64,000 nucleotides of DNA from an uncultured Verrucomicrobiae bacterium (lineage in GTDB: Bacteria; Verrucomicrobiota; Verrucomicrobiia; Chthoniobacterales; UBA10450). Shown here piece by piece: positions 1 to 64,000 of this stretch (positions are counted from its first letter, which is position 1; each line of letters begins with the position of its first letter). Under the pieces are notes generated by a model, which was not told the DNA's origin, searched no databases, and saw only the letters and a list, made by a program, of their open reading frames with translations. The stretch is from NCBI GenBank assembly GCA_963815455.1, contig CAWFGO010000002.1:384001-448000 (forward strand), in the 5' to 3' direction. Position numbers and translations under genes: made by a program.

Positions 1-360
1 ATTGGCTTGATGACAGGTTTGGCAATTGGCCGAGAAAATCTTTTTGCCGCGATCCCGGGGCGTTAGTTCGGCTTGTTGCGGCTCGCCCTGAGGTCCACCT
101 CCCTTTTTTGCCATTCGCGGCGCGCCGCCTAACGGATCGAGACCGTTACCGCTGAAATTTCCGGAGTAACGTCCGAGATAGGCGCCGCCAAAGAAAACGG
201 CGAGCCCGTAGATGGCGATCAGCCACATCGAAAGCGGTTCAAGGCCGACTCGCGGCTCGCGCTTTTCTCGCTGAACAGCCGCGTGCACTTCCTGGACGTC
301 GGCGAATTCGCTGTAGTCCATTCCCTGGCGCGGGCGCGATTCCGGTGAGCCTTCGTTCAT
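1..360 (-). CDS. Membrane-anchored c-type cytochrome (partial, runs off window)
   Basis: Manual translation MNEGSPESRPRQGMDYSEF...WLIAIYGLAVFFGGAYLG...GKKIFSANCQTCHQAN; one TM helix and a CxxCH motif; ATGA overlap with the upstream gene. Confidence 0.85.
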   Translation of the reverse strand, partial: MNEGSPESRPRQGMDYSEFADVQEVHAAVQREKREPRVGLEPLSMWLIAIYGLAVFFGGAYLGRYSGNFSGNGLDPLGGAPRMAKKGGGPQGEPQQAELTPRDRGKKIFSANCQTCHQAN

Positions 361-1226
361 TTTTTGGGCGGGGCCGGGCTAGCGGCGGGCGACGACACAG
401 GGGCAGGCGCCGGTGCGGCTGATTTTACTTCAGGCAAGGGATGCGATTGATCGAGAGACATAAGATAAGCGACCAGACATTTTGCTTCGTAGCTGGGGAC
501 AATCTCCCAGTTCTTGCGGGCTGCGCTCGAATTCATTAGCTCCAAGGCGTCGGCCGAGCGTTCACCCGATACTCGACGCTTTTCATAAAGGAAACGATAG
601 GCCGGCATGTTCGAGTCCCTGGAGATGCTGCGCGGTGAGTAAAGATTGAGATGATGCCAGGCCGCCGAATAGGCCGGGGGTCCGGCGGGCGTCGGGGCAG
701 GAACGGATTGGGGTGACGCAGCTGCAGCTGGAGTCGGGGCAGCGGCGGCCACAGGCGCTGACGATGCGACAGGACTCGCCGCCGGCGAAGCGCCACCTGG
801 ACTCGGGCCCGCTGCGGCTGCGGCGTTTTCCTCCTCCACGGGAGCGGCTTTCCCAATGTTGGCCAAGTCCGGGCCCAGCCGTTCTTTCCCGAGAAGTACG
901 GGTCGATCGAAAATATAGTCGCGGGGCGCGCTGCGGCGCATTCCCCATTTTGCATGCTGTCCCCAATCGCGCTCTCGATCGAGATCGGAAGCGGCATAAT
1001 CGGGGCGAAGTTGTTCGCTGTGGCAATAGATGCAGCCGTTGGCGACGTAAACCTGCCGCCCGCGTTCGACCATTCCCGATTGCGGCATTGGATAGATGTC
1101 AGTGCCTTCCTCGTCTGATTGCGGACTGAGATGACCGATTTGCCAATTCGGGATCAGAATCAGGCCGACCCACGAGAAAGCGAAGGTCCCAAAGATTCCG
1201 AGAAAAAGTGAAGCCAGGCCTTTCAT
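357..1226 (-). CDS. ccoO: cbb3-type cytochrome c oxidase subunit II-like (CcoO/FixO) with Pro/Ala-rich insert
   Basis: GRQVYVANGCIYCHSEQLRP, LGKERLGPDLANIG and SNMPAY motifs. Confidence 0.85.
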   Translation of the reverse strand: MKGLASLFLGIFGTFAFSWVGLILIPNWQIGHLSPQSDEEGTDIYPMPQSGMVERGRQVYVANGCIYCHSEQLRPDYAASDLDRERDWGQHAKWGMRRSAPRDYIFDRPVLLGKERLGPDLANIGKAAPVEEENAAAAAGPSPGGASPAASPVASSAPVAAAAPTPAAAASPQSVPAPTPAGPPAYSAAWHHLNLYSPRSISRDSNMPAYRFLYEKRRVSGERSADALELMNSSAARKNWEIVPSYEAKCLVAYLMSLDQSHPLPEVKSAAPAPAPVSSPAASPAPPKK

Positions 1227-2710
1227 ACGTGCGCTTCGGAGTCCTCCGCTTCGACTGGATTAAGGAATGTCGGGACGGTCGAGGTCCTCCCCAGACCAAA
1301 GAGCATTAGCCCAAAATGAAATGCGAACCCGAAATTCGCCACGATCAGCAGAATCCAGGAAAGACTCCGCCCACGGAGGTATGGGAGAACGGTTTGGATG
1401 GCTTGGCTGAAAGGGAGGGTGGGGTTGTCCATGTTCGCGCCCTGAAGCAGGCCCCCGGTGAACAGCATCAAGACCATAAGGCCAATCCCGTAAGCCGAGC
1501 CCCAGAAATGCAATTTGATGAGCGAGGCGTAACGCCATTCCCGCCCCACCAATCGCGGCACGATGTAGTACATCGAGCCGAAAATGATCATGGTGTAAAA
1601 AGCGTAAAGCCCGAGGTCCGAATAGGCCGCGCTGGTTTCGGTAAAGTTCGCGTACCGGGCCACGGAGCGCAGCGAAATTAAAACGCCGATCAGACTAAAG
1701 ACCGTGTAAGACATCGCGCCGAATACGGTGAAGCGCAGCGTGGGGCTATAACGCATCAGCGGAAAATAACCTTGCATCGTCATGTGATGATTCAGGCCGA
1801 CCGTGGCTACCGGAATGATGGTGAGGATCGTCGCGGCGATGCTGGCCGTTATCATCCAGGCGGGAAACGGTCCATCGACCAGGCGTTGCATTCCCGTCCA
1901 GCTCGAAAAAAGGGCGTATGTCCAAAAACCGATAGTGGCGAGATGGTAACTGTAAACCGGACGCCCGATGACCTTCGGGATCATATAATACGCGACGCCC
2001 AGTCCGATCGCGCCGAGCCACAGGAAGAGCAGATTGTTTCCATACCACCAGGACACGGCGGCTTGCATCACCCCTTGCACAGGCACGACGAAGAGCATCA
2101 GATTGGCCGCGGCATAGAGCCATGGGAACCAGAGGAACGCGCCTACCAAATACCATTGGGTGATGTAAATCTGCTCGCCGTGCCTAAAACGGAACATTAA
2201 TACCGCCCAGGAAATGATCAGGGTATAGGCGACGAAGAGAACGATCGCCGCGTAGGGCGGAAACTCGAGCCAGTGATAGCCAGTGCCTTCTCCCGCCAGA
2301 ATTCCGCCAACGCCGAGGAGCACGCCAAAATTCCAAAAACCGGCGCCGGCGACGAGCAGAAGCGGGTGGCGCAGAGTTGTCCGGCACAGCCGGGCCACGA
2401 TCCAAATTGCGGTGCCCATTCCGGCCAGGGAAGCCCAGCCGTACACCATCACGTTCATCTGGGCCGGTCGCATCCGTCCCCAGGTGAGAAAGCTGATGTT
2501 CGAGAGAAAATCCGGCGCATGCATCTTAAAGGAAACGAATCCGGCCATCAGCGTGCCGATAAGCAGCCAGACAATCGCCGACGCGTAAAACATCAACACC
2601 GGCACGCGGGTCGAGGCATCGATCAACACGCGTTCGACCTGGTCGACGTCGGTGGCGGTAGCGCTCGCGGGAATCGTCGGTTCTTTCAACGGAATTCCGG
2701 GCGCGCTCAT
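1223..2710 (-). CDS. cbb3-type oxidase subunit I-like (CcoN fold) lacking canonical His ligands
   Basis: About 12 TM helices; LTWGRMRP, WWYGNN, YYMIPK..GRPVYSY and YYIVPRL motifs match CcoN, but the His positions are substituted. Confidence 0.85.
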   Translation of the reverse strand: MSAPGIPLKEPTIPASATATDVDQVERVLIDASTRVPVLMFYASAIVWLLIGTLMAGFVSFKMHAPDFLSNISFLTWGRMRPAQMNVMVYGWASLAGMGTAIWIVARLCRTTLRHPLLLVAGAGFWNFGVLLGVGGILAGEGTGYHWLEFPPYAAIVLFVAYTLIISWAVLMFRFRHGEQIYITQWYLVGAFLWFPWLYAAANLMLFVVPVQGVMQAAVSWWYGNNLLFLWLGAIGLGVAYYMIPKVIGRPVYSYHLATIGFWTYALFSSWTGMQRLVDGPFPAWMITASIAATILTIIPVATVGLNHHMTMQGYFPLMRYSPTLRFTVFGAMSYTVFSLIGVLISLRSVARYANFTETSAAYSDLGLYAFYTMIIFGSMYYIVPRLVGREWRYASLIKLHFWGSAYGIGLMVLMLFTGGLLQGANMDNPTLPFSQAIQTVLPYLRGRSLSWILLIVANFGFAFHFGLMLFGLGRTSTVPTFLNPVEAEDSEAHV

Positions 2711-3323
2711 GTTTTCGTTTGGAGGATCGACATGTTCATTCGTAACGGACTCAAATTAGTTATGGCGTTTGTGCGGGGAACCGGTGTCGGTGATGCCGCC
2801 GCTGGTGATTGTGCAGGCGCCACAGGTTTATTGACCGCAGCGGCGGGTTGTCCGTGCGCTTCCGATTTCGGGCCCGAGACCGAGGTCGCTGTCGGGGTCC
2901 CGGCTGGCGTCGGCGAGGCAGTCGGCGCCGGAGTTGGCTTTGGCGCAGCCGTGCGGTCGGGGCCGGCGCCGCCGAAGCCTGAGGTGCAGGCGTGGCGATT
3001 GGACCCGCCGCAGCAGGTTGTTTCTGCGCCAGATCGGCAATGGTTAGTTGCATCGCTTGCTCGATTGGCACCCGAACAGTGCCCTTGGCCTTGTCGATCC
3101 AACCGTAAGTAGTAAGCGCTTTGGCGTTCTCGTCGCGAAGAGTTTTGAGCTTTTCTTCGCGAGCCTTCGCTCGTTTCTGTTCGTAATCATCGCTGCGCGG
3201 CGACGGCCCGATAATTGCCAGCACGATCACACCGAAGATGGCAAACAACACCACTACGCCCACCCACGTGGAAAAGGGCGCGCGCGTTTGCGCTACTTCG
3301 CGGAGTTGTTCCGACGTGGTCAT
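2707..3323 (-). CDS. actG: ActG-like small membrane subunit of ACIII (frameshift near 2970)
   Basis: One TM helix plus YGWIDKAKGTVRVPIEQAM motif; Pro/Ala tail continues in the 2707..3102 frame. Confidence 0.65.
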
Positions 3324-3324
3324 G

Positions 3325-4527
3325 TTAATTTATTGTTTTTAAAGATTCGATCAGGCGCGGGTCGCGGACTGGAAAGAGGGAAGTGCGCGGCAAAATTTGA
3401 ACGTAAACAAATGCGAGGGTTGTGCCGATCCCGATCAATGCGACGAAATCCCAGATGCTGACGTGGACGCCGGTGCCGTGCAGCGCGGGCAGGACGACAA
3501 TGTACATGTCGAGCATCTGCATCAGGACGATCCAGCCGGCCATGTAACAGAGACGACCCGGTTGCTTCTTGATCGACCGCAAGAGCAGAATGGCAAACGG
3601 TCCAAAGAAACGCCCGATTACCAGGAGCATGGTCAACGTCCACCACGATTGGGTATTCCGGACGATGAAATACTGCGTCTCCTCCGGCATGTTCGCATAC
3701 CAGATAAGCATGTATTGACCGAAGCCGATGTAGGCCCAGAAAACGCAGAAGGCGAACATCCATTTTCCCATGATGTGGTAATGCTCGACGGTAACGATTT
3801 CCTTTAAATAACCGGCCCGGCGCAAAGCTGTAATCACGAGGACAAGCAGGGCCATGGAACTGCCGGCGGTCCCGGCAAAGATGTAAACGCCGAACATGGT
3901 CGAGAACCAGTGATAGTTCAGGCTCATCAGCCAATCGAACGCGCCGAAAGTGAGGCAGAGGGCAAAGACCGGTAAACTGGCGAACGCGATCTTGCGCATC
4001 CAGATGGTGTGCCGCGGATTTCCGTCCTTGTCCTGCCGCGCCGAAAACCGGAGCAACAACTGCGAAGCGATGATGAACAACCCGAAGAAAATTACGGCGC
4101 GGACAAGGAAGAAATTCCAATTGAGATAGGCGCGCTTGGAATCGAGCGCGGCCTCCTGTCCCGGCTGAATATTCATCCATTCGTAAAGATGATGTCGAAG
4201 CAATAGAACCGGCACAAAGAACAGCGCCATCATTGCCAGGAGCGAGCCGATGTTTTCCATTTGGCGCCGCACCACCACCGACCAGTTCGCATCGGTGGCA
4301 TGATGAACGATCGTCCAGAAAAAGCAGCCGGCGCACAGGGTAAAGAAAAAAGCGAAAGCGAACAGCCAGGAGAAACTGAATTGCTGAGGATCGACAAACG
4401 CGCCCACGATGCAAAGAGCCAGGGCAATGAAAGCGACCAGCCCAAGAAGGATCGAGAGCCCGGTAAAACGGCTGCTCTCGAAACGCTCGCCTTCCGGCGC
4501 GGGCAAGTTATGAGAACGATCGCTCAT
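3325..4527 (-). CDS. actF: Alternative complex III membrane subunit ActF
   Basis: About 10 TM helices; FDWLMSL..HWFSTMFG and QYMLIWYANMPEET; operon position. Confidence 0.9.
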   Translation of the reverse strand: MSDRSHNLPAPEGERFESSRFTGLSILLGLVAFIALALCIVGAFVDPQQFSFSWLFAFAFFFTLCAGCFFWTIVHHATDANWSVVVRRQMENIGSLLAMMALFFVPVLLLRHHLYEWMNIQPGQEAALDSKRAYLNWNFFLVRAVIFFGLFIIASQLLLRFSARQDKDGNPRHTIWMRKIAFASLPVFALCLTFGAFDWLMSLNYHWFSTMFGVYIFAGTAGSSMALLVLVITALRRAGYLKEIVTVEHYHIMGKWMFAFCVFWAYIGFGQYMLIWYANMPEETQYFIVRNTQSWWTLTMLLVIGRFFGPFAILLLRSIKKQPGRLCYMAGWIVLMQMLDMYIVVLPALHGTGVHVSIWDFVALIGIGTTLAFVYVQILPRTSLFPVRDPRLIESLKTIN

Positions 4528-5216
4528 TGTTTCTCCATCTCAGCGCGATGTTCCGCCGGAACATCGGCAATGGTTGCGTTTTGACTGCGCTGGAGAGCGC
4601 GCAGATAAGCGATGATCGCCCACCGATCAGCCACGGTGACGTTCGGTCCGTAGGCCATCATCGTGTTCTTGCCGTGCGTGACGGTGTTAAAAATTTCGCC
4701 GTCAGCCATCTTGCGAATCCGGTCGTCCTGCAACGTGACCACGGTGGCGAGACCATATTGTTTGGTGATGCCGTTGCCTGCAGCGCTGGCGCCGTGGCAC
4801 ATCGCGCAGGTGATATCGAATCGGTGACGGCCGCGCTCCATCAATTCCGGCGTGACCTTGAGCGGAATGCCCGTGCCCCAATGATCGCCCATCTTTCCGG
4901 TGTTGTAATAATCGGTGCCGGCGCTGAAGGCGACCTGCGAATGGGCTCGAGGCGATTCAACCGAAACTGCCGGTGTTGCGATCGTTTCCGGTTTCGGCAT
5001 TTCGTAGCCGATCGGCACCGTGCCGGCCACAGGCAGGCGCGATCCTCGACCATCGGCAAAAAATCCGAGCGGGGCCTGCGCGCGCACTTTCATCTGGCGC
5101 ACCATGTCGGGGAAAACCTCGATCGGCGAGCCGGTGCTTTTTTGTCCGCGAAATCCCAGCACGGCAACAAGCGCGACGGCGCACAGCAGGAACATTACGA
5201 GAAAGCCGCGGATCAT
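4524..5216 (-). CDS. actE: ACIII monoheme cytochrome c ActE
   Basis: DMVRQMK, FFADGRGSRLPVAGTV, CAMCH and DRWAIIAY. Confidence 0.9.
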   Translation of the reverse strand: MIRGFLVMFLLCAVALVAVLGFRGQKSTGSPIEVFPDMVRQMKVRAQAPLGFFADGRGSRLPVAGTVPIGYEMPKPETIATPAVSVESPRAHSQVAFSAGTDYYNTGKMGDHWGTGIPLKVTPELMERGRHRFDITCAMCHGASAAGNGITKQYGLATVVTLQDDRIRKMADGEIFNTVTHGKNTMMAYGPNVTVADRWAIIAYLRALQRSQNATIADVPAEHRAEMEKQ

Positions 5217-5773
5217 TCTTCCTCCTCGTGAATAATGGTGATGTGCTGGCCGCCGGTGCGTTCGAGAAGCTCGCGCGCTTCGATTTCGGTAAAGCGCGGG
5301 TCGCGCGCTTCAATCGCGAGAAAGAAACCGTCGTTGGTGGCGCGTTTGAATCGTTCCCAGTTAAAAATCGGATGATTCCAGCGGGGCAGACCGTTCATGA
5401 TCTGCCAGGCGAAAAACGCAGCGAACGCCGCGAACAGCACGGTCAGCTCGAACATGATCGGGAAAAACGCCGGCACGGTGAAAAAGTTCGTCGGTTTGCC
5501 GTGAACGACGAGCGGATACAGAAATGACGATGGACCAAATTCGACGAACGCCGCGGTGCTCAACCCGGTGATACCGCCGATCAATACCCAAGTGCTCAGC
5601 CACGATTTGCCAAGCCCCATCGCCTCGTCCATTCCGTGGATTGGAAATGGCGAAAAAACATCCCAGCGTTTGAACCCGGCATCGCGCACCATTTTCGCCG
5701 CTTCATAAAGCGCGGCCGCACTCGGATATTCCGCTCCCATTGCGTAAACTTTGTGACCGGAAGGCGTTTTCAT
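5213..5773 (-). CDS. actD: ACIII subunit ActD (DUF3341)
   Basis: [16 protein letters not shown] and [13 protein letters not shown]. Confidence 0.92.
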
Positions 5774-7231
5774 GCTTGCTCCATTCCTCCGGACGCGACC
5801 GGATGACTCTCAGTCGCTCCGCCATAATGCGCATCCGCTTCCGGCAGCACGATCTTCACTTCCGACATCGCGATCATGGGAAGGAAGCGAATGAAAATCA
5901 GGAAGAGCGAAGTGAAGATGCCGAGCGTGCCGATAAAGGTCCAGAGATCCACCCAGGTGGGGATAAACAAGCCCCAGGACGAGGGCAGAAAATCGCGATG
6001 CAATCCGCCGACGATAATGATGAAGCGCTCGAACCACATGCCGGCGTTCACGCACATGCAGACGAAATAGACGACGAAGATGTTGCGCCGGCACCAGCGG
6101 AACCAGAAGAGCTGCGGCGAAAGCATGTTGCAGAACAGCATTCCCACCCACCAGTACCACCAGTAGGGACCGAACACGCGGTTCCAAAACGCGAACCGCT
6201 CGTAGTCGCTGCCGCTATACCAGGCGATGAAAAACTCCATGGCGTAGGCGTAACCGACAAACGAGCCGGTCAACAAAATGACCTTCGCCATCTTGTCGAT
6301 GTGCTGCGGCGTGATGATGTCGTGCAGTTTGAAAATCGCGCGCGCCGGGATCATCAGCGTCAGCACCATGGCGAATCCGCCAAAGATCGCGCCGGCGACG
6401 AAGTAGGGCGGGAAAATCGTGGTATGCCACGTGGGCAGGATCGACGTGGCGAAGTCGAACGATACGACGCTGTGCACGGAGAGAACCAGCGGCGTGGAAA
6501 GACCGGCCAAAAGCAGATAAGCCATTTCGTAATGACGCCAGTTGCGGTTCGAGCCGCGCCAGCCGAGCGCGAAAAGCCCGAAGAGAAATTTCTTGATCTT
6601 GGTGGTCGCGCGATCGCGCAACGTGGCCAGGTCTGGGACCAGCCCGGTGTACCAAAACAGCACCGAGACCGTGAAATAGGTCGAGACGGCAAACACGTCC
6701 CACATCAGCGGGCTGCGGAAGTTTGGCCAGATCGCCGAAGTTATTCGGTATCGGCGCGAGATACCACGCCATCCAGACCCGACCGACGTGGATGCCGGGG
6801 AAAATCGCGGCGCACATCACCGCGAAAAGCGTCATCGCTTCAGCCGATCGATTGATCGACGTGCGCCATTTTTGCCGGAGCAAAAATAAAATGGCGGAGA
6901 TCAGCGTGCCGGCGTGTCCGATACCGATCCAGAAAACGAAATTGGTGATGTCCCAGGCCCAGCCGACCGGATGATTCAATCCCCAGGTGCCGACGCCGGT
7001 GGAAATTTGATAGCCGAGACAGAAGAGCCCGAACATCGCGATCGACGCGGTGATGGTGAACGTGACCCACCACCAGCGCGGCGCCGGCTGTTCCACCACG
7101 CCTGAGATGCGTTCCGTGAGCCAGCTGAAATTCCGCCGGTTCAATACCAGCGGGACACGCGGAAGCGGCGCCTCAACCGAAGCTGTCGCTCCGCTCTTGA
7201 TCACGTCTGGCGATGTGGGTGTTTCTTCCAT
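5770..7231 (-). CDS. actC: ACIII NrfD/PsrC-family quinol-binding subunit ActC (frameshift near 6735)
   Basis: [23 protein letters not shown] then (WPNFRSPL)[10 protein letters not shown]; removing one G joins the two ORFs. Confidence 0.9.
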
Positions 7232-7244
7232 ACGTCAGAATGCC

Positions 7245-7359
7245 GTCATTCCAAGCCGCGCAGACGGCCAGGAATCTCGCCCAGGCTGTTGGCTAACGAT
7301 TTCAAAAAGTGTTATCGCACACGGAGCAGCGTGAGGTCCTTCGCTACGCTCAGGATGAC
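7245..7359. repeat. Palindromic REP/MITE-like element, family A
   Basis: gtcattcc...gaggtccttcgctacgctcaggatgac; right arm shared with five other copies. Confidence 0.8.
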
Positions 7360-7404
7360 AAGCACAGAGCATCGTTTCCCTTTTAACAATATCGACAATC
7401 ATCA

Positions 7405-10400
7405 TCACGCTTTCCCCTGCGGGCTGGCTACGCCAATTTCACCTGCGTCGGGCATTTTAGGATTCGGGTTGCGAATGCGGGCGAGATAACTGGTTCGCGT
7501 GCGCACGTTCAGATATTGAAGCAATCGGTAATTGCGGTCCTGTTCTTTTATCTTCGAGACACGGCTTTCCGGATCGTTGATGTCGCCAAAAACAATCGCT
7601 TCGGTCGGGCAAGCCTGGGCGCAGGCAGTGGTAAACGAGTCGCGTGGAATCCGGGTATCGGCGGAAGCGCCGGCATGGACATGGGCAGCGATTTTTGCTT
7701 CCTCGATGCGCTGAACGCAGAACGTGCATTTCTCCATCACGCCGCGCATTCGGACCGTGACATTCGGATTCTTCTGCATCTTCACGATGTCCGGCGCGCC
7801 CTTGGTGGTGAGCGGGGCAAAGTATTCCTGATAAACGCTGAATTGGCCGGCGATTTTCTTTTTGCCGACCGGCCGCTGGTTGTAATCGAAAAAGTTGAAC
7901 CGGCGAACCTTGAACGGGCAGTTGTTCGCGCAATATCGCGTGCCGATACAACGGTTGTAAGCCATGACGTTGAGGCCGTCTTCGCTGTGAACGGTGGCGT
8001 TGACCGGGCAGACCGTTTCGCACGGCGCGTTTTCGCAGTGCTGGCACATCATCGGCTGATGCACCATTTCCGGGTCCTCCGGCCAGACACCTTTTTCCTG
8101 ATTGAACTGTTTGTCGCTGGCGTAATAGCGATCGATGCGAATCCAGTGCATCGCCCGGCCATGGCTTACCTGCAATTTCCCGACAACCGGAATGTTGTTT
8201 TCACTTTGGCAGGCAATGACGCAGGCACTGCACCCGGTGCACACATTAAGATCGACAGCCATCCCCCACTGCTGCGGCGCGGTCAACGGGGGATGCTGGT
8301 AAATGCTGGGCAGCTTGTGATCGGTTTCTTCGGCGGCCCCGGCCACCGTCTTCACAAACTCGTTATCTTTGCGGTAATTCTCGATCGTCGCTTCGCGAAC
8401 CAGGCCGCGGCCTTCAATGCTGAAATGGTCCTGCGTAGTCGAAAGCGGATAGGTGCGGCCGACCTTTGTCACCTTCACACTTTCGATTTGCTTCCCGTCG
8501 GCGGCGATGAAGTGCGGATTGATCGGCGTGCGTAACAGATAAGCATTGAAACCTCGTTGCTCGGCTTCGGTTGGTTTGGCGTCGGCCGCGCCTCCGGCGT
8601 AGGGCAGCGATTCGAAGCCCGGCATCTTGCGGCCATAACCGAGCGGGATCGTAATCGAGGAATCCGCGTGCCCCGGTGAAACAAGAGCGGCGATGACCAG
8701 CTCACGGCCGATCGGCTCGCGGCCGGCGCTCTTTTCAGCAATTGCCACTTTGATGAGATCGCCCGTTTCGACGCCGAGCTTCCTGGCGTAGACCGGGCTG
8801 ATGATCGCCGCATTGTCCCAGGCAAGTTTGGTAACCGGGTCGGGCATTTCCTGGAGCCAGCCGTTGTTAATGTATCGGCCGTCGTCGATCGAGTAACTGC
8901 CCACCAAGACGATCTCGGGCGAATCCGCGCTCGGCGCCGGCGATGCGTTCCAGAGATTTTGCATAACCGTGCGTGCGGCATCGGTATTAAACGACGGCGA
9001 CCGCTCCGCCGGTTTGACCTGCGGCGCGAAACCGTCCCGGAGAAATGCCGACCACGCGGTGGCAAAATCCCCGGATGGATTTGTTGCGCGAAACGTTTCC
9101 TGCACCAGTTCCGGGCCTTCCGGCTTTGGTCCGCCCAGTAACGCATTCAGCAGTTCGATCTCGGACAGACCGCCGAAGAGCGGCAAGATCATCGGTTGGA
9201 TCGACAAGTAACCACCATCGGCTGTAAGCGCGTCGCCCCAGGATTCGAGATAATGCGCCGCGGGAACATGCCACTGGCTCAGCGCCGATGTCGCGTCCTC
9301 GTGATAACCGAGCCGCACCACATTCGGCACCTTCTTCTGCACGTCGATCCAATCCAGCGGCCGCTTGGTTTCTCTCTCCTCCGCCACCGCGCGGTGAACG
9401 TTGTAAACCGGGTCGCCTCCGAGAACGAACAAGTGTTCGATGTGCCCGTCTCTCATCTCCGCCGCCAACTGCAGGATGCTGTTCGTGCGCGGATTGCGCG
9501 CAAAATCGTGCGCGATTAATGTCGTGCCGATATTCCTCAGCGCGGAATTGATCGCGTAGACAAGCAATTGTACCACCACGGGTTGATGCGGGCCGGCCAG
9601 CACCAGGCTCGCGCCCGGCTTGGACAAAAGATCTGCGGCCGCTTCACTCAGCCATTGCTCGTCGAACTTCGCCGCCCCAGCCGGTAATTGCACACCTGAC
9701 GTCAAAGATCCAAGAGTGGCATCGTTGGTTGCCGCAAAAATCTTCCCGGCCAGTGCGTAGGCAAATGCCGATATCTGGCTGGCCGGACAACGCAGGCGAT
9801 GATCCGCCATCGCGCCGGTGAGCGTGAAACGATTTTCGACAACGTAAAGCCGGTTCATCGTTTCCCGAGCCGATCCGATCCGGCGTCGCGAACTGAAAGC
9901 GCGCACCGAAGCGAGATCGCCTTCGCCGCAATCGAGAAAATCGCTGTCCATCGCCAGGATCACATCGGCTCGATCCAGGCGCGGCAGGAGCTGCAAGTTG
10001 TTGCCGAAAGCGACCTGAGTGGAATAGCTCTGCGCCTGGCTCAGGAGCGGGTCGTAAACGCACCAGCGCATGTTCGGGAACATTTTTTCCAGCTCGCCGC
10101 GTAAACGCTCCCGCGTGGGCGAGTAAGTCTCCTCGACCAGGAACGCCAGGCCGCTCCCTTGCTGCGAAGCGAGTTTCTTGCGCAATTCGGCCAGATAAGT
10201 CTCAAACTCCGCGCGATCGCTCGGTTTCCCGTTGTGAACGAAAGACTTCGAGCGCGTCGGATCGTAAAGATCGAGAACGGATGCCTGGGCGAACGCATCG
10301 CTCGCTCCTCCACTGGCGGGATGGAGAGGATTGCCGTCAACCTTGGTCGGTCGTCCATCGTTCGTAGTCACAACGAGCGGGATCGCGCCGGCTCGCCGCG

Positions 10401-10707
10401 GCATCGCGGTGGCGTAGAAAAGCGGTTTACCCGGGATCGTCCACTCGGCGCTTTTCGTAAACGGAACCAGATGCGCCTCGGGCCGGCGGCAACTGCTCAA
10501 GCCGAAACCGGCCAGCGCCATCGAGGCGCCCATCAATTTCACAAAACTTCGACGCGACCATTCGTCGCCATTCAATTGGTCGGCCCCGGCCGGAAATTCG
10601 TGCTCCAGCCATTCGTGAAACTCCGGCGTGTCGCTCAGCTCATCGAGGCTGCGCCAGTAACGCTTCCCGGTCGCCGAATCCGGCGGATGTTCAAAAACGC
10701 GTTTCAT
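7405..10707 (-). CDS. actB: ACIII ActB (molybdopterin oxidoreductase-like domain fused to Fe-S domain)
   Basis: YWRSL, Tat motif SRRSFVK, CTGCSACVIAC, CQHCENAPCETVCP, CIGTRYCANNCP and RGVMEKCTFC. Confidence 0.95.
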   Translation of the reverse strand: MKRVFEHPPDSATGKRYWRSLDELSDTPEFHEWLEHEFPAGADQLNGDEWSRRSFVKLMGASMALAGFGLSSCRRPEAHLVPFTKSAEWTIPGKPLFYATAMPRRAGAIPLVVTTNDGRPTKVDGNPLHPASGGASDAFAQASVLDLYDPTRSKSFVHNGKPSDRAEFETYLAELRKKLASQQGSGLAFLVEETYSPTRERLRGELEKMFPNMRWCVYDPLLSQAQSYSTQVAFGNNLQLLPRLDRADVILAMDSDFLDCGEGDLASVRAFSSRRRIGSARETMNRLYVVENRFTLTGAMADHRLRCPASQISAFAYALAGKIFAATNDATLGSLTSGVQLPAGAAKFDEQWLSEAAADLLSKPGASLVLAGPHQPVVVQLLVYAINSALRNIGTTLIAHDFARNPRTNSILQLAAEMRDGHIEHLFVLGGDPVYNVHRAVAEERETKRPLDWIDVQKKVPNVVRLGYHEDATSALSQWHVPAAHYLESWGDALTADGGYLSIQPMILPLFGGLSEIELLNALLGGPKPEGPELVQETFRATNPSGDFATAWSAFLRDGFAPQVKPAERSPSFNTDAARTVMQNLWNASPAPSADSPEIVLVGSYSIDDGRYINNGWLQEMPDPVTKLAWDNAAIISPVYARKLGVETGDLIKVAIAEKSAGREPIGRELVIAALVSPGHADSSITIPLGYGRKMPGFESLPYAGGAADAKPTEAEQRGFNAYLLRTPINPHFIAADGKQIESVKVTKVGRTYPLSTTQDHFSIEGRGLVREATIENYRKDNEFVKTVAGAAEETDHKLPSIYQHPPLTAPQQWGMAVDLNVCTGCSACVIACQSENNIPVVGKLQVSHGRAMHWIRIDRYYASDKQFNQEKGVWPEDPEMVHQPMMCQHCENAPCETVCPVNATVHSEDGLNVMAYNRCIGTRYCANNCPFKVRRFNFFDYNQRPVGKKKIAGQFSVYQEYFAPLTTKGAPDIVKMQKNPNVTVRMRGVMEKCTFCVQRIEEAKIAAHVHAGASADTRIPRDSFTTACAQACPTEAIVFGDINDPESRVSKIKEQDRNYRLLQYLNVRTRTSYLARIRNPNPKMPDAGEIGVASPQGKA

Positions 10708-10708
10708 A

Positions 10709-10756
10709 GTAGCACAGGCATCTTGCCTGTGGGGCCGGCGGGCGTCTCGCCTGCCG
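10709..10756. repeat. GTAG-type double-hairpin REP, family B
   Basis: gtagcacaggcatcttgcctgtggggccggcgggcgtctcgcctgc; near-identical copy at 28475. Confidence 0.8.
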
Positions 10757-10780
10757 AAAATTGGCGTGGAAATTCGCTTC

Positions 10781-11506
10781 TCATCGGTGGCACCCCTGAC
10801 AATTCGTCGGCGGATTAATGTTCCACTTCTCCTTCAAAGTCTGGCCGATTTCGCTTTGGGTGAGATTTTTCTTCTTCGTCCAATCTTCCTTCACTCCATC
10901 GGGCATTCCGTATTTCGCCACAAAATCCGCCGGCTTCACATCGTCCGGTTTCCAATCGAGATTGAAAATCTGGTCATCGGGCCGCAGGAAATTTTCCGGA
11001 TGCCGATGGCATTCGAGGCACCAGGCCATGCTGTGCGGTTTGGCGTGATAAACCACCGGCATGTGATTGACCTGACCGTGGCAACTGAAACAACTGATCC
11101 CGCGGTTCACGTGCGCGGAGTGATTGTAAAAAACGTAATCAGGCGTGCGATGAATTTGCACCCACTCGATCGGCTTGCCGCTTTTCCAGCTTGCTCGCAT
11201 CGGCTCGAGCTTCGGATTGTCCTTTTGCACCTGGGTGTGGCAGTTCATGCACGTCTGCGTCGTCGGCAAATTCGAATGCGCCGCCACTTCGACAAAGCTG
11301 TGGCAATAACGGCAATCCATCCCCAGTTGCGACACGTGGATATCGTGCGGGAACGGCACCGGCTGGATCGGTTGATAACCCACGCGCGTGTACTTCGGCG
11401 TGACGTAATACCAGGTCGCACCGGTCAGGCCGCAAACCAGCACCATGGAACAAATCACCGTTTTGAGCGGCAACCAATTGGTCCAACGCGGAAAAAAATT
11501 CGCCAT
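10781..11506 (-). CDS. actA: ACIII pentaheme cytochrome c ActA
   Basis: Five CxxCH motifs (CRYCH, CMNCH, CFSCH, CLECH, CQGCH) and QPVPFPH. Confidence 0.95.
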   Translation of the reverse strand: MANFFPRWTNWLPLKTVICSMVLVCGLTGATWYYVTPKYTRVGYQPIQPVPFPHDIHVSQLGMDCRYCHSFVEVAAHSNLPTTQTCMNCHTQVQKDNPKLEPMRASWKSGKPIEWVQIHRTPDYVFYNHSAHVNRGISCFSCHGQVNHMPVVYHAKPHSMAWCLECHRHPENFLRPDDQIFNLDWKPDDVKPADFVAKYGMPDGVKEDWTKKKNLTQSEIGQTLKEKWNINPPTNCQGCHR

Positions 11507-11678
11507 AAATCAGAAAGGGCGACTGTGACCAGGCGACAGCCGCCAGACTGAAAACGAACCAAGGTTGTAATTGGAAAGTGCTTCGTTCAGGCGGTGCAAG
11601 GGTTAAGTGGGTTTGCTCGTCCGAGGGGAGATCACGATTCTATGAATCGGGTCGGCGAGGGCAAAAGAAATTTCCTTA

Positions 11679-11692
11679 TTCATGTCGATCAA
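11679..11692. promoter_or_regulatory. Candidate FNR/CRP-family binding site upstream of actA
   Basis: TTGATcgacATGAA on the minus strand, one mismatch to TTGAT-N4-ATCAA; TTGCCC-16-TAGAAT promoter-like element lies downstream. Confidence 0.4.
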
Positions 11693-11823
11693 AAAATTAA
11701 TACCGGCCACTCTTCCGATACAGAAAAGTGACCTGTTGGCAAAATCGATATCGACAAAACTTCGCCAGCGCGTCAAGCCTTGAAAGCCTGTAGGGGAAAC
11801 TGACAGTATCCTTGACAGCATCC

Positions 11824-13593
11824 ATGAAAACATGGCGAAACGCGCAACCGCTGGTTTTTGCCCTCGCAGCCTTCTTAATTAGGCCAGCGGTCAGCGCTGA
11901 AGATGTCGATCTTATCCTGTCCAACGGCAACATTTACACGGTAAATGAAAAGCAGCCCAGAGCCGAAGCGATTGCGGTAAAAGGCGACCGGATCGTTTTC
12001 GTCGGCTCGAATGAGGAAGCGAAGAAGTTTCACGCTGGCCGCACTATCGATCTTAAGGGGAACACCGTCGTGCCCGGCCTGACCGATTCGCATTGCCACA
12101 TCTTCGGAATCGGCGAGCGCGAGATGCGATTGAATCTCGAAGGCACCAACACGCTCGAAGATTTTCTGGCCAAGGTAAAAGCGCGCGTCGCTCAAACCGG
12201 GCAAGGCAAATGGATCACTGGTCGGGGCTGGATCGAGACATTTTGGAAACCGCCACAATTCCCCACCCGACAGGATCTCGACAAAGTTGCACCGAATAAT
12301 CCGGTTTTCCTCACCCGGGCCGATGGTCACGCCTCAATCGCCAATTCTGCCGCACTAAAAATTGCGAAGATCGACAAGAACACGCCGAACCCTTTTGGCG
12401 GCGAAATTTTGAAAGATAAACAAATGGGCGAGCCAACAGGAATGTTGCTCGACAACGCGCAGGATTTGGTTTCGAAAAATATTCCAGCGCCGACCCAAGC
12501 CGAGCGAGAGGAAGCGTTGCTGCGCGGGATCGATCGCGAGATCGGGCTGGGCTGGTGCGAAATTCAAAATGCCGGCAGCCACCAGAACGATGTCGATCTT
12601 ATTAAGAAGGCATTCGAATCCGGCAAAGCGAAAATCCGGTTTATCAATGCCGTTTACGGCCCGGGCAACGATGCGGATGCGTTGCTGCGCGCAAGTGGCC
12701 TGAGCTTCCAGCCCATGTCCCATCGGCAAGATGCCGAGGCTACGCTCGGTCCCGCAATCAACCAATACAATCACCATTTCACCCAGCGCACGATTAAGGT
12801 GGTCTTCGATGGCGCGCTCGGTTCCCGCGGCGCGGCTTTGCTAAAACCGTACAGCGACGCGCCGGAGACTTCCGGCTACCTCACCGAAAAACCGGAAGAG
12901 TTGCGACCGATGTTCGCGGAAGCGCTGCGTCGCGGGATTCAGGTCGAAACGCACGCGATCGGCGACCGCGCGAACCGATTAATCCTCGATCTTTACGAAC
13001 AAGCATTTAAAGCGGTGCCGCCTCAAGAAAGAAAAATTAAAGAGCCGCGCTGGCGCGTCGAGCACGCGCAGATTGGCGATCCTGTCGATCTTCCACGATT
13101 CGCGAAACTCGGCGTCATCCCGTCGATGCAACCGTCGCACGCCATCAGCGATCTCTTTTTCGCGCCCAGCCGGCTAGGAATGGATCGCCTCGCCGGCGCC
13201 TACGCTTGGAAAAGCCTTCTCAAATCGGGATGCATCATTCCCGGCGGTTCCGATGCACCGGTCGAGCGCGGCGAGCCGATGATCGAGTTTTACGCCGCAG
13301 TCGCACGCAAGAGCATCAAAGGCGAACAACGTGAAGGCTGGCACCCCGAACAAGCTGTTTCGCGCGAGCAAGCGCTGAAAATGTTTACCCTCTGGCCCGC
13401 TTATGCTGTGTTTGAAGAAAAAGACAAAGGCTCAATCGAACCCGGCAAGCTCGCTGATTTCACCGTGCTTTCACAGGACATCATGAAAATTCCCGAACGG
13501 GAAATTTTGAAGACGCGTTGCGAAATGACAATCATCGGCGGCGAGATTGTTTATCTGAATTGGGTCCCACCTGAAAAGGAGGAGAAAGATTGA
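11824..13593 (+). CDS. Secreted amidohydrolase (YtcJ-like, Amidohydro_3)
   Basis: Signal peptide, PGLTDSHCH, DGALGSRGA, HAIGD, RVEHAQ and GSDAPVE. Confidence 0.9.
   Translation: MKTWRNAQPLVFALAAFLIRPAVSAEDVDLILSNGNIYTVNEKQPRAEAIAVKGDRIVFVGSNEEAKKFHAGRTIDLKGNTVVPGLTDSHCHIFGIGEREMRLNLEGTNTLEDFLAKVKARVAQTGQGKWITGRGWIETFWKPPQFPTRQDLDKVAPNNPVFLTRADGHASIANSAALKIAKIDKNTPNPFGGEILKDKQMGEPTGMLLDNAQDLVSKNIPAPTQAEREEALLRGIDREIGLGWCEIQNAGSHQNDVDLIKKAFESGKAKIRFINAVYGPGNDADALLRASGLSFQPMSHRQDAEATLGPAINQYNHHFTQRTIKVVFDGALGSRGAALLKPYSDAPETSGYLTEKPEELRPMFAEALRRGIQVETHAIGDRANRLILDLYEQAFKAVPPQERKIKEPRWRVEHAQIGDPVDLPRFAKLGVIPSMQPSHAISDLFFAPSRLGMDRLAGAYAWKSLLKSGCIIPGGSDAPVERGEPMIEFYAAVARKSIKGEQREGWHPEQAVSREQALKMFTLWPAYAVFEEKDKGSIEPGKLADFTVLSQDIMKIPEREILKTRCEMTIIGGEIVYLNWVPPEKEEKD
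12695..12743. repeat. Palindromic repeat (family F) in frame within the amidohydrolase gene
   Basis: gtggcctgagcttccagcccatgtcccatcggcaagatgccgaggctac resembles the intergenic copy at 46999-47050. Confidence 0.7.
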
Positions 13594-14033
13594 CGATGAT
13601 AGCGCGACGCAAACAAATCGCGATTCTAACAGCGCAGGCCCTGGTTGCAGTCAGCTTTTGTACAGCGCAATCTCCCAAAGAAATCAGCCTGCAGGAAAAG
13701 CGCATGGAGATTCGGGCGCAGCTTCTCAAGCTGACACCGATCGGCTCGACCTCCGAGCAGGTGCGAAAATCAATCCAGCGAAACCTGCTTCACGCCGGTG
13801 AGACAGCGCCGCCGTTGGAAAACCATCCCGCAGGCATTACCGAGTCGGATCATTCTGGCCCGCACGGCGTAAAAAGCATCCGTCTGCGTCTCGGCGGATA
13901 CCTGGCGGATCCAGCCATTGTTCTTTTGACCGCGCCGTTGATTTCCCACAAGGAGGTTTTTGCCGAGTGGGCGTTCGACAAAAAAGATCATCTGATCGAA
14001 ATCTTCGTGGACAAAACTTCGCGCGTTTATTGA
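13590..14033 (+). CDS. Hypothetical exported protein
   Basis: 147-aa ORF with signal-like N-terminus, overlapping the amidohydrolase stop. Confidence 0.6.
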   Translation: MTMIARRKQIAILTAQALVAVSFCTAQSPKEISLQEKRMEIRAQLLKLTPIGSTSEQVRKSIQRNLLHAGETAPPLENHPAGITESDHSGPHGVKSIRLRLGGYLADPAIVLLTAPLISHKEVFAEWAFDKKDHLIEIFVDKTSRVY

Positions 14034-15826
14034 CTCTCTCCCACCGGGAGATTTCGATTTTGTCCGGCAAGCGTGAGGATAATATCCGTCTTGGAAATAC
14101 TGCCGACAAGCCGTCCCCGCGCTGAGCCTTCGACAACCGGCAGACGCTCCCCATCGTGGCGGACAAAGGTTTCGAGGGCTTCGTTCAGCGCGGCATCGGG
14201 CCGAACTTTGGGAAAACTTTCGCGCATAATATCACCGGCGATGACCAGCTCGGCCAGCTCGGGTGAATTGAGGAAGCTTTTAATATCGTGCAGTGATATC
14301 GCTCCCAGGAAGCGCCCGTCATCGGCGACGTAGAGATAGTTAAAGCGATTTGCGATGAACTTCTCGCCAATTTCAGCAAAGCGCGCCGTTCTCGACACTG
14401 TGATTGGATCCGGCTTCATCAGTTGGCGAACATGCAGGTTTTCAAACTGCCCGCGGAACGCGTCCGCGCCTTTGCGCTTCAGCGATTCGCTGTAGATCGA
14501 GCGCTTCTCGATGCTGAAGGACGTATAGTAGGCGGTGACGCAAGCGAGCATCAATGGCAGAATGATCTCGTAGTCGAGAGTCATTTCGAAGATCATGAGG
14601 ATTGCCATGATGGGCGCGTGGGTCGTTCCGGCGAGAAAAGCGCCCATCCCGACCAGCGCGAAAGCGCTCGGTTCTGGATGGAAGGCGCCAAAGGCTGGTA
14701 CCACAGTTCCAAAGAGATAGCCAAGGCCCGCGCCGACAAAAAGCGTTGGGGTAAAAACTCCGCCAACGGCGCCCGAGCCAAAGGTCGCAGTCGTAGCGAG
14801 AATCTTAAAGAGTAGAATCAACGCGACAGTCTGCCAGAGCCAGTGGCCGGCAAGAATATCGCTTATGGTGCTATAGCCGTTGCCGCATACTTCCGGATAA
14901 GGGATCGCGAGCGCGCCGACCGCCAGGCCGCCGATGGCCATGCGCACGAACACCGGAACAGGGAGCCGCAGGAACAATCGCTCGCCCCGTTCAAGCAAAC
15001 GCAGAAACCAGGGCGCGACAAATCCGGCCAGCAACCCGAGGGCAAGGTGCGGGATGATTTCCCAATTGGAGGTCAAACGAAATGCCGGCACCGCATACAA
15101 TGGGTCCCGCCCAAGAAAGCCGCGCACCGTGAGTGTTGCGATTACGGAAGCGAAAACGAGCGGCCCGAATATTTCCATGGCGAGCGAGCACATCACAATC
15201 TCGGCTACGAAGAGCGCGCCAGCGATCGGGGCGTTGTAGGCGGAGGCGATGCCGGCGGCGGCACCGCAGCCCACCAGCAGTCGCATCCGCGGCGTAGACC
15301 AATTGCGCATTCTCCCAATTTGGGAAGCGATCAAGGACGAAAGCTGCACCATCGGCCCCTCCCGGCCGATCGATCCGCCCGACGCAATGGAGAACATTGC
15401 CGAAAGCGACTTCACCAGGCTGCGCGAGGCCGAGATTTTCCCATCGCCAAGCACAATCGCTTCCATGTAATCGGTGGTGGCCACCCGTCCCCGCCGATAT
15501 CCAACGAGAATGACGAAGCCCGCGAGCAGACCGCCAAATGCCGGGGTCAGTAACCGCTGCCACAACGGCAGATGAGAAAACGTCTCCACGATTCCGTGCG
15601 TGGCCCGTCCGGTAAGAATGCTGTGCATCAATCCCGCACCAAGCCGAAATAGGATCGACGTCAACGCGCCTAGAAATCCGATTATCCCGGCCCACGCCAG
15701 AGTACGCTGGAGTTCCGTTGGATGGAACGCCTGTTTGAACCAGACCCATAGCTTGAGCAGGCGCAGCACCCCTGGCCGCATTGCTGCGGTCCCTTGCGGA
15801 TCGGTCGGTCCCTGCACACTCACCAA
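14027..15826 (-). CDS. clcB: ClC-family chloride channel with CBS domains
   Basis: GSIGREGP and GGVFTPTL motifs plus a C-terminal CBS pair. Confidence 0.88.
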   Translation of the reverse strand: MVSVQGPTDPQGTAAMRPGVLRLLKLWVWFKQAFHPTELQRTLAWAGIIGFLGALTSILFRLGAGLMHSILTGRATHGIVETFSHLPLWQRLLTPAFGGLLAGFVILVGYRRGRVATTDYMEAIVLGDGKISASRSLVKSLSAMFSIASGGSIGREGPMVQLSSLIASQIGRMRNWSTPRMRLLVGCGAAAGIASAYNAPIAGALFVAEIVMCSLAMEIFGPLVFASVIATLTVRGFLGRDPLYAVPAFRLTSNWEIIPHLALGLLAGFVAPWFLRLLERGERLFLRLPVPVFVRMAIGGLAVGALAIPYPEVCGNGYSTISDILAGHWLWQTVALILLFKILATTATFGSGAVGGVFTPTLFVGAGLGYLFGTVVPAFGAFHPEPSAFALVGMGAFLAGTTHAPIMAILMIFEMTLDYEIILPLMLACVTAYYTSFSIEKRSIYSESLKRKGADAFRGQFENLHVRQLMKPDPITVSRTARFAEIGEKFIANRFNYLYVADDGRFLGAISLHDIKSFLNSPELAELVIAGDIMRESFPKVRPDAALNEALETFVRHDGERLPVVEGSARGRLVGSISKTDIILTLAGQNRNLPVGESQ

Positions 15827-15877
15827 TTCGACCGATTGGGAGCATGGTGCAATGGGCTCGGCAATTTTTCTCTTCGA

Positions 15878-17083
15878 CTACGAGTAGAGATACTCGTCGT
15901 GATATTCGCGTTGGGGCGCGAACTGGACGTTTTCGTTTCCGGTCTCGGGATACTCGAAGATTTTTCCTTCGTAGTTTCGGATCACGATTTTTTCGTGGTC
16001 GTGATACAGGACGTAGCCGGGATTGATCGGAACTTTGCCGCCGCCGCCGGGGGCGTCGATGACAAACTGAGGCACGCCGTAACCGGTGGTGTGTCCGCGC
16101 AGGCCTTCGATGATCTCGATTCCTTTGGCGACGGAGGTGCGGAGGTGCGACGAGCCGTTGATCAGGTCGCACTGATAGACGTAGTACGGACGCACCCGGC
16201 ACATGAGCAGTTTGTGCACGAGCGTTTTCATCGTTTCGAGATCGTCGTTCACTCCGGCGAGCAACACGCTTTGGTTCCCAAGCGGAACACCGGCGTTAGC
16301 CAGACGTTCGAGCGCTTCTTTTACTTCAATCGTCAGCTCGCGCGGATGATTTACATGCACGCTCATCCAGAGCGGGTGATGCTTGGCCAGAATCGCACAG
16401 AGTTCCGGCGTGATCCGTTGCGGAAGAAAAATCGGGACTCGGGTGCCGATGCGGAGAAATTCGATGTGCGGGATCGAGCGCAGTCGGGTAAGCAACTTGT
16501 CGATCTTGTCGTCACTGAAAATCAGGGCGTCGCCGCCGCTCAACAGGACGTCGCGAATTTCGGTGTGTTGTTCGAGATAACGAAACGCTTCCTCGAAATC
16601 GGTGTGCAATTCCTGTTCGCCGACGCCGCTGACAACGCGGCTGCGCGTGCAATACCGGCAATAGCTTGCGCAGCGATCGGTCACCAGAAACAGAACGCGA
16701 TCGGGATAGCGATGCACCAATCCCGGCACCGGCATGTGCGAATCTTCGCCGCACGGATCGGCCATGTCGTATGGCGACGCCCAGGTCTCTTCGATTCGGG
16801 GGATAACCTGCCGTCGGATCGGATCGTCCGGATTATCCCGGGGAATCAGATTGAAAAAATGCGGCGTGACCGCGAGCGCGAGTTTGTCGCCCGAAAGCAG
16901 TACGCCGCTGCGTTCTTCGTCGCTGAGATGGAGATGCTGCTCGAGCTGGGCCAGCGTGGTGACGCGGTTCTTAAGCTGCCATTTCCAATCGTTCCAGAGT
17001 TCCGGCGCGACCTCCGGCCAGTAACCCGGCGCATGCGAGACGAACTCCTTGCCGTTGCCTTTCCCTGCTGCAGAAATGTCCAT
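15878..17083 (-). CDS. kamA: KamA-family radical SAM protein (lysine 2,3-aminomutase-like)
   Basis: GLVHRYPDRVL, CASYCRYCTR, NQSVLL and DAPGGGGK. Confidence 0.9.
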   Translation of the reverse strand: MDISAAGKGNGKEFVSHAPGYWPEVAPELWNDWKWQLKNRVTTLAQLEQHLHLSDEERSGVLLSGDKLALAVTPHFFNLIPRDNPDDPIRRQVIPRIEETWASPYDMADPCGEDSHMPVPGLVHRYPDRVLFLVTDRCASYCRYCTRSRVVSGVGEQELHTDFEEAFRYLEQHTEIRDVLLSGGDALIFSDDKIDKLLTRLRSIPHIEFLRIGTRVPIFLPQRITPELCAILAKHHPLWMSVHVNHPRELTIEVKEALERLANAGVPLGNQSVLLAGVNDDLETMKTLVHKLLMCRVRPYYVYQCDLINGSSHLRTSVAKGIEIIEGLRGHTTGYGVPQFVIDAPGGGGKVPINPGYVLYHDHEKIVIRNYEGKIFEYPETGNENVQFAPQREYHDEYLYS

Positions 17084-17219
17084 TTTTAGTTGAGGACAAA
17101 AACGCTAAGGCGATTAGAAATCGTGTCAACGTGGGCACCGAAAAGTGCGCGGCGCACATGCAGGAAAGATTGCGCCTTCGGCGATTACGTCAGCATCGCG
17201 CTCGGAGATCGCGATCCAC

Positions 17220-18716
17220 CTATTTGACGCTTACCAGCGTTCCAACCGGGATTTCGGCGAAGAATTTGCGGGCGGCGTCGCCGGGCAGGCGAATGCAACC
17301 GTGAGAAGCGGGATAGTTCGGCACGTAGCCTTCGTGCATTCCGAAATCGAGGCAGCTCAGACGCATGAAGTACGGCATCTCCACCTTGTAAATGGTGGAG
17401 ACGTGGTAACGATCTTTGTCAGTGATGACGTAATCTCCGGCGCGCGTGGCGTAGCGACCGCCTCGTCCGGTCGAGCAGGTGGTGTTAAAAATTGGGACGC
17501 CGTCCTTGATCAGCGCAACTTTTTGAGAGGCGAGCGAAATCTCAATGCGCAGCTGTTCGGGTGATGGACCGCTTCCCAGCAAAATTTGCGCGGAGCGCCA
17601 GTAGCCGCTTTGCGCCGCCAGATAAAGCGGCCGCATTTTGTAGCGGGACGAAGCGCGATTGCGATCCGCCCCGGCATCGAGCAAGGCGCGGACGTAATCG
17701 GCCTTGCCCAGCCCGGCTGCAAGCATCAGCACAGTGACATCTTTATCGCCCTCGATATAGTTTCGCAGATATTTGGACTTGAGTAGGTCCAGAAAATTCT
17801 TGTCGCAGCGCGATGGCAAAACCGTATTCGGATCGGCGCCACAAACCAAAAGCGTCTCGAACAGCGAGGCCTCTTCCGCAGCAATGGCGTGAGCCAGCAG
17901 TGGCACGTTACTATTTTCCGGCGTCGGCGGGACGGCGTGTTTTTTGAGCAGCAGGCGAACCTGGTCGTTGTCACCAGTCGCCAGCGATTTCTCCAAGATG
18001 CGCCGCGCCCCCGGCGACCATTCCTGGAGCGACGGAGTGCGCTCTAAGAGAGCATTGGCGATCTTCAGGTCGCCGCTTTCGAGCGCCGTTGCCAGAAGAT
18101 CGCTGCCATGCCTTCCCAAATCGGGAACGAATGGCAAAAGAAAATCAACCGCGTCGGTTTTTCGGGCGTCGATGGCATAATGGAGGGCAGAGCGGCCGCT
18201 TCGGTCGGTCATATCCACACTCGTTACGATCCCGACCAGCTCGCGGAGGATGTCGATCCTGCCCTGCATCGCCGCGGCCATCAACGGCGTTACTCCATTT
18301 TCATCGGCAAGATCGGGACACGCGCCGGCTTGAATCAATTTCCGAAAAGTTCCCCAATCCTGCTCTAAAGCCGCGGCTACAAGGAGCGGGCGATCCTGGG
18401 CCGCCCGGGCGTTTGGATTCATGTGCTCGCGGAGATACAGATCGATGAGCGATGTCCGATGCGTGGCGACGGCCCGGACAAATTCGTCGGGTGAGATTAC
18501 GCTGCGGACCCGAGGTTGCGGGCCGATCCTTGTGCTCCCAAACAAGGCCAGAAGCGATACCGCGCCAACGAGGATGGCTCCACGATAAAAGCGGTAGAAC
18601 CGATGGCCAGGCTGCGCGTTCTCGCGGCGCCAATCCAGCCAGGATCGCGACCAAGCCGCCACCAGCCCGAGCGTGCTCGCGCTTGTCCATCCCGCTGGAA
18701 TTTTGATTGCGCGCAT
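17220..18716 (-). CDS. Ankyrin-repeat protein fused to a YkuD L,D-transpeptidase domain
   Basis: GVTPLMAAA and GRSALHYA ankyrin repeats; C-terminal FGMHEG..ASHGCIRL. Confidence 0.85.
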   Translation of the reverse strand: MRAIKIPAGWTSASTLGLVAAWSRSWLDWRRENAQPGHRFYRFYRGAILVGAVSLLALFGSTRIGPQPRVRSVISPDEFVRAVATHRTSLIDLYLREHMNPNARAAQDRPLLVAAALEQDWGTFRKLIQAGACPDLADENGVTPLMAAAMQGRIDILRELVGIVTSVDMTDRSGRSALHYAIDARKTDAVDFLLPFVPDLGRHGSDLLATALESGDLKIANALLERTPSLQEWSPGARRILEKSLATGDNDQVRLLLKKHAVPPTPENSNVPLLAHAIAAEEASLFETLLVCGADPNTVLPSRCDKNFLDLLKSKYLRNYIEGDKDVTVLMLAAGLGKADYVRALLDAGADRNRASSRYKMRPLYLAAQSGYWRSAQILLGSGPSPEQLRIEISLASQKVALIKDGVPIFNTTCSTGRGGRYATRAGDYVITDKDRYHVSTIYKVEMPYFMRLSCLDFGMHEGYVPNYPASHGCIRLPGDAARKFFAEIPVGTLVSVK

Positions 18717-18856
18717 ACCCTTAACGCTAGATTAGCAGAAGGATACACAAACAGGCAAAGTTTACGAGCGAAAATAGCCTATCCGCGACGCAGAAAGGCG
18801 GTTACGACAGCGCAGTTGGCAACGTTGGACAGGCGGGGTTGAACGTAGCACGTTGA

Positions 18857-20350
18857 TTGCTGTCGAAGTTCCAACTCATGCGTTTATTCTCAATCTTAGT
18901 TTCGTTCATCGCCGCAGCCAGCTTGTCGGGCTTTGCCGCGTCTCCTGAAATCGCGCCGACACCGGCCATTCCCGCCGCAGCCGCCGAAGCTGGGAAGGAT
19001 GTCGTGCATCAACTCAACAACGCTTTTGCCAAGGTATTCGAAATCGTCGCCCCGAGCGTCGTGATCATCGAGGTCTCGAAGGCGAACGACGGCAGCGAAG
19101 CTTCGCCGTTTGACGATCTCTTTTTTCCCGGGTCGCCCGACGACAACAACCAGCGAAGGAATCAACGGGGACCACAGCCGATCCAAAGCGAAGGCTCGGG
19201 CTTCATCGTCCGCCAGGATGGTTACATTTTCACGAATTTTCATGTGGTCGAAGGCGCGGATAAGATCGAGGTGAAATTGAAGGATGGCCGCTCGCTGCCC
19301 GGAAAGATCATCGGCACTGATGAGAAGACCGACATCGCCGTGATCAAAGTCGAGGCCAAAGATTTGCCGGTCGTGCAAATGGGCGACAGCGATGCCGTGC
19401 GCGTAGGGCAGTTTGCCTTCGCCATCGGCGCGCCCTTTAAGCTCGATTACACGTTCACCTACGGAGTGATCAGCGGCAAAGGCCGGAGCAAATTGATTTC
19501 GACCGGCGGCTATTCCATTTCCGATTACATCCAGACCGACGCCTCGATCAATCCCGGCAACAGCGGCGGCCCGCTCTGCGACATCGACGGCAAAGTGATC
19601 GGCATGAACACGCTCATCAACGGTCTCAATCGCGGGCTCGGCTTCGCGATCCCGAGCAACATGGCCAAGGAAATCGGCGCGGAGTTGATGGCCGGTCGCA
19701 AGATTGTGCGCCCCTGGCTGGGGATCCGCATCGAAACGCTCGGTGACGACCCTTCCATCCGCGAATTATTCAAAGGCGCCGACAAAGGCGTGATTGTGCG
19801 CACCATCGAAGCCGACGCGCCGGCGACCAAAAGCGACCTTCGACCGTTTGATGTGATCATGGATGTCGATGGTAAACCGGTCATGACCGACTCCGAGTTG
19901 CAGCATGAGATTTTGAAAAAGAAAGTCGGCCAAAAAATCGAGCTAACGGTTTGGCGAAAAGGCCAGACCATCAAGATCCCGGTGAAGACAGGCGAATTGC
20001 CGGACGAAATCACGCGCGCTTCCAACCAACCGGCCCAACCGGAAAAACCGAAGCCCGAGGATTTGGGCAAGTTTGGATTACAGGTCCAGGACCTGACCAA
20101 GGAAGTGGCCGAACGTCTGCATCTCGATGTTCAGCAGGGCGTGATCGTTACCGACGTGGCCGACGACAGCATCGCGGCGCGGCAGGATATCCAGCGGCAG
20201 GATGTCATCACCGAAGTGGACGGCAAACCGATAACTGATGTGGCCAGTTTTCGCGCCGCTCTCAACAAAGCCGATCCCAAACGCGGCGTTCTTCTCTACC
20301 TCGACCGTAAAGGCAGTAAGACTTTCGCCGTTCTGAGGGCGGGCGGCTAA
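18857..20350 (+). CDS. degP: DegP/HtrA-family serine protease with two PDZ domains
   Basis: TNFHVV, DIAV and INPGNSGGPL. Confidence 0.9.
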   Translation: MLSKFQLMRLFSILVSFIAAASLSGFAASPEIAPTPAIPAAAAEAGKDVVHQLNNAFAKVFEIVAPSVVIIEVSKANDGSEASPFDDLFFPGSPDDNNQRRNQRGPQPIQSEGSGFIVRQDGYIFTNFHVVEGADKIEVKLKDGRSLPGKIIGTDEKTDIAVIKVEAKDLPVVQMGDSDAVRVGQFAFAIGAPFKLDYTFTYGVISGKGRSKLISTGGYSISDYIQTDASINPGNSGGPLCDIDGKVIGMNTLINGLNRGLGFAIPSNMAKEIGAELMAGRKIVRPWLGIRIETLGDDPSIRELFKGADKGVIVRTIEADAPATKSDLRPFDVIMDVDGKPVMTDSELQHEILKKKVGQKIELTVWRKGQTIKIPVKTGELPDEITRASNQPAQPEKPKPEDLGKFGLQVQDLTKEVAERLHLDVQQGVIVTDVADDSIAARQDIQRQDVITEVDGKPITDVASFRAALNKADPKRGVLLYLDRKGSKTFAVLRAGG

Positions 20351-20568
20351 CTTTTCCGACTGCCGATTGCCACGAGGGCAATTCCGCCAACCAGGCAAAT
20401 TCCGCTCACGATGGGTGGGACGGAAAAACCGTGGTCCTCATGGTGTTTGATCTCCAAAGGACCGATCTGCGCGTCTTTCTTTTCTGTCGTCCAGCCGATT
20501 CCGCCGTAAGCGAATCCGATGATACCGACGATAATGAGAATGATCCCGACGATTCCGGTTGGTTTCAT
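20347..20568 (-). CDS. Small two-TM membrane protein (DUF3185-like)
   Basis: 73 aa, two hydrophobic helices, IGPLEI loop. Confidence 0.7.
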   Translation of the reverse strand: MKPTGIVGIILIIVGIIGFAYGGIGWTTEKKDAQIGPLEIKHHEDHGFSVPPIVSGICLVGGIALVAIGSRKS

Positions 20569-20578
20569 GAGCGCGATG

Positions 20579-20728
20579 CTAAAGCGGACGCCGGCCCTGG
20601 ATCAAATTGATAATGAGCACCACCAGCGCGATCACCAGCAGCAGGTGGATGAAACCGCCCAGCGTGTAAGAGGTGACTAAGCCAAGAAGCCAAAGCACCA
20701 ACAGAATGACGAAGATAGTCCAAAGCAT
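20579..20728 (-). CDS. lmo0937-family small membrane protein (not in ORF track)
   Basis: Manual translation MLWTIFVILLVLWLLGLVTSYTLGGFIHLLLVIALVVLIINLIQGRRPL. Confidence 0.85.
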   Translation of the reverse strand: MLWTIFVILLVLWLLGLVTSYTLGGFIHLLLVIALVVLIINLIQGRRPL

Positions 20729-20887
20729 AGATGTTCCCTTTCGGTTAAGTATTTAAGCAAGTTACAATTACTTCGCGGTGGGCCGCCCGACTGCGCTTGT
20801 TTAAGCGCAGAATTTTTGCGGACCTTTCGCATCCTGTAATGCCCGCGGGTAGTCCGTCAAAACAAAACCACCGGCTCAATCGTCGAA

Positions 20888-22699
20888 TTACTGACTCGAG
20901 GCCGCAATCTTGTCGACAACAGCGCGCAAATTCCAGCCGTTCGCTTCGAGTTGTTGGCGGGCGGAATCATGATCGCATTCGGCCAGTTCGGCGACCATTC
21001 GCACGGCGCGATCGCGCAACTTTGCGCTCGATGTGTGCAGGTCGATCATCAGATTGCCGCGCACCTTGCCCATCAATACCATCGCCCCGGTGCTGATGAT
21101 GTTCAGCGCAACTTTCGTAGCCGTGCCGGCCTTCAATCGTGTCGATCCGGTGAGAATCTCCGGTCCAACCGCCAGATCGATCGCCAGATCGACAGCTGGT
21201 GTAGAGGCGGCCGTGCCGGCCGCGGTCCCAGTTTTTGCGGGCGACACGCCCGCCACTACATCGCGAACCGGATTGCACCTTAGCAAACCGGTCTTCGCTC
21301 CCAACGATTTTGCCCGGGCCAGCGCCCCGAGCACAAACGGCGTCCTTCCGCTCGCCGTAATCCCGATAACAAGATCGACATCCTTGATCCCGCGCTCGTC
21401 AATCGCCAACGCACCAATGCTTTCCTCATCTTCCGCGCCCTCGACGCTGCGGTGAAGCGCCGTAACGCCGCCGGCAATGATTCCCTGCACCAGCTCCGGC
21501 GCGGCGCCGAACGTGGGTGGAATTTCGCTCGCGTCGAGGACTCCGATTCGGCCGCTGCTGCCCGCTCCGACGTAAAACAGGCGGCCGCCGTTGCGCAAAG
21601 ATTTCGCCGCCAGCTCGATCGCCTTGGCAAGATCGACAGTCGCTCCGCGCAACGCTTCCTGGACAAATTTTTCTTCCTCGACAAAAAGCTCAACCAACGC
21701 GCGCGCATCCATCTTCTCCAGATTTTCCGAGCGCGGATTGCGTTGCTCGGTCAGCGCAGCGGCCAAATCGTCGATCTTCCCGAGCGCCGGTTCCGCTCGG
21801 ACACGGCTGAATTCCTCCATCTCCGAGGCGAGCCAGGCCGCGCCGAGCTCTGGCGCACGCTCTGCGGTTGCCACCCGGGCATCTGGGAGATTCTTTTTCA
21901 AACGCCGGCGAAAGGCATGGTTGTAAATCGAGTCGCGATGAAAAAGGCCGCCCATCAACACGACCTTCGGGGCGAGGAGATGAAGACGAGTGGCCACCGC
22001 CTCGGTGTATTCGCACAGGACCCTCGCGCCCTCTTCGATAATCTCCATCACAGCCGCGTCACCGGCTCCAGCCGCTTCGAAGACCACCGGCGCCAGCATT
22101 GCCACTTCCATCTTGTCAGCCGTTTGGGCCCAACGGACGAGTTCGTCGAGCGTGTTCAATGAGAGCGCATGAAGGATCTTCGCGGTAAACTGCACTTCGC
22201 CGCGATGCAGATCGTATTCGCGCAAAATGAGACGAAGCGCCTGGATGACGAGAAAGTAACCGCCGCCGGCGTCACCGAGAATGTGTCCCCACCCGCCGGC
22301 CTTCTCGATCTTGTCGCCCCGCCGGCCAGTGACCGACGAACCGCTCCCGGCATTGACCACGATCCCCTCGCCGCGTCCGAGCGCTGCGGCCAGACCGGAA
22401 TCGCGATCGCTGCCAGTCACGACTTTCACACCTGGCCAAATCTCCCCACAAATGCGGGCGAGCGATTGCCGATCCTCGTCCGTGCTGCAACCGGCCAGGA
22501 AAACGCCCGCGCGATCGATCTGCTTCGGCAGTTCGGAAAAAATCGCGCGCAGACGATCCGGCGTGGTCAGACGCAAATTCGCCGGCGGCAGTTTCCCTTG
22601 ATCGACAACGCGAAGCTCATCGCCGTCGCGTTCGACTAGCACCCAGGCGGTCTTGGTGCCGCCGCCTTCGACCCCGAGAATGCGCTCGCCGGGTTTCAC
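20888..22699 (-). CDS. murQ: Fused BadF/BadG-type sugar (MurNAc/GlcNAc) kinase and MurNAc-6-P etherase
   Basis: GVEGGGTKT and GGWGHILGDAGGG; then TEQRNPRS, GAGSSGRIGVLDASE and GSTRLKAGTA. Confidence 0.9.
   Translation of the reverse strand: MKPGERILGVEGGGTKTAWVLVERDGDELRVVDQGKLPPANLRLTTPDRLRAIFSELPKQIDRAGVFLAGCSTDEDRQSLARICGEIWPGVKVVTGSDRDSGLAAALGRGEGIVVNAGSGSSVTGRRGDKIEKAGGWGHILGDAGGGYFLVIQALRLILREYDLHRGEVQFTAKILHALSLNTLDELVRWAQTADKMEVAMLAPVVFEAAGAGDAAVMEIIEEGARVLCEYTEAVATRLHLLAPKVVLMGGLFHRDSIYNHAFRRRLKKNLPDARVATAERAPELGAAWLASEMEEFSRVRAEPALGKIDDLAAALTEQRNPRSENLEKMDARALVELFVEEEKFVQEALRGATVDLAKAIELAAKSLRNGGRLFYVGAGSSGRIGVLDASEIPPTFGAAPELVQGIIAGGVTALHRSVEGAEDEESIGALAIDERGIKDVDLVIGITASGRTPFVLGALARAKSLGAKTGLLRCNPVRDVVAGVSPAKTGTAAGTAASTPAVDLAIDLAVGPEILTGSTRLKAGTATKVALNIISTGAMVLMGKVRGNLMIDLHTSSAKLRDRAVRMVAELAECDHDSARQQLEANGWNLRAVVDKIAASSQ
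21200..21260. repeat. TGTAG...CTACA REP (family E) in frame within murQ
   Basis: Reverse complement shares 29 identical nt with the intergenic copy at 61710. Confidence 0.85.
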
Positions 22700-22757
22700 G
22701 CTTGTTATGCTTAATCGAGTTCCGGCAATTTGAAAGCCCAAGCACGCAATTCTCTCT

Positions 22758-25110
<2,353 letters not shown>

Positions 25111-25153
25111 GCGGCAAGTGCGACCCCGAAAGCATTCGGGGCCGCTACAATTC

Positions 25154-26316
25154 TTACTTCTGCGGCGCAGGCATGCTCAAAGGAATGCTGCGATTTGATT
25201 CAAGGGTCGCCGACATCGGAAGCTTTTTGCTTACCGGGTGAATCTCAGCCTGAATGTTGACGGTCAATTCCTTGCCATCACGCACGACGGTAATTGGGAC
25301 AGTGTCGCCGGCGGTGATGAAGAAGGAAGCATCCAGGATGTCTTCCGCCTCGCGCACTTTTGTTCGTCCCACCTGCAACAAGATATCGCCAGATTTCAGG
25401 CCGGCCTCGGCTGCGGGCGAATCCAAAATGTCTGTGATCTCTGCCCGCGAACCTTCCGACCGCGGTCTTTGGCTTCGGTCACGTTCGCGCCTACCCAACC
25501 ATGCCGGACCTCGCCGAAGCGCAGGAAATCGCTGCGAATTTTCTCGGCCGCGCCGATGGGCAACGCGTAACAGGAAGAATTTTCCAAACTGCTGACCAGG
25601 ATTCCCACAACTTCACCTCTCAAGTTCAAGAGCGGCGCGCCGGATTCTCCGCGCTGGGTGGGCAAATTGACGCGGAGATGCGTCGTTGAAAAATAGCGTC
25701 CGAGATATTTGCGATCGAACCCGGCAATCATGCCGAAGCTCGGTGTTTTCGGCAGATCGAGCGGGTAGCCGATGGTGACAACCGGCGTAGCAACTTCCAG
25801 CTGGTCCGAGTTCCCGATCGGCAGAGAAGGCGTCACCAGATCGATTTTCAACATGGCTATTCCGCTGCGGACATCAGCTACGAGCTGGCGGGCCGGATAT
25901 TCCTTGCCGTTAAATTGGACCTTGAAATTCTCTGCTTCACCGCCAACGGCGAAGCAGGTGTAAAGGGTTCCGGTTGGATCGACAAAAAATCCGGTGCCGT
26001 AGATGTCGCTGTGCTCGTCGACGCCATGGATTTTCACCACCGCCTTGGCTGAACGCTCGAACACGTCCTTGACCTCGCGACTAATCGAGGTGGCCGATTG
26101 TTCCTGGGCAAAAAGCAAACTGGCCCCGGTGAAGAAAACCAATGCTGTCATTCCGATTCCGCAGCCGCGGGAGAGGAATCCGGGACTCACACGGGGGCCG
26201 CTCGGACCACAACCCGCGCCGGTATCAAGAAAGCACGTCGCGAGATCGGGAGATCCTTCGCTCCGCTCAGGATGACGTCGCGCAACGGCGCCGTTCCTAG
26301 AATCGGATCGACTCAT
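25154..26316 (-). CDS. Trypsin-like S1C protease homolog with PDZ domain (frameshift near 25465)
   Basis: GTGFF, RGESGAPLLN, GWVG and SPAAEAGLKSGD. Confidence 0.8.
26147..26276. repeat. Family A element within the 5' end of the protease ORF
   Basis: gtcattccg ... gatccttcgctccgctcaggatgac; translates as RHPERSEGS...GIGMT. Confidence 0.8.
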
Positions 26317-26794
26317 AACTCACAGGAACGCTGTCGAGCACGTAGCGCGGAGGCGTTCCGCCGTTGCGGAAGTGAGTATGGGCGCTCTTATTGGATCTGC
26401 CGAGTGGCTGCGTAGTAAAGACCCGCGTTGCTGCCACTGGGGATGCAAGCGTCCATTCTCCGTCCGCATTCACCGCTTCGGATAAGGCCGGGCGGCTCTG
26501 CAGAGCGACATTGGCGGGGTCGGGTTGCTGATAAATCTTTAAGGATATGACCGCGGCACAGACTAAAACCGCGGCCGCGACGGCCGGATAAGAAGTCAGC
26601 GACGGCACATTTAGCCGGAACATGAAATCTTGCGCACGTTCGAGGCAGATCCGCCAAAGTGGTTGCCGCAACAACTCGTCGCGCTGCCGGCGATGGAATT
26701 CGTGCAGGAAATCTTCGAAGTAGCCCGGGGGCGGTTGCTCGTAGCGCTTCAGCCGAAGCAGCTTTCCAATTTCGTTGTCGTCAAATTCTTCCAT
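26297..26794 (-). CDS. Putative anti-sigma factor (single TM)
   Basis: LLRLKRYEQPPPGYF motif, one TM helix, directly downstream of the ECF sigma. Confidence 0.65.
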   Translation of the reverse strand: MEEFDDNEIGKLLRLKRYEQPPPGYFEDFLHEFHRRQRDELLRQPLWRICLERAQDFMFRLNVPSLTSYPAVAAAVLVCAAVISLKIYQQPDPANVALQSRPALSEAVNADGEWTLASPVAATRVFTTQPLGRSNKSAHTHFRNGGTPPRYVLDSVPVSYESIRF

Positions 26795-26805
26795 CTCAGC
26801 GGGCC

Positions 26806-27501
26806 CTAAGAAACCGGGTTTTTCCTGAATTCGTCCAGATAATTTTGCAGCTGCCGGTTCGCGTAAAACAGCCTGGAACGTACCGTCCCCTCCGAAACAC
26901 GCAAGATCTTACTGATCTCTGCGTGGGGCATCCCTTGAATGTGAAACATGGTGACCACGGCTCTGTGTTCATCTGACAACTTCATCATGGCCTCGTTCAA
27001 CCTTTTCTGCAGTTCCGAGAGGTCGGCTTCCCGCACCGGGCTGCTGCTGGCCGTCACCTCGAGGAACTCTTTGTCGTTTTGGACGTTGGAATCGACATCG
27101 TCCAGGCTCAGATGGAAACGCCGGCCGCGTTTCTTGAGGAAGTTCAACGTCATATTGACCGCAATGGAATGGATCCAGGTATAAAAGGTCGATTTCCCCT
27201 GGAAACCGCGGATCGCCTTGTAAGCCTTGGCAAACACGTCCTGCAACAGGTCGTTGGTGTCCTCGTGGTTCGAGGTCATGTTGTAAACCAGGCCGTAAAG
27301 GCGCGGCGTGTACTTGACCACCAATTGGTCGAACGCGGCGGGATCGCCCGCCTGCGCTCCCGCTACCAACTGCTGATCTTCGTCGGTTCTGGGCTGATCC
27401 ATCGCGTGGCGTCTAGACTTAACACGCGATCCGAGACCGGACGACAACAAATCGGAAATCCGTCGAGCAGGTAAGGCGAGCGCTGGATTCATCTTTTTCA
27501 A
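26806..27501 (-). CDS. ECF sigma-70 factor
   Basis: DLLQDVF, FYTWIHSIAVN and GTVRSRLFYA. Confidence 0.9.
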   Translation of the reverse strand: MKKMNPALALPARRISDLLSSGLGSRVKSRRHAMDQPRTDEDQQLVAGAQAGDPAAFDQLVVKYTPRLYGLVYNMTSNHEDTNDLLQDVFAKAYKAIRGFQGKSTFYTWIHSIAVNMTLNFLKKRGRRFHLSLDDVDSNVQNDKEFLEVTASSSPVREADLSELQKRLNEAMMKLSDEHRAVVTMFHIQGMPHAEISKILRVSEGTVRSRLFYANRQLQNYLDEFRKNPVS

Positions 27502-27513
27502 CGGCCCTCGCGG

Positions 27514-28209
27514 CTAGCGGCGGTCACGGATCGACAGCAGCCAGAGCAAGTTGCCCAGCGCCGCGATAAACGCCGCTACGTAAGTGAGCGCGGCCGCGTT
27601 GAGCACCTTGTTCACCCCGGCAACTTCGGCCCCCGGTTGCACGATCCCCATTTCCCGCAAAATGATCTTGGCCCTTCGCGACGCGTCGAACTCCACCGGC
27701 AATGTGATCAGCTGGAAAACGAGCAGGATCAGGTAACAATAAATGCCCAGCGTGATCAGCCCGGTAATGTGAAATAATATGCCGCCAAAAATCACAAACG
27801 GCAGCATCTTCGATGCGAGCATGGTCATGGGCACAATGGCCATTCTGGCCTTGAGCGGCGCGTAAGCTTTCGCGTGCTGGATGGCGTGGCCGGTCTCGTG
27901 AGCGGCAATGCCCAGCGCCGCCACCGACGGCGTATTGTAAACGTTGGTCGACAGGCAAAGCTTCTTGCTGGACGGATCGTAATGGTCGCCCAGGTAATCG
28001 TTCGTCTCGACAACATCGACATCGTTAATCTGGGCCGCCTGCAAAATCTCTCGCGCACACTCCGCGCCGGTAATGTTGGAAGTGGCCCGGACCGCGCCCC
28101 ATTTCTTGAAGGCGCTGCTTACTCGAATCTGAGCCCAGATTCCAATGATCAACGGGATGCCGATGTAAAACAGCCAGCTCCCGCCCCCGAACCCTAAAGG
28201 ATAAAACAT
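27514..28209 (-). CDS. Neutral zinc metallopeptidase (YugP-like)
   Basis: DHYDP, AAHETGHAIQ, TLPVEFDASRRA and AAALTYVA. Confidence 0.9.
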   Translation of the reverse strand: MFYPLGFGGGSWLFYIGIPLIIGIWAQIRVSSAFKKWGAVRATSNITGAECAREILQAAQINDVDVVETNDYLGDHYDPSSKKLCLSTNVYNTPSVAALGIAAHETGHAIQHAKAYAPLKARMAIVPMTMLASKMLPFVIFGGILFHITGLITLGIYCYLILLVFQLITLPVEFDASRRAKIILREMGIVQPGAEVAGVNKVLNAAALTYVAAFIAALGNLLWLLSIRDRR

Positions 28210-28295
28210 ACCTGTCTTAAGTGTGTCTAGGAACCTTAGACGCGCAAACGTCAGCTTCGTTCATTTCCGCCAAGCGCTCGCCAGCGGCGATTGCC

Positions 28296-28446
28296 GTCAT
28301 CCCGAGGTCGCCGCGGCGACCGAGGGACCTCGCAGTCCACCAATCATTTCGCAAGCGTTGAACACGCCCTCGCAAACAGGACCCGCCATCGAGACCTCCA
28401 CGCCACTAGCTGTTCTCGCGAGATCCTTCGCTTCGCTCAGGATGAC
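28296..28446. repeat. Family A palindromic element
   Basis: gtcatcccgagg...gagggacctcgc ... gcgagatccttcgcttcgctcaggatgac. Confidence 0.85.
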
Positions 28447-28473
28447 AAGGCGCAAACGGGCGCTCTGTTCTTT

Positions 28474-28521
28474 TGTAGCACAGGCATCCTGCCTGTGGGG
28501 CGAGCGGGCGTCCCGCCTGCT
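28474..28521. repeat. Family B REP
   Basis: tgtagcacaggcatcctgcctgtggggcgagcgggcgtcccgcctgc. Confidence 0.8.
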
Positions 28522-28533
28522 TATTGTCTCGCC

Positions 28534-29667
28534 TCAAAGCTCCAGCGGCTTCGGAAATCGCGACAGAATCTTGCAGCCCTTCTTCGTAACCACCACGACA
28601 TCTTCGTGCCGAACGCCGCCAAGCCCTGGATAATAAAGTCCCGGCTCAACAGTCACGACTTGTCGATCTTTCAAAACCACTTTTTGCAGCCGCGGATATT
28701 CGTGAATCTCCAAGCCGAGTCCATGCCCCGTGCCGTGAAAGAATCCAACGTGCTTTCCTTTCCGGACTTCGGTGGGATAACCGCGATCGGAAAATAATTT
28801 CTGGATCGCTTTGTGGATCGACATCCCATCCACGCCGGCCTTGATCCGTTTCAACGCGAGTTCCTGGCCGTCTTTCACCGTTTTCCAGAGCCTGCGCTGC
28901 GCCTCGCTCGCGCGTCCGCGCACGACCGTTCGGGTGAGATCGCCCCAGTAACCGGTCTTGGCGTCGCGCGGGAAAACATCGAGAATGATTAACGAATTCG
29001 CGAAAAGCGGACCGGAGCCGCGCTCGTGCGGATCGCACGCCTGATCGCCCCCGGCCACAATCGTGGTGGTCGGCGTCCCGCCTGCGCGCAGAATCGCGGA
29101 ATCGATTTCCGCGCGCAGAATTTCCGAGGTCAGCGGCTTGCCCGACCAGCGCAGCTTCTTTCCCGGGCCCGGTTTCGACGCTTTCAGGACCTCTATTGCG
29201 CGGGCAAGCCCGGTCTCGGTAATGCGCAACGCGTTCTCGATGAATTTGATCTCCTTGTCCGTCTTGGCCTCGCGTTGCGGCCAAAAAAGCCCATTAGTCG
29301 TGACAAGATCGACATGTTGACGGGCCAGCTCGCGCGCAAAACCGAGCTGAAAATTCGCCGGAACAACCGCGCGTTTCACGCCGCGCTTTTTCAGAAAATG
29401 CGCGAGCACCTTTTCGTAAGGCGGCGCTTTTTTCGCATTTCCCTGCACCTCGCGCTCGAGCTGGTTGAGGGAAACAAATTCGTCTGCCTTCGCCGTTCTA
29501 CGGCCGCGACCGATCTCCAGATCGCTCAAGACAACTGTGCGCCGGCCGTTTTTCTCGAGAAAAATAAAAGGATCGCCCGCCCAAAACTTCGTCGCGTACA
29601 GCATATCGGCATCGATATCGCTGGCCGCGACGATGAGGCGTGCTGTTTTGTTCTTCGTTTTAGTCAT
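28534..29667 (-). CDS. Xaa-Pro aminopeptidase (M24)
   Basis: GYWGDLTRT, HGTGHGLGLEIHE, TVEPGLY and GVRHED. Confidence 0.92.
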   Translation of the reverse strand: MTKTKNKTARLIVAASDIDADMLYATKFWAGDPFIFLEKNGRRTVVLSDLEIGRGRRTAKADEFVSLNQLEREVQGNAKKAPPYEKVLAHFLKKRGVKRAVVPANFQLGFARELARQHVDLVTTNGLFWPQREAKTDKEIKFIENALRITETGLARAIEVLKASKPGPGKKLRWSGKPLTSEILRAEIDSAILRAGGTPTTTIVAGGDQACDPHERGSGPLFANSLIILDVFPRDAKTGYWGDLTRTVVRGRASEAQRRLWKTVKDGQELALKRIKAGVDGMSIHKAIQKLFSDRGYPTEVRKGKHVGFFHGTGHGLGLEIHEYPRLQKVVLKDRQVVTVEPGLYYPGLGGVRHEDVVVVTKKGCKILSRFPKPLEL

Positions 29668-29716
29668 ATGGTTTGGCCAGTTCTACGCTCAATTGCCACG
29701 CTTGTCATCCGCTCTG

Positions 29717-29863
29717 CCTGTCATCCCGAGCCAAGCGAGGGACCTCGCAGTCCACCGGTGCCCACGCAAGCGTTCATCACACTCTCGCAGCAGCAACGTC
29801 CGTCCGAATGATGTAATTTGCCACAGTCCTCGCGGGATCCTTCGCTCCGCTCAGGATGACAGG
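29717..29863. repeat. Family A palindromic element
   Basis: cctgtcatcccgagccaagcgagggacc ... ggatccttcgctccgctcaggatgacagg. Confidence 0.85.
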
Positions 29864-29921
29864 TTGGAGATGTTTATCCGTAAACTCCGCCGCACTTCGA
29901 GCTGCCGGCGGAAAATCCAAA

Positions 29922-31076
29922 TCAGAAGCGCCCTGTGCCCTGCACATCGTGTCGCTGCATCGGCCATGGGCAATCCGCAGGTCCAGTCGGCCCGCGCAAC
30001 ACGCGGATCGATCGCGCATCACGAAGATAGATCGTTCCGTGTCTCGCGATTAACGGACTGGCACCGCGTAAACCCTCGAACGGCCAGACACCAACAAGCG
30101 TGTTTTGTCGATCGACGCAATAAAGGTGTTCGTCATTGCTCGCAAACCAAATATTGCCTTTTTCATCAATCGCGGGCGACGACCTTACTTTGTTGTCTGT
30201 CTCAAATCGCCATTTGAGTTTACCGTCCGGTCCTACGGCAAAGAGGAAACTGTCGCGCCCAAAGTAGATGACATGGTCACTGCTTACCGCCGGAGTCGAA
30301 GAACCCGACAGACCTTTCGTATCGTACAACCATCTTAACTTACCTTTCTTATCAACGGCGTACAAGCCGCGGTGTCCCAGAAAATAGATGGTGCCGTCCT
30401 CATCCAGTGCCGGCGGATCGGAGAAATAGTCTGAGTCTATTTCAAACGTCCACTTCAAGCTGCCATCCGGCCGAAAAGCACAAAGGAGCCCGCTTCCCTT
30501 GTCTCTCTGGTGGATATGCCCGGCGGCGTATACGGTTCCATCTTTTCCAACAATGGGGGCGATCAGATTCCAGCCTGGCGCATGAATTTCGTTAACCCAG
30601 TCGATTGTTCCGTCACTATCGAAAGCATAGAGACTCTGACCAAGCACGACGTGAACCCGATCGTTTGCTCCTAGAGCTGGTGCAGACGCGCGGTCAATTT
30701 TTTCCGACCGCCATTTCAGGACACCCTTGTCCGTAAACGCAAGCAATCCTCCGTCCGAGGTTGCATAAATGGTCCCGTTTGAGTCAATCGCAATGCCATT
30801 AACGCCACCATCGATTGACGCCCTTTTGTCAGGCCCATCCGTATCGTATTTCCAGCTTTCAGAACCACCGCCGGCAAACGCATGGAGGGTCCCATCCGAA
30901 CAGCCTACATAAACTGAACGGTCCTGCCCTACCGCCGGCAGACACGACCAACTCAGTTCCAAAAACCATTCTGAACGTAATTTTTGCTCCCAAATAGTAG
31001 ATAATTCAGGAGTTGTCTGCGGCGGCGCTCTCGCACCCAGCAACAGCAGAACAGACAGAACGACAACCAAGCGCAT
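29922..31076 (-). CDS. Secreted PQQ-binding-like beta-propeller protein
   Basis: Signal peptide, repeated P-A-x-x-x-DGTIY...G-x-LKW blades, terminal WPMQRHD. Confidence 0.8.
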   Translation of the reverse strand: MRLVVVLSVLLLLGARAPPQTTPELSTIWEQKLRSEWFLELSWSCLPAVGQDRSVYVGCSDGTLHAFAGGGSESWKYDTDGPDKRASIDGGVNGIAIDSNGTIYATSDGGLLAFTDKGVLKWRSEKIDRASAPALGANDRVHVVLGQSLYAFDSDGTIDWVNEIHAPGWNLIAPIVGKDGTVYAAGHIHQRDKGSGLLCAFRPDGSLKWTFEIDSDYFSDPPALDEDGTIYFLGHRGLYAVDKKGKLRWLYDTKGLSGSSTPAVSSDHVIYFGRDSFLFAVGPDGKLKWRFETDNKVRSSPAIDEKGNIWFASNDEHLYCVDRQNTLVGVWPFEGLRGASPLIARHGTIYLRDARSIRVLRGPTGPADCPWPMQRHDVQGTGRF

Positions 31077-31286
31077 GATCTTGCGATTCGTCTTGCGAAT
31101 ACGATCCTTGCTCCGTTCTCTACGCCGGGTTCCCGCGCTTGTCATCCCGAGCCCTGGACTTCGCCCAGAATCACGATGGATTGGGTAGCGCGCGCGTCCC
31201 GCGTGCTGGCGAACCCGTCTCGGGTTCGCGAACTTTCTGGAAATGGCGCCAAAATTAACATCGAGCAAGGGACTGCTCGAACCACC

Positions 31287-34200
31287 TCAACTTCGTCGCA
31301 CTTCGAGCTGCCGGCGTAAGATCCAATGCAGCAGGCCCAGCAAGGCCACGGTGGAAGCGATGAGCACGAATGTGTTGAACACCAAAATGTCGACCTTGAT
31401 GCCGAGATAGCGCTTTTGCGCGCCGAAGAACACGTTCGGCTTGTTGCCGCGACGATAATCGTTTTGCTCCATCTCGGCGTTCGAAAACAGATCGGACACT
31501 TTCTGGTTCACATACATCTGGTCCGCTGTGATCGGCCCGGTCGCATTCTCGAATAGAGCGCGATTGAACGGCTGTTTGCCGTCGAGGACCTTGTCGATCA
31601 AGCCCAGATACCGATTGAGCTCCTTGGTCGATTTCGCTTCCAGACCGGAAAGAACCGCCAGCGTCTCTTTTAGTTCGTCGAGGCGCCTGGTCGCAGCGGG
31701 ATCTTGTCGATGTTGCTCGATGAGCAGATCGATCTCGCGCTGGGTCCGGTCCTGCCGGCGCGTTAACGGATTCAACTTCGCCTGGGCCACGATCACTTCT
31801 TCATAGGACCAGCGCATGGCGACGAATTGGCAGACAAATGGCACTTCCAATTTGCTGCTCATTTTCTTGCCCCGCTCAGTGGTGGGATGTTCCGAGAACC
31901 AGCGGGTGAGCGTGTGAACAAGCGCCAGATTCCGATTCATGTCCTCATACTTAATGAGCGCACCACCCATGATGATCTGCGGAATCAGCACCAGCGGGAC
32001 GATGTTGGCCGCGGTCTTGGGATCGGCCACGATCGAAGAGATAATGAGCCCAAGGGACACCCCCGACATCGCCGTCATCAGCATGATGCCGAGATCGATC
32101 CAAAACATCCCGCGAATTTGCAGGAGATAATTGCCGATCAGAACAAAGAGCACGCATTGAACGAGGGCGAAAATGCCGAGAGTAAGCGTTTTCGAAATGA
32201 CGTAATAGGGAATGCGGACATTGAGATTTCGTTCGCGCTGCAACACCGGACGATCGCGGATAATATCGTCCGCGCTGTTGGTCAGGCCGAGAAACATGGC
32301 CACGATCAGGCTCAGGAACAGAAACGTCGGGATGTGATAGGCGGATGCGAAATCGTACTGCCCGCTATCGGAGTAACGCAAAATGGTGGCAATGAGCACC
32401 GCCAGCACGGGCGCGACGCAAATGGTGATCACCAGGTTGGCCCGATTGCGCAGTTTGCTGATGAAAGCACGCCGAAGCAGGGTGCGAAACTGGGTCCATT
32501 CGTCGTGCCACCGAAATGGGAGCCGCTTTTTCTGGGCCGCGGCCGGTGGCAACGCCGTGACAGGTTCCTTGCGAAGCGAAACCTGTTTAACGTCCTGGAT
32601 CAATCGAAACGCCTCATATTTATCTCTCCAGAACTCCGGCGAGTACCGGCGCGAAGGAACGAGCTGGCCGCGCTTGTTCTCCTCGTAAATGATGTCGCCG
32701 CTCAAATCGCGCAGCGGCGTCTCCAGAACATCGAAAATAAATTCGGGGCGCGTCGTGCCGCAGGACGGGCAGGCGCCGAGTTCGGCCCCGAATTGATGCT
32801 GATGCTCCGCCTCGGCAAAATAACGCAGCATGTCCGTCGGCGTGCCGAAAAACACCAGGCGCCCGCCTTTATCGAGCAGGATCGCCTTGTGAAACATCTG
32901 GAACAGCTTCGAGCTCGGCTGATGAATCGTAACGATAATGATCTTGTTGTGGGCCATGCCCCGAATGATCTCGATCACGTGCTCGGAATCTTTCGAGGAA
33001 AGACCGGAAGTCGGTTCGTCGAATAGATAAACGTCCGACATGCCGATCATATCGAGCCCGATGTTGAGCCGTTTGCGCTCGCCGCCGCTGAGAGTTTTTT
33101 TGACAGCGCTGCCGACAACGGCGTCTCGGCGTTCCCCCAGACCGAGTTCCATCAATTTCGCTTCCAGGCGGCGGGTCCGGTCCCGTCGGGAGAGATGAGG
33201 CGAACGAATCGCGGCCGCGAATTGCAGATTTTCGCCGATGGTCAGGTGCTCGTCGAAAGCGTCTTCCTGCGGAATGTAACTGAGATAACGCTTTAGCCGG
33301 TCGAGGTTGGGATAGAGTGATTGTCCGTTAAGAATAACCTGACCACTGGTGGGCTGGAGTTGCCCGGCCAGAACTTTCAGCAGCGTGCTCTTGCCCGAAC
33401 CGCTCGCTCCCATCACGCACACCAGCTCCCCGCGCGTGACACTGAAAGAAATTCCCTCGAGCCCAACCTCGCCCTTGCCAAAGCGATGGGTGATCTCGCT
33501 TACTTCGAGGCTGCGAATGATGTTGCGCTCTTCCTCGATGATCCGCTCGGAAAAATTGCACCGCAGAAACTGGCCGATGTCGATCCTGATGGTGTCGCCG
33601 TCCTTGAGCGGCGCCGTCGTGCGCACGGTTGTCTGTCCTACCATGATCGGACGATCCGCCTCCATGACCAGCAACTCGCCAATCCGTTTGTCGTAATCGC
33701 AAAAAATCTTGAGCAACACGTCGCCGCTGGTGCCGGGCGAAAGCAATATGTCGTCGGCCTCGAGCAGGCTCGGATTATTCGACACCAAATATTCCGATTT
33801 GGACGCTTTCAATTGGAACCGGCCACCCAGCGCCCGCGCCCGCCGGCGCAGGTCCAGAAAATCCATCTCGCTGTCGTTGTGGAAAACGATCCTGTCCTGC
33901 AACGTCGCCTCCGCTTCCGTGCCCGCTTTCAGCTTTACCCCGTTCAACACCGCATCGACATCGCGCAACGCCTTCACATTTACTTTCAGGCCGAAAGAAA
34001 TTTGCAGCGCGCTTTCCCGGGTGCGGGCCCGTTCCAGCGCCACCTCGTCCCCGTCCTTGTTTACCCGCACGAAAATCTGCGGCACGGAAACGTTTTTCTT
34101 GGCATTGAAATATTGCGCCAACTCCTGATAACTGAGCACCTGGTCGCCTATCAAAATTCTCTGGCCCGGATAAATCCGGCAAAAACCGCCCCGGGGCAGC

Positions 34201-34898
34201 GGCCGGCCCCGGACCGAGACGTTCTGCCCGCTGTAATTTTTCAGCAAAATCAGATCGTGATAACGGAAGGCCAGCAGCCGCTCATTTTCGGCCAGGTTTT
34301 TCAGGGTCACATCCGCCTTGCCATTGGTGCCGAAGGAAAGCGATTCCAGCGGCGAGGCCCCGCGCTGATAAATGGCCGGATCGGAATCCTCCGAAGCGTT
34401 CAACTGATAGACGATGTCGATCGCCTGGGCCGCCATGCCCAGTTGCGACATGAACGAGTAAAACGCGACCACCTGTTCCTGTTTCAAACCGGCCTGCGAG
34501 ATCAGGTCGTACAGTTGAACCCCGAGCATGATCTTGCGCTCGGTGCTCAACTGCGAGCTGAGCTTCAAGGCCATGGCCGAGAGATCCTGCTGCTCGTAAA
34601 GCGCCTGCCGGAATAATTGCCGCAGCTCCGAGTAAACCGCTTCGGGGTAATCGTAACGCAGGAACCCAAGGCTCGAGTCGATCTCTTCCTCCAGCAGCAC
34701 GCCGTCGGCTTTCGAAAAACTGGCCAGCACCTGGATGAGCAACGGAAGCAGATTCGGGCCTTCCGAAACGCTGCGCGGTTTGCGCAGTGCCCGCCGGACC
34801 CAGCGCCGTCCCGTCCGCCGCACCCGGTAAGCCAGCGGGGTCACCCGCTGCATGGCGCGATCGATCTTATCCGCAACGGATGTGACCAGTTCAGTCAT
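31287..34898 (-). CDS. Large fused ABC transporter (TerB-like N-terminus, ATPase and ABC-2 permease)
   Basis: SKADGVLLEEE; GASGSGKST, LSGGE, DEPTSG and TIHQP; six TM helices. Confidence 0.85.
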   Translation of the reverse strand: MTELVTSVADKIDRAMQRVTPLAYRVRRTGRRWVRRALRKPRSVSEGPNLLPLLIQVLASFSKADGVLLEEEIDSSLGFLRYDYPEAVYSELRQLFRQALYEQQDLSAMALKLSSQLSTERKIMLGVQLYDLISQAGLKQEQVVAFYSFMSQLGMAAQAIDIVYQLNASEDSDPAIYQRGASPLESLSFGTNGKADVTLKNLAENERLLAFRYHDLILLKNYSGQNVSVRGRPLPRGGFCRIYPGQRILIGDQVLSYQELAQYFNAKKNVSVPQIFVRVNKDGDEVALERARTRESALQISFGLKVNVKALRDVDAVLNGVKLKAGTEAEATLQDRIVFHNDSEMDFLDLRRRARALGGRFQLKASKSEYLVSNNPSLLEADDILLSPGTSGDVLLKIFCDYDKRIGELLVMEADRPIMVGQTTVRTTAPLKDGDTIRIDIGQFLRCNFSERIIEEERNIIRSLEVSEITHRFGKGEVGLEGISFSVTRGELVCVMGASGSGKSTLLKVLAGQLQPTSGQVILNGQSLYPNLDRLKRYLSYIPQEDAFDEHLTIGENLQFAAAIRSPHLSRRDRTRRLEAKLMELGLGERRDAVVGSAVKKTLSGGERKRLNIGLDMIGMSDVYLFDEPTSGLSSKDSEHVIEIIRGMAHNKIIIVTIHQPSSKLFQMFHKAILLDKGGRLVFFGTPTDMLRYFAEAEHQHQFGAELGACPSCGTTRPEFIFDVLETPLRDLSGDIIYEENKRGQLVPSRRYSPEFWRDKYEAFRLIQDVKQVSLRKEPVTALPPAAAQKKRLPFRWHDEWTQFRTLLRRAFISKLRNRANLVITICVAPVLAVLIATILRYSDSGQYDFASAYHIPTFLFLSLIVAMFLGLTNSADDIIRDRPVLQRERNLNVRIPYYVISKTLTLGIFALVQCVLFVLIGNYLLQIRGMFWIDLGIMLMTAMSGVSLGLIISSIVADPKTAANIVPLVLIPQIIMGGALIKYEDMNRNLALVHTLTRWFSEHPTTERGKKMSSKLEVPFVCQFVAMRWSYEEVIVAQAKLNPLTRRQDRTQREIDLLIEQHRQDPAATRRLDELKETLAVLSGLEAKSTKELNRYLGLIDKVLDGKQPFNRALFENATGPITADQMYVNQKVSDLFSNAEMEQNDYRRGNKPNVFFGAQKRYLGIKVDILVFNTFVLIASTVALLGLLHWILRRQLEVRRS

Positions 34899-34973
34899 GA
34901 AGATTTGGAATGAAATTTTACCGTAACCCCCGGACAACGCAATGGACGGCCCTTTCCGTTCCGCGTGATCCTA

Positions 34974-35024
34974 CGGAGGGACTCGCCGAGGCGAGTCCAG
35001 GATGCGAAGAATCGCGTCCCTCCG
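34974..35024. repeat. CGGAGGG-type double-hairpin REP, family C
   Basis: cggagggactcgccgaggcgagtcc...gtccctccg; related copy at 46287. Confidence 0.7.
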
Positions 35025-35134
35025 AACATTGATCGCGCCGACGTCCAGAACCCCGCGGCCCGGCCCCTGCTCTTTGCATTGACAATTCGTTCATGTTAGC
35101 GTTTTACCACAGCGGTTAATCTCCCGCATTCCTT

Positions 35135-37171
35135 ATGCCCCAACCGGATCGCAATTCTCAACGGGAGAACAAATCCCGCGGAAACGAGCCCAATTTTAAT
35201 TGGCGCGGCGTGATTCTGATCGCCATCGCCTTCGGCTTTATCGCGCTGGCCATGCTGTTTTATCGCCAGGGAATGCAGCCGGTCGAAGACATCCCCTACA
35301 ATCGGTTCCTCGAGCTACTCGAGAACAAACAGATCGTAGTGGACAAGAATTATCCACTCCAAATCGTCATCGAAGATGGCCGGCCCACGCAAAGCCTGCG
35401 CGGCTTTTTCATCAAGCAGGGCGCAGGTTCCGCGGCGAACCAGCAGCTGCCATTTCGGACTACTATCTATTTGAGCTTCACCAAGAGCCTCGAGGAAAAA
35501 CTCAAGGCCGCCGGGATTGAGCCCGCGTTTAAGACCGAATCCAATGTCGTTGCTCAAACCGTGATCGGTTTTCTGCCGATCGCGCTTTTCCTGCTCGTTC
35601 TCTATTTCCTGTTCCGTCAGCAAATCCGCATGGCCGGCAAAGGCGCGCTCAATTTCGGCAAGTCCAAGGCCCGGATGCTGGCCCGCGACAAGAACAAGAT
35701 CACCTTCCGCGACGTCGCCGGGGTCGAGGAAGCGAAGGACGAAGTGCAGGAGTTGGTCGAATTTCTCCGCGACCCGAAAAAGTTTCAGAAACTCGGTGGC
35801 CGCATTCCCAAGGGCGTGTTGCTGGTCGGGCCTCCCGGCACCGGCAAGACTTTGCTCGCCCGCGCCATTGCCGGCGAAGCCGATGTTCCATTCTTTTCCA
35901 TTAGCGGCTCCGATTTCGTGGAAATGTTTGTCGGAGTCGGCGCCAGTCGGGTCCGCGACATGTTCGAGCAAGGCAAGAAATCCGCGCCGTGCATTATTTT
36001 CATCGACGAAATCGACGCGGTCGGCCGCCATCGTGGACACGGAGTCGGCGGCGGTCACGACGAGCGTGAGCAAACGCTCAATGCTTTGCTGGTCGAGATG
36101 GACGGCTTCGACACGCAGGAAGGCGTTATCATCATCGCCGCCACCAACCGGCCCGACGTTCTCGATCCCGCGTTGCTGCGCCCCGGACGGTTCGATCGAC
36201 AGATCACTGTCAATTTGCCCGACGTGAAAGGGCGCGAAGAAATTCTGCGGGTCCACTGCAAGAAAGTGAAACTGGCCGAAGGCGTCGATCTGGCCGTGGT
36301 CGCACGGGGCACACCCGGTTATTCCGGGGCCGAGCTGGCCAATGTGATCAACGAAGCGGCGCTGCTCGCCGCCCGTCGCGGACTCAAAGGAATCACGCTC
36401 TCCGAGCTCGAAGAAGCCCGAGACAAAGTCCGCTGGGGCAGAGAACGCCGCAGCTTGTCGATGAGCGAAAAGGAAAAAACCAACACTGCGTATCACGAAG
36501 CCGGCCACGCGTTGTTGCTCGAGCTTTTGCCGCATACCGAGCCGCTCCACAAGGTCACCATTATCCCGCGCGGCCCGTCGCTGGGATCGACAATGTGGTT
36601 GCCCGAGGAAGACAAATATACCAATCGCAAAAACGAATTGCTGGCCAGTCTCACCGTAAAAATGGGCGGACGCGTGGCCGAGGAAATCGCGTTCGGCGAT
36701 GTCACTAACGGCGCCGCCGGCGACATCAAGATGGCTACTTCCATGGCTCGCAAGATGGTTTGCGAATGGGGCATGAGCGAACGACTCGGCATGGTCGAAT
36801 ACGGCGAGCACGAAGATTACGTTTTTCTCGGACGCGATATTTCCCGGGCCCGCGACTACAGCGAAGCGACCGCCCAGGAGATCGATCAGGAAGTGCGCCG
36901 GCTTTTGGATGACGCCTATCAGGGCGCCAGGCAAGCGCTCCTGGCCAATCGCGACAAACTCGACGCGATTGCCAAAGCGCTGCTCGAATACGAAACGCTC
37001 GATGGCGCTCAGATCAAAGAGATCATGGAATACGGCCGTATGCTGAAACCGCCGCCGACCGTCACTCCCACCAGCGGCCACAAAATGCCGCCCGAAAAAC
37101 CGCCCAAACAAGTCATCGCGCCCGACGTCGCCCCGCCCCTCCCCGGCGCCCTCGGCGGTGCTCCGGCGTAA
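35135..37171 (+). CDS. ftsH: ATP-dependent zinc metalloprotease FtsH
   Basis: [23 protein letters not shown] and HEAGH. Confidence 0.97.
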
Positions 37172-37183
37172 GCCTGCACACTG

Positions 37184-37579
37184 ATGACCTGGTGGGTTCG
37201 CAGATTTACATGCGCGACCGCGTGTATCCTTAGTGCGATCTTCGCTCTGAGCGCCAAAGGGCAGTCGCGCAATAAAACTGACCAAGAGCCATGGCAGCGG
37301 GATGTTGTACTAATGGTTAAGCCGATATATCCGCACGACGAACATTCTTGGTCGATAAGGGAAGGTCGAGGAATTTTTCGCCTTTTCATCGATGAAAGCA
37401 CGGGGAAAGTGACACGTGTCAACGTGCTGAAGTCCACCCGCTACGGCGTACTCGACGGCGCTGCCATCCGCGCCTTGCGCCAATGGCGGCTAAAGCCCAA
37501 GACTTGGAAACAAATCGACGTACCCGTGACTTTTAAGCTCGATTCGTCAGAACCTACGCGACCAGCCCCCCCTCCATAG
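37184..37579 (+). CDS. TonB C-terminal domain protein
   Basis: PIYP, STRYGVLDGAAIRALRQWRLKP and VPVTF. Confidence 0.75.
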   Translation: MTWWVRRFTCATACILSAIFALSAKGQSRNKTDQEPWQRDVVLMVKPIYPHDEHSWSIREGRGIFRLFIDESTGKVTRVNVLKSTRYGVLDGAAIRALRQWRLKPKTWKQIDVPVTFKLDSSEPTRPAPPP

Positions 37580-37654
37580 GCTTTTCACACAGATAGCAAT
37601 CCAAAGGCAGCGAGAATGCTCAGCGGCCTCCGCAATTCGCTGCTCGATTCCTGA

Positions 37655-37740
37655 CCCTCAACTTCTCTACTTCTTCCCGCCCTCAACTCTCAACCCTCAA
37701 CCTCCCCTCAACCCTCAACCAAGACCCTCAACTCTCACTT
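37655..37740. repeat. Degenerate heptamer tandem repeat (C/T)CTCAAC
   Basis: About 8 copies, e.g. cctcaactctcaaccctcaac. Confidence 0.8.
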
Positions 37741-37818
37741 GGCAGCCGATTCTTCCAGAGTTAAATCAGAAGGCATGACCCCGTCCTATCCACCGCCCCC
37801 CCTTCGAGCCTCAACCTA

Positions 37819-37875
37819 GTTAGACGAAAAAATGTTCGCCTTTAATTACGAACCTTCGTCTAATTCTCGTTAGGT
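37819..37875 (+). mobile_element. Candidate integron attI site
   Basis: cgtcTAAttctcGTTAGGT simple site with an upstream GTTAGAC repeat; GTTAGGTC is complementary to the R'' of the first attC. Confidence 0.5.
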
Positions 37876-37891
37876 CTATGGCGCGCGAAAC

Positions 37892-38158
37892 ATGATGGGC
37901 CGGCTACCGTTCATGAAGGCCCGTTTGTCGGGCATCGCATTGGCTGAGGTTCTCATGATCACAGCAATGTTCCTCCTCGTTGCCTCCTTATTTATTCGGT
38001 TCCGTTATGGCCATGCTTGGCTTGCCGCAGAGTATTCGTTCGTCGAGTCGCACGGCATCAGTCGTGGGGTGTATGACACGTGCAAGATTGCTTTCTTCCG
38101 CGTCCTCGCTGTATGCTATCTTGCATATCGGATTCGGCAGGCGTGGCGACACCGTTGA
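37892..38158 (+). CDS. Cassette 1: small membrane protein
   Basis: 88 aa, two hydrophobic segments, ends just before attC1. Confidence 0.65.
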   Translation: MMGRLPFMKARLSGIALAEVLMITAMFLLVASLFIRFRYGHAWLAAEYSFVESHGISRGVYDTCKIAFFRVLAVCYLAYRIRQAWRHR

Positions 38159-38177
38159 ATAGTTTGAACCCCAATCG

Positions 38178-38300
38178 ACCTAACCAATCAGTCGAGCTAA
38201 CCGCCACCCGTCGTGCGCTCAAGCTTTCTATGACCAAAGCTTCTTCACTTCGAACCACACTCGCTCTCGGTGGCGGTAGCTCACTTCTGTCTCGTTAGGT
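38178..38300 (+). mobile_element. attC site 1
   Basis: ACCTAAC-caatc-AGTCGAGC...GCTCACT...GTTAGGT; L boxes with one extra base; 123 bp. Confidence 0.9.
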
Positions 38301-38316
38301 CTCAGACCGAGCGCTC

Positions 38317-38817
38317 ATGCAAGACACCCCACGCGACCATGAATACCGGCTCTTCCGAGGTGCATACATCCTGGGCGTTGGAACCCCTATTATTTTGTTG
38401 GCCCATCGATATGATTATGCGCCCACTCTCGAACGATACATTTTTATCTATGGGCACGAAAAGACCCTTCTACGCACTGCCACCGAGTGGCGGTTCTCGG
38501 GTAATCGTCCCAGCCAGTCCATCACTCGAGAGTCATTGTTCGCGGAGGAGCTTTCAGCCGCGCAAATACAACTGGTGGATTGGATGTTCGAGAAGAAACC
38601 GGACCTCTGTCGAGGACTTGGCTTAACGGCATTGTTTCTCGATATACAGCCGACGGATGACGTGGAACTTTCCCGACTCTACACTTTTCGCGGATTCGAT
38701 GCGGAGATAGACCGTATTTACGAGGTGACCAAATGCTTTGCGCTGTGCGACACCCTCAAAGAAATCTGTTCACAAGGAAAGTGTTCTCGTCCACCCTTAG
38801 ACCTGTTCGACAGTTAG
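38317..38817 (+). CDS. Cassette 2: hypothetical protein
   Basis: 166-aa ORF whose stop abuts attC2. Confidence 0.7.
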   Translation: MQDTPRDHEYRLFRGAYILGVGTPIILLAHRYDYAPTLERYIFIYGHEKTLLRTATEWRFSGNRPSQSITRESLFAEELSAAQIQLVDWMFEKKPDLCRGLGLTALFLDIQPTDDVELSRLYTFRGFDAEIDRIYEVTKCFALCDTLKEICSQGKCSRPPLDLFDS

Positions 38818-38941
38818 ACCTAACCAATCGCTCGAGCCAACCGCTGACCGCGCCGATGTTTAGTTTTCATATGACTTCAACATTCAATTCCGCAGCACAG
38901 CTCGCTCCCATCAGCGGTGGCTCAGCTCGTTCTCGTTAGGT
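38818..38941 (+). mobile_element. attC site 2
   Basis: ACCTAAC-caatc-GCTCGAGC...GCTCAGC...GTTAGGT; 124 bp. Confidence 0.9.
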
Positions 38942-38943
38942 CT

Positions 38944-39318
38944 ATGCCGCATCGTTTACTCTTTTCTGCTCTTATTACGATACTGCTTGCTTCGTGTGAT
39001 GAGGACATCCAGGTCATCTCGCCAGAGGGATACGTTGCGGGCTCCACTGAGCTGGACGGCACGGTCCATGCCGTGCCAGACAAGAGTCTCTATCGCACCA
39101 TGGAAGCTGCCGTTCAGACGCGAGACCCCTCCACTTTGGTATTTCCTGATGAAACCGAGCCATGGTTTACACTGGCTGGTGGAGATCGCATCCGACTGCT
39201 TGAGGTGGATGAGGACGAGGCGATTGCCGAGGTCGAAGTCCTTAGCGGGTTACACACCGGCATCACGTGTTGGATATCTGTAGATTGCGTAGTTCTGGAC
39301 GACGCGACAGATGATTGA
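38944..39318 (+). CDS. Cassette 3: acidic lipoprotein
   Basis: MPHRLLFSALITILLASC lipobox; stop overlaps the attC3 R''. Confidence 0.75.
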   Translation: MPHRLLFSALITILLASCDEDIQVISPEGYVAGSTELDGTVHAVPDKSLYRTMEAAVQTRDPSTLVFPDETEPWFTLAGGDRIRLLEVDEDEAIAEVEVLSGLHTGITCWISVDCVVLDDATDD

Positions 39319-39440
39319 CCTAACCAATCGCTCGAGCCAACCGCCACCCGACGTGCGCTCACATTTAAGATGATTAAAACGGCTTCAATCGCAGCGACGC
39401 TCATTGTCGGCGGCGGTGGCTCAGCTCCGTCTCGTTAGAG
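39318..39440 (+). mobile_element. attC site 3
   Basis: ACCTAAC-caatc-GCTCGAGC...GCTCAGC...GTTAGAG; 123 bp. Confidence 0.9.
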
Positions 39441-39666
39441 GCAAAGACCCGCTGCATTATTTTCTGCTTTTCCCAGATGCTGTCTTTGGTTATCGTCATG
39501 CTCGTGAGCGGTGCAGCTCTGGTCCACATACCGGATTCGAGATCATTGTTCCGGGGCGTCAGGACGGCTTCGGCCATAAATCCTGCTCGCAGGAGCGCCA
39601 ATCTCTTTGGGCGCACCGTCTCACACCTCTTCTTTCGGCCATGCACGTGATGTCGCCAGCCTTTGC

Positions 39667-39821
39667 CCCTAACCAATCGCTCGAGCGAACTCTGAACTCC
39701 GAAAGTTTTCGCGAGCAAGCACGCCTGCCGCTGTAAAATCGACATTTGATTTTATGAAACAGATTTCAACGTTTGCCGCGCCCGCTCCCCGCAGCGGTGG
39801 CTCAGCTCCGTCTCGTTAAGT
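39667..39821 (+). mobile_element. attC site 4 (about 30-bp insertion in left arm)
   Basis: CCCTAAC-caatc-GCTCGAGC...GCTCAGC...GTTAAGT; 155 bp. Confidence 0.8.
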
Positions 39822-39844
39822 TTGGACCAGGTCCCTGCGAAAGA

Positions 39845-40618
39845 ATGCGATTGGATACGACGTCGGAGCCACTTGATCGACCTTCCATGGAGGCTTTGGT
39901 CGAAGCCGGGATGCTGAAGTTTGAGAGCCTCCATCCCGGGGGTTTGGAGTTAACCGGGGAACTGGCTGAGCTATGCAACATCCGGAAAGGCGCCAAGGTG
40001 CTGGATGTCGCTTCCGGCACGGGAGAAACCGCTTGCTTTCTGGTCGAGAGATTCGCAGCTCGGGTCTTGGGAATTGATCGGTGCGACCAGATGATTCGGC
40101 GGGCCGAATCGAAGGCACGAGCCAATAGCCTGCAGGTGGAATTTAGACGGGCCGAAGCGACGAATCTGCCATTCGCCGACGCCGAGTTCGACGCCGCGAT
40201 TTGCGAATGCACACTGTGTTTTCTAAACAAGGAACACGTAATCGGCGAGATGGCGCGGGTGGTGCGTCCCGGAGGATACGTCGGCATCCACGACTTGTGC
40301 TGGAAAGAGCATACTCCTCGGGCTTTGAAACGCGCTCTTGCGGAAATTGAAAATGAAAAACCGGAAACGCTTGAAGGATGGCAACGGCTATTTAGCGAGG
40401 CTGGTCTGGTCCAGGTCAACGCCATCGATAAATCCGAACTAATCGCGCAATGGATGCGCAAATCGAAGAAACACCTTGGGTTGACCGGACAGTTCGCACT
40501 GGTCCTGAAGATTTTGCGGCGGTGGGGAATTCGCGGCTTATGGACGATCTTGAAATCGGGGCGAGTATTCTCGAGCAAATTTCTGGGCTATGGAATCATA
40601 GTCGGGAAAAAGCGATGA
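39845..40618 (+). CDS. Cassette 5: class I SAM-dependent methyltransferase
   Basis: LHPGG, VLDVASGTG, LPFADAEFD and RVVRPGG. Confidence 0.88.
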   Translation: MRLDTTSEPLDRPSMEALVEAGMLKFESLHPGGLELTGELAELCNIRKGAKVLDVASGTGETACFLVERFAARVLGIDRCDQMIRRAESKARANSLQVEFRRAEATNLPFADAEFDAAICECTLCFLNKEHVIGEMARVVRPGGYVGIHDLCWKEHTPRALKRALAEIENEKPETLEGWQRLFSEAGLVQVNAIDKSELIAQWMRKSKKHLGLTGQFALVLKILRRWGIRGLWTILKSGRVFSSKFLGYGIIVGKKR

Positions 40619-40995
40619 TCTCCGCTTTCGTGGAATCCCCGGCGCGGCAAGAATGCAACCTCGCCGTGCTTCCGGTTTCAGGAACGGAACGGGAACTAAC
40701 CGCTACCCGTCGCGCGCACTGCTCCCTTGCGCCCTTCCTCGGCTACCGCGAGGATGATACAGTCTTTGTGGACATCCAGCCCTAAATAGAGTTCTTTTTT
40801 CATTGGTGTGTTTGTTTGTTCGAGTTGTTAAAACTGCAACGCTCCGGAACACTCGTTGTCCCGGCCGTTCGTGCGGCTCTGCTCCTTTACCGGAGTAGCC
40901 CGCGAAAAAATATGAACGGCAAACGCACCCTTCTTTTCAACCCCGTGCTCGCGCGCTCATCTCCCGCCCGCAGCCATAAAGTCTAGGCCCATCGG

Positions 40996-42027
40996 ATGAA
41001 GCGTCTTCTCGTCATCATCCTTATTATTGTTGCAGTTCTTGTGGCGGCCCTTGGGCTCGCGATCGCACTTGGCGGACCGGGCAAGGCGCCACCGCCAATG
41101 TCGAGCATTAACGACCCTTTCACGAACATGGATTTCTCCGATCTACCGGAAGCGAGTTACGTTACGGCTCGCGATGGCACTAAGCTCGCCTTTCGGGCCT
41201 ACCCGGCTGCCGGTGACGCTGTCAAAGGCAGCGTGGTGCTCGTGCACGGCTCGTCTGCCAGTAGCAGCAGCATGCACCTGATGGCCAAGGGATTTGCCGC
41301 CGCTGGCTATGCTGCTTACACGCTGGACATCCGCGGACACGGCAAATCAGGCACCAAAGGCCACATCGCTTATATCGGACAGTTGGAGGACGACCTCGAA
41401 GACTTTGTCCATTCGACCAAATTGGCTCAGCCTTCCACGCTCGCTGGATTCTCTTCCGGCGGCGGATTTGTGCTTCGCTTCGCGGGCAGTCCACGTCAGG
41501 AACTATTCTCCAACTATCTTCTTCTTTCTCCTTGGATTAGTCAGGACGCAGCAACGTTGCGTCCGGGCAGCGGCGGCTGGGCTACGGTGGGGGTTCCGCG
41601 CATCATCGCGATCGCCGTGCTAAACGGGTTTGGAATGCACGCGTTTGACGACCTGCCGGTGGTCAGATTTGCGGTCGCCGAGAGGGACAAAGGCTTGCTC
41701 ACCCCGCAATATTCCTTCGCCCTCGCACAGAACTTCAGGCCTGAGCGCGATTACCAGGCAAACATTCGAGCGATTAGGCAAACTCTTCGGGTGCTCGTGG
41801 GTCAAAACGATGACGTGTCGTACGCCGATCGGTTTGCAGCCGTTTTCAAGACAGCTGGCAAAGATGTTCCTGTTACAGTTCTCCCGGGGATCGACCACAT
41901 CTCACTCACCCTTGATCCAGTCGCCGTCCAAGCGGCAATCGCGGCGGTTGAAAGCATGGATCACGAAAAGCCTAACCAAACGATGCAGGCAACCGCTGGC
42001 CGTTGTACTGAGAAAGTTGAGGGTTGA
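40996..42027 (+). CDS. Cassette 6: exported alpha/beta hydrolase
   Basis: LVHGS, DIRGHG, GFSSGG and GIDH; C-terminus reads into the attC. Confidence 0.85.
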   Translation: MKRLLVIILIIVAVLVAALGLAIALGGPGKAPPPMSSINDPFTNMDFSDLPEASYVTARDGTKLAFRAYPAAGDAVKGSVVLVHGSSASSSSMHLMAKGFAAAGYAAYTLDIRGHGKSGTKGHIAYIGQLEDDLEDFVHSTKLAQPSTLAGFSSGGGFVLRFAGSPRQELFSNYLLLSPWISQDAATLRPGSGGWATVGVPRIIAIAVLNGFGMHAFDDLPVVRFAVAERDKGLLTPQYSFALAQNFRPERDYQANIRAIRQTLRVLVGQNDDVSYADRFAAVFKTAGKDVPVTVLPGIDHISLTLDPVAVQAAIAAVESMDHEKPNQTMQATAGRCTEKVEG

Positions 42028-42116
42028 GAGATGATAGTTGAGAGGTAAGCAAAGCTCGCTGCCGCCAGTCGAAGACTCGCCGTGGAGAGCGGTGGCTGAC
42101 CTCCGTCTCGTTGATA
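41970..42116 (+). mobile_element. Terminal attC site (degenerate)
   Basis: GCCTAAC-caaac-gatgcagg...agcggtggctgacctccgtctc-GTTGATA. Confidence 0.7.
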
Positions 42117-42261
42117 TGGCCTGCGCCATTTATGTATTCCGCGGTTTCTCGCGGGCATGTTCACCAAGGGTATTCCAAAGCTGGAGCGTTGGCAGAAATC
42201 TCCATAGGGCGACTTGCCCTGATCCCAGCGCGTTCCAACGGCCCGGCGATGCCGGGAAGTT

Positions 42262-42594
42262 TTATTCGCGTCTTTGTTTCTCAACCAAATGCCGCAACTG
42301 GCGTTCCATGGTTTTGAACGCGTCGTGGATCACTTTTCTGAGCGGCTCGTGGGTGCCGTTGTCCACTTGTTGTTCCTCGGCCACCAGCTCGTGCCGTGGC
42401 CGAACGGTCACGTCGATCCTGACCCGGAACGGGTTTCCCTTGTGATGGGCATGGTTCGGCTGCTCGATGGCCACGTCGCACCGGTTGATATGGTCGCAGA
42501 ATTTATCGAGCCGCGCGGCGTATTCGATTACGAGATTGTCGATGTTGTCCGATTTCTCCAGGCCGCGGTAAGTGACGTTAATAGGCAGTTGCAT
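42262..42594 (-). CDS. HPF/RaiA-family ribosome-associated protein
   Basis: MQLPINVTYRGLEKS, CDVAIE, FRVRIDVTV and DAFKTMERQL. Confidence 0.85.
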   Translation of the reverse strand: MQLPINVTYRGLEKSDNIDNLVIEYAARLDKFCDHINRCDVAIEQPNHAHHKGNPFRVRIDVTVRPRHELVAEEQQVDNGTHEPLRKVIHDAFKTMERQLRHLVEKQRRE

Positions 42595-42648
42595 ACTTAA
42601 AGAAAGCTTAACCCATTCTGTGCACCGCGCGCGAACAAAAAGTCCAAC

Positions 42649-42791
42649 TGTCGTCCTGAGCGGAGCGAAGGACCTCGCGAACACAGATGCGCCTTTCTTG
42701 TATAATCACGCGTTGATCTTGAATCGTGCCTGGCAAACGCTTGCGCGATCCTAAACCTACTGTGAGGTCCTTCGCTCCGCTCAGGATGACA
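42649..42791. repeat. Family A palindromic element
   Basis: tgtcgtcctgagcggagcgaaggacctc ... gaggtccttcgctccgctcaggatgaca. Confidence 0.9.
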
Positions 42792-42812
42792 AATCTGAGC
42801 GCGCGGACAAAT

Positions 42813-43280
42813 CTAAATGGGCTGCAGCGAACGGAAATGCGTTTGCAGTTTCGCCGGCTCTGTTTTCACCAGGTCCGATTTCACGTGCTCGACGATCTGG
42901 TCCCGCACCGCTGCGGGCAGAAGATCGACAACCGCGCCGTGAATCTCGGCCGGCGCGGCGAACGACCAGCCTTGGTTTTGACCAAGCGCGACAATTTTCA
43001 CGATTTCATCGGCCAGTTGTTTTTCGATCCGCCGATGCGTCTCCGCTTCGAGATGGGTCCGCTCGGCAACAGAGGCCGCTCCGTGATGCGCGCCGGCGCC
43101 GTTGGTGACCGGGAAACGGCCGGCCACGTCGGTCAATTTATCGGTCAGTTTCCCGTGGGCGTCGGTCAAATCGAACGCCTGCACCAGATGCAAACTTGGT
43201 CCGCGCGTGGGTGTTTCGTCCACCCGATAAGCTTTTAAACTGCCGCGATCTGCCACGATGACGAGAGAAGTTGGGATCAT
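42813..43280 (-). CDS. Host attachment protein family (baeRF12-like)
   Basis: LVIVAD, TDVAGRF, AAPAEI and KSDLVK. Confidence 0.7.
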   Translation of the reverse strand: MIPTSLVIVADRGSLKAYRVDETPTRGPSLHLVQAFDLTDAHGKLTDKLTDVAGRFPVTNGAGAHHGAASVAERTHLEAETHRRIEKQLADEIVKIVALGQNQGWSFAAPAEIHGAVVDLLPAAVRDQIVEHVKSDLVKTEPAKLQTHFRSLQPI

Positions 43281-43415
43281 AAATGAAGTCGAATTGGTTG
43301 GCCGGTTTGTCGCTCCGAATAAGGAGTAAAGCGATTCCCCAAGAGATAATCGTCTTTAGTCGCGCGATTGCGCTGCTTCACAATTCCACCGTAACATCTC
43401 GCTCCGGCAAAATCA

Positions 43416-45659
43416 CTATTCTTCTTGCGCTTTTTCCGGCTCCGCGGGTTTGCCGCCGCCGCCATCGTGGGGAATTTCGATATGGCGCTTTTTCCACGAT
43501 TCCTGACGGGCCCGTTCCTGCGCGCCGCGGGCGAGTTTTAATAAACAAGCGGCCCGCGCGCCAACATCGACATCGTCGCCCGAGGCCATTTTCTTCGGTT
43601 TCTTGAGAAATCCCTGGTCGAGCATCGTGTCGAGAACCAGTTCCCACTCGAGATGCTCCTCGCCCGGCAGCACAAACTGGATCGCTTCGTGATGCGCATT
43701 GACCAGAAGCAGAAAAGTCTCGTCCCGGACCGGTTCGCCTTGAAAATCGAGGACATCAGTCGTGTCGCCGCTCAGAAGCATCCCGAGACAACGCACAAAC
43801 GGCGACGCCCATTCCTCGTCGCTCATTTCTTCGCCACCGGGATTGAACCACATCACGTCCTTGATCTCCGAGCCGTGAACGCGGCGGCCCCGGAAAAACT
43901 TCGGGCGTCTGAAGACCGGGTGCTCGCGCCGAAGCTGGATCAATTTCCTGGTAAACTCGAGCAGCTGGCTCTGTTTTTCGTCGCGTTGCCAATTCAACCA
44001 ACTGATCTCGTTATCCTGGCAATAGGCATTGTTGTTTCCGTTTTGGGTCCGGGCGAATTCGTCGCCGGCGCAAAGCATCGGCACGCCTTGCGAGACGAGG
44101 AGAGTGGTCAGAAAATTCCGGCGTTGCCGGGCGCGTAACTTCTCGATCTCCGGGTCGTCGTTTGGCCCTTCCGCGCCGCAATTCCAGGAATTGTTATTGT
44201 TGTCGCCGTCCTGGTTGTTCTCGCCGTTGGCCTCATTGTGTTTCTCGTTGTAGCTGACCAGATCGTTCAGGGTGAAGCCGTCGTGCACGCAGACGAAATT
44301 AATACTGCCGGATGGCCGCCGGCCGCTGTTTTCGTAAAGATCGGGGCTACCGGTAAGACGGTAGGCGAGCTTCCCGATCCGGCCTTCGTCGCCCCGCCAA
44401 TAACGTCGCACCGTGTCGCGATATTTCCCGTTCCATTCCGACCAGGGCGCGGGAAAATTCCCGACTTGATAACCGCCGTCGCCAACGTCCCACGGCTCCG
44501 CGATTAATTTCACCTGCGACAAGACCGGGTCTTGCCGGATAACTTTAAGGAAAGCGTGAAACTTGTTTACGCCGGTGCCGTCGCGGGCGAGAGCGGGCGC
44601 GAGATCGAACCGGAACCCGTCCACGCGCATCTCACTCGCCCAGTAACGCAGGCTGTCCATGACCATTTGCAACGTGCGCGGATGCAACGTGTCGATGGTG
44701 TTGCCGGTGCCGGTGTAATCGAGATAGAAACGCGGATTGTCCGCCATTAACCGGTAATACGAAGCATTGTCGGCTCCGCGAAAACAGAGAGTCGGGCCGA
44801 GCCGGTTGCCTTCGCCGGTGTGATTGTAAACCACGTCCAGGATCACTTCGAGGCCGGCGGAATGCAGACGGCGCACCATTCCTTTGAACTCGGTGACCTG
44901 CTCGCCCATCTGACCGCCGCTGGAGTATTCGGCCTGGGGCGCAAAAAATCCGATCGTGTTGTAGCCCCAGTAATTGGTGAGGCCGCGATCGGCCAGCCCT
45001 TTATCATCGAGATGCGCGTGGACTGGGAGAAGCTCCACCGCGGTCACGCCAAGATGTTTGAGATAGCCAATTGCCGCGTCGCTGGCCAAACCGGCATAGG
45101 TGCCGCGCAGGTGGTCGGGAACATCGGGGCAGAGCTTGGTAAAGCCTTTCACGTGCATCTCGTAAATCACCGATTCATGCAAAGGCGTTCCCGGCTTCCG
45201 GTCGTCGCCCCAGTCGAACCCGGGATCGATCACGACCGACTTGGGCACGCCCCAGGCGTTGTCGCGGAAATCCTGCGACAAATCCGATTTCTCATCGCCC
45301 ACGACGTAGCCAAACATTTCGTCTCCCCAGTTCACGTTGCCCGCGATCGCTTTCGCGTAGGGATCGATCAACAATTTGGCGCTGTTAAAGCGCAGCCCGC
45401 GCTCCGGCTCGTAGGGACCAGAAACGCGATAGCCGTAAAGCTGCCCCGGCCGCGCATCGGGCAAAAAAACGTGCCAGACATCGTCGGTGCGTTCATTGAT
45501 CGGAATGCGAACGTTTTCCTGCGACGCGTCGGGCCGATCGAACAGGCAAAGATCGACCCCGGTCGCGTGCTCGGAAAAGATTGCGAAGTTCACGCCGTTT
45601 CCCATCCAGGTGGCGCCGAGTGGATAGGGATGGCCGAGCCAGCTTTTTACCGAAGTCAT
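43416..45659 (-). CDS. glgX: Glycogen debranching enzyme
   Basis: PYPLGATW, NYWGYNT, DVVYNHTGEG, DGFRFDLA, AEPWD and HDGFTL. Confidence 0.96.
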   Translation of the reverse strand: MTSVKSWLGHPYPLGATWMGNGVNFAIFSEHATGVDLCLFDRPDASQENVRIPINERTDDVWHVFLPDARPGQLYGYRVSGPYEPERGLRFNSAKLLIDPYAKAIAGNVNWGDEMFGYVVGDEKSDLSQDFRDNAWGVPKSVVIDPGFDWGDDRKPGTPLHESVIYEMHVKGFTKLCPDVPDHLRGTYAGLASDAAIGYLKHLGVTAVELLPVHAHLDDKGLADRGLTNYWGYNTIGFFAPQAEYSSGGQMGEQVTEFKGMVRRLHSAGLEVILDVVYNHTGEGNRLGPTLCFRGADNASYYRLMADNPRFYLDYTGTGNTIDTLHPRTLQMVMDSLRYWASEMRVDGFRFDLAPALARDGTGVNKFHAFLKVIRQDPVLSQVKLIAEPWDVGDGGYQVGNFPAPWSEWNGKYRDTVRRYWRGDEGRIGKLAYRLTGSPDLYENSGRRPSGSINFVCVHDGFTLNDLVSYNEKHNEANGENNQDGDNNNNSWNCGAEGPNDDPEIEKLRARQRRNFLTTLLVSQGVPMLCAGDEFARTQNGNNNAYCQDNEISWLNWQRDEKQSQLLEFTRKLIQLRREHPVFRRPKFFRGRRVHGSEIKDVMWFNPGGEEMSDEEWASPFVRCLGMLLSGDTTDVLDFQGEPVRDETFLLLVNAHHEAIQFVLPGEEHLEWELVLDTMLDQGFLKKPKKMASGDDVDVGARAACLLKLARGAQERARQESWKKRHIEIPHDGGGGKPAEPEKAQEE

Positions 45660-45760
45660 AAACGCGCGTTTTCTATCCAGTACGGAACGCGCATTGGCAA
45701 TCGCGAAGGTGAAAACCAGTTCAACTTTGCTTTTGCCCGGGAGTCATCAAGAGTCCCGAT

Positions 45761-46285
45761 GTGGTCCGCAAGATCATCATTGTGCTCGCCGCAGTCGGTG
45801 CGGTCGGGCTGGGTGTTTATTTCTACACCCACCGAAATTGGGGCCCATTACCCGCCGGAACAACGATCGACCGAATCGTGGTCGAAAAATCGGCGCGAAC
45901 ATTGTCGATCTTCCGCAGCGGGAAAAAATTAAAAACGTATCGCGTCGCGCTGGGTCGCAATCCTGCCGGCCCGAAACAAGAGGAAGGCGACATGAAAACG
46001 CCGGAAGGCGTTTACACGATCGACAATCGCAAGGCGAACAGCGATTACCATCTCGCGCTTCACATTTCGTATCCTTCGGATGAAGACCGCGCCCGGGCGG
46101 CAGAGCGCGGGGTCTCGGCCGGGAGCGATATCGAAATTCACGGATTGCCAAACGGCCGCGGCGCGATCGGGGCCGCTCATCGCCTGAGTGATTGGACGGC
46201 CGGCTGCATTGCGCTGACCGATGAGGAGATCGAAGAGCTCTGGCAGGTGACTCCAGTGGACACCGTTGTCGAAATCCGACCGTAA
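45761..46285 (+). CDS. YkuD-family L,D-transpeptidase/carboxypeptidase
   Basis: EGDMKTPEG, ISYP, IEIHG and WTAGCIA. Confidence 0.88.
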   Translation: MVRKIIIVLAAVGAVGLGVYFYTHRNWGPLPAGTTIDRIVVEKSARTLSIFRSGKKLKTYRVALGRNPAGPKQEEGDMKTPEGVYTIDNRKANSDYHLALHISYPSDEDRARAAERGVSAGSDIEIHGLPNGRGAIGAAHRLSDWTAGCIALTDEEIEELWQVTPVDTVVEIRP

Positions 46286-46286
46286 T

Positions 46287-46336
46287 CGGAGGGAGGAGTT
46301 TCTGCTCGTCCTGGTCGTGCCGAAGCACGACCCTCC
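46287..46336. repeat. Family C REP
   Basis: ggagggaggag...ctcgtcctggtcgtgccgaagcacgaccctcc. Confidence 0.65.
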
Positions 46337-46422
46337 AAACAACTTGCGCTTTCCGCTTGTGGAGATACGGCTTGAGCCACAGAATCTTGCAGACGGAACC
46401 TCTTTTTCAGCAATAGTTGCTC

Positions 46423-46986
46423 ATGCGATTGCTCGATCCATTGTGGCTGGGCGCGATTTTCGGCCTGTCCGAGCTCTACCTCGCGATCACGCGACGGGCG
46501 CGGACCCGCGTGCTTTCACGCGACCGGCGCTCGCTCCTGATATTGTGGGCGGTGATCATCGTGAGCATTTTCTTTGCGATCCAAATGGTTTGGATGGCCC
46601 CGGACGCGGCGCTGCCTTCTCGACGCATATTTTATTTTGTCGGTTTCGCTGTCTGGTTGGGTGGTTTGATTTTGCGATGGTATTCGATCGGTTATCTCGG
46701 CCGCTACTTTACGGTCAACGTGTCGATTGATCCGGAACATCAGTTGGTCGATTCCGGACCGTATCGGAATATCCGCCATCCTTCCTATACCGGCGCGCTT
46801 CTGGCTTTTCTCGGTTTCGGTCTTTGCCTGGGGAATTGGTTGTCGATCCTGCTTCTGACCGTGCCGATCATTTGCGCGTTTCTCTGGCGCATTCGAATCG
46901 AGGAATCCGCCCTTTTGGAAGCTCTCGGTCAGGATTACCGCGACTACACGCGGCGAACGGAACGTCTGATTCCGTGGGTGTACTAG
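46423..46986 (+). CDS. Isoprenylcysteine carboxylmethyltransferase-family membrane protein
   Basis: LGRYFT, GPYRNIRHPSYTG and RIRIEE. Confidence 0.9.
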   Translation: MRLLDPLWLGAIFGLSELYLAITRRARTRVLSRDRRSLLILWAVIIVSIFFAIQMVWMAPDAALPSRRIFYFVGFAVWLGGLILRWYSIGYLGRYFTVNVSIDPEHQLVDSGPYRNIRHPSYTGALLAFLGFGLCLGNWLSILLLTVPIICAFLWRIRIEESALLEALGQDYRDYTRRTERLIPWVY

Positions 46987-46998
46987 CCTAGCGCGGGT

Positions 46999-47050
46999 TG
47001 TGGCATTGGCCTCTGGCCAATGTCCTCATCGGCTGGAAGCCGATGCCACA
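46999..47050. repeat. Family F double-hairpin REP
   Basis: tgtggcattggcctctggccaatg...catcggctggaagccgatgccaca. Confidence 0.8.
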
Positions 47051-47052
47051 GT

Positions 47053-47449
47053 CTATAGATCTCGGAGTGCTTCTCTGCGCCTTTTCGACATCGGACGGGC
47101 GCAAAACGATCAGGCCCTGAGGCGATTTCGCGCTCGTCGCCATGTAGGCGTATTCGATGTTGATCTCGGCTTTGGCCAGCCGATCGGCGATTCTTGCCAG
47201 CATGCCCGGCTCGTTGGCGGTATCGATGAGGAGGACGTCGTTTTCCAGCGCCAGAACGCCGCGTTCGCCCAGAAGCATGAGCGCCTTGGTCGGATCGCTC
47301 ACCACCATGCGCACAACCGAGTGATCGACCGTGTCCGAAATCGAGAGTGCATGAATGTTGATCCCGGCTTCGGCCAGCGACTCGCACACGCGGGCTAGCG
47401 CGCCGGGGCGATTGCTGAGAAAAACAGCGAGCTGAGTGGCTGTTGCCAT
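47053..47449 (-). CDS. Tandem ACT-domain protein (probable frameshift near 47072)
   Basis: QLAVFLSNRPGAL, GINIHAL, NEPGML and INIEYAY; removing one A gives the end KAQRALRDL*. Confidence 0.85.
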
Positions 47450-47591
47450 TGAGGGGTTGGATTGCGAATTCATGGCGCTCTCAAAGTGATCGCCGGCAAC
47501 GCCGTCTGACAACAGACAATCGGGCCCGCACCTGCTGGCCCCGAAAAAAAAATTCGCGAGTCCCGATTATTTCGGGATTGTCGATCCAATT

Positions 47592-48944
47592 GTGACCCCC
47601 ACAACCGAGCTCACCGCCGCGCAAACTTCTACTCCTCCGCGCACCATTGGCTTTTTCACCGCTTGCGGGATCGTCATTGCCAACATCATCGGTACCGGCG
47701 TTTTCACCAGTCTGGGCTTTCAGTTGCCGGGCATCCAATCCGGGTTCGCCCTGCTCATGCTTTGGGTGGTGGGCGGGATCGCCGCGCTCTGCGGCGCACT
47801 TTGTTACGGCGAACTCAGCGCCGCCCTCCCCCGCTCCGGCGGTGAGTACCATTTTCTCTCGCGCATTTATCATCCCGCGCTCGGATTCATGGCCGGCGTC
47901 GTATCCGCAACCGTGGGTTTTGCGGCGCCGATCGCGCTCGCGGCCATGGCGTTTGGGCAATATTTTCGCGGCGTTTTCGAGGCCGGTTCGCCGTTGATTT
48001 TTTCAATCCTGGTCGTCTGGGGTGTTGCCCTTTTTCATCTTTCCAATCTGCGCGTCGGCAGCGTGTTTCAGAATTTGTGGACGATTGTGAAAGTGCTATT
48101 GATTGTGGCGCTCATCGTGGCGGGGTTCCTGGTCGATCCCAAACAACCGATCACATTCTTGCCGCAACCCGGCGATACGATGTCGATCTTCAGCGCGCCG
48201 TTCGCCGTGTCGCTCGTCTTCGTGATGTATTCCTACTCGGGCTGGAACGCGTCCAGCTACATCACTGGTGAAATTGACCGGCCCGAGAAAAATGTCCCGC
48301 GTTCTCTGTTCTGGGGGACGATTGTCGTCATCGCGCTTTACACTGCGCTCAACTCAGCCTTTCTACTCGCTGCGCCCCGTGAAGAAATGAGCGGCCAACT
48401 CGAAGTCGCCCTCATCGCCGGGAAACACATTTTCGGTGAGAATGGCGGACGCATCGTCGGCGGGATCATTTGCATTGGACTTATTTCCGCGATCAGCTCC
48501 ATGACCTGGATCGGTCCGCGCGTCACCATGTCGATGGGTGAAGACAATCCCCTCATTCGATTTCTCTCGCGAAAAAATCGCAGTGGCGTCCCATTCAACG
48601 CCTTGTTGCTGCAACTCGTGCTGGTCAACCTGCTGCTGCTGACGGGCAGCTTCCAGGGTGTGGTCAAGTATATTGGGTTTGCGTTGCTGTTCTGTTCGTT
48701 GCTCACTGTCATCGGCGTAATCGTTCTGCGCTGGACGCATCCGGAAATTGCCCGGCCGTATCGAGTCTGGGCTTATCCAATTCCGCCGCTCATTTTCATC
48801 GCCATTACCGTTTGGATGATGATCTATCTCTTGCAGTCCAATCCAATTGAATCATTGTCCGGCGTGGCCACCATGATCGTCGGCTTCGTTCTCTATTTTG
48901 CTCCCCATTATTTGGCCGAAAAACGGCGCCAATCCATCCCATGA
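47592..48944 (+). CDS. APC-family amino acid permease
   Basis: IIGTGVF, PRSGGEY, YSYSGWN and RPYRVW; about 12 TM helices. Confidence 0.92.
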   Translation: MTPTTELTAAQTSTPPRTIGFFTACGIVIANIIGTGVFTSLGFQLPGIQSGFALLMLWVVGGIAALCGALCYGELSAALPRSGGEYHFLSRIYHPALGFMAGVVSATVGFAAPIALAAMAFGQYFRGVFEAGSPLIFSILVVWGVALFHLSNLRVGSVFQNLWTIVKVLLIVALIVAGFLVDPKQPITFLPQPGDTMSIFSAPFAVSLVFVMYSYSGWNASSYITGEIDRPEKNVPRSLFWGTIVVIALYTALNSAFLLAAPREEMSGQLEVALIAGKHIFGENGGRIVGGIICIGLISAISSMTWIGPRVTMSMGEDNPLIRFLSRKNRSGVPFNALLLQLVLVNLLLLTGSFQGVVKYIGFALLFCSLLTVIGVIVLRWTHPEIARPYRVWAYPIPPLIFIAITVWMMIYLLQSNPIESLSGVATMIVGFVLYFAPHYLAEKRRQSIP

Positions 48945-50080
48945 AGAATCTTTATCGCCTCATCCTTATCGGAATCGCGTTGTCGATCCTCGCACCGCCG
49001 GCATCGGCCCGACGACACCAGCCCAAGCCTCAGCCGGCCGAAGCCGCGCCCGAACAGCCGGCGTTGCCGCCGCCCAACGACACGGCGCTGTTCCTCGCCG
49101 GGATGCCGGTCCCGAAAAATTCGCCGCTCGCGCCGCTCTTGAGCGATCCCGCGTGGCAGGAGCACTCAGCCTTCTTCGAGAAAGCGTTTGGCAAACTCAA
49201 TACCAAACAGCTCGAGAAACTGCATACGTGGCAGGAAACCTATCTGCCCGAATCGATGGAGCCGATTCCGGTGGCCTATTACATGTTCAGCGGCCCCGAT
49301 TTTCTCTACGTCGATCAATTTTTCCCGAAGGCATCCGTTTACATTCTGTGCGGCAAAGAATCGATGGGACCGCCGCCTGACCCGCTCCGCATCGCCAACC
49401 TGGCCGCCGCGTTTCATAATCTCGAAGACGCGATGAATTCGTCTCTCCGTTACAGCTTTTTCATCACCAAAGACATGAAGGTTGATTTGCACCAGCAACA
49501 GCTCATTGGCACGCTGCCGATTCTTTATGTTTACCTCGCTCGCGCTGGCAAGACGATCAAGGAAGTGACCTACGGATCGCTCGACAGCGGCGGCGCGTTC
49601 CGCCAAAGCGCGCCGGGCCGGGGCGAAACACCCGGCGTTCGGATCAGTTACATCGACAATCAATCCGGTCTGAACCAGACGCTCTTTTATTTCACCACCG
49701 ATATTTCCGACAGCGGCATCAGCGCCACGCCCGGGTTCCTGAAGTTTTGCGGCCAGCACGGTGTGGGCGCGAGCCTTCTGAAATCATCCTCCTATCTGAT
49801 GTTTGAAAGCGGTTTTAACCGGATCCGTAATTTCGTTCTCGATCACAGCAACATCATTGTCCAGGACGACGCCGGGATTCCGCTGGCTAATTTTAATCGC
49901 GACAAATGGAATATTCGCCTCTTCGGCACCTACCTCGGCCCGATCGAAATCTTCAAGCAACATTACCAACCGAAACTGAAAGAGCTTTTCCAGCAAAGCA
50001 ATCCGCCGCCGCTGCGGTTCAATTATGGCTACCGCTGGAACTGGAAGGAAAGCCACATCATCCTGGCCACGCGGAATTAA
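48941..50080 (+). CDS. Exported hypothetical protein
   Basis: Signal peptide; YMFSGPDFL, LKSSSYLM and QDDAGIP; ATGA-coupled to the permease. Confidence 0.8.
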   Translation: MKNLYRLILIGIALSILAPPASARRHQPKPQPAEAAPEQPALPPPNDTALFLAGMPVPKNSPLAPLLSDPAWQEHSAFFEKAFGKLNTKQLEKLHTWQETYLPESMEPIPVAYYMFSGPDFLYVDQFFPKASVYILCGKESMGPPPDPLRIANLAAAFHNLEDAMNSSLRYSFFITKDMKVDLHQQQLIGTLPILYVYLARAGKTIKEVTYGSLDSGGAFRQSAPGRGETPGVRISYIDNQSGLNQTLFYFTTDISDSGISATPGFLKFCGQHGVGASLLKSSSYLMFESGFNRIRNFVLDHSNIIVQDDAGIPLANFNRDKWNIRLFGTYLGPIEIFKQHYQPKLKELFQQSNPPPLRFNYGYRWNWKESHIILATRN

Positions 50081-50223
50081 CCATTCGCGAAAGCTTCAGG
50101 GCTCAGCAGGGGTCAACAGTGCCCGCGCCATCCGTAACCAATTCGCGCCAGTTCAGAAGCAAATGTCAAATGCGAGATGCGATCCCGATCCCGCCGACCT
50201 TATTAATATTCGTTAGCGAATAT

Positions 50224-50877
50224 TCAATGTTGAGATTTGACCTCGTTTTCCGTTCCCCGTTTCCGGGGTCGAGTGAGTAGCGCTGCGATATCACCATGAC
50301 CATTTCTCCTAGCCCAATCCTCGGCGGAACGGAAATCCTCATCCCTGATAGTCGTACCTGCGCCCGACGCCAGTAATGCCTCAACGATCTTTTTGTTTCC
50401 GTTTTCTGCGGCACATATAAGAGGAGTTTGACCGACTTCATTTTGCACGTCTAACTGCGCGTGATGATTGAGAAGAAGCGCAACGATTTTTTCATCTCCC
50501 TTTATCGCTGCCCAATGCAGGGCTGTGGCGTTAGCAACGTCTTTCGCGTTAACGTTGGCGCCTGCTTCTATCAAAATCTTTGCCGCTTCGGAACGCTTGG
50601 CAGAAGCGGCGAGGATCAAAGGAGTGCGTTTGTAGCCTCCTGAGCCTTCGATGTTTGCGCCGGAAGATATAAGCCGACGCAAGCTTGAAAGATCGCCCCT
50701 AAATGCAGCCAAGCCCAATTCAGGACTATCTGGCTGTAAATCCGGTGCAACGCCTTCAGCGAACGAATCTTTGATAGGCTCGGTTTCAGAGCTTTGTGCC
50801 AAGCACCGTTCCAGTGAAACTGCCAGCAGACCGATGATTAGAACGATATGTAAAACTGTCTTGCGATTCAAATCCAT
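50224..50877 (-). CDS. Exported ankyrin-repeat protein
   Basis: RTPLILAA, TALHWAA and QTPLICAA. Confidence 0.85.
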   Translation of the reverse strand: MDLNRKTVLHIVLIIGLLAVSLERCLAQSSETEPIKDSFAEGVAPDLQPDSPELGLAAFRGDLSSLRRLISSGANIEGSGGYKRTPLILAASAKRSEAAKILIEAGANVNAKDVANATALHWAAIKGDEKIVALLLNHHAQLDVQNEVGQTPLICAAENGNKKIVEALLASGAGTTIRDEDFRSAEDWARRNGHGDIAALLTRPRKRGTENEVKSQH

Positions 50878-51010
50878 ATTTTCTTAATTCTTATACGGCT
50901 CAAAAGGAGGCATTGTCGGGGAAGGCGGGAGACCAATAGGGTCAGTCCTGATTTTCGACACAGATCGCTTATCGTTGTCGCTGCAAAAGATTGAAACAAG
51001 AGCATGGGCT

Positions 51011-52192
51011 TCAGCGAAATCGCCGGAACCAGGAATACGGGAACACGTCGCCCGGACAATCGGTGGACCAACGCGGCGGATTCATTTCACGATGGGGCCG
51101 GACAAGGATGTCGTGACCGGCGACTTTGCCGCAGCGCTGGCGCAGATAGCGAATCAGTTCTTCACAAGACTCGAGCTGGGCCCGGGTCGGCTGGTCACGA
51201 TTGAAATCGCCGACCAAACAGATGCCGAGCGAGATGTTGTTCAGGTAATCGCTGTGGACATGGCCGCCATTGATCTGACGCCGCCAGCGATCTCCTACCT
51301 CGACCTGGCCGTTGCCGGTCGAGGTGCCGTTTCCGATCACGAAATGATAGGCGAGTCCGTTCTGCATCCGCCGGACATGTCGATGGTAATAATCGAACAC
51401 GCGGGCGTTGCCCTGCCGGGTGCCGCTGTTGTGGACGACGATGAATTGCCAACGGCGACTCTGCACCGGGGCGCGCCGGATTTCTTCGATAACCGATCTG
51501 CTGAGATAACGATAACTAGTCTGATTGGAACGACCGGACGATCCCCAAAAGAGAAAATGGCGCGGGGGCGGCGACGGCGGAGGCACCAGGGCTTGTTCGC
51601 TTTCGAGTCCCGATTTCTCAACCACGACCTGCGCCCGGTCGCCGGGAGAGTTGACCGGGATTGCCCGGGGCAATGGCGCAGTCGGCCGCTCGATCGGAGA
51701 CGGGGCTGCCTTGGCCGATTCCGCTTTTCCATGGGCGGGCGTTTTCTCCGCCCTGGCAGCTTTTTTTTTCGCCTTTGTCTTCGATGTCGATGTAGAACTC
51801 TTTTTGGACGTCGATTTGTGTTTCTTGCTTTTCGGCTTCGGCGTCGGACTTGTTTTTTCTTTCGGCGCGGGAGAGGAATCCTTCGCCTTCTTTTTGCCCG
51901 TCGATGTTTTCCTGGTTCCCTTGCGTTTTGGAGTTGCCGTGGGCGATTCGCTTGGAGTGGCTGACGAAGCAGCGCGGGCTTTTAGAAATTCCTTCCGCTT
52001 TTCTTCGTCACTGATTTGGGCGCGAAGAACCGTGCCGAGAATTGCGCTCAACGCGACGACAGTTGCAACCCAGAGACGAAGACGGACCACTGCGCGGAGC
52101 GTAACAGAGCAAACCGCGCGATCAAGCGGGCTGCGCGTCCGGTGCAGGTCCAGGCAACGTCGCTTGGCGTCTGCGTTCGCGCTCACGACCAA
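51011..52192 (-). CDS. N-acetylmuramoyl-L-alanine amidase (Amidase_2/PGRP) with Lys-rich linker; start uncertain
   Basis: IVVHNS, LAYHFVIGNG, GICLVGDF and TDCPG. Confidence 0.85.
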   Translation of the reverse strand: MVVSANADAKRRCLDLHRTRSPLDRAVCSVTLRAVVRLRLWVATVVALSAILGTVLRAQISDEEKRKEFLKARAASSATPSESPTATPKRKGTRKTSTGKKKAKDSSPAPKEKTSPTPKPKSKKHKSTSKKSSTSTSKTKAKKKAARAEKTPAHGKAESAKAAPSPIERPTAPLPRAIPVNSPGDRAQVVVEKSGLESEQALVPPPSPPPRHFLFWGSSGRSNQTSYRYLSRSVIEEIRRAPVQSRRWQFIVVHNSGTRQGNARVFDYYHRHVRRMQNGLAYHFVIGNGTSTGNGQVEVGDRWRRQINGGHVHSDYLNNISLGICLVGDFNRDQPTRAQLESCEELIRYLRQRCGKVAGHDILVRPHREMNPPRWSTDCPGDVFPYSWFRRFR

Positions 52193-53015
52193 GGATGGAG
52201 TTCAACTTGCCGCCCAGCAGCAGCAATAAACAGGTCAGATACATCCAGGTCAGCAACATGATGATGGAGGCCAATGCCAGATAGGTCGGGTTGTACCGAT
52301 TATATTTGGCGACGTAGAATTGAAATAACTTCGTCACCAGGATCCAGCCGACGGAGAAGAAAATCGCTCCGGGAAGCGCCTGGCGAAGAGTAAGATAATT
52401 CTCGGGCGTAAATAAATACAACATCAGGGCAAGACCGACCAGAGCCACAGCCGTTAACGGGAGATTCAACGCCGCAATCCATGCCTGCAACGGAACGGTG
52501 AGCTGGAAATTGACCTCGGCCACACCCGCGAGCCGTTCGCCGAAGACGATGGCGTTAAAGGAAATGAGGATGATGATGGCGAACCAGAAAAGCATGAAAA
52601 ACGAAATGATGTATTTGGACCACCAATGTCGATCCTCATGAACGCCGTGGGTCTGGCTCAACGCGCGGGAAATGGTCGCGATGAAGACGGTCCCGAAATA
52701 AATCCCCAAAATGATGCCGACATTGGCCAGCAGTCCGCTCGAACCGGTTACCACCACGCTGGCCACCGCAGTATCGAGAATGTCCTGTACTTTCGGATCG
52801 GGCGGCATAAAACTCTTCAAAACGAGAAACATCCCATGCAGCTTTGCCGGGTCGGTCCCGAACAAGCCGAGGAGATGCCAGAGAAACAGCAGGCCGGGAG
52901 CGAGAGCGAACAGGAGCAGATAAGCCATTTGCGCAGCCAGCCCGGTGGTGGTGTCGGTGGCCGTTTCCCAAACCAGACGGCGCAAAACGCGCCAGATAAA
53001 TCCGAGATACTTCAT
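52122..53015 (-). CDS. YihY/BrkB-family membrane protein
   Basis: AAQMAY..LFAL.P, ALPGAI and Y..LASII.LL.W.Y. Confidence 0.88.
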   Translation of the reverse strand: MKYLGFIWRVLRRLVWETATDTTTGLAAQMAYLLLFALAPGLLFLWHLLGLFGTDPAKLHGMFLVLKSFMPPDPKVQDILDTAVASVVVTGSSGLLANVGIILGIYFGTVFIATISRALSQTHGVHEDRHWWSKYIISFFMLFWFAIIILISFNAIVFGERLAGVAEVNFQLTVPLQAWIAALNLPLTAVALVGLALMLYLFTPENYLTLRQALPGAIFFSVGWILVTKLFQFYVAKYNRYNPTYLALASIIMLLTWMYLTCLLLLLGGKLNSILGRERERRRQATLPGPAPDAQPA

Positions 53016-53069
53016 CCCGCGTCAGAGTTTACTTTGCCGGAGACAAATATCCATTAAACTTGCGGCGTT

Positions 53070-53148
53070 GTTGTAGCCGCCCCGCTCTGTCGGGGCGGTG
53101 CGAGAGCCGCACCAGCATTTCACGGCGACAGAGCGCCGTGGCTGCAAC
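53070..53148. repeat. GTAG-type REP
   Basis: gttgtagccgccccgctctgtcggggcg...cacggcgacagagcgccgtggctgcaac. Confidence 0.75.
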
Positions 53149-53165
53149 GTCTTATTTGCCTAACG

Positions 53166-54314
53166 ATGCGCGTGAAAAAAATCCTGATCCTCACGACCGG
53201 TTTTGGTGAAGGACATAACGCCGCTGCGCGTGGTATTCGGGATGGATTGAGCAGGGTTGCCTCCGACCAAGCCAAAGTCGAAGTGCACGATCTGCTGGCC
53301 ACGACGTATCCGATCCTGTTCAAAGTCATTCTCAAGAGTTACCTCGCAATCGTCAATCGCGTGCCGTGGGTCTGGGGCTATTTTTATCGCTGGCTTCAGA
53401 AAAAGGAAGATTACGCCGGGGAGATTCGGAAATTCGGACGTCTGCGGGCGCAATTCGCCTCCCTGCTCGATCGTTTTCAACCGGATGTCGTCGTTTCGGT
53501 TTTCCCAACGTATCCCTATGTGCTCGACGAGATCCAGGGAGCGAACAAGAAATGCAAAAGTGTCGTCGTAATTACGGACTCGATCACCGTCAACAAAGTC
53601 TGGTACCGCTCAGAGGCCGACTGTTTTCTGGTGCCGAACGAACAAAGCGCCGAAATTTTACGGGCGGACGGAGTCGCGCCGGAAAGGATCAAGACGACTG
53701 GGTTTCCCGTGAGTCCGAAATTTGCCGATCTGCCGCAGGATCCGCCTCCGCCAGGCTCCGGCGTGACAAGTCGACAACCTCCTTCCATGTCCGCTCGGCG
53801 CGTTCTTTATATGATCAACGCCGGCACCCGAAGCGCGCCGGGGTTGGTGGATAAACTGCTTGATCTGGAGATCGATCTGACCGTGACGGTGGGTCGGAAT
53901 CAGAATCTGCGATACGCCATCGAAGCAGTCGCGCGGAATCGCAAGAGCCGCCTCCGCCAAGGCTACGGCGGCCAGGTCGACATTGTCGGCTGGACCGACC
54001 AGCTCCCGCGCATGCTTGGCCAAAGCCATTTGCTGATCGGCAAGGCCGGCGGCGCGACCGTGCAGGAAACGATCGCGGCTCGTTGTCCGATGATTATTAA
54101 TCACATCGTATCGGGCCAGGAGGAAGGGAACGCGTTGTTAATCGAGCAGACAAACTCCGGCGTGATCGCTCTCTCACAAGACGAAGTCGTCTCCCAGGTC
54201 CAACGGGCATTCGCCGATGAGGCGAAGCAATGGCGCGAATGGTCGGCGAACATCAGCAAACTAAGCCGGCCGCGCGCTTCCATCGACATCGCCGAATTCC
54301 TAATGTCGTTGTAG
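53166..54314 (+). CDS. GT28 MGDG synthase/UgtP-like glycosyltransferase
   Basis: GFGEGHNAAA, TGFPV, GKAGGAT and GQEEGN. Confidence 0.88.
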   Translation: MRVKKILILTTGFGEGHNAAARGIRDGLSRVASDQAKVEVHDLLATTYPILFKVILKSYLAIVNRVPWVWGYFYRWLQKKEDYAGEIRKFGRLRAQFASLLDRFQPDVVVSVFPTYPYVLDEIQGANKKCKSVVVITDSITVNKVWYRSEADCFLVPNEQSAEILRADGVAPERIKTTGFPVSPKFADLPQDPPPPGSGVTSRQPPSMSARRVLYMINAGTRSAPGLVDKLLDLEIDLTVTVGRNQNLRYAIEAVARNRKSRLRQGYGGQVDIVGWTDQLPRMLGQSHLLIGKAGGATVQETIAARCPMIINHIVSGQEEGNALLIEQTNSGVIALSQDEVVSQVQRAFADEAKQWREWSANISKLSRPRASIDIAEFLMSL

Positions 54315-54389
54315 TCGAGGGCGGTGACCTCGGCTGTTTCCAAATAGCGGCGCGCTCTATCCGGGCCGCGGTCGGCGCCCGCGGCTACA
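54310..54389. repeat. TGTAG...CTACA REP (family G) supplying the GT28 stop codon
   Basis: tgtagtcgagggcggtgacctcggc...gccgcggtcggcgcccgcggctaca. Confidence 0.7.
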
Positions 54390-54410
54390 GCGGCCCGTTA
54401 CGGGGAACGC

Positions 54411-55116
54411 TCAGGCTCGCTTGTGTGCGAATTGGCGACGGCAAATGACCAAGCCGAGTAGACTGAGCCCCAAAAGGGCAACAGATGAGCCATTGTCCGG
54501 AACCGATGGGACGGCCGTTCCCGACACCGTGAAATTATCAACTCGGCTGGTGCCAGCGGTACCAACGGTTCCTCCACCAGCACTGGTCGTACTCTGGTCT
54601 CTCAAGCGGAAATACACAGCTGAAGTATCGTTCAACGCGGCAATTGAGCTCAGATCAGCTGTGAACGTCGAGCCCGCCATGTAAGTACCCGAACTCCAAG
54701 CAATAAGCGGAATTCCATAATTAGCACCAAATTGCGTAAAAGTACCTCCCATCGGTACTCCAATATAGTCCAAAGCTTCCAGGCCCGGTGCTGCTGCTGG
54801 TTTGGTCCCATGAGAGCATTATATCTTGGAAACCAGTCGTGCTGACCTGAAATTGCCAATAATCGCCAACGCCCCAATTATTCGAACTCCAGGAATTTGC
54901 CGAACCGTTCCCAGCTGGCGTTGTCCAATCCGTCAACCCGCTCGCATGAAGCCCGGTCCCGGTTCCGCTTCCGACGTCGGCCATCGTGGACTGCGTGGTT
55001 GAGTCAGATAGATCGGCGGGCGTATTTGTCTCAAAGGTCCACTGGCCCATGGTGGCAGCAAAGACGTGAGCTGAAAATCCGAAAACGACGGCAATTACAC
55101 AAAGAAGCTTCTTCAT
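54411..55116 (-). CDS. VPDSG-CTERM sorting-signal protein (frameshift near 54750)
   Basis: Signal peptide MKKLLCV..., C-terminal VPDNGSSVALLGLSLLGLVICRR. Confidence 0.8.
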
Positions 55117-55330
55117 TGTATCGTCGATGTTGACAGCATATATTATGCACGACAATGCATGTTTACCCTCAACTTCCTACTATTCAATTGCTTAGGACGG
55201 CATTTAGTCTGACGTCAAGTTTGAAACGCTCCTAATTTCGTAAAGTATTCCGACGATCTTGTGGGGCCGACGATCTCCCACATTTGGCAAATGCCGAACA
55301 GTGACGCTACGCTTCGCACCGGCAAGCCGC

Positions 55331-56509
55331 CTACAGTGCCCAAATCTGATCGCTGGCCAAGAATGTCCGCAATACATCCAGTTCTGGCGAAAGAACGACC
55401 AGGTCTGCATCTGCGCCGATGGCGAAACGGCCCTTACTCTTGAGGCCGACGGCGTCGGCAGGGTTTTCTGTGGCCATCGCGACGGCTTCGTGCAATGGAA
55501 CATCGACATCGCGTACTATTGTTCGAACCAAATCGATCATGCGCGATGCGCTGCCAGCGAGTGCGGAGTGATCGGCCAGTAAACAGACGCCGGATTCGAC
55601 GATGCAATCCGTTTCATAAAGCTTGAACTTCGAGCCATCGGGCAAACCGGCGCCGGGGGTGGCGTCGGTGACGAGTGAGATTCCGGATGCGCCCTTCGCT
55701 CGATACAACATTTTCATCAGCGTCGGCGACACGTGATGGCCGTCGGCGATCAGTTCGCAATTGACGTCCGGTTCGCTCATGGCGAACTCGAGTAATCCAG
55801 CGACGCGATAGATACCGCGGCGGCGCGCACTCGACATGCAGTTGAAGGTGTGGGTGACACTACGCATCCCGTGCGTGAACGCTGCACGCGCTTCTTCGTC
55901 CCAGGCGTCGCTGTGGCCGCCGCTAATGCTCACACCACGCGAATGAAATTTTTCGATGGCATCGAGCGCTCCAGGCAATTCCGGCGCGATGGTGATGCGC
56001 TTGATCACATCGACATGTTCGAGCAATTGACCAACCACTTCCGGAGTAGGGTCGCAGATAAATTCTTCGCGTTGGGCGCCGCGTTTCGTTTTTGAAATGA
56101 ACGGGCCTTCGACGTGAACGCCGGCGATTTGTGGAACCGAGGATCGACCCGCCTTCGCCGAGGCTACAACGGGCAGGCATTCGCGCACCGTAGTCAAAAC
56201 GTCGACGATCTTATCCAGCGGTGCGGTTGCAGTTGTCAGCAGGAGCGATGTCGTGCCGCCGCTGGCGTGATAATCACAAATGGCGCGAAACGCTTCCGGC
56301 GAGGCCTCCATCGTGTCGCGGCCGACTGCTCCGTGCACATGCAGATCGATAAATCCGGGCGCCAGATAATTTCCGCCAAGATCGACAACGTCCTTTCCAC
56401 TCCGATCAGTTTGCGGTCGCAGTTCCGCAATTTTTCCCGCTTCGACAACGAGCTCGAGACCATCGCGGATCCCGTCGGGGAAAATGCAACGCGCGTTTCG
56501 AAGGATCAT
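55331..56509 (-). CDS. nagA: N-acetylglucosamine-6-phosphate deacetylase
   Basis: PGFIDLHVHG, HVEGPF, THTFNCM, DGHH and LAGS. Confidence 0.93.
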   Translation of the reverse strand: MILRNARCIFPDGIRDGLELVVEAGKIAELRPQTDRSGKDVVDLGGNYLAPGFIDLHVHGAVGRDTMEASPEAFRAICDYHASGGTTSLLLTTATAPLDKIVDVLTTVRECLPVVASAKAGRSSVPQIAGVHVEGPFISKTKRGAQREEFICDPTPEVVGQLLEHVDVIKRITIAPELPGALDAIEKFHSRGVSISGGHSDAWDEEARAAFTHGMRSVTHTFNCMSSARRRGIYRVAGLLEFAMSEPDVNCELIADGHHVSPTLMKMLYRAKGASGISLVTDATPGAGLPDGSKFKLYETDCIVESGVCLLADHSALAGSASRMIDLVRTIVRDVDVPLHEAVAMATENPADAVGLKSKGRFAIGADADLVVLSPELDVLRTFLASDQIWAL

Positions 56510-56512
56510 GAG

Positions 56513-56579
56513 TCCAACGCTCAACGCTCAACCCAGCCTTCGCAAGGCTTCCGCCTTCGCAACGCTTCGGCGTGACAAG
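56513..56579. repeat. Heptamer repeat (tcaacgc) plus family D hairpin
   Basis: tccaacgctcaacgctcaac; tccgccttcgcaacgcttcggcgtgacaag. Confidence 0.7.
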
Positions 56580-56679
56580 CCGGCGCGGCAGGCGTCCAAC
56601 TCCGACATTCGTCGCGAGCAGGCGTTCAATGTGAGGGAACTGCATTGCCTTTGGGCGACGCAAAGTCCATCCTCTTATT

Positions 56680-58233
56680 GTGATGGAACTTGATTACGAT
56701 GCCGTGATCATCGGCGGCGCGTTTTCGGGCGCGGCGACGGGATTAATGCTCAAACGGAAACGGCCGGAGACGCGCGTTCTGATCATAGAGAAGACGGCCG
56801 AGTTCGATCGCAAAGTGGGCGAATCGACCACCGAGGTGAGCAGTTGTTATATGACGCGAATCCTCGGCCTGACCCATTATCTGGGTCATCATCAACTGGC
56901 CAAACAGGGGTTGCGGCTGTGGTTTTCGAATCGACCGGATCAACCCTTCGAGGATTGCGTCGAGGTCGGCTCATTTTATCAGAGCCGGTTACCGGGATTT
57001 CAAGTCGATCGGGCCAAGCTGGATTCGCACATGCTCGACCTGGCAGTGCAGGCTGGTTGCGATCTGTGGCGACCGGCCAAGGTCGCAAGCTGCGAGCTGA
57101 ATGGCTCAGCCGGCCAGAGCGTGAGCGCGGTTGTCGATGGCGATGAGCGTAGCGCTCGTTGCCGTTGGGTTGTCGATGCAACTGGCCGCGCAACGATGCT
57201 CGCGCGAAAGCTCGGCCATTTCCGTCCGAACACCGAGCACCCGATCAATGCTGTCTGGGCCCGGTTCACCGGAGTGAAACAGTGGGAAGGTTACGAATCG
57301 CGGGAACGCTTTCCCGATTACGCCAAGAGTTGTTATACGAGCCGCGAATGGGCGACGAATCATTTGATGGGTCGCGGTTGGTGGGTCTGGATCATTCCGT
57401 TGCAAGGCGGCGACGTCAGCGCGGGCATCGTTTACGACAGCCGCATTTTCAAGCTTCCCGAAGGACCGAGCCTGAGCCAACGGTTGCATGCGCACATTCT
57501 CGGGCATCCGGTTGGCCGCGAGATTTTTGGCGCGGCGCGGATCATCGAAGGCGATGTGCACGCTTTGTCGAACTTGACTTACCACAGCGAGAAAGTTTGC
57601 GGCAACGGCTGGGCTGCGGTGGGTGACGCGACCGGTTTCATCGACCCGCTTTACAGTCCGGGCCTCGATTTTTGTTCCTACACATCCTTCTATGTGGCCG
57701 ATCTGCTCGCGAAAAGTCTGGCCGGCCAGGATGTCGCCGAACAACTTGCTTATTATAACGAGCAATATCCGGTGACTTACCGCCGCTGGTTCGAGAGCCT
57801 GTACAAGGACAAATATTATTACATGGGCGACGCCGAGTTGATGTCAGCCGCGCTCCTTCTCGATGTCAGCTCCTACTATCTCGGGCTTGTTAGGGCGGCC
57901 TATCGCGATCCGGAGTGTCAATTTCTCAATCTGCCCTTCACCGGCCGTGGCGGCCGCATCGCAGCGACTTTGATGAGCTTTTACGGACGGCGTCTAGTGA
58001 CGCTGGCCAACCGCCGATGGGCGGCCGGAGTTTATGGCAAACGCAATAACGGCTGGCGCGAGCTCTATGATGGATTTGTTCCCGACACCCGGATCCGAAA
58101 ACAAATCTGGAAAGGGCTCCGGCGTTGGTGGAAATGCGAGCTCGTTAATCTTTGGCTGATGCTCACTCCGAAGGCGCGAGTGACGTCGGGCGAACCATCC
58201 GCGACTGCTCCCGCAGAGACGTGCCAGGTCTAA
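56680..58233 (+). CDS. Flavin-dependent halogenase-family oxidoreductase
   Basis: IGGAFSG, KVGES, VDATGR, WVWIIP and GDATGFIDPLYSPG. Confidence 0.85.
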   Translation: MMELDYDAVIIGGAFSGAATGLMLKRKRPETRVLIIEKTAEFDRKVGESTTEVSSCYMTRILGLTHYLGHHQLAKQGLRLWFSNRPDQPFEDCVEVGSFYQSRLPGFQVDRAKLDSHMLDLAVQAGCDLWRPAKVASCELNGSAGQSVSAVVDGDERSARCRWVVDATGRATMLARKLGHFRPNTEHPINAVWARFTGVKQWEGYESRERFPDYAKSCYTSREWATNHLMGRGWWVWIIPLQGGDVSAGIVYDSRIFKLPEGPSLSQRLHAHILGHPVGREIFGAARIIEGDVHALSNLTYHSEKVCGNGWAAVGDATGFIDPLYSPGLDFCSYTSFYVADLLAKSLAGQDVAEQLAYYNEQYPVTYRRWFESLYKDKYYYMGDAELMSAALLLDVSSYYLGLVRAAYRDPECQFLNLPFTGRGGRIAATLMSFYGRRLVTLANRRWAAGVYGKRNNGWRELYDGFVPDTRIRKQIWKGLRRWWKCELVNLWLMLTPKARVTSGEPSATAPAETCQV

Positions 58234-58247
58234 GGTAGGATCGACAT

Positions 58248-59210
58248 ATGCAGCAGGCGCCAGTGGCAACGGGATTTATCAGCGACCCTCAACCGAGTTC
58301 GCCTCGGTTTGCTGTTCGCGGCGTTTTTTGGCGAAACGCTCTCGATTGGGGCGTTGTGAATATCCCGGCCGCCCTTCATCCTTTCTTCATCGCGTTCTGG
58401 ACCCTCTTTTTTTTCTTCTTCGCCGCGCCGGCGCGCAAAGCGGTCCATCGCCATCTCGCCATCATTTTGCCCGGCTCGTCACGCTTGGTGAATTATCTCC
58501 GCGCTTTTCGCGTCTTCTACAACTTTGCCTGGTCGCTGACCGATGCCGCCGCGTTTCGATTGCTTAAGGCGACGTTCACTTACGAGCTCGTGGGAGAAAC
58601 CTTTCTAAATGAGCTGACTGCGGCCGAACGCGCGATCATCCTCACAGCCCACATGGGTAGCTACGATTTGGGCGCAGCGGTGTTTGCCGACCGATTCAAA
58701 CGCGAAATCAGAATGATCCGGGCGCCGGAGCCCGATGAAATGGCCGCTCATCATGTCGATCTTTCCATCGAACAATCGAGCAGTGGTGGCGTTAGGATCG
58801 ATTACAACACGGTGGGGACATCCCTATCGTTCGATCTTTTGGCCGCGCTGCGGGCCGGCCAGGTTATCTCCATTCAGGGCGATCGTGTCGTGGGCGACGT
58901 TGCCCGCTCCGTCATCAAACTTTTTGGCCGGGACGTGCTTTTGCCCACTGGGCCATTCGTGCTTTCGCTCGTGGCCGACACTTCGATCTACCCGCTATTC
59001 ATCGTTCGCGATGGATTTCGACGATACAAGATCATTGCGTACGCACCGATCCGATGCGGCAAGGATCGTTCGCGCGAAATAGAAATCGCAGCGGCGTTGC
59101 AGGACTGGTCGCAAGTTCTCGAAGAAACGATCAGTGGCCACTGGCAGCAATGGTACGCCTTCACGCCAGTGTTCGATGGCCAATCGGTGGCCGAGCGGGT
59201 TAGAGATTAA
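58248..59210 (+). CDS. LpxL-like lysophospholipid acyltransferase
   Basis: TAHMGSYD (HX4D), QGDR, GPF and QWY. Confidence 0.82.
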   Translation: MQQAPVATGFISDPQPSSPRFAVRGVFWRNALDWGVVNIPAALHPFFIAFWTLFFFFFAAPARKAVHRHLAIILPGSSRLVNYLRAFRVFYNFAWSLTDAAAFRLLKATFTYELVGETFLNELTAAERAIILTAHMGSYDLGAAVFADRFKREIRMIRAPEPDEMAAHHVDLSIEQSSSGGVRIDYNTVGTSLSFDLLAALRAGQVISIQGDRVVGDVARSVIKLFGRDVLLPTGPFVLSLVADTSIYPLFIVRDGFRRYKIIAYAPIRCGKDRSREIEIAAALQDWSQVLEETISGHWQQWYAFTPVFDGQSVAERVRD

Positions 59211-60294
59211 CCAGACTAAGGTACCAATGCACAAACGCGTCTCCGAAGAACATCCAGGTTAGCGCGCCAAACGCAAGGTATGGACCGAACGGAAGTTTCG
59301 CCGACCAGACGCGTTTGCCGACCAACAGCGTCAGTAATCCGACGAGCGATCCCAGAAGCGAGCCGGCAAAAACGCTGAACAAGACCGCGCGCCATCCCAG
59401 AAATGCGCCAATCGCGGCGAGAAATTTCAAGTCGCCGCGGCCCATGGCTTCGCGAGGAATTTGAAGTTCGCTCACCACGCCGGAGATGTGGTCCACATCA
59501 TCGAGCAACATCTCCCGGCCTTCGACGGAGACACGATTGTAGTGGAATTCCAAAGTCGTATTGCCAAATGTGTGATTGTCGATCATGGCTTCATCGCACT
59601 GGAGCAACAGCCGGTCCGTCTCGCGCGCGAAATAGTCGCTCCAAAGGCTCTGTTCGCTGCCAACCGCAAACTCGGCATCTTCACCCTGGCGTTTCCAGGT
59701 AAATTGCGTCGGAGCTTCGAGCCGAATCCTTTTCTTTCCGAAGGCCACCTTCCCAGCCTCCAGAACGAGCAGGAGAATCACATAACCGAGCGCGGCGGCG
59801 AGAACGGATCGAATTAATGCCGCGACGCGGGAATCGGTCTCCATCAATCCCGGAACGGTCAGGCTGGCCACGATTCCCGCAACCGTGCCGCCGATTGTTA
59901 TTTGATCGGGAATGATGAAATGCTCGAGATCGACAAAAGTTCCCACGATGATGAGAGCAACGAACACCCAATAGGCGAGCGCCATGGGCCACGGAAACGT
60001 TTGCCAGATCACCAGAAACAGGAGCGCGGTGAGCAATTCAACGGCAAAATAGCGAAAGGAGATTCTGGCTCCGCAGTTTGCGCAACGGCCGCGGAGGACC
60101 AGCCAACTAACCAGAGGCAGATTTCGATGCCAGAGAATCGGTTGTTTGCAGCTCGGACAAAACGAGCGGCGCGGTTTGTTGATCGAAAGATCGAGTGGCA
60201 GGCGATAAATGCATACATTCAAGAACGACCCGACCACAGCGCCCAGAATGAAGGCGAAAACACCGAATAGAACTTGATAGGAGGATTCGTCCAC
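59200..60294 (-). CDS. pilD: Prepilin peptidase (A24)
   Basis: GSFLNVCIYRLP, CPSC/CANC, D.EH.IIPD, MGRGD.K and PFGPYL. Confidence 0.9.
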   Translation of the reverse strand: MDESSYQVLFGVFAFILGAVVGSFLNVCIYRLPLDLSINKPRRSFCPSCKQPILWHRNLPLVSWLVLRGRCANCGARISFRYFAVELLTALLFLVIWQTFPWPMALAYWVFVALIIVGTFVDLEHFIIPDQITIGGTVAGIVASLTVPGLMETDSRVAALIRSVLAAALGYVILLLVLEAGKVAFGKKRIRLEAPTQFTWKRQGEDAEFAVGSEQSLWSDYFARETDRLLLQCDEAMIDNHTFGNTTLEFHYNRVSVEGREMLLDDVDHISGVVSELQIPREAMGRGDLKFLAAIGAFLGWRAVLFSVFAGSLLGSLVGLLTLLVGKRVWSAKLPFGPYLAFGALTWMFFGDAFVHWYLSLVNL

Positions 60295-60298
60295 GGGA

Positions 60299-61081
60299 TC
60301 AGCCGGCGATGGATTTCGATCTGCGCCGCTCCATCAGCCACGCGATCCAGACGCAACTTTCGTAGAGCAAACACATGGGAAGACCCATTGCGATCAAGGT
60401 CAGCACATCGGGGGTGGGCGTGATGATAGTGGCCGCGACAAAGATGAGCACGATCGCGTAGGGGCGAGTGCGCGCCATGAATCTGTAAGTGAGCAATCCG
60501 AAACGGACCAGGGCCAGAACAACCACGGGCAATTCGAAAGCGAGACCGAAACCGAGGGTGAATCGCGTCACGAACGAATAATACTGCTGCACCGTCCAGG
60601 TCGGCGCCCACCCGAGCGACTCGGTGTCGCGAAAGAAAAAAAGGATCGTCTTCGGCAACAGCCAGAAGTAGCAGACCATCACCCCGAGGAGGAACAGCCC
60701 AAAACTGACAAAAATCGCCGGGAGCAGGAAACGTTTCTCCACCGTGGTGAGCGCGGGCAAAACAAACTCGGCCACAAAATAGAGAAGCAACGGAAAGGAG
60801 ATAACGATTCCGGCATAGAATGCCAGATGAAACGAAATCATGATCGAATCCGTAATACCAAGGGCCTTTAGCGTTCCGATTTGCGAACCGACTTCCTGCA
60901 AAGGCGCCTGCATGATGCGGACGAGACTCGATCGGAAGGCGAAGCAGAATATCATCGCCACAACGAGCGTGATCGAGATCTTCACGATGGTCCATCGCAG
61001 GTCCTCGAGATGCTCCAGAAACGGTTTGGACGTTTCGCTCTCGGCCAGCTCACGAAATTTAAAAATGTTCCGCAGGGCCAT
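60299..61081 (-). CDS. tatC: Twin-arginine translocase subunit TatC
   Basis: PFLEHLEDLR, FELP, ITPTPD and LYE. Confidence 0.94.
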   Translation of the reverse strand: MALRNIFKFRELAESETSKPFLEHLEDLRWTIVKISITLVVAMIFCFAFRSSLVRIMQAPLQEVGSQIGTLKALGITDSIMISFHLAFYAGIVISFPLLLYFVAEFVLPALTTVEKRFLLPAIFVSFGLFLLGVMVCYFWLLPKTILFFFRDTESLGWAPTWTVQQYYSFVTRFTLGFGLAFELPVVVLALVRFGLLTYRFMARTRPYAIVLIFVAATIITPTPDVLTLIAMGLPMCLLYESCVWIAWLMERRRSKSIAG

Positions 61082-61089
61082 GAGATCGA

Positions 61090-61701
61090 TTAGCCGGGCG
61101 CGAGGGAAATGAAACCGTGCGCGGCCAGTCGCGCACAGATTGCCAGCGTATTTGCGTCGCGAATTTCATTCTCGGCAATCATCCGGCGAATCTCGGCGAC
61201 GCTAAACGCTCTGCAATCGACGATCGATTCCGTTTCGTCCTGCCCGTTTCCGTCCGCGCAGCGCTCGACCGGCTTGGCCAAAAAAAGATAACCGTGTTCA
61301 TCGGTAAACCCGGGCGATGAAAAATAAAAGCCGAGCGCAATTAGTTCGCCGTCCGCCGTCAGCTCATAGCCGGCCTCCTCTCGAAGCTCGCGCAAGGCCA
61401 CTTCCTTGGCGGATTCCTCGCCGCGCGGGCCGAAATCAGCGATCCCGGCTACAGCGTTGTCGATCTGGCCCGCAGGCATTTCCCAGATCGCCGCGCGAAT
61501 CGGCACGCGTTCCTGTCGAATCAGCACGATTTTTCCGTCGCCCGTCATTGGCGCAATAATAACGGCCGCTTTCCGGCGCACGATTGTCCACGAGCGCGGC
61601 TTGGAGCGGGCTGGCGATTGGACCTGCTCGGTCGCGACCTCGAGATGCGAATTGGCGAAATGCCGTTCGCTCGAAATTATTTTCCAGCCGGTCTCGTTCA
61701 C
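61090..61701 (-). CDS. NUDIX hydrolase (ADP-ribose pyrophosphatase-like)
   Basis: WEMPAG..D, RELREEAG and SPGFTDE. Confidence 0.88.
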   Translation of the reverse strand: MNETGWKIISSERHFANSHLEVATEQVQSPARSKPRSWTIVRRKAAVIIAPMTGDGKIVLIRQERVPIRAAIWEMPAGQIDNAVAGIADFGPRGEESAKEVALRELREEAGYELTADGELIALGFYFSSPGFTDEHGYLFLAKPVERCADGNGQDETESIVDCRAFSVAEIRRMIAENEIRDANTLAICARLAAHGFISLAPG

Positions 61702-61709
61702 GCCGCAAG

Positions 61710-61771
61710 TGTAGTGGCGGGCGTGTCGCCCGCAAAAATTTTAAATTGCGGCCGACAGGTGTCCGCCTCTA
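61710..61771. repeat. Family E REP, intergenic copy
   Basis: tgtagtggcgggcgtgtcgcccgcaaaaa...gcggccgacaggtgtccgcctcta. Confidence 0.8.
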
Positions 61772-61844
61772 TCCCAATTTGGCTCGATTGCGACAACTTT
61801 GTGCTTGATCACTGATAGGCAACGGGGGCAAAAAGGGAACCGCC

Positions 61845-62475
61845 ATGAAAACTTCCTCCAAACAGCTTGTCATGATCGCGGGGCTATTGATGGTCCTGAC
61901 AATAATTGCAATCGCGGCAGCTAAACACGACAAGACCGGCAAGGTGACGTTTCGAGATTCGATGACTGTGATCATTCATCCCGGCACGAACATTTCAAAG
62001 CCGGATGAGAAAGCGCTCAACGACGTTCTGAAACATTACGATAAGTCGGTTTATAGGATCGAGACATATCAGAAGGGCAAACGCAAGAAAACGAAAGGTC
62101 AACTGATCGACATGTACATCGACAAAGCCACGGCGGCTGAGGTGAGCCGATTCCGAATTGGCTGGTCGTTCGATCAAGACGATTCAGTGCATCGGGCTCA
62201 CCTCACCTTCCTCGGTAAGTATGGGCAAGCCGGAAGCCGCTGCCTCCCCTACTTCGGTAAGCACTTCCGCGAAGAGCGCTGCCCCAGAGGCTGAGGCATC
62301 GCCTACGTCCGTCAGTTCAAATAAACCCAAGCCTTCTTTCTCACCGACTTCGGTTAGCCGGCCCCCGGACGACCCAAGACCTTCATCAGTAAGCAAGCCG
62401 CCAAAAATTTCCGAAGAAGAAGCCAAGGAACTGGTAAAACGCATCAAACCAATCCTGGAAAAATACAGTAAGTAG
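61845..62475 (+). CDS. Secreted protein with five P-[ST]-S-V-S repeats (frameshift near 62145); candidate precursor/substrate
   Basis: Signal peptide in ORF 61845; removing one A from gtgagccgat joins it to the 62158..62475 frame. Confidence 0.7.
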
Positions 62476-62498
62476 GCAGCGCATTTGCAAAACAGAGT

Positions 62499-63116
62499 GT
62501 GTCTTTAAGCCGGCGCAGAATCTATCTGGTCTGCTTTTGCCTGCACTTTTTCCTTCTTTTAACGGTTTCGTTTGACGCGACTCTGTGGGTTCTTTCCAAG
62601 GGATACACCTGGTTCCCGCATTCACTGGATCCGTATTGGGGTAGAGCGCAATCAGTCACTGCCACGGTTTTGGGGCGAACGCTGGAGGCCGGCCATCCGG
62701 CGCGAGAAGCGTTATACACTTATCTACACGCCGCCGGCATCGAGGGAGGGTATGGGTTTTTCGGACCGGCCGTTCCCAACAGTTACAAACTGGTATTCGA
62801 ACTGCATTACCTCGATGGCAGGGTTGAATACGAACTTCCCATTGTCGGCGGAGCCGCCGCTGGAGTGCGATTAGGCAACCTGCTCGATCAAATAGGACGA
62901 ACTCAGTACGACCCGCTGCGGGAAATGATGGTCAAGATGCTGGCCTATTCGGTCTGGCAGGAACATCCGGATGCCGAATCCATTAGAGCAGTATTTGGAT
63001 ACGTCGAATTGCCCAGCGTGGCCGAGGCAAAGGAAGGCAAAAAAGAAGCGTATACGTTCTTGTATGCATACGATTTTGGTTTTCGATCGCCGGCGGAGAA
63101 AGAGGTGCAGCCCTGA
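62499..63116 (+). CDS. SdpA-like single-TM partner protein
   Basis: N-terminal TM helix, GYGFFGP motif (cf. W/YxFFAP in HTTM partner proteins); coupled to the HTTM gene. Confidence 0.6.
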   Translation: MSLSRRRIYLVCFCLHFFLLLTVSFDATLWVLSKGYTWFPHSLDPYWGRAQSVTATVLGRTLEAGHPAREALYTYLHAAGIEGGYGFFGPAVPNSYKLVFELHYLDGRVEYELPIVGGAAAGVRLGNLLDQIGRTQYDPLREMMVKMLAYSVWQEHPDAESIRAVFGYVELPSVAEAKEGKKEAYTFLYAYDFGFRSPAEKEVQP

Positions 63117-64000
63117 ACTTCGTGCAACGCTCCTGGCAAAGGATTAACGAATTCTTATTTCGGCCCGATACCGACAAATGGCTGACGCTACTGCGCATTG
63201 GCCTCGGCCTTGAAATTACGCTCTACTGCCTCTCGCTCCGAAACGATTGGGTGCATTTATTTGCCGGGAGCGGCAACGGTTTGATTAGCCGCGATCTGAC
63301 TGAAGCGATTTCGACGATCGACAGCCCCTGTATTCCAATTCTGAGCTGGCTGGTGGAATTGGGCAACCGGGTAGGACTGAGCGAACCATCTACGCTAACC
63401 GCGGCATGGACGCTGTTGTTTGGCGCCGGCTGTTTCCTTGTTCTCGGACTTTTTAGCCGCAGCGCGGCGGTCGCGGCCTGGTTCCTTCATCTTTGCGCAG
63501 TGAAAAGCGCGGATTTCATGGCTTATGGCATGGATAATTTCACCACCATCGGTCTTTTCTATCTGATGCTCGCGCCTTTGCCGGACGGTCTGGCGCTCGA
63601 TTCGAAGATCTGGAAAGCCCGGAAACGCGACCCGGCAATCCTGGGCTTTCATCGGCGGGTTTTGCAAATCCACATGTGCGTGATTTATTTTTTTAGTGGC
63701 CTAACGAAAGCCTTGGGGACCGGATGGTGGACCGGGGCCGCCTTGTGGCGAGCTCTCACTCGCCCACCGTTTAACATCATTTCGCCGGAACTTTTGGTGC
63801 CATGGCGACACCTTTTGCCGGCGCTGGGAATCCTCGTCTTTCTCATTGAGGTAGCGTATCCACTTTTTATCTGGCCCAAAAGGAGTCGCGCTGTCTGGAT
63901 CGGAGCAGTAGTGGGGATGCATGTCGGCATCGGAGTCATGATGGGCCTTTATCTATTTGCTCTCATCATGATTGTTCTAAACCTGGCGGCCTTCGCTCCT
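63113..64000 (+). CDS. HTTM-domain membrane protein (SdpB / vitamin K-dependent carboxylase-like), partial; not in ORF track
   Basis: Manual translation: LLRIGLG, YGMDNF, LQIHMCVIYFFSGLTKALGTGWWTG, E..YP..IW..R and HVGIGVMMGLYLF. Confidence 0.85.
   Translation, partial: MNFVQRSWQRINEFLFRPDTDKWLTLLRIGLGLEITLYCLSLRNDWVHLFAGSGNGLISRDLTEAISTIDSPCIPILSWLVELGNRVGLSEPSTLTAAWTLLFGAGCFLVLGLFSRSAAVAAWFLHLCAVKSADFMAYGMDNFTTIGLFYLMLAPLPDGLALDSKIWKARKRDPAILGFHRRVLQIHMCVIYFFSGLTKALGTGWWTGAALWRALTRPPFNIISPELLVPWRHLLPALGILVFLIEVAYPLFIWPKRSRAVWIGAVVGMHVGIGVMMGLYLFALIMIVLNLAAFAP

Follow-up and report, generated by a model that had tools for sequence, protein, structure and literature searches.

The closest described relative of the gene analysed here is the catalytic subunit CcoN of the cbb3 oxidase of Pseudomonas stutzeri (structures 3MK7/5DJQ). 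In P. stutzeri numbering, we take H60 and H347 to be the bis-His ligands of the low-spin heme b, H345 to be the ligand of the high-spin heme b3, and Y251 to be the cross-link tyrosine of helix VII. H207, H257 and H258 are the CuB ligands, as given in the accessible part of PMC3578206. In verrucomicrobial methanotrophs, the genes adjacent to ACIII are described as a cbb3 oxidase in the accessible portions of PMC8498564, PMC10205796 and 10.1101/2024.01.15.574570, the last of which terms this oxidase high-affinity. The ACIII-linked 'cbb3' of these methanotrophs and of Opitutaceae (PMC8498564, citing Refojo 2010), regarded in the papers as a functional oxidase, occupies the same position, directly after the act genes, as the gene described below. 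According to the accessible text of PMC8552683, known pairs of ACIII and an oxidase use an extra c heme: in the ACIII-aa3/caa3 supercomplexes of Flavobacterium johnsoniae and Rhodothermus marinus, ACIII feeds an A-family oxidase via membrane-bound c hemes, and the extra heme is provided by a sixth domain of ActA or by caa3. Several HCO families of the same superfamily do not reduce O2 (cNOR, qNOR, eNOR, bNOR, sNOR, nNOR and gNOR) and also lack the cross-link tyrosine. As far as the available parts of the sources describe them, these NOR families keep both hemes and the active-site metal, and gNOR is presented as the first HCO family replacing even one active-site histidine (10.1101/2021.10.15.464467). 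In contrast, the CcoN homologue described here, CcoN', has all ligands replaced. It is encoded within a window of 64,000 nucleotides from an uncultured Verrucomicrobiae bacterium of the order Chthoniobacterales. In the openly accessible literature searched, no description of a ligand-less CcoN was found; HCO classification tables in subscription articles (Refojo 2010, Ducluzeau 2008, Buschmann 2010) or in supplements to bioRxiv preprints could bear on this point.

ccoN' encodes an intact CcoN-fold protein without heme or copper ligands

The gene ccoN' (1223..2710, minus strand) encodes a CcoN-fold membrane protein of 495 aa, and its reading frame has zero internal stops. The protein matched PF00115 with an E-value of 1.8e-51, and HMMER aligned it to P. 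stutzeri CcoN (3MK7_A) with an E-value of 1.8e-38. None of the ligand residues was found in the corresponding columns. All three CuB histidines are absent, H207 being replaced by N225 (2036..2038), H257 by Q275 and H258 by R276; the latter two lie, together with S269 at the position of the cross-link residue Y251, within 1883..1906. The heme b3 ligand H345 is replaced by Y363 and the low-spin heme b pair by Q84 (H60 position; 2459..2461) and D365 (H347 position), with Y363 and D365 encoded at 1616..1624, all on the minus strand. An earlier by-eye inspection of the window (hereafter the sequence-only reading) had found all six ligand histidines and, apparently, the helix VII tyrosine missing, and the HMMER alignment agrees. 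The NOR signature of heme and FeB histidines with an active-site Glu is not found either, since no ligand histidines are left. Against TIGR00780, CcoN' scored 151 bits, compared to a cut-off of 583 that His-complete members of the subfamily may also fail to reach. In databases, such proteins are labelled 'cytochrome c oxidase cbb3-type subunit I'. Given the loss of all heme and copper ligands in the alignment, O2 reduction by CcoN' is almost certainly ruled out, and we are highly confident that the protein is not an O2 reductase.

ccoN' is part of an ACIII operon and retains its cytochrome partners

The order of genes on the minus strand is actA-B-C-D-E-F-G, ccoN', ccoO and a gene for a CcoP-like monoheme cytochrome c across the left edge of the window. 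The genes actA to actF form a single strand-consistent cluster. It comprises actA (10781..11506), encoding a pentaheme cytochrome c without the sixth-heme domain; actB (7405..10707), encoding the Fe-S subunit and identified by family profile search; actC (5770..7231), an NrfD-family gene broken in two by a one-base frameshift at about 6733; actD (5213..5773; PF11821, E 2e-55); actE (4524..5216), encoding a monoheme cytochrome c and likewise identified by family profile search; and a gene for an actF-like membrane subunit (3325..4527) that had no Pfam match and was named by position. The gene that follows (2760..3323) encodes a single-helix subunit without a Pfam match, here called actG-like, and has frame shifts in its Ala/Pro tail. 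The assembly thus carries frame shifts in both actC and actG, and the one in actC, if real, would mean a crippled ACIII in this strain.

The short gap between actG and ccoN' (2711..2759) is without the ccoS-like gene that distinguishes catalytically complete operons. At its other end, the stop of ccoN' is joined to the start of ccoO by an ATGA overlap at 1223-1226. ccoO (357..1226, minus strand; FixO, E 5.7e-19) encodes a membrane-anchored monoheme cytochrome c with an intact heme site, C65-C68-H69 and M207. Both the intact frame and its coupling to a ccoO that keeps CxxCH and the methionine had been noticed before and are borne out, as is the placement of a protein that is no functional O2 reductase next to the act genes. 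The 5' part of the third gene occupies 1..360 on the minus strand, and the gene continues for 398 bases beyond the left window edge (L001:17602-18360). Its product of 252 aa is a cytochrome c with one heme and a weak likeness to CcoP (TIGR00782, E 4.5e-8). The partner set of a cbb3 oxidase is present with these two cytochromes. Compared to the P. stutzeri cbb3 oxidase, the module shares the 12-helix fold, the homology, the ccoN-ccoO-cytochrome c order and the predicted CcoO interface, but CcoN' lacks the residues for heme b, heme b3, CuB and the cross-link, ccoS is absent, and the third subunit is monoheme.

ccoN' is maintained by purifying selection

Between ccoN' and its 12 closest relatives, dN/dS was 0.069-0.095 at dS values of 1.0-1.4, which are near saturation. 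For 12 fully ligand-free genes the median dN/dS was 0.077 (38 of 66 pairs with dS 0.05-1.5), and single ligand-free pairs gave 0.072 at dS 0.30 and 0.041 at dS 0.48. Of the 78 genes that retain the heme b pair, the first 30 were compared in the same way and gave a median of 0.078 over 258 pairs. This comparison, a check suggested by the sequence-only reading, shows that ccoN' is under purifying selection with a dN/dS of about 0.08. Within the Udaeobacter-group family, CcoN' and ActF are equally conserved, with 75-94% and 72-90% identity, respectively (ten pairs). Outside the family, CcoN diverges faster than ActF in four of six ligand-less pairs (52-61% vs 59-84% identity). We conclude that CcoN' is a genuine pseudoenzyme version of the catalytic subunit of cbb3 oxidases and that it has been conserved. 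As every heme and copper ligand has been lost and yet the gene is intact and strongly conserved, a non-catalytic membrane scaffold is its most likely role.

Close relatives show a staged loss of ligands

As close homologues we used the best 120 of 1810 matches, query included. The nearest named relatives were MAGs of Chthoniobacterales and Candidatus Udaeobacter with 73-86% identity; named loci were drawn solely from close relatives, and family members are kin and not mutually independent. None of the 120 proteins has the residues H207, Y251, H257 or H345, H258 is kept in 9, and the H207 position is Asn in all of them. The low-spin heme b histidines, by contrast, are both present in 100, both absent in 12 and singly present in 8, with His at the H60 position in 102. 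The sequence-only reading had regarded ligands retained in close homologues as a sign of local error or pseudogene formation; the catalytic ligands turned out to be missing throughout, whereas most homologues do hold the heme b pair. Among 94 distinct family loci, 78 have both H60 and H347, 12 have neither, 3 have H60 only and 1 is gapped. A FastTree phylogeny with the ligand columns left out showed seven state changes of the heme b pair within the family. This pattern suggests that the catalytic centre of the family disappeared early and that the heme b ligands followed later and repeatedly, apparently with both residues going together in several sub-lineages, among them that of this genome. 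As 100 of the 120 close relatives have both heme b histidines, the query copy represents an end state of the staged loss. The family protein also retains NHH (see below), Y335, mostly the heme b pair and a conservation at the level of ActF, which is beyond the needs of a bare scaffold.

Ligand loss is repeated across Verrucomicrobia

A match to CcoN' occurs in 30 of 31 family genomes, a tally that takes in the unpublished genome G460, on which no other result depends, and in 230 of 251 genomes of the order. A wider sample consisted of 150 representatives at 50% identity that are known from protein alone; of the 133 spanning all sites, all seven residues are present in 4 and two or fewer in 126. 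We further compared 60 loci of ~20 kb, which were picked for family spread and long contigs and are not a random sample. At the same operon position, ccoN was ligand-less in 43 loci and His-complete in 17, the His-complete orthologues having 44-51% identity. In 59 of the 60 loci act genes are located upstream, and in 59 ccoO and a cytochrome c gene are located downstream. Both states occur inside one genus, as complete and ligand-less copies (L081 and L098). Of the seven residues, only the histidine at the H258 position is left in the proteins named Methylacidiphilum kamchatkense (P0271) and M. infernorum (P0273). Four genomes of the Methylacidiphilum family had one match each to the CcoN' query; in the one that was checked, the other candidate was NorB beside a cytochrome c.

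The number of losses depended on the tree. An ActB/C/D/F tree required 10 state changes (58 rows; L079 and L109 left out) and a tree of CcoO plus cytochrome c required 6 (52 rows), while an LG tree of CcoN itself required only 1. A mixture-model tree of CcoN (23 rows) divided the ligand-less proteins into three groups, each next to its complete relatives; a single origin of the ligand-less form was not rejected under this model (AU p 0.57). At the ligand positions, other lineages have different, unrelated residues. These data point to at least 3, probably 6-10, independent losses of the catalytic centre across Verrucomicrobia; in-place gene replacement may be an alternative to repeated ligand loss. 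The ancestor would have been a working ACIII-linked cbb3 oxidase whose b3/CuB centre and ccoS were lost several times. That ligands were lost in stages and on several occasions across Verrucomicrobia, rather than in this genome alone, was missed by the sequence-only reading.

Loss of ccoS accompanies loss of the ligands

All 16 complete loci with upstream sequence carry a small gene between actG and ccoN, which is found neither in any of the 43 ligand-less loci nor in the window. Fourteen of the 16 complete loci seeded a ccoS-like profile; L109, which is cut upstream, was left out. Pfam FixS/CcoS was matched by three of four tested copies of the small gene, by one of them above the cut-off. 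In six family loci, a C-terminal remnant of the ccoS-like gene alone was found. Presence of the gene agreed with the ligand state in 8 of 8 independent pairs (p 0.008), and searches of both this locus and the 90%-complete genome yielded no ccoS/fixS. We assume that CcoS is needed for cofactor insertion into CcoN; its loss therefore provides independent support for a cofactor-poor protein. Heme sites of the cytochromes are retained across loci: CcoO has CxxCH in 52/52 and the methionine in 49/52, the third cytochrome has both CxxCH and the methionine in 52/52, and the N-terminal H26 of the partner cytochrome is conserved in 48/52.

Predicted fold, NHH motif and complex with CcoO

An AlphaFold2 model of CcoN', based on 60 ligand-less sequences, had a pLDDT of 93 and 12 long helices. 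Its best structural match was 3MK7_A (TM 0.86, rmsd 2.1), with NOR structures ranking below cbb3. A 12-helix protein would be a costly anchor, and both cytochromes own a membrane helix, observations that speak against a scaffold.

The model also located a histidine pair that had been taken as new. N307-H308-H309 (1784..1792, minus strand) lies at the C-terminal end of helix VIII, which by HCO topology is presumably the cytoplasmic side. The NHH motif is present in all 120 close homologues and in the His-complete orthologues of two alignments (27/27 and 16/16), and is mostly gone from other ligand-less lineages, with H308 in 2/19 and H309 in 7/19. As all His-complete orthologues have the motif and other ligand-less lineages have mostly lost it, NHH is not a new ligand site, and we rejected it as a replacement ligand set; it dates back to the ancestor of the ACIII-linked CcoN subfamily.

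In a three-chain model of CcoN', CcoO and the cytochrome c, built from ligand-less alignments only, placement of CcoO on CcoN' scored 0.85, compared to 0.01 for the best control. The mark used for this score is passed by 116 of 157 solved pairs and by 2 of 215 mismatched pairs. The runs had at least 92% of contacts in common, and partner pLDDT was at least 69. As the like complex 3MK7 has already been solved, the model shows likeness and possibly memory of 3MK7. Conserved residues were not enriched at the predicted CcoO interface, where 11 of the 46 universally kept residues lie, compared to 85 of 465 positions (p 0.32), and sequence conservation therefore does not single out CcoO binding. Fold and CcoO binding are both predictions, and we consider it likely that CcoN' serves as a scaffold for CcoO.

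Other terminal oxidases of the genome

The genome (3.6 Mb, 90% complete) contains three PF00115 matches, namely ccoN', an A-family subunit I and a B-family oxidase encoded on a different contig. The A-family gene lies ~9 kb downstream of ccoN', together with coxB, ctaA, ctaB and sco genes; coxA is separated from the cytochrome c gene by ~7.5 kb with unrelated genes and genes on the opposite strand. A search for a His-complete CcoN past the left edge, which the sequence-only reading had proposed, found none there or in the rest of the genome, which is 90% complete. A-family-scoring matches, typed by bit score only, occur in 43/43 ligand-less and also in 16/17 complete genomes, and co-occurrence is therefore not discriminating. 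Of the 23 ligand-less loci outside the family, 13 have coxA further along in the 20-kb locus and 10 have none nearby. ActA has five hemes c and the CoxB of this genome has none, which makes an extra carrier plausible by analogy with the accessible account of known supercomplexes in PMC8552683.

Discussion

We favour a model in which ACIII would oxidise quinol and pass electrons from ActA via ActE to the hemes of the CcoP-like cytochrome and CcoO, from where they would exit to CuA of an oxidase rather than into CcoN. The disarmed CcoN' would be the membrane scaffold that holds CcoO and the CcoP-like monoheme cytochrome c. That the protein is a scaffold and that its two cytochromes relay ACIII electrons to aa3 (or ba3) is, on balance, rather probable. 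The extra c heme that ActA or caa3 provides in the known supercomplexes would here be contributed by a disarmed cbb3 module. Among the three functions suggested by the sequence-only reading, namely scaffold, transporter or sensor, the scaffold is the best supported, and no support was found for the other two.

Alternatively, CcoN' could have a structural role as a subunit of ACIII or within a supercomplex, with the cytochromes buffering electrons or branching to a separate cbb3, NorBC, NosZ or peroxidases. Linkage of ccoN' to the act genes (59/60 loci) is tighter than that to coxA, many ligand-less genomes outside the family have a separate His-complete CcoN-O fusion, and in M. caldifontis a nos cluster is reported to lie within the ACIII-cbb3-aa3 gene cluster (accessible part of 10.1101/2024.01.15.574570). 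However, no fusion-type CcoN-O was found in any of the 20 family genomes searched, all of which have an A-family match, and in L205 the ccoN'-ccoO-cytochrome c-coxA-coxC block is intact though ~7 kb away from actF. We regard this explanation as unlikely.

A redox or sensing role of the protein of the Udaeobacter-group family, via heme b and the cytoplasmic NHH, with the query copy having lost the heme part, is less likely still. H60 and H347 are co-kept or co-lost, as a real bis-His heme would predict, and both the near-invariant NHH of the family and H26 of the partner cytochrome would fit. On the other hand, the heme b pair was lost repeatedly without a rise in dN/dS, both of its histidines are present in only 2 of 129 ligand-less representatives, heme ligands are entirely missing from the query copy, and no signalling gene was noticed beside the operon when the gene list was inspected by eye.

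Use of the emptied oxidase core as a proton or ion channel or transporter appears very improbable. P. stutzeri Y223, N289 and Y317, which we take to be proton-channel residues, match Y241, N307 and Y335 of CcoN', and these persist in the family. However, 63 of the 129 distant ligand-less proteins have Phe at the Y335 position, and the equivalent of S240, presumably another proton-channel residue, is Ser in 16/16 complete proteins but Ala in 120/120 close and 107/129 distant ligand-less ones, so that a polar residue of the channel was lost convergently. The variation of ligand-position replacements between lineages also speaks against a channel.

Equally improbable is a new catalytic site with N225, Q275, R276 and Y363 as non-His ligands. 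These replacements are nearly fixed in the family, and there are HCO families whose active sites are altered (accessible part of 10.1101/2021.10.15.464467). Nevertheless, Y363 is Phe in 6/120 and Q275 is Thr or Ala in 5/120 close homologues, other lineages have unrelated residues, ccoS is lost, and the query copy has no heme b to deliver electrons to a new site. A decaying pseudogene or assembly error, to which the frame shifts in actC and actG and the faster divergence of ligand-less CcoN outside the family might point, can practically be dismissed in view of the intact frame and the same replacements in >100 independent assemblies, and decay is largely refuted by the dN/dS values.

Returning to the scaffold and relay, it is possible, although we advance this wider reading tentatively, that Verrucomicrobia repeatedly made a cofactor-free hub in which CcoN' supports a two-heme wire and joins ACIII and aa3 into a three-part supercomplex. 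CcoN' would then be the first pseudoenzyme family of an HCO catalytic subunit, the Udaeobacter-group soil family would comprise a heme-b-only intermediate as well as the end state seen in the query gene, and these bacteria and Methylacidiphilum would, contrary to their annotation, be without a high-affinity cbb3 oxidase. The natural pairs of complete and dead copies (L081, L098) and the cultured Methylacidiphilum make the idea testable. That an oxidase core is retained with no cofactor left suggests a structural role of subunit I that has gone unrecognised. Genes for cbb3 are commonly taken as markers of microaerobic respiration, and the Udaeobacter-group family is common among the titles of soil MAGs. 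Should the ACIII-linked copy be inactive both in this family and in the methanotrophs, the view of their oxygen physiology would have to be corrected, as would surveys based on gene counts.

Reading frames and flanking genes of the ACIII operon

In the window, the actC gene (5770-7231) is split into two frames by a single additional base at position 6733. A single open reading frame encodes actC in all 20 family loci, and the additional base is absent from contigs of relatives in two runs of one study. The additional base is probably an assembly error. In the actG-like gene, the tail rich in Ala and Pro (window 2760-3000) shifts frame when compared with the relatives' copies; the membrane portion of the gene is undamaged.

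Directly upstream of ccoN', open-frame remnants of the small maturation gene ccoS were found in six loci of relatives (L069, L070, L073, L075, L076, and L077). These remnants have kept the C-terminal motif and lost the membrane helix, possibly representing a gene in mid-decay or one that has been put to new use.

The CcoP-like cytochrome occupies window 1-360 and extends beyond the left edge (L001:17602-18360). Its N-terminal histidine, H26, is conserved in 48 of 52 sequences, and a Glu/Asp-Pro motif also occurs. These features could lie opposite the NHH motif of CcoN at the cytoplasmic side.

Elsewhere in the window, we found what we take, from motifs, to be a KamA-like radical SAM gene (15878-17083), followed by a CLC-type channel gene with CBS domains (14027-15826).

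Further oxidase genes

The ccoN'-ccoO-cytochrome c-coxA-coxC block of locus L205 is separated from the act genes by about 7 kb (L205:11386-18115); despite this distance, ccoN' and its neighbors remain with the aa3 genes. A different locus (L202:3947-7125) harbors a further degenerate CcoN-like gene of 444 aa, with a PF00115 score of only 34 bits, which is partnered by a diheme CcoO-like protein and located apart from the ACIII operon. At L203:3366-4859, a B-family-like subunit I of 497 aa, with ligands seemingly kept only in part, immediately precedes a complete B-family oxidase.

The window's own genome also encodes a B-family oxidase (subunits I and II, and SCO; G000:C1:1564421-1576874), which is preceded by genes for multiheme cytochromes, a cytochrome b, a Rieske protein, and cytochrome c maturation. 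This cluster is a second complete path to O2.
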